A stretch of 61,869 nucleotides of DNA, counting the filler, from Dirinaria sp. TL-2023a (Eukaryota): the NCBI GenBank assembly GCA_051941275.1. It is 14 parts of 14 records of this genome, joined end to end, with 100 filler letters (N's around TTAATTAATTAA, not from the genome) between each part and the next. Parts side by side here need not be neighbours in the genome. Positions count along the whole stretch, not along the records: positions 57,587 to 61,869 come from JAVEBF010001868.1; 13 more parts are not named here. One strand, written 5' to 3'. Made by a program: the position numbers and the translations under genes. The notes beneath the pieces are model-generated. The model was not told the origin of the DNA. It made no database searches and worked only from the letters and a program-made list of their open reading frames with translations. The first letter of the stretch is position 1. Every line of letters begins with the position of its first letter. Of this stretch, positions 1 through 61,869 are shown piece by piece.

Positions 1-72
1 GTCAGCGAGCCGGCGGAGGTGGAGGCTTGCTTGAAGGGGTTGGAAATCACGGAGAATCCCGAGGATGAGTAA
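1..72 (+). CDS. Possible 3' end of a truncated, unidentified gene
   Basis: Open frame VSEPAEVEACLKGLEITENPEDE* at the contig start; too short to identify. Confidence 0.3.
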   Translation, partial: VSEPAEVEACLKGLEITENPEDE

Positions 73-270
73 GGTAATGTAGGCACCTAGGTACTGTACT
101 GTAGGTGATAAAGGAGGTCTCTTCAATCCAGTTCTGAATACCCTCTGAGTATAACTTCTACCACCACCACTAACTTTAACTTACTACACGTAATTGGTAA
201 AATATCTGCAGCGTGCTCCCTTAGGTAAAGCGATCACGAGCAAAACACACACACTTGCAATCCCTATCTC

Positions 271-301
<31 letters not shown>

Positions 302-3300
302 GAGAGGATCGGATCTTTCTCCAATTCGCTCTACTCCTGCGCATACAGACAGAGCGCACACATTTACAGTACTTCCATACCGGCGGCGCTGCTGCAAGCG
401 CAAGATCCTATGAGCAGATCTAATGAATGAATATGGACATGGACGATGGTGGTCCCGTTGTTTGGAATCCAGCTCTATGATGTGCCATCTCGCATACGAC
501 GACGGCCAGGTCGTAGTCGTGGAATTGGTATCGCAACCTCTTTACGCGAATACTTAATATTCGTAGGTGTGCGAGGTATGTATAAAATATATATACCTGA
601 GAATTCTAATCGGGGAGAATACATCTACAGTACAGTACAGTGCAGTACGGACGCTGATGATGATGATAATGATGATACTTAGTAGAATCGTGAAGAGCGG
701 CCTGCTTGCTAGTGGGATCTGCTTGCCCCTCCTCCCTCCTCCTCCTCTCTGTGCCTCGTAAGTACATACTGTACATACATGAAAAACTCCGCATCAGCAA
801 CTCGCGGGCTAACACCCGATGGGCTTCTGAAATGCACCTTCTTTCCCCCGTTCCCCCCCCAAACAACGCTCTACCACCTGAGTATAAGATCCACGACAGA
901 CTCACAGCAAAAGGATGGGATCGGATGGAGCGTGTACGTACGTACGTAAGATTGGAGATTTTACCTACTACATACCATGCCTAGAGGATTGGGACGGATT
1001 GGGGAATACTTGCGAGGATGATATAAGGTAAAGGTAAAGTTCCCATCGCCTTAGCAAAAGGGAAAAACGGTTGGAATCACATGTTTCCCCCGATCTCGAA
1101 AGCTAAAAGGCAGTGCATCTCCCAGATCGTGACACCATTTGAGATCTGTGTGGAAGGGGGAAGAACGGGAAGGAAGTTGGATGCAGGTCCCGGGGGCGAG
1201 GGGGCATGGATGCATCTTTGTTGCCTTATCTTGCAATTCTCTCACACACACTCACACACACATACTTTATCTCCATGGAGTATGGACCTTTCCCAGGTGC
1301 GCTATTTTTATGCTGCGCGATCTCTCCCAAGCAAAGCTCGCGCTTTTAATACCCCGAGCCCCCCGGAGGCTTCTCCCACGTTCGCTGTGTGAGTCGAGTT
1401 GGTGGCTGAATACTGAATACCACATGACAGTGTTGGCCATTCTTTCCTCCGGAAAGAGCTGGCCTCAACGCTGCTCACCGCGAGAGATAGCATGACAAAT
1501 ATGGCCGTCCGGCCATTGTCGAATCGCGAAAGCGCAGGATCTCTCTCACTCCTGAGAATGGCGGCAAACACGTCAATCCTCGGCCAAGCGATGGGGTTGG
1601 GGGAGTTATCCGTACTTTATCTAGCTACAGGGGTGCGCGCGTTGTTCGTGCGTCTTTTCGTAGTGGCCAATATGTGCTCTTGAGCACGGATAAGGTACAA
1701 GGACATGCATAAGGGAATGTTGAGATGAAATGCTTACATCGCTTACAGCCGCCTCAGGCGATGTTACAAAGACTGTCGCAGTTAGCGTGGCGCAAGCAGC
1801 GCTCAAGCGGCAACGGGGACAGTTAGTGACATGGACCCCCCTTTAGGCGGGGCAGCTGACCGCGACGATAAGCGCTACCGTCGTGCGACACTCTTCTGCA
1901 TTGTTGGCTGGCTCGGGCTGAATATCGCCCTGCACAAGGAGCATAAGAGGATAACCGGCTTCCTTCGGGCGGCAATGCATTGCGAGCTGACTCTATGCGG
2001 AAATTCAGACAGGACCTTGCCGCCTATGAGGCTTCATGTTCGTTCCCATCGCACCAAGACCAGGCAATCTTTGCACTGTTAAAATTGGCTCCAGATGGCG
2101 GCTCCGCATTTGATGTCTCACTCCAGTGCACTCACCGCGCCAGCCACAGGTGTTTCGGAATGGTGTCAAATTCGACACGACTGCGGATCTTCATCACTAC
2201 TATTATTACTTATTGTCATTCAGTTGCTTGCGGGGGCGACGTTGTTGCCTTTGAGGATTGAAACGTCAATAATCCTGCAGTTGGCTTGATGTGGCCCGCT
2301 CTTCACGCGGAATCTCGCAACGCTAATCAGCTAGAGATTCGAAAGGCACACATGGTGCACATGCGTACTCGTACCATACTCGATCGGGGTCGACCAAGAA
2401 GGAGGTGACGCCACTTTGCGCACCTTACGGAGCATCGGCCATCTATCGAGATGGCGGGGTAAATTCGAGCTGTCAAGCCAACAAGAGGTTGCAGACTGTG
2501 CCGCGAGCGAACTGTGCGAGCCTTACTGTATGCAGTCTGGGTGATTGTGGTCCTAAACAACGACGACTTCCTCCCGAGGCTGAAAATAAACGAAACGCTT
2601 TCGTGTTAGTTTTGCGAGATGAAGTCTCGGCTATCGACGATGACTCCTCCAAGTTCCACTAGCACTGCGGCGTCTTTCACCACGGAGTCGTTGCTCAAGC
2701 GCAGACAGATTAGATGATGAGGGTTGAGTTTTCGGAGATGCAGGAGTCTCATGCAGCTACTTCCGTTAGCCGGCCATCCTCACCAAAGGAAGCTAACGCG
2801 GCGTGTCTTAGCGTCACACAGGCCATCAAGAAACGGGCCTTCATAGAATAAATAACCATGCACGTCGCGCGGGTATTGCGCCGCTTCGGCGTTGCGAAAA
2901 AGCAGATGGTAACCTCTCACTCCTGGGGAATGGCCTACAAAATACGGCAAACCAATGGTTCAGGAGGAAGAGTCCGAGTTATGGTTTGAAAGGAATGAGA
3001 GGTTCGAAACAGCGCTTAGCTTTGGTGGAGCAGGCAGGCGAGGCAGCGTGGAGGGGGGGGATAGTGTGAAGATTTCCGAGCGAGTGGTAGACTTGCTGCG
3101 GCCAGGGTGGTCGACTACCGGTAAGCGAGTCCATTCCTTCGCGCCAGCAGACCTCCACGAGCTGTCGGCCAGGGCCAATGAACGTGCTTCTCTCCTGAAA
3201 TGCATCATCAATGGCTCCTTCGCAGCAAGCCTGCATTGTTGCTCGTGATGGTGACCGCTGGACCAGTCGATCTTCACGGCACCGCCTGATGCCGCGACAG

Positions 3301-4356
3301 GAACGATTCCGATCCTCCCCTAAAGTTAGGTCCGGTACTTGGTCATAAGCTGATGAAAGAAAAGAAAAAAAGGGGATCACTACTGCTGCAGCGAGAAATT
3401 GGCGCTAAATTAGACCGGTGTTATGTCGACAGCTAGACGCCCTTGCAGACTTTATCATTACCTGTTATTTACTACTGTTGATCCTGAAGCATCCCACGAG
3501 GTGACAGAGGAATCAGGAAGGAAGTAGTACGTTTGGCGAGTACCTAAAGTAGTCGATGGCCCAGTGGGAGTGGGGTGACATCCACCGCTGGCCCGCCGGC
3601 ATCTACGACTGGGTGGTAGCTGCCGTTGAAGGGGTGGCCGTCGTTCGTAGTCAACTTTCTTAGTGTGTTGCCCGCATTGGCAGGAGTGACCCAGCAGCGT
3701 CTGTGCTTGGGGTTTGCCGCCCACCTTTTGCATCCGGCGTACGACGGTACGAGGGCAGATGATTATTATCGACCGTCTTATATAATCTACCGTACATATG
3801 ACCATCCTGTACTTACCTCTACAGTACTGACCGATTGCCAAACGGTCACTGCCTCTGACGCATATCCGGGTCTTGGCCCGCAGCAGGTGTGACGATGGAG
3901 ATTGGAGAAAATACCTTAGGTAGGACCAGAGAGGGCCACAGGAGCAGGCGATACGGTCATCCCTCTTGCCTCTTCCCTACTAGGTACTTTACTCTCGCTA
4001 CCTCTCCATTTCTCCTGCCCCATCGGATTGCGCAAGGGTAAGCGCCCAAAGAGAAAACCGTCCATGTCCATCCCTGCCCGAACCCACCGCCAATTAGGCC
4101 CCCCATTGGCGTGTGTTGAGATCCCATTGGCTCTAGCCTCAACGACTTTTTCTTGAAACCCGGCATCAGCGACGAAAGAAAAACGACGCTAAGCACGTTG
4201 CCCCGTTTTCCTCAAATACATCGCTTCTCTGCCGCGGAAAGCACAGCCGCCTTTTTGCGCTCCTTCCCAGTCCCACCAATTCTTCAGACTTCAAACCCCC
4301 TAAGGTTCTCACTACTGACTACTACTACTACCACCACCACCAGTCCACCACCCCCC

Positions 4357-4456
4357 NNNNNNNNNNNNNNNNNNNNNNNNNNNNNNNNNNNNNNNNNNNN
4401 TTAATTAATTAANNNNNNNNNNNNNNNNNNNNNNNNNNNNNNNNNNNNNNNNNNNN
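4357..4456. other. Artificial contig linker N44-TTAATTAATTAA-N44 (first of 13)
   Basis: Identical 100-nt spacers with stops in all frames at 4357, 8808, 13255, 17697, 22133, 26567, 30995, 35421, 39842, 44261, 48673, 53082 and 57487. Intervening contigs shrink monotonically (4351, 4347, 4342, 4336 ... 4305 bp). Confidence 0.99.
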
Positions 4457-4925
4457 CGCTTGGGTTCAGATATGATAAACCCCCAAAACACAAATTCATT
4501 ACGAGCGAGCTCTCCTTTGTATATGGAAAAAAAAAAAAAAAAAATCTCTGGTTTCAAGTGAGTAGAACGAAACAATAAGAAGCAAGCAAGCTGGAAAGAG
4601 AGTTGTTTTTATTATATCCCAGTGCTTTTGCTATGCTGCAACTCGCATATTACATTACAGTCTAAACCATTTTTTTATTTGTAAGCTAGGCTGGGGAGGG
4701 TACAATCGTAAAATTTTTTTTTGACAAATTCTACATACATACAGCATACAGCACAGCGAAAAGAATACAAGACAAGACAAGACCCCCGGAGGGTTTCTAA
4801 AAGTCTTTTCTTCGTTTCTCGGCATGGCGAACAAAAAAGCTATGTCGTCGCTCGCTCGCTGCATACCATATCATGCCCCTTGTCTTTGCAAATTTTTTTT
4901 CTTTCTAACTACTACTGTGGAGATT

Positions 4926-7186
4926 CTAGAATTCGTTTTCCTCGTTGCCGGCGATGATCACGTTGTTTACCTGTTGAAGATGTGTGAGAGTCTAAGTATA
5001 TGTTTCGAGGGGTTTCAAAAAGGAATAGGGAAAAAAAAAAAAGGGATAAGGGGGGAAGAGGGGGTTGGAACACACCTTCAGAACCATCCTACACAACTGC
5101 GTCGCGAGCAGCAACTGCTGCCGCTTCCCGATCAGAGGATCAATCACGAAGTGTTCCCGCATATCTAGACATATATATACACACACCTTAGCGATCGACC
5201 AAGTGATTATGGAAATACCGAGGAGTTGGGGGGAAAGTGTGCCTACCGTTGCTCCCAGTCTGCATGCAGTCGACCCCGAGCCGGGGATTCTTCTCCTTGA
5301 CCTGCCGCGACTTGATGGCTGCCAGCGTCTCGATCGGGCTGAGCCCGGAGTTCTCCGCCAGCGCCATGGGAACCGAGTCCAGTGCGTCGGCGAAGGCCCG
5401 CATCGCGTACTGCTCCAGGCCGGGGCTCTTGACGGCCGCTTCTTCGACGGCGAGCGAGCACGCGATCTCGGCCGCTCCGCCGCCGTAGACGACGCGGTTA
5501 TCGCGGACGAGGTTGCGCACGACGCACAGAGCGTCGTGGAGCGAGCGCTTCGCTTCGTCGATGATCTGTGACAGCGATTCAGGATTTTTCAAAAGCGATG
5601 ACCCCGGCGATTGGACTGACCATTTTGTTGCTGCCCCTCACAAACACCGTGACTGCCCGCGTGTTGGCGCACTCTTCGATCACCAGCATTTTCTCCCGCG
5701 TCGTCCCAAAGCTCATTTCTCGAACCACACCGGCCGTGCCGAGTTTCGAGGCGCTCAACTCTTCGAACCGTGGCACTATTCGTCCGTTGGTCGCGATGGC
5801 AATTAGTTCGATCTCGGGCCCACCAACCCATCGTACGGCTGGGAGATCGCTCTGCAGCAACATGTGGTTGGCCTCGTCGTCAAAACCCCACTGACATATG
5901 ACTAGGTTGGCACCTGTATCCTTGATTTGATCGATCATGTCTTCGAATTTGGTCTTTTCGTAATTCTGAAGCTTTTTGAATTCCTCGACGGTCGTGATGT
6001 CGAGCTTGTGCTTCGTTTTGGGTTTGGGCGGCTCGAATGGGCATGTCAAGATTGCGAGCTTTGCGTCTCGGACTTCGTCGGGCATTTGTGGGTGTGAGAA
6101 ATCTTTGTCGACTACGACGCCCTTGACAAGCAGCGTGTCCTCTAACGAGCCACCGACTTTGCCATCGACCTTGATGAGCTCGAAATCAACATCTTTCCGG
6201 TCTAAATCGGCAACCGATAGGACGGCATCCACAGCGATTTGCGCGAATTGGGTATGGGCCTTTGAGACGCTGGATGCTTGTTAGCTTCAATTTTGATATC
6301 GATGCTGTAGCCGTACATCTTACTCCCTAAGCTGGTCTTTGCAACTTCAAGGAGGTTTTCTGTTTGCTTTCGCGAAAATTCAACTCTGTCGCTGATTCGA
6401 TCCAGCTCCGAGACTGCGACTTCGCAAGCCTCGTCATAGCCGTCTGCTATCCGTATAGGGTGAATGCCTTTGTCGATAAGCTCTGCTGCTTGCTCCAGTA
6501 ATGCTCCGGCTAGCACTACTACCCCCGTTGTGCCGTCCCCTATTTCATCATCCTGAGATTTTGATAGTTCGACCAGGAGCTTTGCAACATTATTCGAGAT
6601 TTCCATCTGCCGTTCCTTTAGCCCGTTCATCAGCGACAGAGAGATCCATCCCGTACTTGTGATAAAATTGTAGCACCATCATTCGTGACCGTAATGTCTC
6701 CGTCCGGCGAGATGAGGATCTTGTCTAAGCCGCGCGGTCCCTGTTATTGCTCGCCCTTAGAAACCGGTCTCTACTCCTTGTCAAGCCGCAGCGTACAATC
6801 CCTTACCAGCGACGTCCTGACTATGTTCGCGACGGTTCTCGCAGCAACGATATGTGATTTGACTGCATCGCTGCCGTGCTGTCTCTTCTTTTTCCCTTGA
6901 CTGACAGCAATTCAGCCGCAATTCATGTATGCGCTTCGGTGTTATATCTCCTCGAGGGACTGGGACGTACTCTCGAACAACGATGAAAGGCCGGCCTTGC
7001 TCATCCTTCATTACCGCCGCTAGAGTAGGTCATTAACTTGTTCGAAGTGCTTAGATGCGAGCTCCTTGGTATACCTTGCGACATATCGAGCTCTATAGGA
7101 GAAGCATGTCAGTCATATTGCTTGGTAAGTGGGATGAAAAGAGCAAAGAATAGAGCACCAGCTTCGGAAAACATACGCATAGCCAT
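4926..7186 (-). CDS. CCT5: T-complex protein 1 subunit epsilon (CCT/TRiC chaperonin), multi-exon
   Basis: Spliced N-terminus [25 protein letters not shown]; motifs [37 protein letters not shown]-terminus [18 protein letters not shown] introns. Confidence 0.97.
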
Positions 7187-7621
7187 TTTAATATCTGTAG
7201 GAGCTCAGGCTCCTACCTTCCTCCGCAGCGAAAACAATAGAAGTATGTAAACTGTAGTTGTTTGTGATTCTGACGCACGGACCAGAATTGCAAGTGACTT
7301 TTCATAAGCCTTTGAAATTATGTCTTTCACTATGAAAACCCCGGTGCTCGACTTGCGAACAATTTTGACGCGAATTCCTACTTCGGGTTTAACGCTTTTT
7401 AGACGCGGATGTGAAATACGATCACTTGAAGTAACCGGCGCGAGTTTTTGTTTTGCTGCCCTCACTTCAACTTTGAGCACAACACTTCTTTATCGAATCA
7501 TATTCGATTCAGTGGGTTCAGGAGATTGCTCTGAATATCAATTGGAGCTTCAACTATTACATTGCATAATTATCTCGGCGTGCGCTAACTCAAACCCTGC
7601 TTAGTCCGCCGCTCAGTCGCA

Positions 7622-8737
7622 ATGCCTCGTAAGTCAGTATTCAATCAGTTCAAGCATAGCTTTACATCTGCACCGTTTCTGATGTCTTGAACACAGCTCC
7701 ACTCCCAGCCGAGAGCGACACCGAGTCTGTAGCCGAACCGCAAACTACATCCAAGCCGCTTCCCATAGCTATATCCAAAGTTACCGATGATGATACTGTG
7801 AAAGATACCGTGAAAGCCGAACCTGAGCCCTCGAATGCTCCCATCAAAGCAGAAGCAGACTCAGAAAGCAGTGACAGTGGCGATGAGGAGTCAGCTCCAT
7901 CAGTGTCACGAAAAATTCTCTTTTCCTGACGGGTATACAGGATCTATATCGTCGAGAAAATCATCGATCATCGCTCCGACTTTGCGGATGTAAGTTCTGC
8001 CAAAGGGGCCCAACCCATACTGCCAAACCACTTTCCTAGCTAACAGCATGACGGTAAAGGAGGAAGTGCGCTACCTGATCAAATGGAAGGGCTACGAAAA
8101 GAAGAAAGATCGTACGTGGGAGAATGAGGAGAACCTATTGTGAGTCTTTCCGACCCCTGAAACCGCCTTAAAAAGAGGAAGAAAAAAGAAAAACAAATTC
8201 TACGATGGAACAAAAAAGTGACGAATGTGTGATTTCCCCAGCGGCGCGCGCGAGCTGCTGGAGCAGTACTGGCAGGAAATCGGGGGAAAACCAGTCCCAG
8301 GCAGCCAGAAGAGCAAAGGCGGGAGCGGTGGCTCCGCGCGAAAATCAGCGCTAGGTAGGAAACGCTCGATCCCCGCCCTGAAGGACGACAGAGGGGACTC
8401 GGAATCGCCGGCGCCGGCGAAAAAACCGAAGCGCGGGCGCAAGAGCTACAACAACGGCAACAACAACGCGCACGACGAGGAGGACACGGCGGAGTTTGTG
8501 GGGTACGTGGAGGCGGGCTTGGACGACTGGAAGCCGCCGGCGCCGATGAAGGAGAACTGGGACCCGCTGCTGCAGAAGGTGGACACGATCGAGCAGGACG
8601 AGGGCGGCGACCGCTGGGTCTACCTCTGCTGGAACGACAAGAACGCCGACGGCCGCTTCTACCGCACCAAGGCCAAGCCGTCCGCCGTGTACAAGGCGGC
8701 GCCGCAGAAGATGCTTTACTTTTACGAACAGCACCTG
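7622..8737 (+). CDS. Heterochromatin protein 1 / Swi6-like chromodomain plus chromoshadow protein (last exon lost at contig end)
   Basis: Chromodomain YIVEKIIDHR...YLIKWKGYEKKKDRTWENEENL; basic hinge PAKKPKRGRK; chromoshadow WKPP...WDPLLQKVDTIE...VYLCW...PQKMLYFYEQHL followed by donor GTGAGT. Confidence 0.85.
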
Positions 8738-8907
8738 TGAGTTTGACTTTGACACCCCCAGTCCTTTTTTTTTTTTTTTTTTTTTCTTTCTTTTTTTTTT
8801 TTTTTTTNNNNNNNNNNNNNNNNNNNNNNNNNNNNNNNNNNNNNNNNNNNNTTAATTAATTAANNNNNNNNNNNNNNNNNNNNNNNNNNNNNNNNNNNNN
8901 NNNNNNN

Positions 8908-9291
8908 TACGAATCTCGTCCGCCTTACCACGAGCGTGGCCCGCCGCCTGGAGCGCCTCCATTCCGGCCAAATAACAGTTCTTCGACAACGTACCCGCGC
9001 ACCCAGCGCTTCAACCATCCCGCTATGAGTTCGGTACCCAGCATCGTCCCTGGGGGCAAGTTCGCGCCTACTGGGCTCGACCCGGCGCAAGAAAAGCGTC
9101 TGCAACAGATTGAAGAGGATAAGAAGAAGCTGATGGACGTCATTGAGCAGAAACAAGCCGCTAAGAGGAAGGGTTTGAGAGATTTTGAGAAAGGCGAGAG
9201 GGAGGTGAAAAGGGACGGCATCAGAAGTGCAGAGGCGGAGCGCGGACTGGAAGGATTAAGCGAGGGGACGTCCGCTGGTGCCGCTTTCTGA
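8908..9291 (+). CDS. C-terminal part of a fungal hypothetical protein (5' truncated)
   Basis: Frame open from the contig start: YESRPPYHERGPPP...coiled coil QEKRLQQIEEDKKKL...GAAF*. Confidence 0.7.
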   Translation, partial: YESRPPYHERGPPPGAPPFRPNNSSSTTYPRTQRFNHPAMSSVPSIVPGGKFAPTGLDPAQEKRLQQIEEDKKKLMDVIEQKQAAKRKGLRDFEKGEREVKRDGIRSAEAERGLEGLSEGTSAGAAF

Positions 9292-9637
9292 GGCAACCGA
9301 GTGATCTAGAATGTGACTGGTGAAGAAGAGACTCGAGCGACATGGCCAGGGCAGGGAAAGCGAAATAGAAGGGCATTCACGGCGTTGACTGTCAGACGAG
9401 GTTGCTTGCGAGGGGGTGAGTTAACACGTGGTTCGGTCATACATGCGGTATTCCAAGTAGCTCTTGAAGCCTCACATTTCTGCGGCTTCGTGATCTGCTC
9501 GAACGAAATAGAATATGATATCATTTGCATTCTCTCTCTGAACGAGTATGGACCATAGATGGCACGATTCAAGTAAGATGTCTGGAACACCGACGCTATG
9601 CTGCAGCCAACCGAATTTCCGCCAGCAGAGATGAAGA

Positions 9638-10170
9638 CTACGCGGTTTTCTTCCTGCCCTTGAAAAACTTCTTGCTCTCTGTACATCCGTTAGTCACCGT
9701 CGCTACCATATCCTACTTTGGCCCCCCTCCCCATCGGTCCTCACTGCCCCCGAACCTTATCAGGCATAGGAGGAAGATAGCGAATTGGTAAGCAAGAACT
9801 CACCTTCTTTCGTCCGCTTCTTCTTCGGGGGCCCCTTCCCTTTCAGCTTCATCCGCGCGACATGCTCCATCCGGGAAAGCTCCTCGGGGTCCCACGTCTT
9901 CAAGCCCGGATAGGCCGCTTTGACATCCTTGACGGTCAGCAGGCGGCGCGGGTAGTAAGCCGCTACCGAGGGGCCTTTGAGGCGCTGCCGCAGCACTTTG
10001 TTCCCTGTGCGTGCCTGTGTTGGGTTGAAGGTTGTGGAGAAGAGGAGGCATTGTTTCTGGCGTAGCGGTTTGGTTAGCAGGGCTGGATGCGGAGTTGCTC
10101 TTGGGGGAAGAGCGGGTGGTTTGGAACACACCTCCATGAGAGATAGGATTCGTGCTCTGGGTACTGGCAT
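9638..10170 (-). CDS. RSM27: Mitochondrial small-subunit ribosomal protein mS33 (Rsm27)
   Basis: MPVPRARILSLME / QCLLFSTTFNPTQARTGNKVLRQRLKGPSVAAYYPRR ... KGKGPPKKKRTKE / ESKKFFKGRKKTA*; two introns. Confidence 0.9.
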
Positions 10171-10418
10171 CTTGTATGGTAGGAAGGGGGAAGGCTTTCG
10201 CTGAGGATTGAAGGGTGACGATGGTTTAAGGGAGCGAGAATTGAAGGAGGGATGCACTTGCGGACCGAAGTAGAGCCGAAGATAGCTTTTGATTGGCTGA
10301 TGAGCTCCGGCGGCATTTCACACCCGCACCAAGTCCGTCATACTGTCCGATACTGTATATTATTACCGTACCTTGGTCTTCTATTCTGCCTTTGAAGAGC
10401 CAGTCTGATGCAAACAGC

Positions 10419-11483
10419 ATGTCTCTCAACCCCAACAAGAGGAGACACGACGGTGATCAGTTTCAAGAACGGAAAAAACATAAGAAGCCAAAGAGTTCGA
10501 ACAATGTACATCAAAAGATTGGATGTGTCCAGCAGACTGGCCAGTACGACCAACGAAAACCTCCGACACCTACGAAATCGGATGCTTCAAGCCAAAACAA
10601 TAACCCCACAAACGGGTCCCAACATTTCAAGACCAAACCTTCCACCCACCACCGCAACAAAGGCACCTCAGCTAAGCTCCCCCCACTGCCGCCCATCCTT
10701 GACCCTTCTCTCTGCGATGCACCTTTCACCCATCAAGCTCTCGTCGGTCCCTCGAACCCCACAAGCTACGAACGCCTCGAATTCCTTGGGGATGCATACA
10801 TCGAGCTCGTCGCCTCCCGTGCCATTTACCGTCATTTCCCTAATATGACTGCCGGCAGGATGTCGCAGAAACGAGAACTTCTGGTCAAGAACGAGACATT
10901 GGCCGAGTATGCATTAGCGTATGGCTTCGATCAAAAAGCGCGGCTCCCTTCTGATTTTGGGTCACGCGGGAAGAATCGCGAAAAGCTGTGGACCAAGACA
11001 TTGGGCGATATGTTCGAGGCGTATGTCGCTGCCGTGGTGCTCGGGGATTCGGCGAGCGGCTTTGCGACGCTAGAGGCATGGCTTGCGGAGTTGTGGGCCC
11101 CGAAACTCTTCCAAGAGGTTGATGACCTTGCGGCGCCCGAGAACATGAATGCCAAGGTCCATTTGTCGCAAAGGGTGGGCGGTAAGGGAGTGGTTGTGGA
11201 GTACAGGCCTGAGAAGCCACCCGAACTTATCCGAAAGGAGGGAAAAGAGAAGTACGATGTCGGCGTTTACTGTACCGGATGGGGTTGGAAAGAGCAGTTT
11301 TTAGGGAGGGGACTGGGGTTAAGTATCAAAGAAGCCGGCATCCAGGCGGCGATGCAAGCTCTGGAGAATCCGATTACGGAGGAGATCGCGTCTAAGAAGA
11401 AAGAATTTGATGCAGCTGTGAGGGCCGAGAGGGAGAAAGTGGAAAAGCAAGGCATTGATGCTGGTGGTGAGAAAGAACATTGA
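10419..11483 (+). CDS. RNT1: Nuclear ribonuclease III (Rnt1/Pac1-like) with dsRBD-like C-terminus
   Basis: RNase III signature ERLEFLGDA and GDMFEAYVAAV; C-terminal GRGLGLSIKEAGIQAAMQAL; basic NLS-like N-terminus. Confidence 0.85.
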   Translation: MSLNPNKRRHDGDQFQERKKHKKPKSSNNVHQKIGCVQQTGQYDQRKPPTPTKSDASSQNNNPTNGSQHFKTKPSTHHRNKGTSAKLPPLPPILDPSLCDAPFTHQALVGPSNPTSYERLEFLGDAYIELVASRAIYRHFPNMTAGRMSQKRELLVKNETLAEYALAYGFDQKARLPSDFGSRGKNREKLWTKTLGDMFEAYVAAVVLGDSASGFATLEAWLAELWAPKLFQEVDDLAAPENMNAKVHLSQRVGGKGVVVEYRPEKPPELIRKEGKEKYDVGVYCTGWGWKEQFLGRGLGLSIKEAGIQAAMQALENPITEEIASKKKEFDAAVRAEREKVEKQGIDAGGEKEH

Positions 11484-11771
11484 TTGTTCTTTAATGGCTG
11501 ACACTTGGCTGCGGCAGATGCGAGCTTGATACCCATTGAAGTCAAAGGCATAAAATGATAAGTATTCGAGAACTACGCGTGTCCCTGCATGCTTTCACTT
11601 TACTCTTTGTGCTAGAAAAGCGTACTTCAACTTGGCCTTATTTTACAGCAAACCCATTCGCTGGATACAAAGGTCTCCACAGTCATTCACGTTAGCATCA
11701 GACCAGGCAGTGCAACCAAATTTTAAGATCCCTACCCGTAGCCCGGCTTTTATGGGCGCACGCTAGCACGA

Positions 11772-13254
11772 TCAACCACTGCCAAACATCGCTTCCCAAT
11801 CTGCGACTTTTCGATCATATTCTTCGCGCTATTGGTTATTCATCAGCATCATCTGTCCCAGTTGTCCCAATTTCTGATACTCAAGACTCACTTTCCTCGG
11901 GTCTGAGAGCACATCGGCCGCTTGCCCGACCTGGGCTGCTTTTTCGTGAATCTTCTGCTTCTCTTCTTCGGTCTTCGCAGCCAGGTTCATACGGTCTGGG
12001 TGCACTTTTACGCGCATCTTCTTCGCTGCTGTTTTGATCCTAGTGTTTCATTAACTCTGTTAGTAGAAGCTTTAAGTTCGCCTGAGCTTTAGGAGGTAGA
12101 AAAGACGTACTCTTCCTGATTACTGTCAGGGCTAATGCCCAAGATAGCATAATAATCTTGCGGCTTGGGCGGGGTCTCGTAATGTGCCCGGTTGGGCTGG
12201 GGCGGCCGTTGGGATCGGCTTCTCTGTTGTCCAGTGCGATCCTGACTGAAGTTCGAGTTAGTCTCCGGACCATTGTTTCCCCAATCGCATTCAGGCTCCG
12301 ATTCCTCGCCTGAATAGCTCGAGGCCTCGTACTCTGTCTTTCCTGACTGCCTTCTCCCCCCATCGTCCCATTGTTTCCTGCTCTGCGCTCCAGGAGGTGG
12401 AACCTTGTTGCGCCCTTCCGACCTACGACCGCGATAACCATTTGCATCATTGTGGCGGTGAGAGGAGGACCAGCCATACTCTGGCTGTGGGTGATGGCGA
12501 CTACTACTCGCGTCTGCGGCGCGGTCCCTCTGTCCAGTTGCTCCATTGTGTGGAGGGGAGTACCAGCCATGCTCTGGCTGTGGGCTACGACGACTACCAC
12601 TTGCATGCCTGGCGCCGTTTCCCTGTCCAGCTGCTCCATTGTGGCGAGAGGAGTACCCGCCATACTCTGGCTGTGGTTGACGGCGACTGCCACTTGCGTG
12701 TGCGGCACGGTCTTTCTGTCCAGTTGCTCCATTGTGGTGAGAGGAGTACTCGTACCAGGCATACTCTTGCCGTTGACGATGGCTGCTACCGGCGGCGCGT
12801 CTACTGCCATGAGGCATCGACCAGTATCCCCCAGCCTCTCGATAATCCCACTGAGAATACTCATCCTCAGGCGGCGGAGCATAAGCCGGGCCGGCGCCAT
12901 ACCGATAGAACGGAGAATCACTATCTTCAACATCGACTTCCGGCATCGGCATCTGCATCGGCGGCGGCGCATACCGAAGCTCATAGTAGTAATACTCCTC
13001 CTCATCCTCATCCCGCTCATATTCGAGCTTCGCTCCTTTTTTGACCCGCGCGGGTCTCTTCCCATCCCGCCGCTCCTGCTCGTGTCTCAGATACCGCTCG
13101 CGCCGTCGTCTCCAGCGTTCATCCGCATCGTACCATGCCTGCGTTTTTCGCCCGTATTTATCTCTTAGACCGGCTTCTGTTTCGGCTTTGAAGTCATTGT
13201 AGTAGGCTCTTGAATCTTGGACTCGGGTTTTGAATTGAGTGTATAGGCCTGGCA
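11772..13254 (-). CDS. C-terminal J-domain (DnaJ-like) protein with a long low-complexity repeat region, 5' truncated
   Basis: QDYYAILGISPDSNQEE / IKTAAKKMRVKVHPDRMN...AADVLSDPRK / REEYDR with the HPD motif; the frame stays open to the contig end at 13254. Confidence 0.85.
12455..12770. repeat. 93-bp (31-aa) coding tandem repeat, about 3.3 copies
   Basis: CTCCATTGTG recurs at 12541, 12634 and 12727; peptide unit QPEYGGYSSRHNGAAGQGNGARHASGSRRSP. Confidence 0.9.
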
Positions 13255-13854
13255 NNNNNNNNNNNNNNNNNNNNNNNNNNNNNNNNNNNNNNNNNNNNTT
13301 AATTAATTAANNNNNNNNNNNNNNNNNNNNNNNNNNNNNNNNNNNNNNNNNNNNATCTCATAGTGTATTGCTAGCACTCAAGAGAAAAAATAATAAGGAG
13401 GGAAAAAGGCAAAAGCTCAGGCCTACTCGGCCAATGTACCCGCTTGTTGATAACATGTTCTCTAACTTAGAAATATATAGTGTAATTAAGGTATGCTATC
13501 TCTGATTCCATTTCAACACCTTCAATTTGGGGAGTAAGCTCACAAATGTCTACTTTACTTATTTTGTTCCACACTACGGTCATTACCTATCTTCTATAAT
13601 ATACATATTTCTCCTCTCCAGTCGGTCCTGCCTAGGTCGGCTGGCTATCTGACCTAAGTCTCCTGTAACATTGACTATGATTTAGAACAGGCCAAATTCA
13701 TACTGACAAACGACCTAGCTACTGTCAATGTATTTACATGTTAACTCCGTTAGATCTCCTATGTCTGCATATACCGGAAAGTAATCTTGTACTTGGAGTT
13801 CCGCACGGCCTCCTAGCAGAAGCAGAAGCGTTTCCTTTGTTTATTAAGCAGCGA

Positions 13855-14892
13855 ATGACAGAGCCAAATCCATCACAATTAGATTTCATACAGACCAATG
13901 TCAAATTTCAATGTGAGCCTTTCATAGATTCGAAACCCGACATTGTTCTCCGTGCTCGAAATGATCCTCGAATCACGTTGCCACAACTGGAAAGGAGGCA
14001 CGTGGCAAAAGATCCTGATCATTGCTCGAACAATAGAGTCTTCAGTCCGGATAAAGGTTTGAAGAAAAACGAACAATGTGCGTTGAAGCATGGCGATGGC
14101 ACAATAGCATTGTTTGACAAAGGCTGAATTGCTTTGTCTACAAATTTTGATAGATAAAGAGGCAGAATTTGCGATAGTTCAGCTTTCATCGACACCGATA
14201 TCGTCTATCAGCCTACCGACACAGAAGCTCCATTCTCACTTCTTGAAGAAAAAATCAAACCCGACATCCCAACGTGCTCATCTGATTGATTCAGAAGAAC
14301 AATGTCCGATCTCTATCTTCGCCGCTCGGTACGCCGCGCATACATCCGCGCCATCGAAGCGGACTGGAACGTTGCTGCTGATGCCGGTATGCCCTCCCCT
14401 ATGATAACGCCTCTACAGCTGTCTCAAGTGTCCCCCAACAAAACCCAGCGTCCGGTCGACCATTCCACAGCTGAAGCCAGCATCCCCTTCCCGAGCCAAG
14501 AAAAAGCGCTCGCGCTGGAGCATGGTTCGCGCTGGCCTAGATGCCCAATAAAGGACTCGCATTCATGTCCCGATCGCTATTTCCACGCGAACCAGTATCC
14601 GAACAAGCAGCAGTGCGATATGCTGGCCCAGGAAGGGTTTACCAATTTCTTCGAAGGAGGGAACCCGCCACCTATGATTTGGGCCGCGTTCTATCGCATC
14701 CTGAACGGTGAGACTGATGGTGTGTTATTGAATAAGATCTACGCTTATCGGTTCAATCATTGCCCGGCTAGAAGGACAGAGCTTTTGAAGCAGAAGAAAG
14801 CACAGGTTGAGGAGGAGGAATTGATGAGGAAAGTCAATCAGATGAATCTTGAGATTGAGAAGGATCTGGATGTGAAAATGGGTGGTCATTGA
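13855..14892 (+). pseudogene. Probable pseudogene of a hypothetical protein (or an intact 196-aa ORF at 14302-14892)
   Basis: ORFs 13738-14127 and 14302-14892 share one frame and are separated by only three stops (TGA, TAA, TGA). Confidence 0.4.
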
Positions 14893-16303
14893 TGCTGCTC
14901 TCTGCAGATGTTGGGCTCTATTCAGAAGGTCAGTCGTATCTCCTACTGTTATTAAGTTACGGCATACAGGCATGGGGGTGTTTGATCAAGGTTGCATGTA
15001 GTTCCAGTGGCATCTAGCCATAGTAATCTTAATCTTCTGGCTTTCGAGTAGATCATGTCCGAATCCAAACACTGCCTTTTGTCTAATGATGGAAAAGTCT
15101 CGAAACCTGCTCCTGAAGCTCAAAGACATGCTTCTAGAGTACAATGAGCTTATTGATATTGTGAGGGAAAAAAAAAGGCACCCACTGCAGCCACGCCACT
15201 CTCCCCACTAAACCCACCCAGGCACTATACATACATCAATCGACAATATCCTCCACATCTCCTCTGCAATTCCAAAAAAAATATCACTTCTTCCGATAAA
15301 AATAGATACTGTCTTAGCTCAAGAGCCTCCGTTATAGAATTGCAAACAGCGAAGCCATTCTTTCTTCACCGACGTTTTTCACATTAACGGATTGCCGATT
15401 CAAAAGCGGCACTCTTGGGATCAATCAATTCATGGCCACTTCGTGAAAACGTGTTTTTGCTAAACTTTAGATTCTGTCAGGGTAAGGAAAGTAATGATTT
15501 CGATTCTAAGAGATCGGAGGGTTGAAGGCAAGCATTGGTATATGAGAGTGAGTAGTGGTCGGGGAGGGAGACTGGTATGTCAGTAGAGAACGCTGGTATG
15601 GTGGCAGTGAGACTTCAAAGGAATTGAAAAAGAAAATAGATCAAAATAAGATAAACACCTGATTTGTACAGCTTCGATCCGATGAACTTCAAAAATCCAC
15701 AGCTCTAACTTCCTTTTTCACTATCTTCCTTTCAGCAGCGACAATTTCACATCTCCTCCCTAAACAGGCGAATCATTTAAATGTGTTTATTACTTAATCC
15801 GCGGCACTATATACAATACTCATTCCGCTAAACCAAGTGGCTTTAAGTATGCCCCGAAGGCGCTATCAAAATCTCAAGATATCAGATTTCAAATATTGAT
15901 GATGAAATAAGAATGCTCTGTATAATTCCGGATCCTGCTTTTCTGACTCTTGGTGTCATTTTTGCAGATTCTCTAAACTATTGATAATTGATTCAGTAAA
16001 AAAAGGCACGGGACGGTTTCTGAATCCACGGCAATGTTGTAAGCAGCTTTTCCAGGGAAAATTCAGAAGCTGGGTCAAGACGCGTGGACGTTTATAGACA
16101 TACTAAATCAATTTTTCATTTTAAAAAATTTTGACTTTGTACAATTGAATGAACGTCTCGGCACATTTGAAAACATATCAAATCGAGTCTTGGATCTCTT
16201 TGAATTATTTATGTACTCTTTGTGCTGTTCGAGTTTACTGACGAGAGCGGACTGTTGAGATTCGCTAGTTGATTTTGATCTCTCTTTTTTTTTTCTCTTT
16301 TTG

Positions 16304-16549
16304 TGTTGTGATGCCAAATAGCAACGTCCAAAAAGTGGGAGAATGAGTGTATTCAAGGCTAAGTTGCTAAGTCCAGAAGGACCGTCTATATACCAGGAAA
16401 GCTAGCTAGTCTAGATGTGGTATAGTAATAGAGGGGTGACTAGGAAGGCGCCCCAAAGTGCAGTCACCAGGGTCATATGGACCCTGGCCGCGCTATTGGA
16501 CCAGAAACTCTGGTCCATCTAAATAGCAATACCAAGCCATGCTATAACA
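16304..16549. mobile_element. Solo LTR (246 bp) with 5-bp target-site duplication
   Basis: Termini TGTTG...TAACA, flanked on both sides by TTTTG (16299-16303 and 16550-16554); GC-richer than the flanks. Confidence 0.75.
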
Positions 16550-16934
16550 TTTTGAAAATATCAGAGCTTATTTTCGCTATGCGATGTATCCTTCGTTGAA
16601 TGAGCATCACGATTCAACCTCATTCTCTCCCGCTTCTCACAAATTGAAAAACAATAATGACATGAAGTGCCACATTAAATACGACTGTTCGAGGCGATTA
16701 TGCTCTGCATGAGAATGGAATTTGGGTGGAGGATGATCGATCTCCTAAAGCTTACTATCCGAATTGCTAAATACATCCAGCGCCAGGGGCGTCAAGGCGA
16801 GGAAAAAGGGAAAGAGCAAAAAGTAACTCTGGTATTCACGATACATTATGATTGAACCAAATGGCCCAACGTAACAGATTATTAAGGAGTTGAAATCATG
16901 AATCTGACACGTTATCAGTGAATATTCTTTTTAG

Positions 16935-17640
16935 ACTTAGACATCGGTAGTTAGCTTCACAACCAGGTTTAAGTTCTTCAGGGTCTTCTCCTTTTGAAGG
17001 ACGTCAAACAGCGTTGTGAGAATGCTGACGGCTTGATAATGTTGCTCTTGCACTTAGGCCAGCTCTTTCTTGAGGTTGTGCATCTCGTCTTGAAGAATAC
17101 TTAAGTGTGTGGCGTCGATGATCTCATGATCCGGTTCGGCTCCTTCGAAAGTGCTCGCCGTACTATCCGTTTTATTATTTCATGGAATATTTCCAAAGAC
17201 AGTCAAGAGTATTTTGAAGGGTTGAGAGTGCTCCACGTTAGTGAGCTTTTTTAGGACAGCGTTGACTACCTAGTGATCGTGTTTGAAAAGTGTCTTAAAG
17301 CTGTTTTGATGATCGAATGCTTAAATGTCATTCCCAAATGCACACGCTCTTGAACACGTCTGCCCCCTTATACAATCTTTGAGCTTGTGATATCTTGAGG
17401 CAGATTCAGTAAATCGCCGGAATTGAAAAAGAGTATCTTAACATTCTCGAGTAATATGTTAAACCTGAAGTTGTCGAAGCCCAACTGCATTTGTACAAAA
17501 ACTACACTTATTAACTCAACTGCTCAAAATCTGACAACACATTTTACTGCTTCAGATATTCTTTCATCAATCAGATGTCTCGACTTTGAAGCGTGACTCG
17601 TTTATTGTGAATGATTGCTCTAACAGTGACTGTATCTCAT
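16935..17640 (-). pseudogene. Degenerate coding relic of unknown family in an AT-rich region
   Basis: Long frame ...VVNAVLKKLTNVEHSQPFKILLTVFGNIP*...LSILQDEMHNLKKELA*VQEQHYQAVSIL... broken by isolated stops. Confidence 0.3.
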
Positions 17641-17935
17641 TAGTACTAGTATTCGATCGACGATGAGAGAATCTACAAAAAAAAAAAAAAAACACANNNN
17701 NNNNNNNNNNNNNNNNNNNNNNNNNNNNNNNNNNNNNNNNTTAATTAATTAANNNNNNNNNNNNNNNNNNNNNNNNNNNNNNNNNNNNNNNNNNNNCCCT
17801 TCCTCCCTTCCAACATCAATAACAAACCCCCTTTAAAAAACACCCCCCCCTCCGCCTTTCCGTTTTCCCGACCTAAATTTCCAAATTTTAATCCATGTGC
17901 ACACGATCTTTGAAGCTGAAATTGTTTTTCCCTAG

Positions 17936-18111
17936 CCGTCCACAACCTCACAGAGATATGTTGGAAGAAATGTATCACGGGGAAAATTTCGGGCAGCAAG
18001 CTCAGCAGCTACGAGGAATCGTGTACGCAGAACTGCGTGGAAAGGTTCCTGGATTCGAATATGGCGGTGCTGAAACATTTGGAAGCGATGAAAAACGGGG
18101 GAGGGGATTGA
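17936..18111 (+). CDS. TIM8: Mitochondrial small TIM chaperone Tim8, last exon (not in ORF track)
   Basis: After acceptor CCTAG: VHNLTEICWKKCITGKISGSKLSSYEESCTQNCVERFLDSNMAVLKHLEAMKNGGGD*; twin CX3C motif. Confidence 0.9.
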
Positions 18112-18429
18112 AGCTAGTGGGGGGATTCTGCTGCGGAGGATAGAGGGCTTGGTTGGAAAGGAAGCGGGAGGGTTGAGCTTGTACAATTATGGGATCGCAT
18201 TTCGGTTCGGCGCTGTCACAAAGGATGTCTGCATATAGACGGCGAAAAAGATCATGCATCGCCACTTTTAGACCACTGGTCGTGTATTGCATAGACTCTA
18301 GCAGGTTAGCCGCGGAGGAGGCACAATTCATTTTCGGGTTTCGAAGGGTAAGACGTGGGGTTTTCATGACGTTTCTTGCTGCCAATGCTAGCTAGCTATG
18401 TCGCTCTCGATCGCTTCATAACTCCGCCC

Positions 18430-19217
18430 CTAGACAATTGCCAATTTTGTCGCTGCAATGTCTAATGCATCCACATCCGGCGTCAACCTCGCGTACGCTT
18501 TCTTCGTCCCATCCGGCCTATCGAAGTCATTGATGTCAGACACTGCTTGCCATATTGATGATCCACGGTGTCCAATTGACTCTGGGACAAGAAGTGTAGA
18601 ACACACCTGATCAAGGTATTGACCTTCACACAATCCACATTGTACAATTTCTTCAACGCATCCTTGATCTGCCTCTTATTGGCCTTCACGTCACATATGA
18701 ACACCAGCGTATTATTCTCTTCGATCTTCTTCATCGCACTTTCCGTGTTCAGGGGGTGCACGAGCACTTTGTGGTGATCGAGGCGAGGTTCATGAGGAAC
18801 GGATTTGCGAGGGTATTTGGGTGACCGAGAGAGTTGCAGGGTCTTGGGCCGGTGGAAGGTCGTTGTGAGGCGTACTTTCCGGACTTTCTTGGTATTTACC
18901 TGCGGAATGGGTGAGAATGGTGAGAAAGATTGGAAGACTTGGGGAGCTTTACGCCTCGCAATGCGGCTTTGGCGGCGGCGTGAGCTTTAGGCTGCGCTTT
19001 CGTAGGCTTGGGCTTGGGACCTATGATATTTTTGTCAGCAAATATGTATAAATACTAATTCTCGAAAGTCAATGTTGATCGGTGCGTTGGTTAAGTTGGG
19101 CATCAATCCACCAGATATTCAGTGGGAAGCATCCGAACGGTGCTGTGGTCGGATTGTTGTGGGAGGAAATTATGAATGCATGAGCTTACCCTTCTTCTGG
19201 GCTTCTTTCGGCGCCAT
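18430..19217 (-). CDS. RPL25: 60S ribosomal protein L25 (uL23)
   Basis: MAPKEAQKK... [69 protein letters not shown]; three introns. Confidence 0.97.
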
Positions 19218-19472
19218 CGCAGGTGCGTTGGGATGTATATCGTGGTCGAGAAACGATATCTTCTTCAAGTCGCAGTTGAATTCAAGATGTTTCTCGCTTA
19301 ACCAAAACCCTAGTTTGTGGGCCACTCTACGGCGAGCCAACATTACCTCCAGCGCAATTCTTTCTTCACCTATCGCGCTCTATAATTCTGCTCCGCTATA
19401 ATCAAGTATGGGCTGATAGCATGATCCAGCGCCTATCAGCTCAGCTGATGAGGCTCGATCCAATTCAGTGAT

Positions 19473-20366
19473 ATGACGAAGAAAAAGCACAACAAACGCC
19501 CAAAGCTTCTATCCCACACCCGCCCCGCCGGCGTCCAGAAGCCCAGAACACTCTCTTCGCACTCCACTCGTTCTTTAATTCGCAATCACCATACGCTACA
19601 CAAACAGCTATGCTCAGCTCTTGCAAGGAAAGACTCTTCCGCTGCCGCCTCAATTGAGACTCAACTGTCCGCCTCCGGTGGTTTGGCCACGTACCAACAA
19701 GCCAGTATCCAAGGGCAATCCCTCGAACGCGGCGGGGATGCGAGCAAGGTGCTAGTCGGATGGCTTTCGGGGAACGATTCAACTGCGACACACTCAGGGG
19801 CTGTTTCCAATTCAACAAGGCTCCGCATGCTCGAAGTTGGTGCCCTGAGGGTTGATAATGCTTGCTCACGCAGTAGGCTCTTCGATATGACGAGGATCGA
19901 TCTACATTCGCAGCATCCAGATATTGAGACACAGGACTTCATGCAGCGACCTATTCCACCACCCACCCAGATTCAGAAGGAGGGCTATGATGTAGTGAGT
20001 TTGAGCCTGGTCGTCAATTATGTGGGAGACGCAGTAAGCCGAGGAGATATGCTGGGGCGAGTTTCTTCGTTCCTGCGCTCAAAGTCAACGGACGCAGAGG
20101 GTGTAGAGGGTCTCTTTCCGGCCTTATTCCTTGTGTTACCTGCGCCTTGCGTTCTGAATTCGAGGTATCTGGATGAGGCTAGGCTGGAGGAGATCATGCT
20201 GAGTTTGGGGTACAAGAAAGCAAGAAGAAAATTGAGCGAGAAGCTGGTGTATTACCTTTGGTACTACGATGAGACGCTAGAGTCAGAGAAAGAGAACAAG
20301 AGATTCAAAAAGGAGCAGATTAGGACGGGCGGCTCTAGAAACAATTTTGCCATTGTATTGCGCTGA
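19473..20366 (+). CDS. BMT2: 25S rRNA adenine-N1 methyltransferase Bmt2
   Basis: GGLATYQQASIQGQSLERGGD, MLEVGAL, IDLHSQHPDIETQDFM, SLSLVVNYV, LVLPAPCVLNSRY, NNFAIVL; single exon. Confidence 0.92.
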   Translation: MTKKKHNKRPKLLSHTRPAGVQKPRTLSSHSTRSLIRNHHTLHKQLCSALARKDSSAAASIETQLSASGGLATYQQASIQGQSLERGGDASKVLVGWLSGNDSTATHSGAVSNSTRLRMLEVGALRVDNACSRSRLFDMTRIDLHSQHPDIETQDFMQRPIPPPTQIQKEGYDVVSLSLVVNYVGDAVSRGDMLGRVSSFLRSKSTDAEGVEGLFPALFLVLPAPCVLNSRYLDEARLEEIMLSLGYKKARRKLSEKLVYYLWYYDETLESEKENKRFKKEQIRTGGSRNNFAIVLR

Positions 20367-20602
20367 GAACGACAATGCTGGGTCCTGAATCATGAATTGG
20401 TTAATTGTTGGACGGTATCTGTAGTAGCTTTCACGGGCCTAAGTCATCGGCGATGTGATCTATTTACCGCATTGCAGAACTCCCATTGTGCCAGGAATAG
20501 ACATGCCCCTGATCCCAATATACCCTGGCTGATTCAATGCATATTCGCCTTCCGTGAACCCATCTTACAATACCCTGTATCAACGCCTCCGCTCAATGCA
20601 GC

Positions 20603-21367
20603 TCATAAAGCAAGGTTATACGTGTAGTCATCTTCCATGTTCTGCGATACCCAGAGCACGACACAGCTAAAACCTGTGAGCACATGACTACAGAAATGGC
20701 ATACGTGATATCCTCACCTCAGCATGATCAAGGCATTGGCGATAACATTCGCAACGCCGAAGTAGAGCGTCGGAAACGGGTATTTCGGCACCACATACTT
20801 CAGCACCATAACAGTCTGCAGCAACGATCAAGTCAGCGCACATACGTAAGAGGACAACCCCTTCCCTCCGTTACTTCTTGAGCATGGAGTATCCACTCAC
20901 CACACTGCCCGCCAACCCCCCAGCCATAAGCGCAAAGCCGAGGAAAAGGACCAGTCGCGCCTTCCAAGCCACCCCGGTTCCACTGTAGCTGTAGCTATCG
21001 GCGCTCAATCTCGTCTTTTCAATGCTGTTGATGACCAGCATGCCCAAGCTGGAACATATCCCGGGGATCCAGTCCACGAACTTAATGTGAACATCGGAGC
21101 CGTTTTTGAGGGAGGCGCTGTAGGTTGCCGCATCGATGAAGAAGAAGAAACCCAGAGAGAACTAGTGGTGGCAGGGCGGGTTAGTAAAGTAAGATCGTAG
21201 TCAAAGTAGTGCACCTGACAAGAAAATTGATCGGAGAGAGGGTGAAAGAGTACGACGAGAGGAGAAAGACGTACGAGAGCGCCAGCGAGGTAAACGCCTG
21301 CGGTGCGAGTGTTGGGACTGTTGAGCCATTGCGGCTTGGGAAATCGGAACAGACGATGTTCTGACAT
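20603..21367 (-). CDS. VPS68: Vacuolar protein sorting protein Vps68 (UPF0220)
   Basis: RTAGVYLAGAL, DWIPGICSSLGMLVINSIEK, WKARLVLFLGFALMAGGLAGS, VLWVSQNMEDDYTYNLAL*; three introns. Confidence 0.92.
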
Positions 21368-22352
21368 TGTGGCTTCTAGAGCAAGGAGGTAGCAAGCAGA
21401 AGGATATAACTATGGCGTCGAAAATTCTTGAGTCTGCTCTGATGAGCCTAGATATCTGACAAAGTGGACTGAATGAGTGCTTGCGAAATGGCTGGCACAG
21501 CTGTCAGTATTCAGAGGCTCAGAGATACTCGGGTGCCGAGCTATGTTAGGGTTGCAGAAGGGTTGGAGAAGTCTAACCTGATAGAGGGTTTTTGAAGAAA
21601 TCTGTTCAGTACGCACATATATCCACTAGACTCGGGCACTACTCTTAGACAAGCATTACCTGATCAAGGTTTTTGAAGGCGGTCTGTTCAACATCTGCCG
21701 GCACAGCACTACAGAAAATCATGAGACATACCTTATCTCATCATCAAATGAGACAGTGAGATCCACATAAGCCATAAAAATTCAATAAGCCCAACCCAAT
21801 AAAGATTTCTGAAAGTGATCCGTTTAGTATCTGTCGTCACAGACTGATCAAAAAGTCACTGACAAAAACACAAAATCTTTCTTAGAGCCTAACAAATAGA
21901 AGATTTGCAAAGAAAATTGTTCAGTCCAAGATACCTTACCTACAGACTACTCCAGGCTTCAACAAAAAATGTGAAGTGTCTAACCCAATCCAGGTTTCCC
22001 AAAGATCTTTATTCGATCTCTGTCGCTAACGGCTCTTTGATGTGATTTCTACAGGATATCTCTCCTAGGGTTCACCAAGGTCTTTCTTGATCTAACCCAA
22101 AGTAGGTTTGCCAGGGGAATCTGTTCAGTCTGNNNNNNNNNNNNNNNNNNNNNNNNNNNNNNNNNNNNNNNNNNNNTTAATTAATTAANNNNNNNNNNNN
22201 NNNNNNNNNNNNNNNNNNNNNNNNNNNNNNNNCTACCGGAGTAGAGGTACCGCGCCAACTACCTTACCGTAATTGAATACCTTACAATAACAATGCAGCA
22301 TCAGAAAAAAAAAAAAAAAAAAAAAGCCACCACTACGCACTACTAAAGCTAC

Positions 22353-24392
22353 CTACCACATAAACCTCTGCACCCTGCCCACCTCCTGCGGCCACGCAAA
22401 GCCCCGATACAGGAACACATACCCGGTCACCGCATTAATAGCCACAAACCACGCCGTCTCAAGCCACAGCTTATGATCGTGCCCGCTATCCCATTTCGTG
22501 ATGCGGAACTCGTCCTCGCCGCGCTGCATCTTGACGCGGCGCAGCACGGGCTGCGGCGCCATCAGATGCAGCCTCCACACGAGCCAGGGCAGGATGAAGT
22601 AGCGGGGTTCGACGAGGGGCGCGGTGGCGAGGGATAAGCTTGTGGCGAGGAGCCAGATGAGCACGAAGGGCACGCTGTTCCCCCGTTTCGGCCAGGGGTG
22701 CGTGGCGGGCGGTTTGAGGCGCTTGTTGCTGTTGTTGTTGTTGCGGATGCGCGTCTGGATTATGTTTGGGTTGGTTGGTTTGTGGTCTGGGCCGGCTAGG
22801 GCCGTGAGAACGGCCCAGGCGCAGAGGAAGTAGATTGGGACGCTGAGGTATTTGATTGCGGGGTGTGAGAGGAGGAGGAGGCGGAAGATGTAGAACATGT
22901 AGTGCCGGTTGTCGGCTAGGGTGAAGGGGTGGATGATCGTGTTGTAGTGTACGATTGCTAGCATGGCGGTCATGATTGCGATTGAGACGAGGAGGCTCGG
23001 GGCGTGGGTTTTGGCTTGGGGGAGTCGGAGGCGTTTGGGGAGGATGGTGATGTCTGGGATGAAGAGGTTGAGGAGCCAGGGGTAGAGCATTGGTAGGGAA
23101 AAGAATGTGAAGTATGGCCAGATGTAGAGCATTTGAGCGAGGTGGATCGAGGCCACATGGTTTTCTTTGTCGCCTGTGAGATTGGATGAGCTGAGCATTC
23201 TTGCTAGTGACCTGCTTGATGTCGAGAGACGATGGGCAAGGTAAACCCTACCTAAGACAACGCCGCCGTTCCACATTACAAATGCGCCAAACGCCGCGAG
23301 GAGTAGGAAAAATGGTCTGAACGCGCGGAAGACGATACGAAGGTTTAGCAGAACAGCAATCACAAGTGATATGCCCGACATAAGATACTCTGCCGACCTG
23401 GAGTCAGCAGAGCGGTACAATAGGAGAAGACGAATCCAAACCTTGGAAGTTTGCCTGGTTCACGAGCGGCGCATAGACGCAGCCGTGTTGCCAGCTGCCG
23501 GCTACAACGTCGAAGAACGTCGGATTCTTGGGGTATTCTACATTCGGCCGTCCGCCGGGGAGGGCACGCAGCACTTCGATGCCTCCTGTGTAGAGGGAGA
23601 CCCAGAAGATGTTGGTCTGTCTGAAGAAGAGCGATAGGAGACCAGCGAGGATGAAACGCTTCCTCCACTGCATGAGGTAGCAACGATACGCGCAGATAAC
23701 GGACAATGCAGACGCAACGTCTGTGTAATAGAGACCGTAGAAGAAGAAGAGTGGAGGAAAGAGGCAGATATTGAAAGCGGTGTGCCGGAAGATCGCTTTG
23801 GACCAGCCACGCTCTACTTTTGATCTCAGGTTAGTAGCACGGGACTGGACATCGTAGCTGTCGGCAATGACGAAGGCTGTAAAGAGCACTTGGTAGGGCA
23901 TAAAAAAAGCGCCGAGGTCGAAGTTGAGATAGCGGAGCCAAGTCACAGTGACTGTACCCGACCAAATCAAGAAAGCTCCGAACGACACTTGGACGTAGGA
24001 GAGGAGGTATCTGGAGCTCTATCAGCAAACCGGCAGCACCACTTTGAACCTTGGATTGGGATTTTCTAGTAGATCATACATGGCCCTGAAATAAGGTTCG
24101 TCTACACTTACAGGCCTGGAGGTGTGGTGATCTTCGGATGCCATGCATTCCAGCGACCTTGCAGGTACAGCTGAGCTTGCTGAACATGGAAGAATTCGTC
24201 CTGCATAGATACTGTCACGGATATTTCATATCAGCAAATATACGAGCGACTTACCAGATAGGGTTGGGGCACATTCTTGTTAACAAGATACAGCCAGCAA
24301 AAGACTGCTATTGCGAAGGCTGACCAGATGGATGGAGTACTTTTGATCGCTGAAAGGAGAGGAGACTCTGTAAGAGGAGGACGAGGAGGCAT
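22353..24392 (-). CDS. ALG10: Alpha-1,2-glucosyltransferase Alg10/Die2
   Basis: [85 protein letters not shown]. Confidence 0.95.
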
Positions 24393-24651
24393 CTTAGCGC
24401 AGAGCAAGCTCGACGTCGGGGTTACTGATGGAGATCCAGTCTTGTCGGTCTCCTGAAGCCATAATCGTGAACAAATAAGTAGTAACACTTTACACAGAAC
24501 GAAGGCGACGCGATTTTTTGGACAGGACAGTTGCCAAATTCGGAAGACGCTATCATTCGGGCACTACAAACTATTCATCTCTCAATACCGAGTTGTCTTC
24601 AGCTTCTATCTTTCATAGCTCTAAAGATCAAAAACAAGACGATCCTTCGTC

Positions 24652-25541
24652 ATGGCTTTGCCACTCCCTACTGGATTGACGCCTCCAGAGGTCGCATTTC
24701 TCTGCGAGATGGAAATGGTGACTGTCATTCCTCGCCAAAGACTTGAAAGACTGGAATTGCTCGGCGTGAGTCTCCACGATCTACCCTGAGGCCCGCTGGC
24801 TTTGCGTATGTTGCTTGTCTATCAACCATACTCCGGTTCTAATCGACCTACTCAACAATGATGGTTTTGACGGATTTCAGGGACCAATTGCACCTCTGCA
24901 ACCGCCATATCGCGCCCCTCTACCGCTGTGGCTCGCTCTACTTCTTAAACGACAGCGGCGTGCCAATATCCTCCCTCCACCTTGGCTGTCCCCGGCATCA
25001 TTAGATGCCATTCTCAAGCTCGAGACCACTATTCCGTCCTTCTCATCCCCTCCCCCCATGCCGCCTACTTCTACCAGCCCACCTTTCCTTCCAAGCGCGA
25101 CAGCAGACGCCCCACCCGACGCCCTACCATATCATTGGCTTGAGCTGGGTGAGATGTTGTTGGATGCTGCGCCTGATGACATTCCAGAGCCTGACAATGT
25201 CCGACGGCTGATGCGAGACCTGAGAGAGGTGAGGATGGCGAAGATGAGAGCTGGGGTGTCGGTTTTGGAAGGTGGGAGAGAAGTCAAGATGAATGGAGTG
25301 GGCGGAATGGAGGTTTCCGAGGGGAGGGCATTTATCAGTGGGGTCGTCGACGGGTTGCGGTACGAGACGCAATCCTACGTGTCAGGGTATATGCACATTA
25401 CCGTGAAGCTGACGAATGATTAGGAGAATCGGCGCCTCGAAAGAGCTATCGAGGAAAGAGAGAGAGGCTGAAGAACGAGAGAACGGCATTGGCAGCACTG
25501 GAAATGAGGAAGACGAGGATGAGATGGATTATCTCCGCTGA
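24652..25541 (+). CDS. PSF2: GINS complex subunit Psf2
   Basis: [72 protein letters not shown]; two introns. Confidence 0.95.
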
Positions 25542-26370
25542 TGCCCCGTTCCCCGTTCCTCACGGGCTCTGCTTTGTCTCCGGCCAATTCCAGCTCATGC
25601 ATCCTACCGTCCACGGCGATCTCGCCAAGCGTCGACAACGCTCCGTCAGCTGCCAAGACTGAGAAAGGTGGGAAGAGAGGCAAGCACCAGCCCGCGATTG
25701 CATCCGCAGCATGCAGCTGACAGCATGGTCGCCAAGAATTGTGCCGTGGAGCCACTGCTTCGACCAGTTTACGCGTCGCCGTGTTTCGGCGGAGGATTGG
25801 AGGCATCTGTTTCTCCACTCGGCACCCTCTGATCCGGGTGAAGTGATTTGAATTTGGATCTCGGGTGAGTAAGGCGAGACTATGTACCTTACCATGTTGT
25901 ACAGAGTAAAGCAAGGTATTTGTATGAGGGTGTTGACCCACACCGTCGGCATCGGCCAATTCAGCCGAGAGCTTATCGGGGGGTCTAGAGCGGACATTTA
26001 ACCCTAATCTCATCCTCTACCCCGCATCAGCTCCCATCGATTGGATTCGCTTTAGCTGTGATCGGCCAGTCAGGGCATCATCCTTCACCTTCAGGTACTA
26101 CTGGCCTTCCCTCACACACTCACACTCTCCTCATGCGCGCTCTCTTAGCTCCATTCCGCCTTGTCATCGCCTACCTTAGGGTCAGAGACAACCAAGCTTG
26201 ATTTTCCCTGCTTTACCTGACTTGTACCCCCCCCCTACCTCAGCTGGCACGAGATCCGCCTCTGCCTTCAATAATTCCCATCTTTCTTGCTCCTTGAGAC
26301 ATTATTCATCCACTCTTTTAAACCAGCCCCCTATCGATCGATCTATATCGACTTCCTAAGGTATCCCACC

Positions 26371-26566
26371 ATGGCAGCAACAGCAGCCAGCACCACTTTG
26401 ACCGGCATCCCTCACGACCTGGAGCCTCTTCCGCGCTACACTCGCGATCCCGAAACCTCCTCCGTGCACTCCTCCGCTCCCTCCTACGTCTCCGAGGTAT
26501 ACATCCTCCCTCATGCAATAATTGAAAACTCACCCCAAAAAAAGGCCCCATCATACCACTCCACCC
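26371..26566 (+). CDS. N-terminus of a hypothetical protein (truncated by contig end)
   Basis: ACCATGG start; MAATAASTT...LPRYTRDPETSSVHSSAPSYVSE followed by a probable GT donor. Confidence 0.5.
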
Positions 26567-28138
26567 NNNNNNNNNNNNNNNNNNNNNNNNNNNNNNNNNN
26601 NNNNNNNNNNTTAATTAATTAANNNNNNNNNNNNNNNNNNNNNNNNNNNNNNNNNNNNNNNNNNNNGGGTCGGGGCATGGGTCTTGCGCCTCGATATTTA
26701 GTCAATTGCTGAGTCTCTTTTGGATCGCGCCGAAGCGAGTGTGCTATCAAGATCCGATTCTCTCGAATGCTTCAGTCAAGAATGATAGATATTATTCGTA
26801 GGTGACAGGTATTTTCCCGCGCTCAAGTTCAGTGTCAGGGCAATAATGAATAAAGGAATATTCAGTAACTTTGATAGATGGAAGGGCAAGATTGGAGAAA
26901 TCGGCAGTCTTAGAAATGGAATCCCTCGAGGCAATCTTACATACCAAGGCAGCAGTCCAAGTGCTCGTGTACTGCAGCGTGTGCAGAACTGCAGGCCTGA
27001 GGTGCAGGCCAGACTGCGAGACTGCCTTGGTGGGGCATCCCCTACGGAGGTATCTATACCCCTCCCCTACATTTTGTAGCGGCCGGCGGTGCCGAGGCCG
27101 AGGCGGCTGCTCACATGGAAGCCTGCATCGAGGAGATCCCGTAAGGTAGCCATACCTTACAGCGGAGACAATAATTACTGTATGTAATTGACTCAGACCT
27201 GGACACTTTACGTAAGCCTTAATGTCGCCAGACTATACGCGATTGATATGAATGCATCGTTGCATCTTGCTCGTACGGTCCTTCAAGCATCACTCAGTTG
27301 GACTTCAAATCATAGAACTTCGCCATCTGCTATCGTAGGTACTCGTACTATTGATCTGTGAAATGGGGAGTTTCAGTTCAATGAAGTTGGGACGTTGAAA
27401 TCCCTCCTTCATGGCCTTAGCAACTCATGATCTCGGTTTGTGTGCTGGACAATCGATCGCTTAACGAAGCCTCATCAATGCCATTTCCCTTCTGGTGCTC
27501 CTCAACTATCAGCTGACGAAGTCATAACGATCAGTCGCATACTGGCTGTTCCGAAACAATGGGTCCATGTCCAGAGACGAGGGATGCTCTCCTGATTTCA
27601 AGCCAAGCTTTTTCTGCCTACTGCCTTGGGTAGCGCCTCTGTTGCTTGGGATGGAGGTCCACCTTCATGATTTCCCGGCAGACGAGCACTGATACGTGAT
27701 GCCTTGGGTTTGGAGCTGGATCCAATTCTGTCGCATGCAAACTCGTCGACTGCTAGTCTGAAAACTGAATCACACTGACGCCGATGACTTTATGGTGACT
27801 ATGATTCGACTTAGCAGATGAAACCCGGTAGTGAGCTAGTTGAATGCTTGATACGAGATAGAATAAAAAGCCTCAACGTCATTGGCTCAACGGCTACGCA
27901 GCACAGCGGGGCGCGTTTTTGGTTTTTGGGTTCGGCACGGATTTCCTCTAAGGGTAGGGAGCATGCTGATCGCTGCAAACAGGAGTCATATCAATCCCTC
28001 GAATCATATAAAATTGCGTCTCCTCACAGTCTGCGCTGGTAGCCACTCCTCGTATGCTAGCCAGTAGAGCTCGACATTGCTAATTCGAAAAGTTGTTTGC
28101 TTTGTTAATTTTTCGTGAGGGTTTTGCCGTCTGAAAGC

Positions 28139-29044
28139 ATGGGCAAAACGCTGATCTATCCCAAATCATTGAACAACACCGTTCATAGGGCCAAAGAGCG
28201 TGGTAAGCCTCATAAGAAATCTGTGAAAGTCGTACGACGTTTCTAGAGCGCGTCGTGCTTGTGGAGTAGGAAAAAGTCCGCGTATTAATAGTTTGTCTAC
28301 CATTCAGCAACCTACGATCTTGGAGCCATCCATACCATCATCAACACCACACCAGTCGTCCATGTGTCATTTAACCCCGGCGAGGATCCAGATGATCCGT
28401 TCCCAGCCATTCTCCCAATGCTGGGCCAGATGGGCTCCTTTGAGCGGCCAAGTGCGGACCTTGAAGACCCTCTTGACTGCTATATACACGGGTACGTGAG
28501 CTCACGAGTGATGAAGCTGGCAGGTGGAAGTACTGGGGGAATTCCGATGACCATAGCTGCAACCAAAGTCGACGGCATGGTGCTCAGCTTGACTCCCTTT
28601 TCGCACAGCTACAATTACCGCTCGGCAGTACTGTTTGGTTATGGGACCATAGTGACCGATGAAGAGGAGAAATGGTGGGCTATGAAGCTTGTAACGAATT
28701 CCGTGGTCCCGGGACGCTGGGAGTATACACGCACTCCAGACAATGGTGAATTGGCCTCAACATCGATCCTTAGGGTGCGCATAGTCAGCGGAAGTGGGAA
28801 GATCAGAGACGGCGGGCCTAACGACGACAAGAAGGACCTCAACAGAGACGATATTGCCGGTAAGACTTGGACTGGTGTTGTCCCCGTCTGGCAGACGGTC
28901 GGCGAGGCAGTGCCGGCGAGGACTAACCGCGTTTCGGATGTACCGGAGCACGTGCAAGCCTTTCAAAAAGAAGAAAATGGTACAAATGAGAAATATGCGG
29001 TTGAGGCGGCTAAAGCTATTCGCCCAAATCCAAAGGCTAGCTAA
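28139..29044 (+). CDS. Flavin-nucleotide-binding protein (PNPOx-like split-barrel family)
   Basis: MGKTLIYPK...ER / ATYDLGAIHTIINTTPVVHVSF; YIHGYVSSR, VDGMVLSLTPFSHSYNYRSAVLFG, SGKIRDGGP, WTGVVP. Confidence 0.88.
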
Positions 29045-29185
29045 AGCGAAACGCTTTGCATTGGCTCAAGTATTCAAGCGTGGATATGCTTTTGAGAGAC
29101 TTCGAGATCTTGCCTGCTTTCTTTACATTGGCGTGTGAGAAGCCGTGCTTACTACGCCGAAAGCGTTACGAATCTTGAAGATATT

Positions 29186-29776
29186 TCACTCTCCGGAGAG
29201 AGCCTTTTCAACCAGGCTTCTAGCACGGTCGGACATGGTGATTTGCAATGCAAGCTCATGTCCCTTATCGGACATTTTGCCCCAAGTCTTTTGTAGAATC
29301 CTGATGATCTTGTCTTCGTCGTGCTGCTGCTCAAACTCCTCGAACTGGTCGTCAAGGAACACCAGGCAGGCAACATCCTCAAGGGTCTGTGTTTCCTCAT
29401 CACTCTTCAGATCTTCCTTGCGTATCAAAGCGGCCACTCGCTCAGCGTCCTCTTCAGCATAGCCGCAGTCAATGCAAATCTGCAAAGCCATCTCGGCCTG
29501 TCGCTTTTTGAGGAACGTTCGCCAAGCGTGATACCCCATTTTCGTCATCGGATATGAGTCTCGCGGGACTTCCCATCGCCGGAGATGCTGAGCCCGTATT
29601 GCAAGGCGGAGGGGTTCCGGAGCGTTAACACACCGCTTCTCGAGATAGTTACTCATCTTCTGGCTGTAGTGCAGCTCATAAGGAATCTTTGAACCCTTGA
29701 CATCGACAATCTTTGGATCTTGGGCGTGAGCCTCGTCTATGAGGCGCAAAGCCTCATCGTACTTGGCACTCGACAT
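29186..29776 (-). CDS. DUF4202 family protein
   Basis: IDEAHAQDP, LAIRAQHLRRWEVPRDSYP, GYHAWR, QTLEDVACLVFL, KTWGKMS; intronless, 196 aa. Confidence 0.85.
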   Translation of the reverse strand: MSSAKYDEALRLIDEAHAQDPKIVDVKGSKIPYELHYSQKMSNYLEKRCVNAPEPLRLAIRAQHLRRWEVPRDSYPMTKMGYHAWRTFLKKRQAEMALQICIDCGYAEEDAERVAALIRKEDLKSDEETQTLEDVACLVFLDDQFEEFEQQHDEDKIIRILQKTWGKMSDKGHELALQITMSDRARSLVEKALSGE

Positions 29777-30202
29777 ACCGATGGCTATGAATCTGAAGCA
29801 ATTGGGGCCTGCTTTGAGACTTTTTCAAGATTCAGACCTATTGGCGGAGGCGTTCCAAAAGTTGTAGGCTAAGGTAAATCTAAGCTCTGAAGCCAAGATG
29901 GACCGGACGCCAATGGCGGAAGCTAGAACGTTACTGCGTTTCGCGCCATCCAATCGTTCGGTTCGTGTAGAGTGTAAACATGCCAAGCCTTGGCATCCGC
30001 TTAGCAATCGCGTGGTGGAGACGCGCTAGTGAGATATCAATACAAACACTCGCACCACATAAGAAACAACCACCGATTCCTCCCTCAATTGAATATCTTT
30101 GCAGCCTTCATTGCTTCACTATTATCTCCATATATCACTCGTAGGCAGTTACAAAACGAGCATGAGCTGCTGAGCTCCTATTTGTTGCTATCAGACACAG
30201 CT

Positions 30203-30994
30203 ATGGTAGGCTCGCATCGTTCATCAAAATCGCCGCTATACTGCGCAAAGCTGACAGCGTCCAGAGCTCCTCAACTCTTCGTCGCCTCGCTGCCGACCAC
30301 TCCGCACTGCATACCTCTCCCCTACCACCTTACTATCTCTTCCCAGCTTCATCTAGCGTCCCAGACGACCTCACACAATTGACAATCCTCCTGGCTGGCC
30401 CAAACGGCACACCTTACACCAACGGCCTGTGGAAGCTCCATCTCAAGATTCCCGAGGACTACCCAAAGAGCCCGCCGAAAGCCGCTTTCAGAACCAGGAT
30501 ATGGCATCCGAATGTTGAGGAAGTGTCGGGAGCGGTGTGCGTGGATACGCTGAAACGGGATTGGGAGGCGAGGTTGACGCTGAGAGATGTGCTGATTGTG
30601 GGCTCCCATACACCGTCCAGAGATCCAAACATATGCTAAAACTGATACAAAAGACAATCTCCTGCCTGCTCATCCATCCAAACCCAGACTCGGCCCTGAA
30701 CAGCAGCGCAGGCCACCTCCTGCAGGAAGAATATTCGGCCTTCGCGCACCAAGCCGCGCTGATGACGTCCATCCACGCCCGTGTGCCACCGGATCTCGCA
30801 GCGGCTGTGGAAGCCGCAAAGCAGCGCGGCGAAGATACGTCCTCTAGCATACCCTCCACAGCCACCGAGCAGCAGCAGCAACCTAGAAAACGCCGAACGG
30901 CAAGCACTTCCACGATGACGATGAAAAAACCGGCACACCTCACTCTCTTGCAAACCGAATCATCTATGCGCTCCACCTCCGCCCCCATCGCGGC
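30203..30994 (+). CDS. Ubiquitin-conjugating enzyme E2 (UBE2S-like), 3' truncated
   Basis: [55 protein letters not shown] (active-site Cys), [12 protein letters not shown]. Confidence 0.9.
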
Positions 30995-31197
30995 NNNNNN
31001 NNNNNNNNNNNNNNNNNNNNNNNNNNNNNNNNNNNNNNTTAATTAATTAANNNNNNNNNNNNNNNNNNNNNNNNNNNNNNNNNNNNNNNNNNNNACCAAC
31101 ATTATATTTCCAAAGCCTATCTCGAATGGACTTGGGCGTTTTCTAGACCTCAAGCTCGTCAGTGGCGTAACATGTGCCTAGAAAGGACGGCATAGTA

Positions 31198-31601
31198 ACC
31201 TTTTTCTCATCTTTAACAATAGACATGAAACCCTCACTTTCTTTACTGGTATCAAGAAGAAGCTCTTCTATTAGAAGAATAGCTGATGAACAGGCCCCCA
31301 GAGAATCACCAAGTAGCTGTGCAAGCTGCTTATCGAGCTCCTGATCTTCCCATGCTTCTTGATCGAGTGCATGGAGCATGCCAGAGGCCACGTCATGATC
31401 GACAACCTCTTCTAGAAGGTTTTGACATTCATTACGGAATCTAGCTCTCTGCACACACAGTTCCCGAGAGTAAATCTGAGCTTCTTTGGCGAATTTTGTA
31501 AAGCGGCTGAAGGGGCCTAAGGCATTGTTGTATTGTCGAGCAGCCGCCATCAACACTGGAAGGACTGCCAAGGCCAAGCCGGCAACTTCCAAGCCCGACA
31601 T
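31198..31601 (-). CDS. First exon of a protein with a HeLo-like/SesA-type N-terminal helical domain (truncated)
   Basis: MSGLEVAGLALAVLPVLMAAARQY...FRNECQNLL...W.D.ELDKQLAQLLG, typical of the fungal MSGLEVAG N-terminal domain class; donor GTTACT after KDEKK. Confidence 0.7.
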
Positions 31602-31923
31602 GGCCAAGAAATCGCGAAAAGGAATTCAGTCACGAAGCAATATTAAACCAAGACATGCGAATAGCGCTGGCTTTAAAGCAACATGTTCCAATCCGAAATT
31701 TTTGACTCTGAAAAGCGAATACTCATCAGCGAGGTCGAAGTGGGCGCTTCGTCCAGCCTTCCTCACATGCTATCCAGGCCGGCCATTCGTTCGTCTGCGA
31801 GGCTGTAAGGCAGCAATACTGCGGCGGGCAGCAATACTGCAGCGAACGAGCGCAAGGCAGAATGCAAGGCAGAATGCAAGGCGTACTGCCGAGGTATGAG
31901 TGATATAACCTTCAAAATATCGG

Positions 31924-33368
31924 ATGGCCACGTCCTTGCCCTCAGCCATTGTCAACATCATGGACACCCATCGCATTAAGTACAACAGCAATGATGCCTT
32001 GTCCAATTCGAGCAATGCAGCTACGGACTCAACTCACCACCACGGCTACATCAACGAATGGCTCGAATCGAGCTTCTCTTGCCTTAAAAATGTCGATGAA
32101 CAGCACATCCAAGAAGAGGATGAGGGAGGCCTCGCCGGAGGCCTCGCCACTCAACTATATTCCTCATGTCAGAGCGTGCTTGATGATCTCTGCAAGGAGA
32201 AGCAGCGCCGGAACCCCCAAGGATCGCAGCAAATTGTCTTGACCGAAGAGCTTGCCAAGTTGTACTTGTGGGGTCAGAGCTTCGCTCCTGGAGAGCTCGA
32301 CGCAGCATTGCAACACTCAGACGATGTGCGATACATCGTACTGGACGCACTTGCTTGTATTGGACGATCACTACTGCAAGGTAAGATCTCAAAAGGGCAA
32401 GAACGCTCGTGCCCGCTTTACCGCCCACCAAGCAGCACTTCTCGAAACAAGCAACTTACGTCGCTCTCGCAGAGACATCAAGACTTTTTACAGTTGCAGC
32501 TCCTAAAACCCTCATGTCAATTGCGAGCTCTCCGGGAAGAGCGAGCACGAGGACCCCAAGTGACGCCAGATCCTGTACAACTTCATTGGATCTTTTTCCT
32601 GCATCAAGCACACAATCTTCGGTTTCTTCTCCAGGCCCCCTAAAGAATTTACAGAGTATAGCGGCTCAAGAAATGACACTCTGCCCCAAGTGTAATCAGG
32701 CGTTTGGGGGTGTTTTTCAGAATAGGTTATCGAATATGAGACGTCACCTGCGACATATCCATCGTGAAGGAACACCAATCACCTGCTCCGAACCCGGGTG
32801 TGACCAAACTTTTGGGCGTGCTGATAACTTACGCATACATTTACTGAAAGCTCACAACATTGACAACCGTATCGCCCGCGGAAATCCGCGAAGATTGTCA
32901 AAAGAACAGGTTAGGCTAAAATCAATATCAGTTCATTCTGATGAACAAAGTCAGGCGCCGAGTTACCCAGTTGAGCAAACAAAAACGGCCGTTTCTTGTC
33001 AAAAGGAACAAGATGGAGACTCCAGCAATGAAGAATACATCGCAAAGTCCGGCTACAGAAGTCAGCAAGGATCATCTAAAGAAAACATTAGGCTCGATCC
33101 AAAATCTGTTGACACTAATAGGCAAGCTCTAGCACTGAGGGATCTGTTTGAGAAAATGCAAACCATCATTTCTTGTCAAAATGACAACGATGGAGACTCT
33201 GACAGCGACGACGGTCTCTCTGATAACGACGACGAAACGGGTGATATAGTTGAAGAGCTTAGATCTCATGTATCTCATCTTGTGGAACTGGGTCCCACTC
33301 TTCAGCAAAACGTCGTGTGCGCGCGAAAAGCTCGCTTTGAGATGATAAAAGAGCCACAGGCGTCCTGA
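31924..33368 (+). CDS. C2H2 zinc-finger protein (at least two exons)
   Basis: Exon 1 ...EELAKLYLWGQSF..GELDAAL..LLQ|GTAAG; then fingers CPKC..RRHLRHIH and CSEPGCDQTFGRADNLRIHLLKAH. Confidence 0.7.
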
Positions 33369-33549
33369 CGCCATTCTTGGCAGTCATATAGGTACTTACT
33401 TCTTTCCTGCGAATCTAGCGCACTTTTCTTGCTTTGATTGCTCCATTCTATAGCAATCATAGCAATACCTTGCTCATTGCCATCAATGTATTTCATCGCA
33501 TCCAATATTTTCACCCATTTGTTCTACCTTTTCATTTGTCTCTTCTCGC

Positions 33550-34200
33550 TAGAATGTATGTGTCGTTTTTTCGAAAAAGTCGTAGAAATACCCAAGATTG
33601 TCTACTTGACCGCCTTCTAAAATACATCTGACATCGACATGAAGTGGTGCGTCAGCAGATAAAAACTTTAAAAAATCCGGAGGAAGAAAATTGAAGTTCT
33701 GAGGAAAACAGTTTATCTCACGAGCGAGACGAAAGTCATTCAGCTTTTAAACAATACTCTGTATTGTACGCCTCAGATATTAAATGTAGCATCCGAGCGC
33801 GTACGAACCTTACTCCAATTCATAAATCTTTCCTATCAGCATTTCTTAAGGGTTAACACTTAGCATGAGTCGCTTCAAGTTCCACCGAACTTAGGAGGAA
33901 GTCAGTGATGGGGAAACATTTTCGCTTTCTCTCTTGTGAAAACAATCTACTAGACATAAAAAGTCGCATGCAGCGGAAATCAGTATCGGTCTACTTCTTT
34001 TTGAAACCGGTTGTTTATAATATCTATGATTGACAGGATGTACATATTTGCTGACTGACAGCCGTATATATGCACATTCCCAACATGCAAGATAAAATTC
34101 ACCCAATAACTTTTCGAGTAGCATGAGCTGTACACGAGTTCATTGAGCGTCGCGTTGTAGTGTCGTTGGAATCAGCATTTATAAGACAGTGTTAACTGTT
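33550..34200 (+). pseudogene. Decayed downstream exons of the same C2H2 protein family
   Basis: Broken motifs YVSF..LLDRLL..*HRHEVVR, EEVSDGKHF..SCENNLLDIKSRMQ and IFAD*QPYICTF, with stops and frameshifts. Confidence 0.5.
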
Positions 34201-34499
34201 CCGCTTCTTGAGAATCGTACAGAATGTGCAAGGGAAGATCCAAGACTGTTCAAAAGCGTGATCGAAGAACGTTTGAATAAAATCATCAAGACACGACGAC
34301 AGTGTGGAATCAATCGACTCTTGCACTTCGAAACCATTAAAACCCCTGCCTAAGATTTTCTACCCATGTATCTCCACCCCACTACTCAATCCATGGAATA
34401 ATACATGATTCAACATCAGTCAACCACCAACCCAACCTCCCAACATCCTAAAATTACTCCAAACCAGTCAGTCAATCCCCATGCACGAAAACCAAGCCC

Positions 34500-34802
34500 C
34501 TATTTCTTCGATTCTTCACCACCACCACCACCACCCTCTTTCTTCTCCCCCTCACCCTCCTTCTGCGCACCCTCATCCGCTTTACCAGTAACCTCCTGCG
34601 TCGCAAATTTAGATAACTTGCTCAGATCGATAGTGCCGTGGAGATCCTCGTAGGACTCATCGAAATCCGCGCTCGCACGTCCTTCGACAACTTGCTTGGG
34701 GACTTTTCTCTGGATCTGCAGCTTTATGTGCTGCGGTTCTGAGGGGCCCGCTTTGTCTTTGTCTTTGTCCTGTCCCGACTGTCCCGACTGTCCGGATGAC
34801 AT
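34500..34802 (-). CDS. Small hydrophilic hypothetical protein (~100 aa)
   Basis: MSSGQSGQSGQDKDKDKAGPSEPQHIKLQIQRK...GGGGGGEESKK*; coding-like composition only. Confidence 0.45.
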   Translation of the reverse strand: MSSGQSGQSGQDKDKDKAGPSEPQHIKLQIQRKVPKQVVEGRASADFDESYEDLHGTIDLSKLSKFATQEVTGKADEGAQKEGEGEKKEGGGGGGEESKK

Positions 34803-35521
34803 CGTGAATCGGGATCGAGGTTTTTTTTTCCCGGAAAAGTTGGGTTTGGCGGTAAATGAGGAGGGGTTTGGAGTGGTTTTTTTTTGGTAGATCGCACAGA
34901 AGCTGATGAGCGTTTTTACGCGTTTGTTCTTGTGTTCCTGATGGAATGGGAGGAGCTTGTCGCGAATGATGAGGATGGGAAATGCGTAATACAAAAGCGT
35001 TCTTTTTTATGTAGTTCTGGAGTATGTTGTTTGTTGACATTTTTTTTTAGCGCACAAATTGTTTGATACGCGATCTACATCTTCATCTGCTGATCAACGC
35101 ATGTGCGAATTCATCACGCGAGATACTGTGTGATTTACAGCAATCATGATGAAGGGAAACTTACAAACATATTGTAAAGTGGAATCAGAAGATGAAGATC
35201 TCAATGTTGCCGTAGTTGTTTACGCAAATCTAGAGAATATTGTAGAGTAACGGAGTAAGATCGCCAAACACCCTTGAAAGAAACCCCACCAATCCCTGTC
35301 TACATCCATGATCGTCTATCCTATCATCAAACCTCACCACTCCCTATCAACACCCATGCATAACACCACATGACTTCTAAACCCATCTCTCTTCCCCCCA
35401 TCTAAATCACTTCTCGGGCCNNNNNNNNNNNNNNNNNNNNNNNNNNNNNNNNNNNNNNNNNNNNTTAATTAATTAANNNNNNNNNNNNNNNNNNNNNNNN
35501 NNNNNNNNNNNNNNNNNNNNG

Positions 35522-37294
35522 TTCCTCAGCACTGCAGAGCTGGCAGGGACAGATTTTACGGCCGAAAAGATGAACAATGTCAAGATAATACATACAGATC
35601 AGCGAAATCCGTACCTGCTCTCGGCGGCTGAAGAGCGATCCACCATGAGAAAGCAAGCTGCGAAGCGAAATCGGTTGACTGTCCCTAGGCGCCCAGCCTG
35701 GGACGAGTCAACCACACCTCACGAACTCGATCGGAAGGAGAGGGCCAGCTTGCTCGATTGGAGAAGAGGACTGGCGGAGCTACAAGAGAATGATGATCTC
35801 CTAATGACACCCTTTGAACGGAATCTCGAGGTATGGAGGCAATTATGGAGGGTCATCGAGAGGTCCGACCTCGTGGTGCAGATCGTCGATGCTAGGAACC
35901 CATTACTGTTTCGCTCGGAAGACTTGGAATCATATGTGAAAGAAGTCGACCCTAAGAAAAATAACCTTCTGCTGGTCAACAAAGCCGACATGATGACTTT
36001 GGGTCAGCGGGAGGCTTGGGCGGATTATTTCCGGAAGGCTGGTATCAACTACAGATTCTTCTCTGCTTCGCTAGCCAAAGAGCAAAATGAAGCCATGGAT
36101 TCCGAACCGTCTGTTGATGGAGAAAATTCATCGGGACGCAGCAATGCACAAGCGGCAGTAGTTGACGGCGGTGACAAATTAGCAAAGGAGGCAGAGAGGC
36201 TTGACGTCCAAGATGCTGAGGCAGATGAGGAGCAATGGGCAAGCGAAGAAGAGCTAGATGACAATGCTGATCAACGAACGAGAATATTGACGGTCGACGA
36301 GCTCGAAGCGCTTTTCCTTGAGAATGCGCCCGAGTTAGAGGACACCATGGGGACACCGCATCGAAAGACCCAAATTGGCCTTGTGGGGTACCCCAACGTA
36401 GGGAAATCATCAACCATCAACGCATTGATAGGGGCGAAGAAAGTGTCTGTGTCCTCAACTCCTGGCAAAACGAAGCACTTCCAGACCATCCACCTAAGCC
36501 CTGATGTCATACTATGCGACTGCCCAGGTCTGGTTTTTCCCAACTTTGCAACGACGAAAGCAGAGCTTGTCTGCAATGGTATCCTGCCCATTGACCAGCT
36601 ACGAGAATATACTGGCCCGGCCGGTCTTGTAGCGCAACGAATACCGCAGTCTTACTTTGAGGCGCTGTACGGCGTCAAAGTGCACACGCGGCCAGTCGAA
36701 GAAGGCGGCACCGGTTTACCCACAGCAGAAGAGATCCTCGTCGCTTACGCTATTGCGCGTGGTTTCGCAAAGACAGGCCAAGGGCAACCTGACGAGTCAC
36801 GAGCCGCGCGGTACATTTTGAAAGACTATGTTAGCGGCAAGCTACTGTTCTGCCATCCTCCGCCGAGCGATCCGCCTTACGATCCTCGTGCGTTCAACCG
36901 TGAACTCTACAACGTCGCGCATCTCCCCCAAAAGCGACGTACCATCCTAGCAGCGCAAACCGAAGGCTCAATTACAGGTTCAGAAGATCCGTCCTTGATG
37001 GATGATCCGGAAGCAGTCCCAGCGCCGCCGATTGAAGGCGAGAAATCCAATCGCCTTGACAAAAGGTTCTTTGGCCCGGGACAAGGGAATAATGCGGGTC
37101 ATTTAACGATGCCTTTCAACCATCGGTACAGCGAGCAAGGTATCGCTGCAAACAAGCAGTTGAGTGGCCGCAAGGAGCGGGCGATGCTGGCTTTGGAGCG
37201 TAATATCGACCCTGCAGATCTGAAAATGAGTAGCAAGAAGCACTTCAAAGGGCAGCGGCGCAAGAAGAAAACGGCGACAAGCGAGGATTATTGA
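35522..37294 (+). CDS. LSG1: Large-subunit GTPase Lsg1 (circularly permuted), 5' truncated
   Basis: TPFERNLEVWRQLWRVIERSD, DARNP, NKAD (G4), GYPNVGKSS (G1), TPGKTKHFQT, DCPG (G3). Confidence 0.97.
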   Translation, partial: FLSTAELAGTDFTAEKMNNVKIIHTDQRNPYLLSAAEERSTMRKQAAKRNRLTVPRRPAWDESTTPHELDRKERASLLDWRRGLAELQENDDLLMTPFERNLEVWRQLWRVIERSDLVVQIVDARNPLLFRSEDLESYVKEVDPKKNNLLLVNKADMMTLGQREAWADYFRKAGINYRFFSASLAKEQNEAMDSEPSVDGENSSGRSNAQAAVVDGGDKLAKEAERLDVQDAEADEEQWASEEELDDNADQRTRILTVDELEALFLENAPELEDTMGTPHRKTQIGLVGYPNVGKSSTINALIGAKKVSVSSTPGKTKHFQTIHLSPDVILCDCPGLVFPNFATTKAELVCNGILPIDQLREYTGPAGLVAQRIPQSYFEALYGVKVHTRPVEEGGTGLPTAEEILVAYAIARGFAKTGQGQPDESRAARYILKDYVSGKLLFCHPPPSDPPYDPRAFNRELYNVAHLPQKRRTILAAQTEGSITGSEDPSLMDDPEAVPAPPIEGEKSNRLDKRFFGPGQGNNAGHLTMPFNHRYSEQGIAANKQLSGRKERAMLALERNIDPADLKMSSKKHFKGQRRKKKTATSEDY

Positions 37295-37941
37295 AACGGC
37301 GAATGTCTTCTGCATCTTGCTGGCGTTCCTGAAAGTAAGTTTGCATACATGAGATGAATAGAAAGATACCCAAAATGCATGTATCGATACGGAGCTCCTA
37401 TAAGGAAGTCTAGTAGTATATTTGGCTTGATACCCTTATACGGACCACTCGAAGCTGCAATAACACGCGATTACTGGGGTTTGCATTGGGGGAAAAAAAA
37501 AAAGAATCTTCCTAGGAGAATGATTCAGTAAATTTCCCACGCATGATTATTGGGCTTGGAGGCTGTTCTTGAAGCCTGCTTCCGAACTCACCCTTGAGAC
37601 GGAAAGACAAGTGATCTTGGAATGGTCAGTACAAGAGATTGGAAAGTGACCACTGTTATTATTTCCGTCTGAGCTTTGAAGGTTGATTCCAATCTCAGGT
37701 TCGATCATCGGAGATTATTTGAGACCTTTAGGCTTTCGGAGGAAAGCCACGATGAGAAGCGGGCTTGGCAAGGAAATCACGTTGTGCCGAGGTCCAAAGG
37801 GAAATTGTGGGGTTGATGCTGCAGTTCGACAACTTAGATAGAATAGCTTTGAACGTCCCTTTACCATGTGTACAGATCCCCATGACTATCGTTTGTGGCC
37901 TGCCTGCGAGAGATTCGTTTTAATTTAATGCTACGATCAAG

Positions 37942-39500
37942 ATGTCGAAGACCGATTTCATGCAAGCACTCCTTACCGACGGCAAGAAGCCTCTTACGGC
38001 AGTAGAGAAGATCCCCATCATCGCTCAAGGAGCTGTCAGTGGTCGAGCGAAAGAGACATTAAATCAGGTAGGAAAATTCTCCGCAGAGTTAGCCCATAGA
38101 ACTAACTGCTGACAATTTTTCCTTCCCCTTCTAGGTAGAGAGGTTTGTCGAAGAAGAATGCATACCAGCAGACGCAGTCTTCCACGCGCAACTAGGCGAA
38201 GGCGAGAAGAGATGGAACTCATGGCCACCCATCATCGATCACCTGAAGGATAGAGCGAAGAAATTAGGACTGTGGAATCTTTTTCTCCCCAGGAATCACT
38301 TCAAGGAGGGTGCGGGCTTCACGAATCTCGAGTATGGCTTGATGGCGGAATATCTAGGGAAGTCAAGAACGGCGTCGGAGGTACAGGCATATCTTCTGCG
38401 TGCCGCATGTTCATGCTGAAAATGATTCCAGGCGACCAATTGCGCGGCGCCTGACACTGGTAATATGGAGGTTTTGGCCAGATACGGTACGGAGGCGCAT
38501 AAGAAGGAGTGGCTGGTGCCTTTGTTGGATGGCAAGATACGTTCCGCTTTTTTAATGACTGAACCCGATATTGCATCGAGTGATGCTTCAAATATCGCAA
38601 TGACTATGTTGAGAGATGGTGATCATTATGTTCTGAACGGCTCGGTATGTTTTCTTCTTCCATGGTCGCTATTCAGATCTCTGACCTCGTCTGCAGAAAT
38701 GGTGGAGTAGCGGCGCTGGCGATCCCAGGTGTAAGCTATACATCACGATGGGTAAGACAGATCCGAACCACAAAGACATCTACAGGCAACAGTCCGTTAT
38801 TCTGGTACCCGCAGGGACACGAGGTGTGACTGTGCAACGGGTTCTGAATGTATATGGCTACGACGACGCACCCCACGGGCATGCTCAGATCAAATTCGAG
38901 AACGTACGCATACCTGCTTCAAATATTGTTCTCGGCGAAGGTCGAGGCTTTGAGATCATTCAAGGACGCCTTGGACCCGGTCGGATTCACCACGCTATGC
39001 GGTCAATAGGTGCTGCCGAGAAAGCCTTAGATTGGATGCTTGCACGGGTCAATGACTCGGGAAAGAAGCCATTCGGCAAGCAGCTCAATGAGCACGGCGT
39101 CATCCTCGAATGGATAGCGAAGTCCCGGCTAGAGATCGATTCGTCACGGCTGATAGTTCTGAATGCAGCCATGAAGATCGACGAATCAAATGCGAAAGGG
39201 GCTCTAAAAGAAATCGCCGAAGCAAAAGTGCTGGTGCCTCAGATGGCACTGACGGTCATTGATCGAGCAGTGCAGAGCTTCGGCGCGGCAGGTGTCTGCC
39301 AGGATACGCCGCTGGCGAATGCATGGGCGCAGATCCGAACTCTCAGAATAGCGGACGGACCTGATGAGGTGCACCTGCAGCAGATGGGAAAGAATGAGAA
39401 TAAGCGCGGAAACGAAGTCACACGGAAGTTGGAGTGGCAGAAGAAGAGGTCCGAGGAGCTGATGAATGAGTGGCGAGTGATGCCAAAGTCACATCTGTAG
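37942..39500 (+). CDS. Acyl-CoA dehydrogenase (ACAD10/11-like), probably peroxisomal
   Basis: [68 protein letters not shown]-terminal SHL PTS1-type signal; three introns. Confidence 0.93.
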
Positions 39501-40694
39501 AGTATGAAGGGAGTATAATAGCAGGGTGAGATTTTGCCCACCTTCAGCGTGCTGCACGGCAGGTATTTGTGCTGCTGGACAATGGGAAGCCGGGAAAAGA
39601 TGGCTCTTTTGCAAAAGAGAAAAAAAAAAACAATTCGCGCGGATCGGTCTACAATTGTATATAGCAATACCAAGTAATAATGAATAATAGAAAGATACTG
39701 AATCCTAAGTGTTCCATGTGAGGTAGGCTACACACTATCTCTGCGTTACTTTTCCTGAGTAACGATAACCGTTGCCCCCTCCAACCCGCGCCTCCGAACC
39801 CTAAACACCAATTCCTACCTAAACAAAAACCCCCCCTCCATNNNNNNNNNNNNNNNNNNNNNNNNNNNNNNNNNNNNNNNNNNNNTTAATTAATTAANNN
39901 NNNNNNNNNNNNNNNNNNNNNNNNNNNNNNNNNNNNNNNNNACGAACACCCGTTCAATTGGCGAGTGGCGAGGAGCATTTTAAAGGTACATTACAGTAAT
40001 CTTGCTGTCTGGGGTCTGTCTGCCTCAAGAATAATAATAACGGATTTTTGATTTTTGATTTTTTTTTTTCCCTCCATCCCAACTTTTTTCATCATCCAGC
40101 ATTACCTTTTGACATCCATGCATACAAGTCAGTGACATTGCGCGCCTTTCCCCCCCCCCTTTCAATACGCGCTTGGGCCATGATACTACTGTGAAGATCA
40201 GTAGTACGAGTACCACGACTTACCCCTGGACGCCAAGCCACAGGCCTTATCGAGATTCGGATTCGCTTCCCTCCACTTCCCCCACTCGACCTGGCGATCT
40301 GCTCGCCCATGACGAGCCAGCTCTGACCAAGGTACTCGTACACGACCATCACACATCCTTTGCGTCAACGCCCGTGCGAGGCGCTTGACCGCGAAATCCC
40401 TGTTTTCACGGTTCCACATTCCCTCGGAAGCCAAAGTCAAGCTGGATCCTCGACTGCTTGGCCACTCCGTGCAGCCAGAGAATTGAAGCTGGAACGACCG
40501 GCCAGGCAGGCCATCACGAGCGAAAGCAGATTTGCAGCCTTCATACGGGTTCATCGTTTTTCATTTCGTCAGAGTTCGACAGACAGTCACTCACGCAGCC
40601 ATTGTGAAAGAGCAAAAGGTGGCGACCGGGGTGCGGCCTCATCGACAACTCCAGCTGCTCATTCCGCGCTCCACTATTTGGTCCCCAGCCGGCC

Positions 40695-43210
40695 ATGTCC
40701 GTGGCTACTATGATGCCTTCCGCATCACGGATGTCAAGGGCATCGACCTCCTCCTCGTCCTCCTTCGCACCTGTCTCTCGTCAGAACACTATTTCCTCCC
40801 ACGATGGCCGCTCAGCGCGCCAGTCCAAACGATATTCGACCGCCCTGTATCTGTCCATGTCCGCCAAAGAGAAGGACCTCGAAATCGAGGACGATTTGGC
40901 AAGGGGTGAGCAAAAGGTGCAAGCCTGCATGAGAAGTCAAGGCTGATTCCCCGCCAGCGCAGAAGGTTCAGCGTGACTACAAAGCTAAGATCTCAAGCCA
41001 GTCAAAGAAGAATTTCGTTCTCGAGAAGGATGTACGATATCTGGACTCGAGAATAGCCCTTCTCATCCAGAACCGTATGGCTTTGGAAGAGGTGCGTAGC
41101 CCGTGCTTCGAGGCTATGCCTCTAACGCTGATGTTGTTTAGCAAAACGAAGTGGCAAGTCATCTTGAGGAAGCATCTGATCTACAGGAAGGCTTCTTCCC
41201 GAATGACGACCAGACGCAGAAATACGGCAACCTCCTTTTCCTCCTTCAGTCAGAACCCCGGCATATCGCCCACCTCTGTCGTCTGGTCACTATGACCGAG
41301 ATTGACTCATTGCTACAGACAGTGATGTTCACCATCTACGGGAATCAATATGAAAGCAGGGAAGAGCATTTACTTTTAACCATGTTCCAGTCGGTTCTGA
41401 CCTACCAATTCGACAACACCCCTGAGTACTCGTCACTACTGCGGGCTAACACCCCTGTGTCTCGCATGATGACTACCTACACAAGGAGAGGGCCCGGTCA
41501 AAGCTACTTGAAAGTCGTTCTGCAAGATAAGATCAACTCGCTCATCGAGCTGAAAGATACAGATCTAGAGATCAACCCGCTGAAAGTCTACCAGAGTATG
41601 GTCACCCGAATTGAGGAGGATACGGGGCACGTGCCTGATTATCTCCCGAAAGGCATTACCGCGGAGCAAGCGGCGGAGAACAAAGATGTGCAGAAGATTA
41701 TTGCTCCAAGGCTCACAATGCTGATGGAGATCGCAACATCATTTCTTGAAACCATCATCAATGGGTTGGACGAAACACCCTATGGTATCCGATGGATCTG
41801 CAAGCAGATCAGGAGCCTCTCGAAGCGGAAATATCCAGACGCCCAGGATCAGACAATTTGCACTTTGATCGGAGGTTTCTTCTTTCTGCGCTTCATCAAC
41901 CCAGCTATCGTCACACCACGTTCTTACATGCTCATTGATGGAACTCCTGCAGATCATCCAAGGAGAACGCTCACCTTAGTCGCGAAGATGTTGCAGAACC
42001 TTGCGAATAAGCCATCTTATGCAAAGGAGCCGTATATGGCCAAACTCCAGCCTTTTATTCACCAAAACAAGGAAAGAGTAAACAAATTCATGTTAGATCT
42101 TTGCGAAGTACAAGATTTCTACGAGAGCCTGGAGATGGATAACTACGTAGCACTGTCCAAGAGGGATCTTGAGCTCTCAATCACACTTAACGAGGTATAT
42201 GCCATGCACACCCTGCTTGAGAAACACAGTACAGCTCTAGCCAGAGACGATACCTCCCACCTCAGTCTCATCCTGCAAGAGCTTGGACCAGCCCCAGCGC
42301 AACTACCGAGGAAAGAGAATCGAGTGATCAACCTCCCCCTCTTCAGCAAATGGGAGACGGCCATCGACGATCTGACCGCTGCCCTCGACATCACACAGGA
42401 AGAGGTCTACTTCATGGAAGCAAAGGCAACGTTTGTTCAGATTCTCCGGTCTTTGCCCGCTAGTTCTTCTGTGGCTCGCCGACCCTTGCGCTTGGAACGG
42501 GTTGCTGAAGCAGCTGCAACCCTGAGGAATGATGCCGTGATGGTACGAAAGGGCATCCGAAGTATGGAGCTACTGTCGCAATTGCAGGAACTCAATGTCA
42601 CCAACAAGTCTGACGGGTTCGCTCTCCTGCGCGATGAGGTGGAATATGAGCTATTTCACCTCGGAAGCTTGAAGGAAAGAGTGCTTGAGGAGATTAAGAA
42701 GCTAGAAGAAGTCTTTCGAACCATCCGCGACCACAACGCCTATCTAGTCGGCCAATTGGAAACGTACAAAAGCTATTTGCAGAATGTGAGGAGTCAATCC
42801 GAGGGAAAGACCAGAAAACAGCAGAAACAGCAGGCGCTAGGGCCGTACAAATTCACGCATCAGCAGCTGGAAAAGGAAGGAGTGATCCAGAGAAGCAATG
42901 TTCCAGATAATCGACGGGCTAACATCTTCTTTAACTTCACGAGCCCGCTGCCAGGCACATTCGTTATCAGCTTGCATTACAAAGGTAACGGCAGATGTAA
43001 CCCTGGTTATGCACCGGCCCTGTTTGCTGACATGAACCAACGACAGGTCGCAACCGAGGTCTGCTTGAGCTCGACTTGAAGCTCGACGACTTACTGGAGA
43101 TGCAAAAGGACAATCAAGAAGCGCTCGACCTTGAATATGTCCAATTCAATGTGCCGAAAGTCCTTGCTCTGCTCAACAAGCGATTCGCCCGAAAAAAGGG
43201 TTGGTCGTAA
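40695..43210 (+). CDS. gapA: Ras GTPase-activating protein (Sar1/Gap1/GapA type)
   Basis: [43 protein letters not shown] (RasGAP signature), AKMLQNLAN, RasGAP-C region ending FARKKGWS*. Confidence 0.93.
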
Positions 43211-45055
43211 TGCGTGAAAGATACCATGAAGGATGAATTTGCTGGCGTTCCAAATTCAGCATTGATATCAAGGGACATTGGGTAATTTGGCTTGGGCCTT
43301 CTTGGGCTTGCTTGAAATGTTTGGGAGATACCTTCACTCGTTGTGCACACGGAGGCGGCGCTATTATTGGAGTTGATAAACTTCGAGAGGCGGAATCCGG
43401 AGTTTCTTCATCACATCATATACCACTAAAACGGTCATTTACCCAACACCAACAACACATTGGCTACCTGGTCGGCAGGGTCGATCAAACTTTACCAGGT
43501 GTTCGAAGCGAGAAACAATAACCATGGAACGAGAGTATCTTAGGCCAGCCATTACCTTGATCGGTTGGTTCTGAAAAAGGGGGTTTCCAAGTGAAGCGCC
43601 GAAGGTACCGTAGTAAGGTCAAGGGACGCAGGATCCACCTTACTTCCAAGCGTCTTATAAGCAACTGGGTTATTTCTTTCCGCGCGCGCGTTCCGTCGAT
43701 TTGCATATGAGGATTTTTCACCTTACTAGTTATTACCTACTGTACTTGCGCCAGGGCGGATTTTTGATGCGGGCCTTTTGCGAAGGCACCTACCTTAGGT
43801 AGAGTAGTTCGCTACAGCCGATTCTTGCGCTTCGAACTACTACTACTACTACTACTGTGTTTCAAATGTTTCAAATGCAGTTACCTACCTACTTAGTTCC
43901 CCCGGATTCTTCGTCCCCGGATTCTTGCGTTCCATGTTTCTTATTCCCATCGTTTCCATCGGCATCAATAATAGTCAAGCTTTTATTCTCGCTTTTTTTG
44001 CCGCCTGTCAAAAAAATCAGCCCTTTACTGTCCTTTTGTGCACGAGCCGCTTGGGGTGTCCGAGTGAGTCTCTACATGCGTAGGATCAAAATGCGATCCT
44101 TTGCTCCCATCCCATAACTCAATCCCCTACTTCCCTACCTAAGTATCCTTACCTCCCCAATATTAATATCCCCCTCCAAAAAAAAAAAAAAAAAATGCAC
44201 ATCCCAATCCCATCCCTCTCCCCGCTCCTAACATCCATATCCCTATCACTCACAATCCTCNNNNNNNNNNNNNNNNNNNNNNNNNNNNNNNNNNNNNNNN
44301 NNNNTTAATTAATTAANNNNNNNNNNNNNNNNNNNNNNNNNNNNNNNNNNNNNNNNNNNNGGGGAAGTGTGGTGGGTGCGAAGGACAGTATGAGCAAAAC
44401 AACTGGCGCCGAATGGTGTAGAGTAAGGACTAAGGCATCCCAAACAAGCCATTGCTGAGAGCTGAGACAGCCTGAAGTTGAAATGGGCTAAGCATTGACG
44501 CTACTCGGCACCGGAGACGACGGTCTCTCGGCCCGTACTCTAGCCACTCCGTTCTTCATCCAGGAGGATTATTAGTTATTACTTACATAAACCTAAGGTG
44601 CTTTAATCAAGGACTCCTAGTCTCCTACGCAATCCAACGCCCTTTAATAAGGTAAGCGGCCTTACCTCCCTGTTGGAAAATTCGGACACTTTCGGGGAGG
44701 CTCGGCGCGTTTAGTATCCGAATTTCCCTGCAAACAGAGACGAGGCCTGAAGGGGGACTTCGGGAGCGTGAGGTACTTACTCCGCACATACCTGACCCTA
44801 CCTTAGGTAAGATTACTTGAATAAGGTAAGGTAGTTTGAAATCAGAAAAAGTCACATCCAACAGAAACCACCCAACCTGAGGTACTGCAGTATTGATCAT
44901 CTGAAACCTTATCGAGGCCTTACATAGAAGAGATGCTTGGTGTTTCACTTTCCCCTCATTCAACCCTTGACCGCCGTCTCAGGATCTTTTCCTCTACCAA
45001 CAGCAAATTTGTGGTTTAGGTGTTCATGCAAGCCTTCCCATATGTCCCCATGCCG

Positions 45056-47858
45056 CTAAAAGAACAAAATCTGGTCGTCGCCCCATCCTTGATCCTTCAA
45101 CACCAGATGGATGCTTTTTTCCAGGGGCTCAGGCCCGCAAATCAGGACGAGACTCCTCTCGTCCCTCGTACAATGTGCTTCGACCAACTCGGCCCCAATC
45201 CTTCCCCGGAGACCGGTCCAGCCGTCGGGCGCCTTGGTCAACGTGTAGAGTACTCGGGCTCTGTGCTCGTTTCCCCGGATCATCTCGTCAAGGTCTTCTT
45301 TGCACAGAATGTCTTCCACCAGCCTGTTACCGTTCAGAACGGTGCATTCGGTGCCATCGTTCTTGTCCTGCATCACTGCTCGCAGCACCTGGAAGATAGG
45401 CGTGATGCCGCTGCCGCCACAGATCATCGCGAAACGACTGACTGTCCTCTTCTGGCCGTTGATCGAGCACAAGCCTCTGCCGTGATATTCGAACTTGCCG
45501 ATTGGTCCTTTGAAATCCACCCCGTGGCCCAATGGTAGTGCATCCATAGCTTTCGTCATCTTGCCACCTTTGACCTCCCGAGTGTCAAAATAGACCTTGA
45601 CGAGGACGTCGATGAAACCGGCTTTGGATTGGTCCGAGATCGGAGTGTAAGCTCTGATGATTGCTTCGCCTGTGGTAGGATCCCGGAGCCGGATCATCAA
45701 ATGTTTTCCCACTGGCAGACCAAGGGTTTGAGTTTCCGATTGGAGCTGGAAGGTAAAGATCCTAGTATCCCAAGAAATTACCTTTTTCGAATGCAAAGGA
45801 GCCGTAGCCCACGCTCGAGGATTCAGAAAAGTGGCACCAGGCTCAGCAGGCTGAGCTCCCACGGCGTCACCTTGGCCGAGAGCTTCCTTGGCAGCCATGT
45901 CGAGGGTGCCGATGTGATAGCCGGGCATCATGCCCTTTGCCGTTTCTGAATCTGCCTGTACATTAGCAGATGGCCATCTCCTAGGTGCATGAAACTTACG
46001 GATAGCCATAAATTCATCGCTAGTATCCATCCCGGCAGCACTGAGAATGCTCTGTGCACCACCAGGATGTTCCTTCATGAAAGTCTTTCCTTCGTACACC
46101 TCTCCATTGACGACGAACCAAGGGTCTTGGTCATTGTCGTGTTTGCGTAATTCGTCAACCGTAATCGCTCTTTGAACGCCTGGCTTTGTCATTGCCACTT
46201 CTTTCGCTACTCCCTTCTCCAACTCCTCGCCCTTCTCATTTCCTATCTGCTCGCCCCAGTAGCCATTTGTTAAGTTGCCACCAGCTTTCTTAACACGCTC
46301 CATCCATCCTCCGGCCATCAGCGCGGGCTGCGTTGGATGTTCGAAATTTAAGACATCGCCTACTTTATTGATGGCAACTCGGAACCATGCGTTGTGCATC
46401 ATACCAAGAACGCTCCAGTAAATGTCCCTGGGCTGAATATTCATGCTCTCATCCATTGCTCTGACAAGCAGATCCTTCGAATCCGCGAGCTCAGATACAA
46501 GAATGTCTAATGACCAAAAAACCCAGCAAAAGCAGCTCTCTCGCCACGACATGTCTAAACGTCCGCCGAAAAGCTCTGAGTCGACCGCACGGTAGCGATC
46601 CTCGGGATACTCGATATCTGCCAATCGCCAACTATTGCCTTTATCCATAGACAATTCTACTCTGGTGATTCGACGTCCACCACCTGCATATGCATAACCC
46701 TTGGCTCTATAATACTTGGGTCCGTTGACGATGCACAATCGCTCGTCATGCGCCGGATACGCGATTGCAGAGTTGACGCTGAGATCGAAGATGGCGTAGC
46801 GCTCGTCTGTCCACCATTCGGTGGTCTTAGCTGCTTCTTCTGGGCTGACCATAGTCGGCAAAACCCGGTTGTCATATATGTGATACCAATTGCCGCTCGG
46901 TCCTTCGGTTATGATTAACTTCTTCAGCCATTTTACGCTCCGGCCCCCAATTTGGCCTGGAATGACAGCCCTCAATGGCTTTCCGTGATCCGGCCGGAGA
47001 AGCTCGCCATTCATCTTGTAGGCAAGCATCATCCCTCGATTTGGATCCATTGCCCAGTTCAGCTTAACAGAGGTGCCATAGAATCCATTTGGCTGTAGAA
47101 AGTTATTGTCAGCGTTGGGTCTGCAGGCGTTAAGTGGGCAGAGGTCTGTATTACCAGCTTGTCAGCTCCCTCCATACAAATGTATCGGGCTTTCCTTTGC
47201 GGCTTGGCTTTTTTCAGCAATTCTGCGATAGCCACGCCCGTGAACAAAGCCGTAGACACGCCAGCGGCTCCCCATGAGAAACCTTTGGATTTTCTCACCA
47301 CATTTTGCTCCTTTCGACGATTCCCCGCGCACACTAATGTGATGGGACAAGTTATCTGTTCGTAATCATCAATGAGCTGACGCAGAGTCAATCTCAGAGG
47401 TTCCTTGACTAGTCTAGGTCATCCAACGTCAGCCATAGCAAGGAACTTCCCACATCTAGCGCGTACCCTTCTACGGTGAATTCCCAGTTGGGGATATCTT
47501 CTTCGCAGACCTTCGGCACAGCACCATGATTTCGGACATAGAATAGCTCTGGACTGGTCAGGAAACCTTCATTGAAAAGAGCCTGCAGCGGTGCTTCAAC
47601 GTTGAAAGGGTGGGTGCCAGTAAGCCTGATTAATCTTGGATCACGAGGAACGTGGGCATCTGGGGTCTTTCTGTCAATGTCGAGTACCTCAGTCGGCACA
47701 GAGCTTCGAGGCGGTAAAGGGATGTTGGCTTCAGACTCTTCCGAGGATATACTTCGTTCTGAGACATTGTCCTCAGTCCTCGGTGGTGTTGGCGGCAAAG
47801 CTTTATATTTGGCCAGTAACTGCTGCGAATGTTTATCGCGAGATGAAATGTCCTCCAT
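45056..47858 (-). CDS. niaD: NAD(P)H nitrate reductase
   Basis: Moco domain YVRNHGAVP, TLVCAGNRRKEQN, PDHGKPLR, GGRSVKWL; cytochrome b5 HPGG; FAD/NAD reductase RAYTP, CGGSGITP, CGPEP; at least three introns. Confidence 0.97.
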
Positions 47859-48139
47859 GGCGATACATTGAGTGCAGGGATCTCAACAGGGTAGGAGAAT
47901 AATGAGAATAAGAGAATCAGGAACGGACGATTACACAGTCACAGCCAAGACTTGATTCACAGCACGGGAATCAGCGGCGAATCAGTGGAGCGTTGTTGCC
48001 AATTCTTCTTCTCTCACACCCGCGGTCCACCACCGAAAACATCCCCTGCAAAACAAAAAACGTCGAACAATAATCAAAGTCCAGACCGAACCACATCGTC
48101 AGGCAGAGAGTAGTACTTTTACGGAAAAGAAATGAACGA

Positions 48140-48246
48140 TGATAGGAGGACTATAATCCGCGGAGGTCCAGTGACGAATGTCGTGCAGATGGCGCGTTCG
48201 ATCCAGGCCCCTTATCTCTCTTTCATCGTGCTAGTGCGGAAGATAA
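48140..48246. promoter_or_regulatory. niaD promoter: NirA-type site plus clustered GATA (AreA-type) sites
   Basis: CTCCGCGG on the minus strand (48158-48165) matches the NirA consensus CTCCGHGG; HGATAR sites at about 48140 (TGATAG), 48212 (minus) and 48241 (AGATAA). Confidence 0.7.
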
Positions 48247-48998
48247 AGTACGATCCGAAGCTTGTCAAGCCAGTTGACAGATCCATTCAGCAGTAACGAA
48301 ACCCTTTCTGGATCCACGGTTCCATTTCGGATCGAGCGGTCATGGCCCGCCAAGGTAGAAATCGCAACTTGTAGTCATCACATTGGGTAATGGCAATGGG
48401 AAAAGGAAATCGTGAAGGCGAGGCTATCCAAGCTGACTGTACAGTCCTCTTTTCGACGCGACCAAGAAGTGAAGATCTGCCGCGGACAGCATCACGTTTT
48501 TTGTTTTTCTTCCCCCCTTCCATTCCTCGTCGACAGAGTCGCAATCGCTTCATGTGTCGCCTGAAAAAATCTTGCCCTTTTTCCTCATGGTAATTGATGA
48601 TGGGAAAGTCACTTTTCGCCCAACAGCAGTAGTGTCACACGAGCAGGTTGGGGTGCCGAGTCAGTGCTGGGTNNNNNNNNNNNNNNNNNNNNNNNNNNNN
48701 NNNNNNNNNNNNNNNNTTAATTAATTAANNNNNNNNNNNNNNNNNNNNNNNNNNNNNNNNNNNNNNNNNNNNATCAGCATCTAGAATCTACTTCTTGTCG
48801 TGGGCGCGGGCCTAGTGGGCTGTTCTGAAAGTCATGGAAAATTTCAAAGCTCGCCTTTGCATGATTTTCTTTTCCTGATCCTCCAAGATCGGTGTAGCTG
48901 TCTACATATCAGAAGCAGTTCACACACACAACATCACGAATATCCATCATGCTCCTCGTCGTTTTCCATGCTACCATATTTCAGTTTTGACATCAAGT

Positions 48999-49540
48999 AT
49001 GGCACACCCGACAAATACACTCTAAGTCGCGGTGACGTCTCTGTAACGCTCTTGAATCTTCAGCATTTTCTTATGGAAGGACAATCTTGGATATACGATA
49101 TATCCGACGGTTCCAGCATTATTGCAGGAGAATATACGCATTGCAGATGTCGGCACGGGCGCAGGGTAAACCGCTCAGAGAAATGAAACATGCATCTGCT
49201 GACGAGCCAGGATCTGGATATTTGATCTTGACAAGAACGTCCCCATCCACTGCCGAACTCCATGGCTTCGATATTTGAGACGAGCAATTCCCGAGGAAAG
49301 TCCCAGACACTATTCCGCTGTCTTAGTCGATGGCTTCGAGAACCCGCCGTCTTCATTGGTTGGACAGTACAACCTCATTCACATCCGGCTTATAATGTTC
49401 GCTGTCCAAGCCAACAGTCTCCACTCTCTTTTGAGACCACCACATAAGTCTACTCAGTGAGCGCAGCTTGAAAATTAATCCTTCGGGACTTTACTGAAAT
49501 TAGAGCCCCTGCAGACACATCCAATGGAAAGAATTACAAT
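48999..49540 (+). pseudogene. Class I SAM-dependent methyltransferase pseudogene
   Basis: LNLQH(frameshift)LWKDNLGY, IADVGTGAG|intron|IW.DL, (frameshift)LHGFDI*DEQFP, GQYNLIHIRL, HIQW; frameshifts and stops. Confidence 0.75.
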
Positions 49541-50631
49541 CTAGAGCAGGAAAAAAAAATCCTCAACTACAGCGCTTCACCAATAACAAAACCCCCTTAC
49601 ACAAAGCCGCGCGACATAAACAAACCAACTAATCCACAAGGCGAACCATACCCGTACATCCGAGACTCGAATCAAGCTATCCCAATACTTACCAAACCAT
49701 CACAGCCGCGCGGCTCAACTCTCCCGTATTTATTCCCAAAGAAACAAAAGCCTGTAAGAAATCACAGTCCACAGTCATCTGGTAGGCGAAGCTATCCCCC
49801 ACCCCCGGAGCTGGACTACATGCTCCACGAGACGCGTTCAGTAGTATCAGCAAGACTCAACAGCACGACAGATGGCAGCTACGTATAGCGAAGCCAATCA
49901 AGTCCCATGCACCCTCAATCTTTTCCAGGTGGTTCACCTCTCACCTTGATCAGACCATCACCTCATCAATATTTTTTTTTTTTTTTTCCCCTCCAACCCC
50001 CATCAACCATCCCTAATCCAAAAAACAAAAGCAAAGAGGAAAAGAACCCCACACCGAATTAATTTCCTCTAAAAGTCGTGTTCAACGCATGATGATGAAG
50101 TCAAATATAGATATTAATCTCCTTTCGTGCGAGATTAAAAGGAGGGACTTAACTTGTAAATTATAGACTATATTGAATGAAAGATGCTTTGTTTGGGGTT
50201 AATAACAGAGACTATGGCCCTATATATATCGTAGAGTATATATTCGGAATTTGTCCTGTTTTTGGATGGATCAGGATGAGGATAGGGGGATTGGTGGAGG
50301 TATATGGTTTGGTCTGGTCTGGCGAGGAGGTAAGGTAAGGTAGGGCTGGAATTGCTGCTGTCTTTCTTCTCCCTATCTCCCCTATCTCCCGTCTCCTTAG
50401 GGAAGGCTGGCTATGTGGAACATCAAGGTAGAATGAGGGTTGATGGAATGTTAGATGTATTATTATTGTTCTTGAATAGATAGATGCTTTGTTGAAGTTC
50501 GAGCTACTTCAATCTAGCCCGCTCTGATTTTCTGACTCAAGGAGCTGAACTCTCACTCTCCTACGCACACAAAACAAAAATTAATGGGGTGCTATATAAT
50601 GATATCAAGACAAAATTACCCCTCATCTCTA

Positions 50632-52406
50632 TCAATCACTGAGACCTTCCCATTCCGAGTCGGAGCTGGGGCCCAGACCATCACCAGCGGACTTCGGAGA
50701 GACATCTGCCTCCTCGCCAGATCCGTTAGTGTACGGCACAGATCTAACGAACCCAGCGACGAAGAACCCCTGAGTGCCTTCCACACTATGTTTATTGCAT
50801 CTAATGCAGGAAGCGGCGATTACCTCTGCAGAACCAGACTCTTCCTCAGTAACCGTAATCCCTTTCAAAGCCTCTGTGGTGCAGGCCGATCGATCTCCCC
50901 TGATATGCCATATCCGTAATCCGTGCGGTTGTTCAGCACGTTGCATGATACGCCAAGCTCTGCCTCTTGCTTCCGCAGATCTCAGAGCCTTGACGACCAC
51001 GTGTTCGTTTTCTTCCGCGTGCACGGAGCAGGTCGAGTATACGATGCGGGAAGCGTTGGGGAATTGGAACGCGTGCGTGAGGAGTTTGAGCTGGAAGTGT
51101 GAGAGTGCTTCGAGGCGATCTTGCAGGAGGTTTTGAGGGTTCTCTTCCGGCTCGAATAATGGATCGGGATCTGGTTCTGGATAGGGTTCTTGTGCTACGG
51201 TTTGCTTTTTTGGATTATGCCTTTTTCGTTTTTTTGAGCCAGTAGTTTGATTCTGTGGGGTTGTCCTGCTGGGAAGAGTGATGTCGACTGTGCCATCGCG
51301 ACCGATGATGCCACTGCCTGAGCAGCTGGGATCTAATAGAATGGATCCAATGGAGTCCCATTGCGGCTGTTGGGGGTCTAGCTTCAGGAAGTCCTGCCCA
51401 GTACGTATTGATACCTGATCCTCTGCTCCTGCTAGGCTGACCATCTTCTGCAGAGTGGACGCTCGCATTTGATCTCGTTCACAAGCGAAGATTTTGCTTC
51501 TCCTGGCAGATTTTGATATTCGCATGATTGCTGCCAAATGAGTGGTTTTGTTGCCAGGTGCAGCGCATGCATCTATACAGTCACGTCCATCGGCTGGCTG
51601 TCCGAGTAAGTAGGCCGGAAAGCAGGAAGCCTTGTCGTGGAAGATGATGCATCCTTCGCGATAAGCAGCGGTGTTAACTAAATCTGGATTTGGATGGACT
51701 GCTACGAGATCTGGAATGTGCTGATCTATATGCAGCAACTGACTGCCGCCTGAGCCCATGTCACCAATGATAATCTTCTCTAGCGAATCAACAAGTTTAT
51801 AGTTCTGAAATGTCGTCGTTAATTGTTCTTTCAATGTAGTCTTAATTGTATTAATTCGAATCCACCGTGGATGTGCCCACAGCCGAGCATCTTGCCCAGA
51901 TCCGCCGGCAGATTCGGTGGCTGCAGAATTCCGTGTCAGCGAAACGGTTTGACCTCTGTCTAGAAACTCCTTCAATGCCTCAGTACTGGAAAATCCCCGC
52001 TTTAGTCTCGCTTTGGTAAGTTCGGCAGAGAGCCGGGCCTTATACCTGGAAACAGCCACTCGCAGCGGGTGAGCTGCAGGAGCGGCGACACCTTTCTTTG
52101 ACAGCAGGAGATCATGAACTAAGAGTATTGCAAGCGAAGGAGAGAGCTACACACAGAGCATAGCGATCTGTCAGAATCCATCGCTATGACGCTGAGTAAT
52201 GTGTTAATTACCTTCTTTTCTTGCTCCAGCAACAGAGATTTTTCGATGGTTTCTGCCAGTATTTCACTCCATTTGGAAGCCTCCGTAAGCAGAGCAAATA
52301 CCTGAGTAGGTGGTGATTTGAGATCCCGAGCACCAAAGACTCTGGACTTAAGCGACCCCGACTGCCCGGATTGCAGCAATGACGCTGCGTCGTAGTAGAG
52401 GGACAT
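50632..52406 (-). CDS. RCM1: 25S rRNA cytosine-C5 methyltransferase Rcm1/NSUN5
   Basis: MSLYYDAA, HPRWIRINTIK, DKASCFPA, IDACAAPGNKTTHLAA, LLDPSCSGSG, VYSTCSVHAEENEHVV, GFFVAGF; one intron. Confidence 0.95.
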
Positions 52407-54238
52407 GACAGCTTAACTTATTTCTGCTCATGGATGTCTTTGTGCCGCAGACCAGTTGAGATCGAAGGTATTGTTGAGAAATAATGGCAGCGTACTGTTT
52501 CTGCGTCCTCGGGCAGTACTTCATAGAGGAGATGGAGTTTGTCTTATCGCCCTTCTTTTGATGTGGTGGCTTTTGAAGAGGGGATCGATATCGATGATTC
52601 TAAGCTTCATACGATGTGTACCTGTGCCAGTGAAAGAACTTTCTCGAAATTATGGGAAGCGATCTGTTGAAGGAATTAGTAGAGGTTGATTGTAAAGCAG
52701 AAGCCATGATCTTGATTTAGGCGAATGCACATTCAGCCCTATGCTAAGGCTGAGCTTCAGCAAAGAGAGTAAGAGACGAATAGGAGATGTACTCAGCAAC
52801 CTCACGAATTTTTGAGTAAATTGCCACAGAAAAATTCTCTTAATGTACAAAAAACCATAATCATCTTCTAAAACTAGCTTCCGAGCAAATATTAATTTCA
52901 AGATAAAAAAATATATTTTTTAATTATGCCCTGTGGTCATCAAGCGGGTCGTTTGGTGCAGTGGTACACCCGACCCAAAAAATCTCAATGAAGCCGAAAT
53001 CTGGTCTCACCCCTTATAGTACAGGGCATACCAGGAGGGATTTTCTAGGGAAGGCCTCCAAAAGGGGCTTTCCTGAGCTTTNNNNNNNNNNNNNNNNNNN
53101 NNNNNNNNNNNNNNNNNNNNNNNNNTTAATTAATTAANNNNNNNNNNNNNNNNNNNNNNNNNNNNNNNNNNNNNNNNNNNNTTATATTATGACCTACCTA
53201 CCTACCTTGTATTATCTCTTCGTCTGACACAGTGACTTTAGATCGGAATACTTCTACATGTAGGACGGCCCCCTGTGGGCTTGAGATTCTTTCAGAAGGG
53301 ACAATTTATTCAGATTCAGAGATACCTACCTTAGTTCAAGTTTCCTGGTTTTTTTTTTTGGTCTACTTTATCACACAATCTGGGACTGGGGAGGAGGGGA
53401 AGGAAGGGGATGGGATGGGTGCAGTTCCGGACAAATGTCTCCCGCCAATTTTTGCGATATGGCTGATTGAACCCAGTCGTACCTTGCTTGCCCCTTACTT
53501 TGTATAGAGAGATATTTTAGAAGGTATTTAATGCTTCAGCATACTATATGAAAATTTTCTTTTCTTTTTCTGTTTCCCCTTCTCCAATATAGCGATACAC
53601 GTGTTACTGTTTAGAGTCTCCTTGCCACAATGCGATATTGATGAATCGTAAAAGTACTCCTACATTCAGTAGTCATCGAGGAACCTGGAAGCCCGAAAGC
53701 AGCTGTGCTTTTCGCTCAGACAGACATTTTGCCACCAAAGAGATTCCCCCCGGCCTTTTTTTCAATGGCTCTCGATTTATTGCCCCATTAATAATATATT
53801 GCATCTTTCCCTCTCTTTCTCGAGCTAGTATTGCTCAGAAAGGACGGGAGGCCCTAGCTTTACCCGAAATCGAAGTTACTCAACAAGGCGCTTGCCTTAT
53901 GTTTCACCACTCATCCCCCGATTTCGGAAAAATGCGCCGGATCGTGCGAACCAAGTGACGCCCCCCTCGACCCCCGGGTTTCCCGGATATCGAAAAAACC
54001 TGGGCAGACAGAATCTCCTTCAAGTGCTGAGTGAGCAAGACGTCAAGTAACGTCACAATACGCCAGAGTTCGAGTGAAATAGGTGGGCAACTCCAGTGCC
54101 ACGCCTCTAACACAATTGCACTCAACACACATCCTGCCGGGGCGCTGTTACTGGAGGATGACTTCCGGAGGACAGCGATCCCTTCATCCAGCGCTGTCTA
54201 TGATGAGCGTGCATACTTTATAGACCGACTCCAGCAAC

Positions 54239-56645
54239 TTAGTCATTTAGGAGCGCATTGATATGCATCGATCTCGGAGCGGCGCCCGTCGAAGTCGCGT
54301 TCAATTCACCGTGCTGTTGTTCATCGGCTACCTTGCGCCATTCGTCCATGAAGTCGTGTGCAAGAGTTGGGCTAATGTTAGGCCGTAATTGAGCGATCGA
54401 AATTTTGTATGACGGCCGGGTGCAGGCGTTGAGTAGATCATCGAGCTGATACTGATGGCTGGGGCCCACTAGGCGCTCCAAATCACTCGGAATAGCGACA
54501 TTGGATTCGGCCATAGAGTTTGCAAACATCCTCTGCAAAGGGCCCGCAAGAGGATAACCGGCTTTGGCCTCTTGGAGATCCTCGATGCAAAAGCGGATGA
54601 CGTCGGTGGTGGAAGAACCATGGGCATCATGAGTCACGATGGCGTCGCAAATGTGCACGAGACAAAAAAGCTGGAGAGGGGATTGGTAGAAGGCTCCATA
54701 GACGTTGCGATACTGGACTAGGAGTTCTAGACCTCGGTGAGCATGGCTCAGCAGGATATCTTCCATGACGCGGGAAGTTTCTGGGGGTGTCTCCGGCAGA
54801 TATAAAAGAGGTTTGAATAGATTTAGGATAGCTGTACAGTGATAAATGCTGAGCGGCTTTAGTGGCGAGTTCAATTTTCTGAGGGTGGGCCATTTTGCGT
54901 TTACTCACTGTAAGGACAGAACATGAGGCAGAGCATCGTTATCGCCAGCGACGTCACAGATCTGTGGTGCCAGTTCCTCTTTCCAGTGTACATAACGCCG
55001 ATACACCTGTAACAGATGGCTAGCCGACACTTTGCCATCTATTCCGCTGTACAGCAGAGCACTTTCATGGATGATGCGACACATTTTGGCCATCTCGGAG
55101 GCAGTCAAGACCGTGTAGCTCGGTTGATTGCTTGTTGGGGAGTCGTCCGACTGGCCGTATAATTCGTAGTGTCCGCCTATTCCAATATCAACTCCCTTGA
55201 AGACGATGGCTTTCGTTGAGATGGGTGCCGACGGTTTGACGAAAGTCAGGCCAGCCCAAGCGCTAGCAATCACGTAAGAATAATTTTCAGTGCGACTTAT
55301 AGGAGAAGTTACTGCTTGACATACGTATGAAGGGTAATGATACCCCAAGAAGAGAGCTCCTCGGACTCGGACGATTGCTCAGCTATGTTCTTCTCTATCA
55401 GTGACTCAGTTGCAAGCCTCAGATGAGACGTTGCCATCAAGCCGTTTCCCGACCCTAATTCACACAAGAACATAACTGCATATGTTTGCAATGTGGTCAT
55501 TTTTCGAGGATGCACACCGCCCAGGAGCACTCGAGCCTCACCGATGAATCGTGTGCGGAGTGAGGCAATGGCGTTCCTCGCGTCGGCGTCGACTTCGTTG
55601 TCCCAAGACGCATGCAGCAGAAGACAAGAGGTCGCACAGATTACGTTGACTAAAGCTGGCGAGCAGTAGGTGTCGACGCAATCCCGAAAACTCGACATGA
55701 AGCGTTGTTCGTCGAAAAGCATATGCGTAGGATGGACCCAAGTGAGGTAAAGGGATACGAGATGCTCGATAAGCGATTCATCTTAAAGACGACCGAGTCA
55801 GCACATCCTCCTCATAATTATCAACGTGGCGCGCGCGACTCGATTGAAGAGAAGTTGTCGTGCGAGAGATCTAGGCGCTCTTCAGAACTTTCAAAGAGAA
55901 ATTGAAACAGAGAATACCAGTCAAGTGAAAGCATGTCTAACCTTTAGTCACGTCTGTCCAATAGCGCGGATCTTTGTTACCAACCAGGTCCCTATGGTAC
56001 TTCTCGATCGCGCTGTTGAGATGACTGGACACGTCTGGAGAGAGCTCTGATTCTGATATTAAGGGTCGGCCGAGCCACTCAGCGATGACCTGGTGGGAGT
56101 CGCCCCGTTTCAAACGATTGATAATTTCGATATATAGACCGTCGTCTTTCAGCGATGAGATTATTTGTTCGATCCAAGCATTTCTCTCTTCTAAACTATC
56201 CCTTTGTGTCTCGAGATCTTGGCTCTTCTGCTGCAGCTGCCTAATCTCCCGCATCATCAGGTCTTTCGCTGTTTTGGAATGGACGTCGTAGTGGCAAGAG
56301 TCGCTAATGTGTCGCGCATTGCATCGCTGGCAGGCGGGCTTGCCGCCATCGCACTGGCGCGTTGTACATGGTTAGTAAAGAAGCGGTCTCAGACGCAAGA
56401 GCAATGATTACCTTTGCTCGTGCTCTCTTGCAATTTGCACAAGCGTTCGGGGTGATAGAGCTGGTAACCCGGCGCTTCCTGGGAGGTAGAACCGAGGCGA
56501 TAGTGTTCCTTCCGCTGCTCTGTTCACTTCCTTGTGGTGACTTGGAACCAGTTGCGGACATTGTCCGTATTAGAGAAGCCTCGTCGGTCGTCGATGGATC
56601 ACCACTGGTTGAATGTTCACTTGCTATGGTTGGTGAGGTTTCCAT
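54239..56645 (-). CDS. Zn(II)2Cys6 fungal transcription factor (start uncertain)
   Basis: Binuclear cluster ACANCKRARAK|CDGGKPACQRC..SC.Y; coiled coil; fungal TF domain HLVSLYLTWVHP..FDE..F, YCSPALVNVICA; several introns. Confidence 0.9.
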
Positions 56646-57637
56646 TGTCGAAGCTGCTGATCGCCTCACTCGTGGACTAGCTACGGCGCTCCTTGGCAAT
56701 GCAGGAGCAACCTATGCTGAAGAGCTTGAATTGCTACCGGCGAGAGTAGTCGAAGAAATTGGGATAGACGCAGCAGACCGAATTTGCGGACATCTTGCGC
56801 CACCATCACACATGGCAATGGGCAAAAATGCAGTCGTGGACGAATGATGACCGCATTGCCAGGGCCAGTGGAAGGGCCAAAACCAATAAGGCACGTCGCT
56901 TACGTCGGCATCTTTGTACTCGTACCTTAGGATTGCCTGCCGTCACTGCTTTAGTGACGTACTTTCATGATGGAGAGTGAATAAGGTAAGGCAACTCTGT
57001 AAGGTACGGCAGATGACTTAATGCCCAAAGGGTTTGCCCTTCATTTACATACATACATAAGTTGCCTTCGTACCAATCTCGTACTCTATTGTTATTGCTA
57101 TTGTCGAGAGGCGGCATTACTCCAATCACACCGAAAGGTCTGTTATTGGCATCCATCGTCCAGACGGAACCTTCCAACTGTATGACGTACGTCTATGATG
57201 ATCGGGGGTGGACCGCACTGCTCAGTCACAAGCACGGGCTGATTTGATGCAATCACGATGCACCGCCCAAATCCGAAGTCCTCGCCCACGAAACATAAGG
57301 TAAGGTAGGTAAGTAGAAGGATCGGGCTCCAGCATTCTCTACAAGACGAAACCCCTCCTCGATAACAGGGAAATACCAACGCCGGGCGAGTGCTGCAGAC
57401 ACTGATGGCAAGAAATCTGAGGTGCCGGAGATCCGTCCGAATTACGATAAGATCTGAGGGATGCGATTGTTGGAAATGGCAATTGGNNNNNNNNNNNNNN
57501 NNNNNNNNNNNNNNNNNNNNNNNNNNNNNNTTAATTAATTAANNNNNNNNNNNNNNNNNNNNNNNNNNNNNNNNNNNNNNNNNNNNCTAGCAATCGAGCT
57601 ACGCAAGACTCGATCAATACGACGAATCGTCTCGAGT

Positions 57638-57781
57638 TGTAAGATCGTATGTGTCAAAGATTCAACCTTGATTAGATAGGTTTCCCAGTGGTAAAAGTCC
57701 CGGCAGCGCCAAAAGACTAACTAAATCAAGTCAAGGGACTTGGTGTCTATCTTACTACTTAGGTGTTCCAGGGTCGTAACA
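57638..57781 (-). mobile_element. Short LTR-like segment
   Basis: On the minus strand TGTTAC...GACACATACGATCTTACA; the end nearly matches GACGCATACGACCTTACA at 59706-59723; it truncates the gag-pol relic. Confidence 0.55.
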
Positions 57782-59311
57782 GATAAGATTGAACATCTTT
57801 TTGAGATTTCTAAATTCTTCAGAAATGCGTTTCATTATCTCATTCATCGATAATGTGAATATGATAATTTTCTCGAGATTCTTCGAAGCATTTGTAGTCT
57901 TTGTAGATACTCGTCTCTTCAATTCATTGTCAATCTGATCGATAATAAAAGAGTAAAATTGCGTGTCGTTCTTCTTTTTGCGAGTTCGTTGAGTCAGAAA
58001 GTCAAAGCTTGCGACGTCAATCATTGTTATATTCGATATCTCCTCTTTCAATGACTCGAGACGATTCGTCGTATTGATCGAGTCTTGCGTAACTCGATTG
58101 CTAGTTGATAAGAAGAGAAATGACTTCGATTTGCTTTTGAGTTTGAGTTCATCGCGCTTCAATATCTTGTAACGCTGTGAGACGAACATACTCTGCGGCG
58201 TTTCTCTAGACTCATTCTCGTTCGACACGAGTTTTTTGCGTGACGCAGATTTCAGTACTATCTCTAAGAATAAATGATATTGGCAGATAAGATTCTGAGA
58301 CTTGCAATAATCTGAAAAGAACTTTAGTGTGTCGATTCGCATGTTCAGTTCTATATCGTACTTATTCATTCAGAGCTTTTCGAGTATGATCTTGTGTATC
58401 TCTAATTGAATTATCAGCATAAAGCAACTCAATTCGATATGCTTTTTGATGATAAGTCGAGAATAAATGATATGAGTTATAGATTATCTGCTTAATTCGT
58501 CATTGAACTCTCGAATCGAACGCGAACGAATTAGTTCAATCGAGACTATATTCAATGCTCTACATACTTTATTTGCTTTTTGATCATCGATAACGAAAAT
58601 CACTGTTGACTCTGTATCGACAAGACAGATGTCATCGACTTGCTCAAAAGATGACGTCAAGATATATAACACGATGAGTGCTGCTTCATGCGATGTGTCT
58701 TCATAAGAATTGTAGGCAAAGTTAGAAATTGAAATGACTATATCGTTCTTCGAAACGTCACCCTCGAGGGCTATGCGTTTTCCGTCTGATCATGATCATA
58801 ATCATGATCATACTCTTTCTCTAATGATCATTGACTCTCAGAGTCATTCGCGTTTATATATATCTCGTGAATTCGATTGTTTTTGCCGCGATCGAGACAG
58901 TTCTTGATCAAGTGACTCTGCTTTTCACATTCATAACAATGAGATTATCTAGATGAATTGACGTTCTGACGTTGATCGTCTGAGCGATATAATTCTGATG
59001 ACAGTGTTCTAGATGAGAGAGCTCGATAGTCGATAAAGCGACTAGATGCGATAGAGGGTCTAGATGTGAATGTAGTACGCGGTGCTGATCGTCGATCATA
59101 TTCTGCTCTATTATAGGTGAGATTGCGTTGCTTAGTATCAATCATCTGCAAGAAATTCTTTATTTCGAATAGATTAGTAAACTTAGCATTCTTAGTAGCA
59201 AGCATATTCTGCAGCTTATATGTGATCTTTCGCTTCAAGTCTGCCATTAATTGCACCTCGAAATACTTAAGAATGCGATCATTTCTAATCAATTTGAAAT
59301 AAAAGACATTG
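57782..59311 (-). mobile_element. Mutated Ty3/gypsy retrotransposon relic (gag plus aspartic protease)
   Basis: Zinc knuckle CYECEKQSHLIKNC (CX2CX4HX4C, ~58898-58938); protease LVDTEST (from DTG) and IILEKL* (from ILGxPW); multiple stops. Confidence 0.88.
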
Positions 59312-59723
59312 TGTAACAGTGATACCTGATACATTGATATATATTGACCAATGCAGGCTAGCGCCGCTTGGCAGCCGAGGGTGCCCAGGGGCAATCCTTC
59401 GGGGTCTGAAGCATGGCTAGCGCCGCCTAGAAGCCAGCGTCGAAAGATTGAATTTCGAGACTAACTAGAAGTCAGTGAGCGATTGACGCTTATAGAGCAT
59501 TGTGTCTACGAGCGCTCGTGATTCGTCAGCGCGGAGCTCGTCATGATGAGGCAATATTAACGCTCGCGATTAAGTATAAAGAATCACTCACTCTTTCGGA
59601 GGAGGTCCTTAGTGATTAGTTCTAGCAGGAACTACAGTATGAGGTAGCTATATAATCTATTACACTGCCACGTCTTTCACACAAGTACTGCGTCGGCGGA
59701 TAACCGACGCATACGACCTTACA
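59312..59723 (+). mobile_element. LTR (412 bp)
   Basis: Inverted termini TGTAA...TTACA; composition switches sharply at both ends; no TSD (flanks CATTG and AAATA). Confidence 0.7.
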
Positions 59724-60368
59724 AAATACGTCTGTCGCGATCTGAACTCGTTGCCGCTCATCTATATATGTCGCGTCATTTAAAACCCAGTGTGTATAAA
59801 AAAGAAGATAAAGATCGTTGAGACTGATTACAGATTTCTTTTTAGATAGAGTTCGAAGATCATACTCATTAATCAGAAGATTTATATACTACATATGCTC
59901 GAGACGTTAATGTAAAATTTCTCAAGATTGAGAAAAGAGCGTTTTACGTTTCGTATATTCCTTTTTTCGAGCGAATCGAAGTCTCGATTCGTTTTGTCGA
60001 GAATATGCATTTTCAGAACTCTTCAATAATTTTTGAAACTGAACGTCGCATCGATTCTGTTGTAGTTATTCAGCGTTCATTTTTAAAATATTTTGAAATT
60101 CGATGCTTGAGTTTTTTGAAAAAAGCTGTGAGATTCGTGATCTAGCTCGTAGCAATATCTGAAAATAGTAAATAATAAATGTTAATTAGAGTTTCAAATT
60201 TCGCTAAAAATAAAACTATTTCTCCCATTTCTGTAAAATAGAGTTCAAACTCTTTTTCGTTTTGTCGACAGCTTTTGAAAAAGTCTTGTCTTGTGCTGCA
60301 AGCTCAGCTCGCTGCTGAAAACAATGATTTGACGAAAATCTGTCAGTTCTGCGACGAGGCTGTTTCAT
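59724..60368 (-). pseudogene. Decayed DUF3435 tyrosine-recombinase (Starship captain-like) gene, 5' part, truncated by the LTR
   Basis: Spliced translation MKQPRRR...KTKKSLNSILQKWEK/YCYEL...KNY*RVLKMH.../YINLLINEYDLRTLSKKKSVISLNDLYLLFYTHWVLNDATYIDERQRVQIA; resembles the DUF3435 pattern K.KP...DL..LL..HW..D.....ERQRVQ.A. Confidence 0.72.
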
Positions 60369-61411
60369 GCTGTTGAGATAGAAGCAGTGAATGATTATGA
60401 CGACGAAGACATCAATGAGTCACGATGTGTTGAAAAAAAGAGAGTGAAGATCAGTTTCACATGCACGGAGAGAAGAAAGAATATGACAAGAAGTAGAAGA
60501 GTGAGCGTCAAACTCTAGATATGCTGGTCGCAGAGGCTCGTAGATAGAAGTGAAGAACGAAAGGATTAATAAGCAAAAGGGTCACAAAGATGATGCACGA
60601 TGGCTTGAGGCAAGGATTCGTAGATCGATCGGGGTTCTCGGCAGTGCCTTTTCTTAGTATAGTGCTAGATAAGCGCTTATCAGTTTCGCCGATTCGCCCC
60701 GACAGGGTCCTCACGGTGTTCGTACTGCTTAAAGCAGCTTCTACACCAGCTCTTTTCGACCATCCTAACACCTCAACCGAGATACTCTAAGTTATTAGGT
60801 AAGGTAAGGTAGATGTAGCATAAGTAGAATCATCGAAGCCCCTAACCCCAAACGACCTATGTCTTTCTCTGCTTGCTCAAGCCTCTTCTCCTATTCCGCA
60901 GTGTGGTATTGACGAGGGGTTTGTTGCGGGTCATCGAAGTGGTTTGGTGGCGAGAGAGTTGAATCATCGCCTGCGAGGGATAATCACTTATCAAGGCAAG
61001 AGGCAGTACCGTAGTCACGCAGCATTATTATTTAGAGGTAAGGTACATGTAGACTGTACGTTTATTTTAGGGTACGGTACATTCGGCCGGTTGGTTAATG
61101 GTTACCGGCTAAACCACGTACTAAGCCGAGGTCTATGAGGTGGTCTAGGGTCTAGCCACAGGCTGCTGCGCCTTGTGGTTGCTTATGTCACCATTGCTCA
61201 GCCCCGCTATTCGACGTACTTTACCCGTACCTTCTAGCGTAAGTGGGGCTCTTAGACTCGATAAAACTCCAAATCTTCCTCTCAGTTCGCTCCTCGAATC
61301 TTCAATATTCTTTTCACATCCGCAAAATCAAATAAATCAGCACCAAATCCACTTGCAAAGTCCCCAGCTCTCGAGTCTAAGGTCCATACAGCCCGCGCTT
61401 ACTCCCCAAAC

Positions 61412-61869
61412 ATGTCCGATCCGTACAATCAGTATCCTCCTCAATACGCTTCCGGTTATCCTCCTCAACCTGGCTATGGCCAATCTCAGGGCTATTCCCA
61501 GCAAGGGTATCCGCCGCCGGCACCCCAATACAGCGACCCGTCTCAGGGATACGGACCACCACACCGCGCAGATTCCTTTGGTCCACCGCAAAATGGCGGC
61601 TTTCAGGTAATAAGCTTACCCCTCTGGTTTTAGGTTCCTGGCCGACTTACATACTCTACAGCACGGCCAATCAGGCGGCCAATATGGTGCATACGACACC
61701 TCGAATCCACAAGGCCACAGCGGCTACTATGGCCAACCCCCTCCCCAAGATCCCCGTGGCTACCAAGACCCCTATCAGCAGCAACAGCAAGGCTATAATC
61801 AGCCACCCTATCAGTCTGACCCCAGCAACCATTACCCTCAGCATCAGCCTCAACAAGGTTACCAGGACC
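61412..61869 (+). CDS. N-terminus of a Pro/Gln/Gly/Tyr-rich hypothetical protein (runs off window)
   Basis: MSDPYNQYPPQY...RADSFGPPQNGGFQ|intron 61607-61661|HGQSGGQYGAYDTSNPQGHSGYYGQ. Confidence 0.75.

What the first reader, a model, noticed from the sequence alone, without database searches (positions are those of the whole stretch)
57782..60510. Repeat-directed mutagenesis with an atypical CpC-to-TpC (GpG-to-GpA) signature
Seen: a manual scan finds only about 4 CC/GG dinucleotides in 57782-58740, where base composition would roughly predict several dozen. CpA/TpG and CpG (TCGA everywhere) remain abundant. 59724-60510 shows the same depletion. Codon damage fits the inferred ancestral motifs: protease DTG to DTE, ILGxPW to ILEKL* (TGG to TGA), zinc knuckle G..G to E..S. 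Known: Neurospora-type RIP (RID) prefers CpA-to-TpA, and CpG or CpT preferences are reported in other fungi. Inference: this lineage has a RIP-like genome defence with a CpC target that standard RIP indices would miss, implying a RID/DIM-2-like methyltransferase or deaminase of altered specificity. I cannot say whether this is already reported for this taxon.
Basis: partly seen in the sequence, partly recalled or inferred. Interest (0 to 1): 0.8.

Follow-up and report, generated by a model that had tools for sequence, protein, structure and literature searches.

The report
CpC-specific repeat hypermutation in lichen fungus
A dead retrotransposon in a lichen-forming fungus has lost nearly every CC and GG dinucleotide through C-to-T changes at the first C of CC, a repeat-mutating genome defence with a target the usual tests for such defences do not detect.

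Summary
In 57782-58740 there are 4 CC/GG against 60.8 ± 6.5 in shuffles. In 59724-60510 there are 8 against 48.5. No other part of the window comes close. TC, GA and CG are in excess; CA, TG and TA are not RIP-like, and the standard RIP indices read negative.

The tract is the 5' part (part of gag, protease, start of RT) of a degenerate Ty3/gypsy element on the minus strand, in a Lecanoromycetes contig. At residues conserved in intact relatives, Gly reads GAN, Pro reads TCN or CTC, and Trp reads TGA.

No other copy from this genome could be fetched, so direction was tested in a second lecanoromycete, using 80 metagenome loci of a related gypsy family:
- All 80 hold CC/GG-free tracts; sharp borders were seen in the 10 loci profiled.
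- Against unmutated references, C-to-T affects 73% of CpC, 29% of CpG, 13% of CpT and 11% of CpA.
- In two young nested LTR elements, all 19 differences between the two LTRs are CpC-to-TpC or GpG-to-GpA, on both strands. The change therefore arises after integration.

The best reading is a RIP-like defence with primary target CpC. The enzyme was not tested. Nine literature searches found no report of CpC-dominant RIP.

The parts
57773..58740 (-). Nearly CC/GG-free tract covering the protease, the linker and the first residues of RT of a degenerate Ty3/gypsy element. The element is truncated at about 57782.
   Evidence: CC+GG is 4 against 61 expected. phmmer found 162 relatives, covering 57787-58900.
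58610..58618 (-). Protease active-site motif, read D-T-E where 7 of 7 intact relatives have D-T-G (codon GAG).
58370..58387 (-). I-L-E-K-L-stop where intact relatives have I-L-G-K-P-W. The codons are GAA, CTC and TGA.
58741..59350 (-). Partly depleted tract (CC+GG observed/expected 0.33): the C-terminal part of gag, with the zinc knuckle at 58897-58938.
   Evidence: tblastx to the gag of the related family matches 59125-59355 (37.7% over 77 residues) and 58897-58938.
59351..59723 (.). Segment without marked depletion (observed/expected 0.67, GC 0.50), carrying a 21-nt direct repeat (59356-59376 and 59415-59435). It is either an insertion or a junction; its identity is unknown.
   Evidence: No Rfam or tRNA match. 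The gag homology stops at 59355.
59724..60525 (.). Second CC/GG-depleted tract (8 against 48.5 expected). It may be the upstream part of the same element or another mutated repeat; this was not resolved.
   Evidence: No Pfam, tblastx or protein-database relative was found.
57587..57637 (+). 51-nt inverted copy (50 of 51 identical) of 58054-58104 at the very start of the contig piece. It is the edge of a second, oppositely oriented copy, and is also free of CC/GG.

Best explanation
The tract is the remnant of a Ty3/gypsy retrotransposon that was hypermutated after it had integrated. The process acts on repeats, converts C to T on both DNA strands, and has as its primary target the 5' C of a CpC dinucleotide (CpC to TpC, read on the other strand as GpG to GpA). 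It runs to saturation. CC and GG vanish, TC, GA and TCGA pile up, Gly codons become Asp/Glu/Asn/Lys, Pro becomes Ser/Leu/Phe, and Trp becomes TGA. CpA, CpT and, in this genome, CpG are left alone.

Shown in this window: the composition, the codon outcomes, and the restriction to this one tract.

Shown in a second lecanoromycete: the direction of change, the context, the post-integration timing, action on both strands, and restriction to repeat tracts (sharp borders seen in the 10 loci profiled).

Inferred only: that the trigger is sequence duplication in the sexual phase, as in Neurospora RIP, and that the enzyme is a RID/DIM-2-type cytosine methyltransferase-like protein or a deaminase whose target recognition reads a 3' C.
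For: Window:
- CC+GG is 4 against 60.8 ± 6.5, and 8 against 48.5 ± 5.8, in shuffles. TC is 1.65 and GA 1.74, while CT is 1.13 and AG 1.04.
- No other window falls below 0.56.
- At positions conserved in 7 intact relatives, Gly reads GAN at 4 of 5 positions (0 GGN, 0 AGN), Pro reads TCN at 3 of 5 and CTC at 1 of 5, and Trp reads TGA at 1 of 1. His is kept at 3 of 5 (1 Tyr, 1 Arg), or 3 of 4 without the Arg position, which I took to be misaligned. Cys is kept at 2 of 3.

Related family (80 kept of 449 matching loci):
- In 76 of 80 loci whole-locus CC and GG observed/expected are at most 0.22. The other four hold stretches of normal composition with sharp borders.
- In 58 aligned copies, conserved Gly codons read GAN 745, AAN 336, AGN 18 and GGN 2 among 1163 cells. 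Trp reads TGA 333, TAA 25, TAG 0 and TGG 2 among 413. His CAY is kept in 364 of 497, and Met ATG in 211 of 218.
- Two unmutated references were compared with 14 mutated copies. C-to-T affects CpC 835 of 1150, CpG 264 of 923, CpT 142 of 1118 and CpA 110 of 996. The 5' neighbour has little effect (0.13-0.22). Reverse changes are T>C 77 of 2152 and A>G 61 of 2246.
- Two young nested LTR elements show 19 of 19 LTR5-LTR3 differences as transitions at CpC/GpG (12 G>A, 7 C>T): 19 of 57 CpC sites against 0 of 52 CpA, 0 of 48 CpG and 0 of 86 CpT. By established knowledge of LTR-element replication, the two LTRs are identical at integration.
- L067 against L049: 340 of 345 substitutions are transitions.
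- Of the 150 listed phmmer relatives, 68 have G+P+W below 3% with unchanged H+C+M+Q.
Against: - No second full copy, unmutated copy or genome of the window's own organism was available. For this genome, direction rests on composition and on 11 informative conserved codons.
- Depletion is uneven within the element (0.33 in 58741-59350) and that is not explained.
- Dependence on duplication was not shown. In the related genome two ~1.6-kb copies and two shorter fragments from multi-copy families have normal CC/GG content; the LTR pairs of the two ~1.6-kb copies differ at 11 and 8 sites, all of them CpC/GpG transitions.
- No DNA transposon or non-retroelement repeat was found among the mutated tracts, so generality across repeat classes is untested.
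- C-to-T and G-to-A changes are interspersed without strand runs (z from -1.1 to +1.2).
- Older copies of the related family also lose CpG (CG observed/expected 0.37-1.26), so a second process may be mixed in.
- Other lichen fungi (Xanthoria, Cladonia) are reported as carrying RIP on standard indices or very low GC (passages in 10.1101/2025.11.25.690456 and PMC12542154). The signature may therefore not be general to the class.
Confidence: 0.8

Rival explanations
1. Slow decay rather than RIP. The repeats are methylated by an enzyme that prefers CpC, and 5-methylcytosine deaminates spontaneously over evolutionary time, as at CpG in vertebrates. There would be no burst triggered by duplication.
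For: Copies with intermediate depletion exist (L067 at 0.1-0.4). The young elements carry only 8-11 changes per LTR pair. Multi-copy elements persist unmutated. CpG decay occurs alongside in older copies.
Against: CpC is saturated while background change is small. In one search, reverse transitions are 3-4% against 73% at CpC. Between two copies, 340 of 345 differences are transitions. The two LTR pairs show 0 transversions among 19 differences. Borders are sharp at element ends. In the window CpG is intact (observed/expected 1.7) although CpC is gone.
Confidence: 0.13
2. Editing of retrotransposon cDNA by an APOBEC-like single-strand deaminase during reverse transcription, as APOBEC3G does to retroviruses, so that copies are born mutated.
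For: All mutated sequences identified here are retroelements. A CC target is known for APOBEC3G; this is recalled and comes from no call.
Against: Both strands are hit equally: CC and GG are both near 0, Gly and Pro codons are both saturated, and the LTR differences are 12 G>A and 7 C>T within the same elements. The mutated base is the 5' C of CC, whereas APOBEC3G hits the 3' C (recalled). Nested elements with 5-bp target duplications are almost unmutated inside fully mutated hosts.
Confidence: 0.03
3. No mutagenesis at all: the element family simply has an unusual native composition, for example because it came from a donor that avoids CC/GG, or the pattern is an assembly or sequencing artefact.
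For: No unmutated copy from the window's own genome was seen.
Against: Catalytic and structural residues conserved in intact relatives are destroyed in the way the mutation rule predicts, including Trp to TGA stops. Unmutated and mutated members of the same families coexist in the related genome. The signature recurs in contigs from 14 assembly accession prefixes and in 68 distinct protein clusters.
Confidence: 0.01
4. Ultraviolet damage at dipyrimidines accumulating in unconstrained DNA of a sun-exposed lichen.
For: CC is a dipyrimidine and lichens are exposed to ultraviolet light (general knowledge).
Against: TC, the main ultraviolet target (recalled), is enriched 1.5-1.7-fold rather than depleted. 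CpT sites are unchanged in the LTR pairs (0 of 86). Flanking non-coding DNA is normal.
Confidence: 0.01

Closest known systems
Repeat-induced point mutation (RIP) of Neurospora crassa and other Pezizomycotina
   Same: Changes are C:G to T:A transitions only. Both strands are hit. The changes are confined to repeated mobile DNA with sharp borders, arise after integration, run to saturation and inactivate the element.
   Different: The preferred context is CpC, with CpA the least affected: 0.73 against 0.11, and 19 of 57 against 0 of 52. This is the reverse of the Neurospora order CpA > CpT > CpG > CpC, which is recalled. RIPCAL (PMC2621366, passages) lists CpC to TpC only as one of four possible classes. 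TpA does not rise and the RIP indices are negative. Few stops are created other than TGA. Timing in the life cycle and the enzyme are unknown.
RIP-like variants with other contexts: CpG in Aspergillus/Penicillium and Rhizoctonia solani AG8, TpCpG in Pucciniomycotina
   Same: They show that lineages can differ in the context of repeat-directed C-to-T mutation. This knowledge is recalled. The Horns et al. paper (PMC3318451) and the Rhizoctonia paper (PMC4014442) were seen only as titles and abstract openings in search listings.
   Different: In the window CpG and TCG are preserved and even enriched (CG 1.7; TCGA 20 against 3.1 expected). The target here is CpC.
APOBEC3G-type hypermutation of retroviral cDNA
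   Same: A cytosine deaminase signature at CC that ruins a retroelement with Gly and Trp codon damage (recalled).
   Different: APOBEC3G deaminates the 3' C of CC on minus-strand cDNA and gives GG to AG on one strand only (recalled). Here the 5' C is hit, on both strands, after integration.

Membership tests
RIP (Neurospora type) | Mutations are almost only C:G to T:A transitions | tested here: met
   In the related family, 340 of 345 substitutions between L067 and L049 are transitions, and 19 of 19 LTR differences are transitions. Not directly testable for the window's own copy.
RIP (Neurospora type) | Confined to repeated DNA; single-copy flanks and genes are spared | tested here: met
   In the window, only 57773-60525 is depleted and the lowest other window is 0.56. 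In the related loci, borders run from 0.00 to 0.8-1.4 within 250-500 nt, and a flanking phosphomevalonate kinase ORF is normal.
RIP (Neurospora type) | Acts on both strands of integrated duplex DNA | tested here: met
   CC and GG are equally lost. LTR pairs differ by 12 G>A and 7 C>T.
RIP (Neurospora type) | CpA is the preferred context and TpA rises; TpA/ApT is high and (CpA+TpG)/(ApC+GpT) is low | tested here: not met
   In the window TpA/ApT is 0.58-0.66, the substrate index is 1.17-1.28 and the composite index is -0.5 to -0.7. The median composite index of the 58 related copies is -1.16. CpA is the least mutated context.
RIP (Neurospora type) | Triggered by sequence duplication above a length and identity threshold | tested here: inconclusive
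   The families are multi-copy (449 matching loci), and a second copy edge lies in the window. However, multi-copy young elements are nearly unmutated.
RIP (Neurospora type) | Occurs premeiotically in the sexual cycle | not testable with these tools
   This needs crosses or parent-progeny sequencing.
RIP (Neurospora type) | Depends on RID and/or DIM-2 cytosine methyltransferase homologues | not testable with these tools
Ty3/gypsy LTR retrotransposon (the element itself) | gag with a CCHC knuckle, then an aspartic protease, then RT, in that order | tested here: met
   The zinc knuckle is at 58897-58938, the protease block at about 58370-58700, and the RT-start motif at about 57790-57830, all on the minus strand. 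Intact relatives (P0263, P0194) continue with sequence I read by eye as RT, RNase H and integrase, which no family scan confirmed. Pfam itself finds 0 families in the window's ORFs.
Ty3/gypsy LTR retrotransposon (the element itself) | Flanking LTRs and a target-site duplication | tested here: not met
   No direct repeat of LTR size lies in the piece. The element is truncated at about 57782, and its upstream end is unresolved.

The most novel reading that the evidence does not exclude
Lichen-forming Lecanoromycetes carry a RIP-type genome defence whose primary target is 5'-CpC-3'. This is the context Neurospora RIP touches least. In its first stage the specificity was complete in the two LTR pairs examined (19 of 19 changes). 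It is widespread in the class: two unrelated genomes here, and 68 of 150 related protein clusters with the same Gly/Pro/Trp loss. It is invisible to the RIP indices and AT-rich k-mer screens on which current surveys of RIP distribution rest. The enzyme would be a RID-like protein or deaminase that reads a 3' C on duplex DNA.
Probability: 0.55. Interest if true: 0.85.

Novelty: new variant of a known kind. Interest (0 to 1): 0.78.

Why it matters
Surveys of RIP across fungi rely on CpA-based indices or AT-rich k-mers. The 2025 kingdom-wide screen (PMC12543289, section 9 read) concludes that RIP-like defences share a CpA preference. It lists no Lecanoromycetes among its 130 species with strong signatures. 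A CpC-directed process that removes every CC and GG from repeats would be scored as "no RIP". The taxonomic spread and the diversity of mechanism of repeat-directed mutagenesis would then be underestimated.

The signature also offers three practical things. It gives a simple new index, (CpC+GpG)/(TpC+GpA), which is 0.02 in the tract against 0.82 in the rest of the window (my arithmetic on the counts). It helps explain why parts of lichen mycobiont genomes evade similarity-based binning (PMC9907504, passages). And it points to an enzyme that recognises CC on duplex DNA, whose target-recognition domain could be compared with RID.

Tried and rejected
- Whole genome: none is held.
- Earlier findings of this scan: nothing was returned.
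- The search for related loci with the window's own read-through protein: 107 pattern matches, 0 relatives.
- Pfam on the window's ORFs and read-through gag frames: 0 retroelement families. The only match was Tas3-like_N at E = 0.005, below its cut-off.
- Identity of 59724-60510: no tblastx, Pfam or protein-database relative.
- Rfam and tRNA scans of the whole last piece (57587-61869), which includes 59351-59723: 0 matches.
- Strand-run test for processive action: no clustering, z from -1.1 to +1.2, which is uninformative.
- Search for DNA transposons among mutated tracts: 17 ORF clusters gave only RVT_1 above its cut-off, plus two weak sub-threshold retroelement hits (SH3_Tf2-1, Pol_BBD) and three weak hits to unrelated families, all below cut-off. 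Generality across repeat classes stays open.
- The first, consensus-based context table overstates change at the 3' C of CC. A consensus CC can only be seen where some copies kept the 5' C. I replaced it with the reference-based table.
- Rows dropped: of the 80 loci, 3 were exact duplicates and 19 had no plus-strand match of at least 3000 nt inside the element. L067 and L072 were among the 19, excluded by my filter. That left 58 copies.
- Literature: nine searches found no CpC-dominant RIP. Subscription journals and supplements were not seen.
Full report
**What the window is.** The 61869-base window is 14 pieces of about 4.4 kb, joined by spacers of 44 N, TTAATTAATTAA and 44 N. The finding lies in the last piece, 57587-61869. 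No genome is held for it and no sequencing run was listed. A large-subunit GTPase encoded at 35522-37294 is about 80% identical to proteins named from Teloschistales, Lepraria and other lichen fungi, and it sits on a 4321-base contig. The organism is therefore a lichen-forming member of the Lecanoromycetes, known here from a fragmented assembly.

**The observation.**
- In 57782-58740 there is 1 CC where 28 are expected and 3 GG where 33 are expected.
- Observed/expected ratios there are TC 1.65, GA 1.74 and CG 1.71. CA (0.97), TG (1.09), CT (1.13) and AG (1.04) are ordinary, and TA is low at 0.64.
- In 59724-60510 there are 6 CC against 18 expected and 2 GG against 30 expected.
- In 2000 shuffles the CC+GG counts were 60.8 ± 6.5 (minimum 42) against 4 observed, and 48.5 ± 5.8 (minimum 28) against 8 observed.
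- Elsewhere in the window CC is 0.97 and GG 0.95. The lowest of 258 N-free 400-nt windows is 0.56.
- Depletion begins after the GG at 57771-57772 and ends near 60526.
- It is uneven: 0.07, then 0.33 in 58741-59350, then 0.67 in 59351-59723, then 0.16.
- TCGA occurs 20 times where 3.1 are expected, as conversion of CCGG-type sites would give.
- The classical RIP indices read as "not RIP": TpA/ApT 0.58-0.66, (CpA+TpG)/(ApC+GpT) 1.17-1.28, composite -0.5 to -0.7.

**Anatomy.** The minus strand carries three landmarks of a retroelement:
- a CCHC knuckle at 58897-58938;
- an aspartic protease block at about 58370-58700;
- the first residues of RT at about 57790-57830.

A phmmer search of 1.84 billion representatives with the read-through protease region gave 162 relatives (25 at E of 1e-10 or better; best 7.3e-21). 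They cover 57787-58900. Some are intact Ty3/gypsy polyproteins (P0263, P0194, P0199, P0145). Many are short ORFs that end exactly at the Trp-to-stop position. The gag homology to a related family runs from 59355 down to 59125.

The element is cut off at about 57782. Next to it come 144 bases of normal composition, then a 51-nt inverted copy of 58054-58104 (50 of 51 identical) at the very start of the piece, which is the edge of a second copy.

The segment 59351-59723 has no marked depletion and no RNA-family or tRNA match. The tract 59724-60510 has no detectable relative. Whether it is the upstream part of the same element is open.

**Codon evidence in the window.** The test used columns where at least all but one of the intact relatives agree.
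- Gly reads GAG, GAG, GAA and GAC at 4 of 5 positions. It never reads GGN or AGN.
- Pro reads TCG, TCG and TCT at 3 of 5 positions, and CTC at one.
- The single conserved Trp reads TGA.
- His is kept at 3 of 5 conserved positions; one reads Tyr and one reads Arg (AGA), the latter at a position I took to be misaligned. Cys is kept at 2 of 3 and Met at 1 of 1.
- GGN to GAN and CCN to TCN each fix the changed base as the one whose partner lies 3' of the C. CCC to CTC fits the same rule, with the middle C hit first.
- Stops on the minus strand are mostly TGA: 30, 28 and 22 per frame, against 12-19 for TAA and for TAG.

**Relatives elsewhere.** Of the 150 listed phmmer hits, 68 have G+P+W below 3% (median 0.8%) and 56 have 8% or more (median 13.5%). 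H+C+M+Q, the residues that CpA-type RIP would destroy, is the same in both groups at 11.3% and 11.5%.

One such protein, P0128, was used to scan JGI metagenome contigs. 449 stretches encode a relative and the best 80 were kept as L001-L080, with contig names beginning JAABU. An ORF beside one of them (phosphomevalonate kinase, L042:2-598) is 59-65% identical to the proteins named from Letharia, Pseudevernia and Teloschistales. This is a second, different lecanoromycete.

In 76 of the 80 loci, CC and GG observed/expected over the whole 3-8 kb are at most 0.22, and often 0.00-0.05. TC and GA are 1.4-1.8, CA and TG 1.1-1.6, and TA 0.43-0.66. The other four loci hold stretches of normal composition. 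The borders are sharp, going from 0.00 to 0.8-1.4 within one or two 250-nt steps. The median composite RIP index of the 58 aligned copies is -1.16.

**Direction and context, tested in that family.**

*(a) Codons.* In 58 aligned copies, 319 positions conserved among seven intact relatives were examined:

| Residue | Cells | Outcome |
|---|---|---|
| Gly | 1163 | GAN 745, AAN 336, AGN 18, GGN 2 |
| Pro | 1015 | TCN 418, CTC 200, TTN 164 |
| Trp | 413 | TGA 333, TAA 25, TAG 0, TGG 2 |
| His | 497 | CAY kept in 364 |
| Gln | 560 | CAR kept in 385 |
| Cys | 255 | TGY kept in 237 |
| Met | 218 | ATG kept in 211 |

*(b) Unmutated references.* Two small LTR-element families exist both as copies of normal composition (observed/expected 0.83 and 1.34) and as depleted copies (0.00-0.19). 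The normal copies served as references against 14 depleted ones:

| Context | C-to-T |
|---|---|
| CpC | 835 of 1150 (0.73) |
| CpG | 264 of 923 (0.29) |
| CpT | 142 of 1118 (0.13) |
| CpA | 110 of 996 (0.11) |

The 5' neighbour matters little (0.13-0.22). Reverse changes are 77 of 2152 for T>C and 61 of 2246 for A>G.

*(c) LTR pairs.* Two nearly unmutated nested elements (L069:4222-5818 and L078:1622-3253) sit inside fully mutated gypsy copies, between short duplicated junction sequences of about 5 bp. Their two LTRs differ at 11 and 8 sites, with no transversions. All 19 are C-to-T with a 3' C or G-to-A with a 5' G (7 and 12). That is 19 of 57 CpC sites, against 0 of 52 CpA, 0 of 48 CpG and 0 of 86 CpT. 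The two LTRs of an element are identical when it integrates; this is established knowledge of LTR-element replication. The change therefore arises afterwards, on duplex DNA and on both strands.

*(d) Transitions.* Between two gypsy copies 94% alike, 340 of 345 substitutions are transitions.

**Mechanism.** The best-supported reading is a RIP-like process: post-integration C-to-T hypermutation of repeated mobile DNA, on both strands and running to saturation, but with CpC as its primary target. In the window only this first layer is present, and CpG is intact at 1.7. In the second genome older copies have also lost CpG to varying degrees (CG observed/expected 0.37-1.26), and some CpT and CpA. 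This may be a lower-affinity tail of the same enzyme, or a second process such as decay of methylated CpG.

Three things are not shown: that duplication is the trigger, that the process acts in the sexual phase, and which enzyme does it. A slow, methylation-driven decay at CpC remains possible at about 0.13. It is favoured by the existence of intermediate and nearly unmutated multi-copy elements. It is disfavoured by saturation at CpC against 3-4% reverse-transition change. Editing of cDNA by an APOBEC-like enzyme is disfavoured by the strand symmetry, by the position of the hit C, and by the nearly unmutated fresh insertions. A native compositional oddity and ultraviolet damage are both disfavoured (see the rival explanations).

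**Comparison with what is known.** The process works like RIP but fails the CpA and index criteria by which RIP is recognised.
- RIPCAL lists CpC to TpC as one of four formal classes and defines the matching index. It reports CpA dominance (PMC2621366, passages).
- One study notes a decline of CpC alongside dominant CpA in two Dothideomycetes (PMC5737583, passage).
- The 2025 kingdom-wide k-mer screen concludes that RIP-like defences share a CpA preference. It names Dothideo-, Eurotio-, Sordario- and Leotiomycetes, and no Lecanoromycetes (PMC12543289, section 9 and passages).
- Papers on lichen genomes report RIP from low GC or from standard indices, without a context analysis: PMC12542154, 10.1101/2025.11.25.690456, PMC13535494 and PMC9907504 (passages).
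- Nine full-text searches found no report of CpC-dominant repeat mutation.
- Subscription journals and supplementary files were not seen, so prior description cannot be excluded.

**Verdict.** I rate it a new variant of a known kind, with interest 0.78. The main weakness is that direction and timing were demonstrated in a second lecanoromycete rather than in the window's own genome. There the evidence is composition, codon outcomes and restriction to one tract.

Noticed in passing
whole window; for example 57487-57586: The window is not one contiguous sequence. It is 14 pieces of about 4.4 kb joined by 13 spacers of 44 N + TTAATTAATTAA + 44 N, so distances and synteny across pieces mean nothing.
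   Followed up: partly
58759-58770: A 12-nt palindrome ACCCTCGAGGGC, with intact CCC and GGG, survives at the edge of the most depleted tract. From there up to 59350 the depletion is only partial (observed/expected 0.33). No reason was found.
   Followed up: no
59351-59723: A GC-rich segment (GC 0.50, CC+GG observed/expected 0.67) with a 21-nt direct repeat at 59356 and 59415. It interrupts the depleted DNA exactly where the gag homology ends. It has no Rfam or tRNA match.
   Followed up: partly
L069:4222-5818, L078:1622-3253, L015:4941-5181: A ~1.6-kb non-coding LTR element (LTRs of about 255-280 bp, with internal tandem repeats of roughly 100-130 nt), together with its solo LTR. It is nested in gypsy copies between short duplicated junction sequences, and is present both as nearly unmutated and as fully CC/GG-free copies.
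   Followed up: partly
L001-L080: CpG observed/expected in the mutated gypsy copies ranges from 0.37 to 1.26 between loci, while CC/GG is about 0 in nearly all. CpG loss is therefore a separate, variable layer, which is absent from the window's element (CG 1.7).
   Followed up: partly
L006/L008, L014/L016, L020/L023, L067/L072: Pairs of loci from differently named assemblies have identical whole-locus composition statistics (three pairs also have an identical element stretch; L067 and L072 align at 100% over their full length). The same insertions were evidently sampled in several metagenomes.
   Followed up: no
12438-12752: Tandem coding repeats of about 96-100 nt (78-85% identical) inside a Gly/Ser/His-rich ORF. 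They are not CC/GG-depleted.
   Followed up: no
61401-61869: A gene for a Pro/Gln/Tyr/Gly-rich protein of normal composition, apparently with an intron near 61607-61660, lies 0.9 kb from the mutated tract.
   Followed up: no
P0138: A 1101-residue protein made of about 10 near-identical units of roughly 90 residues scored E = 3e-11 against the read-through query through 10 short stretches. It looks like a repeat artefact, not a relative.
   Followed up: no
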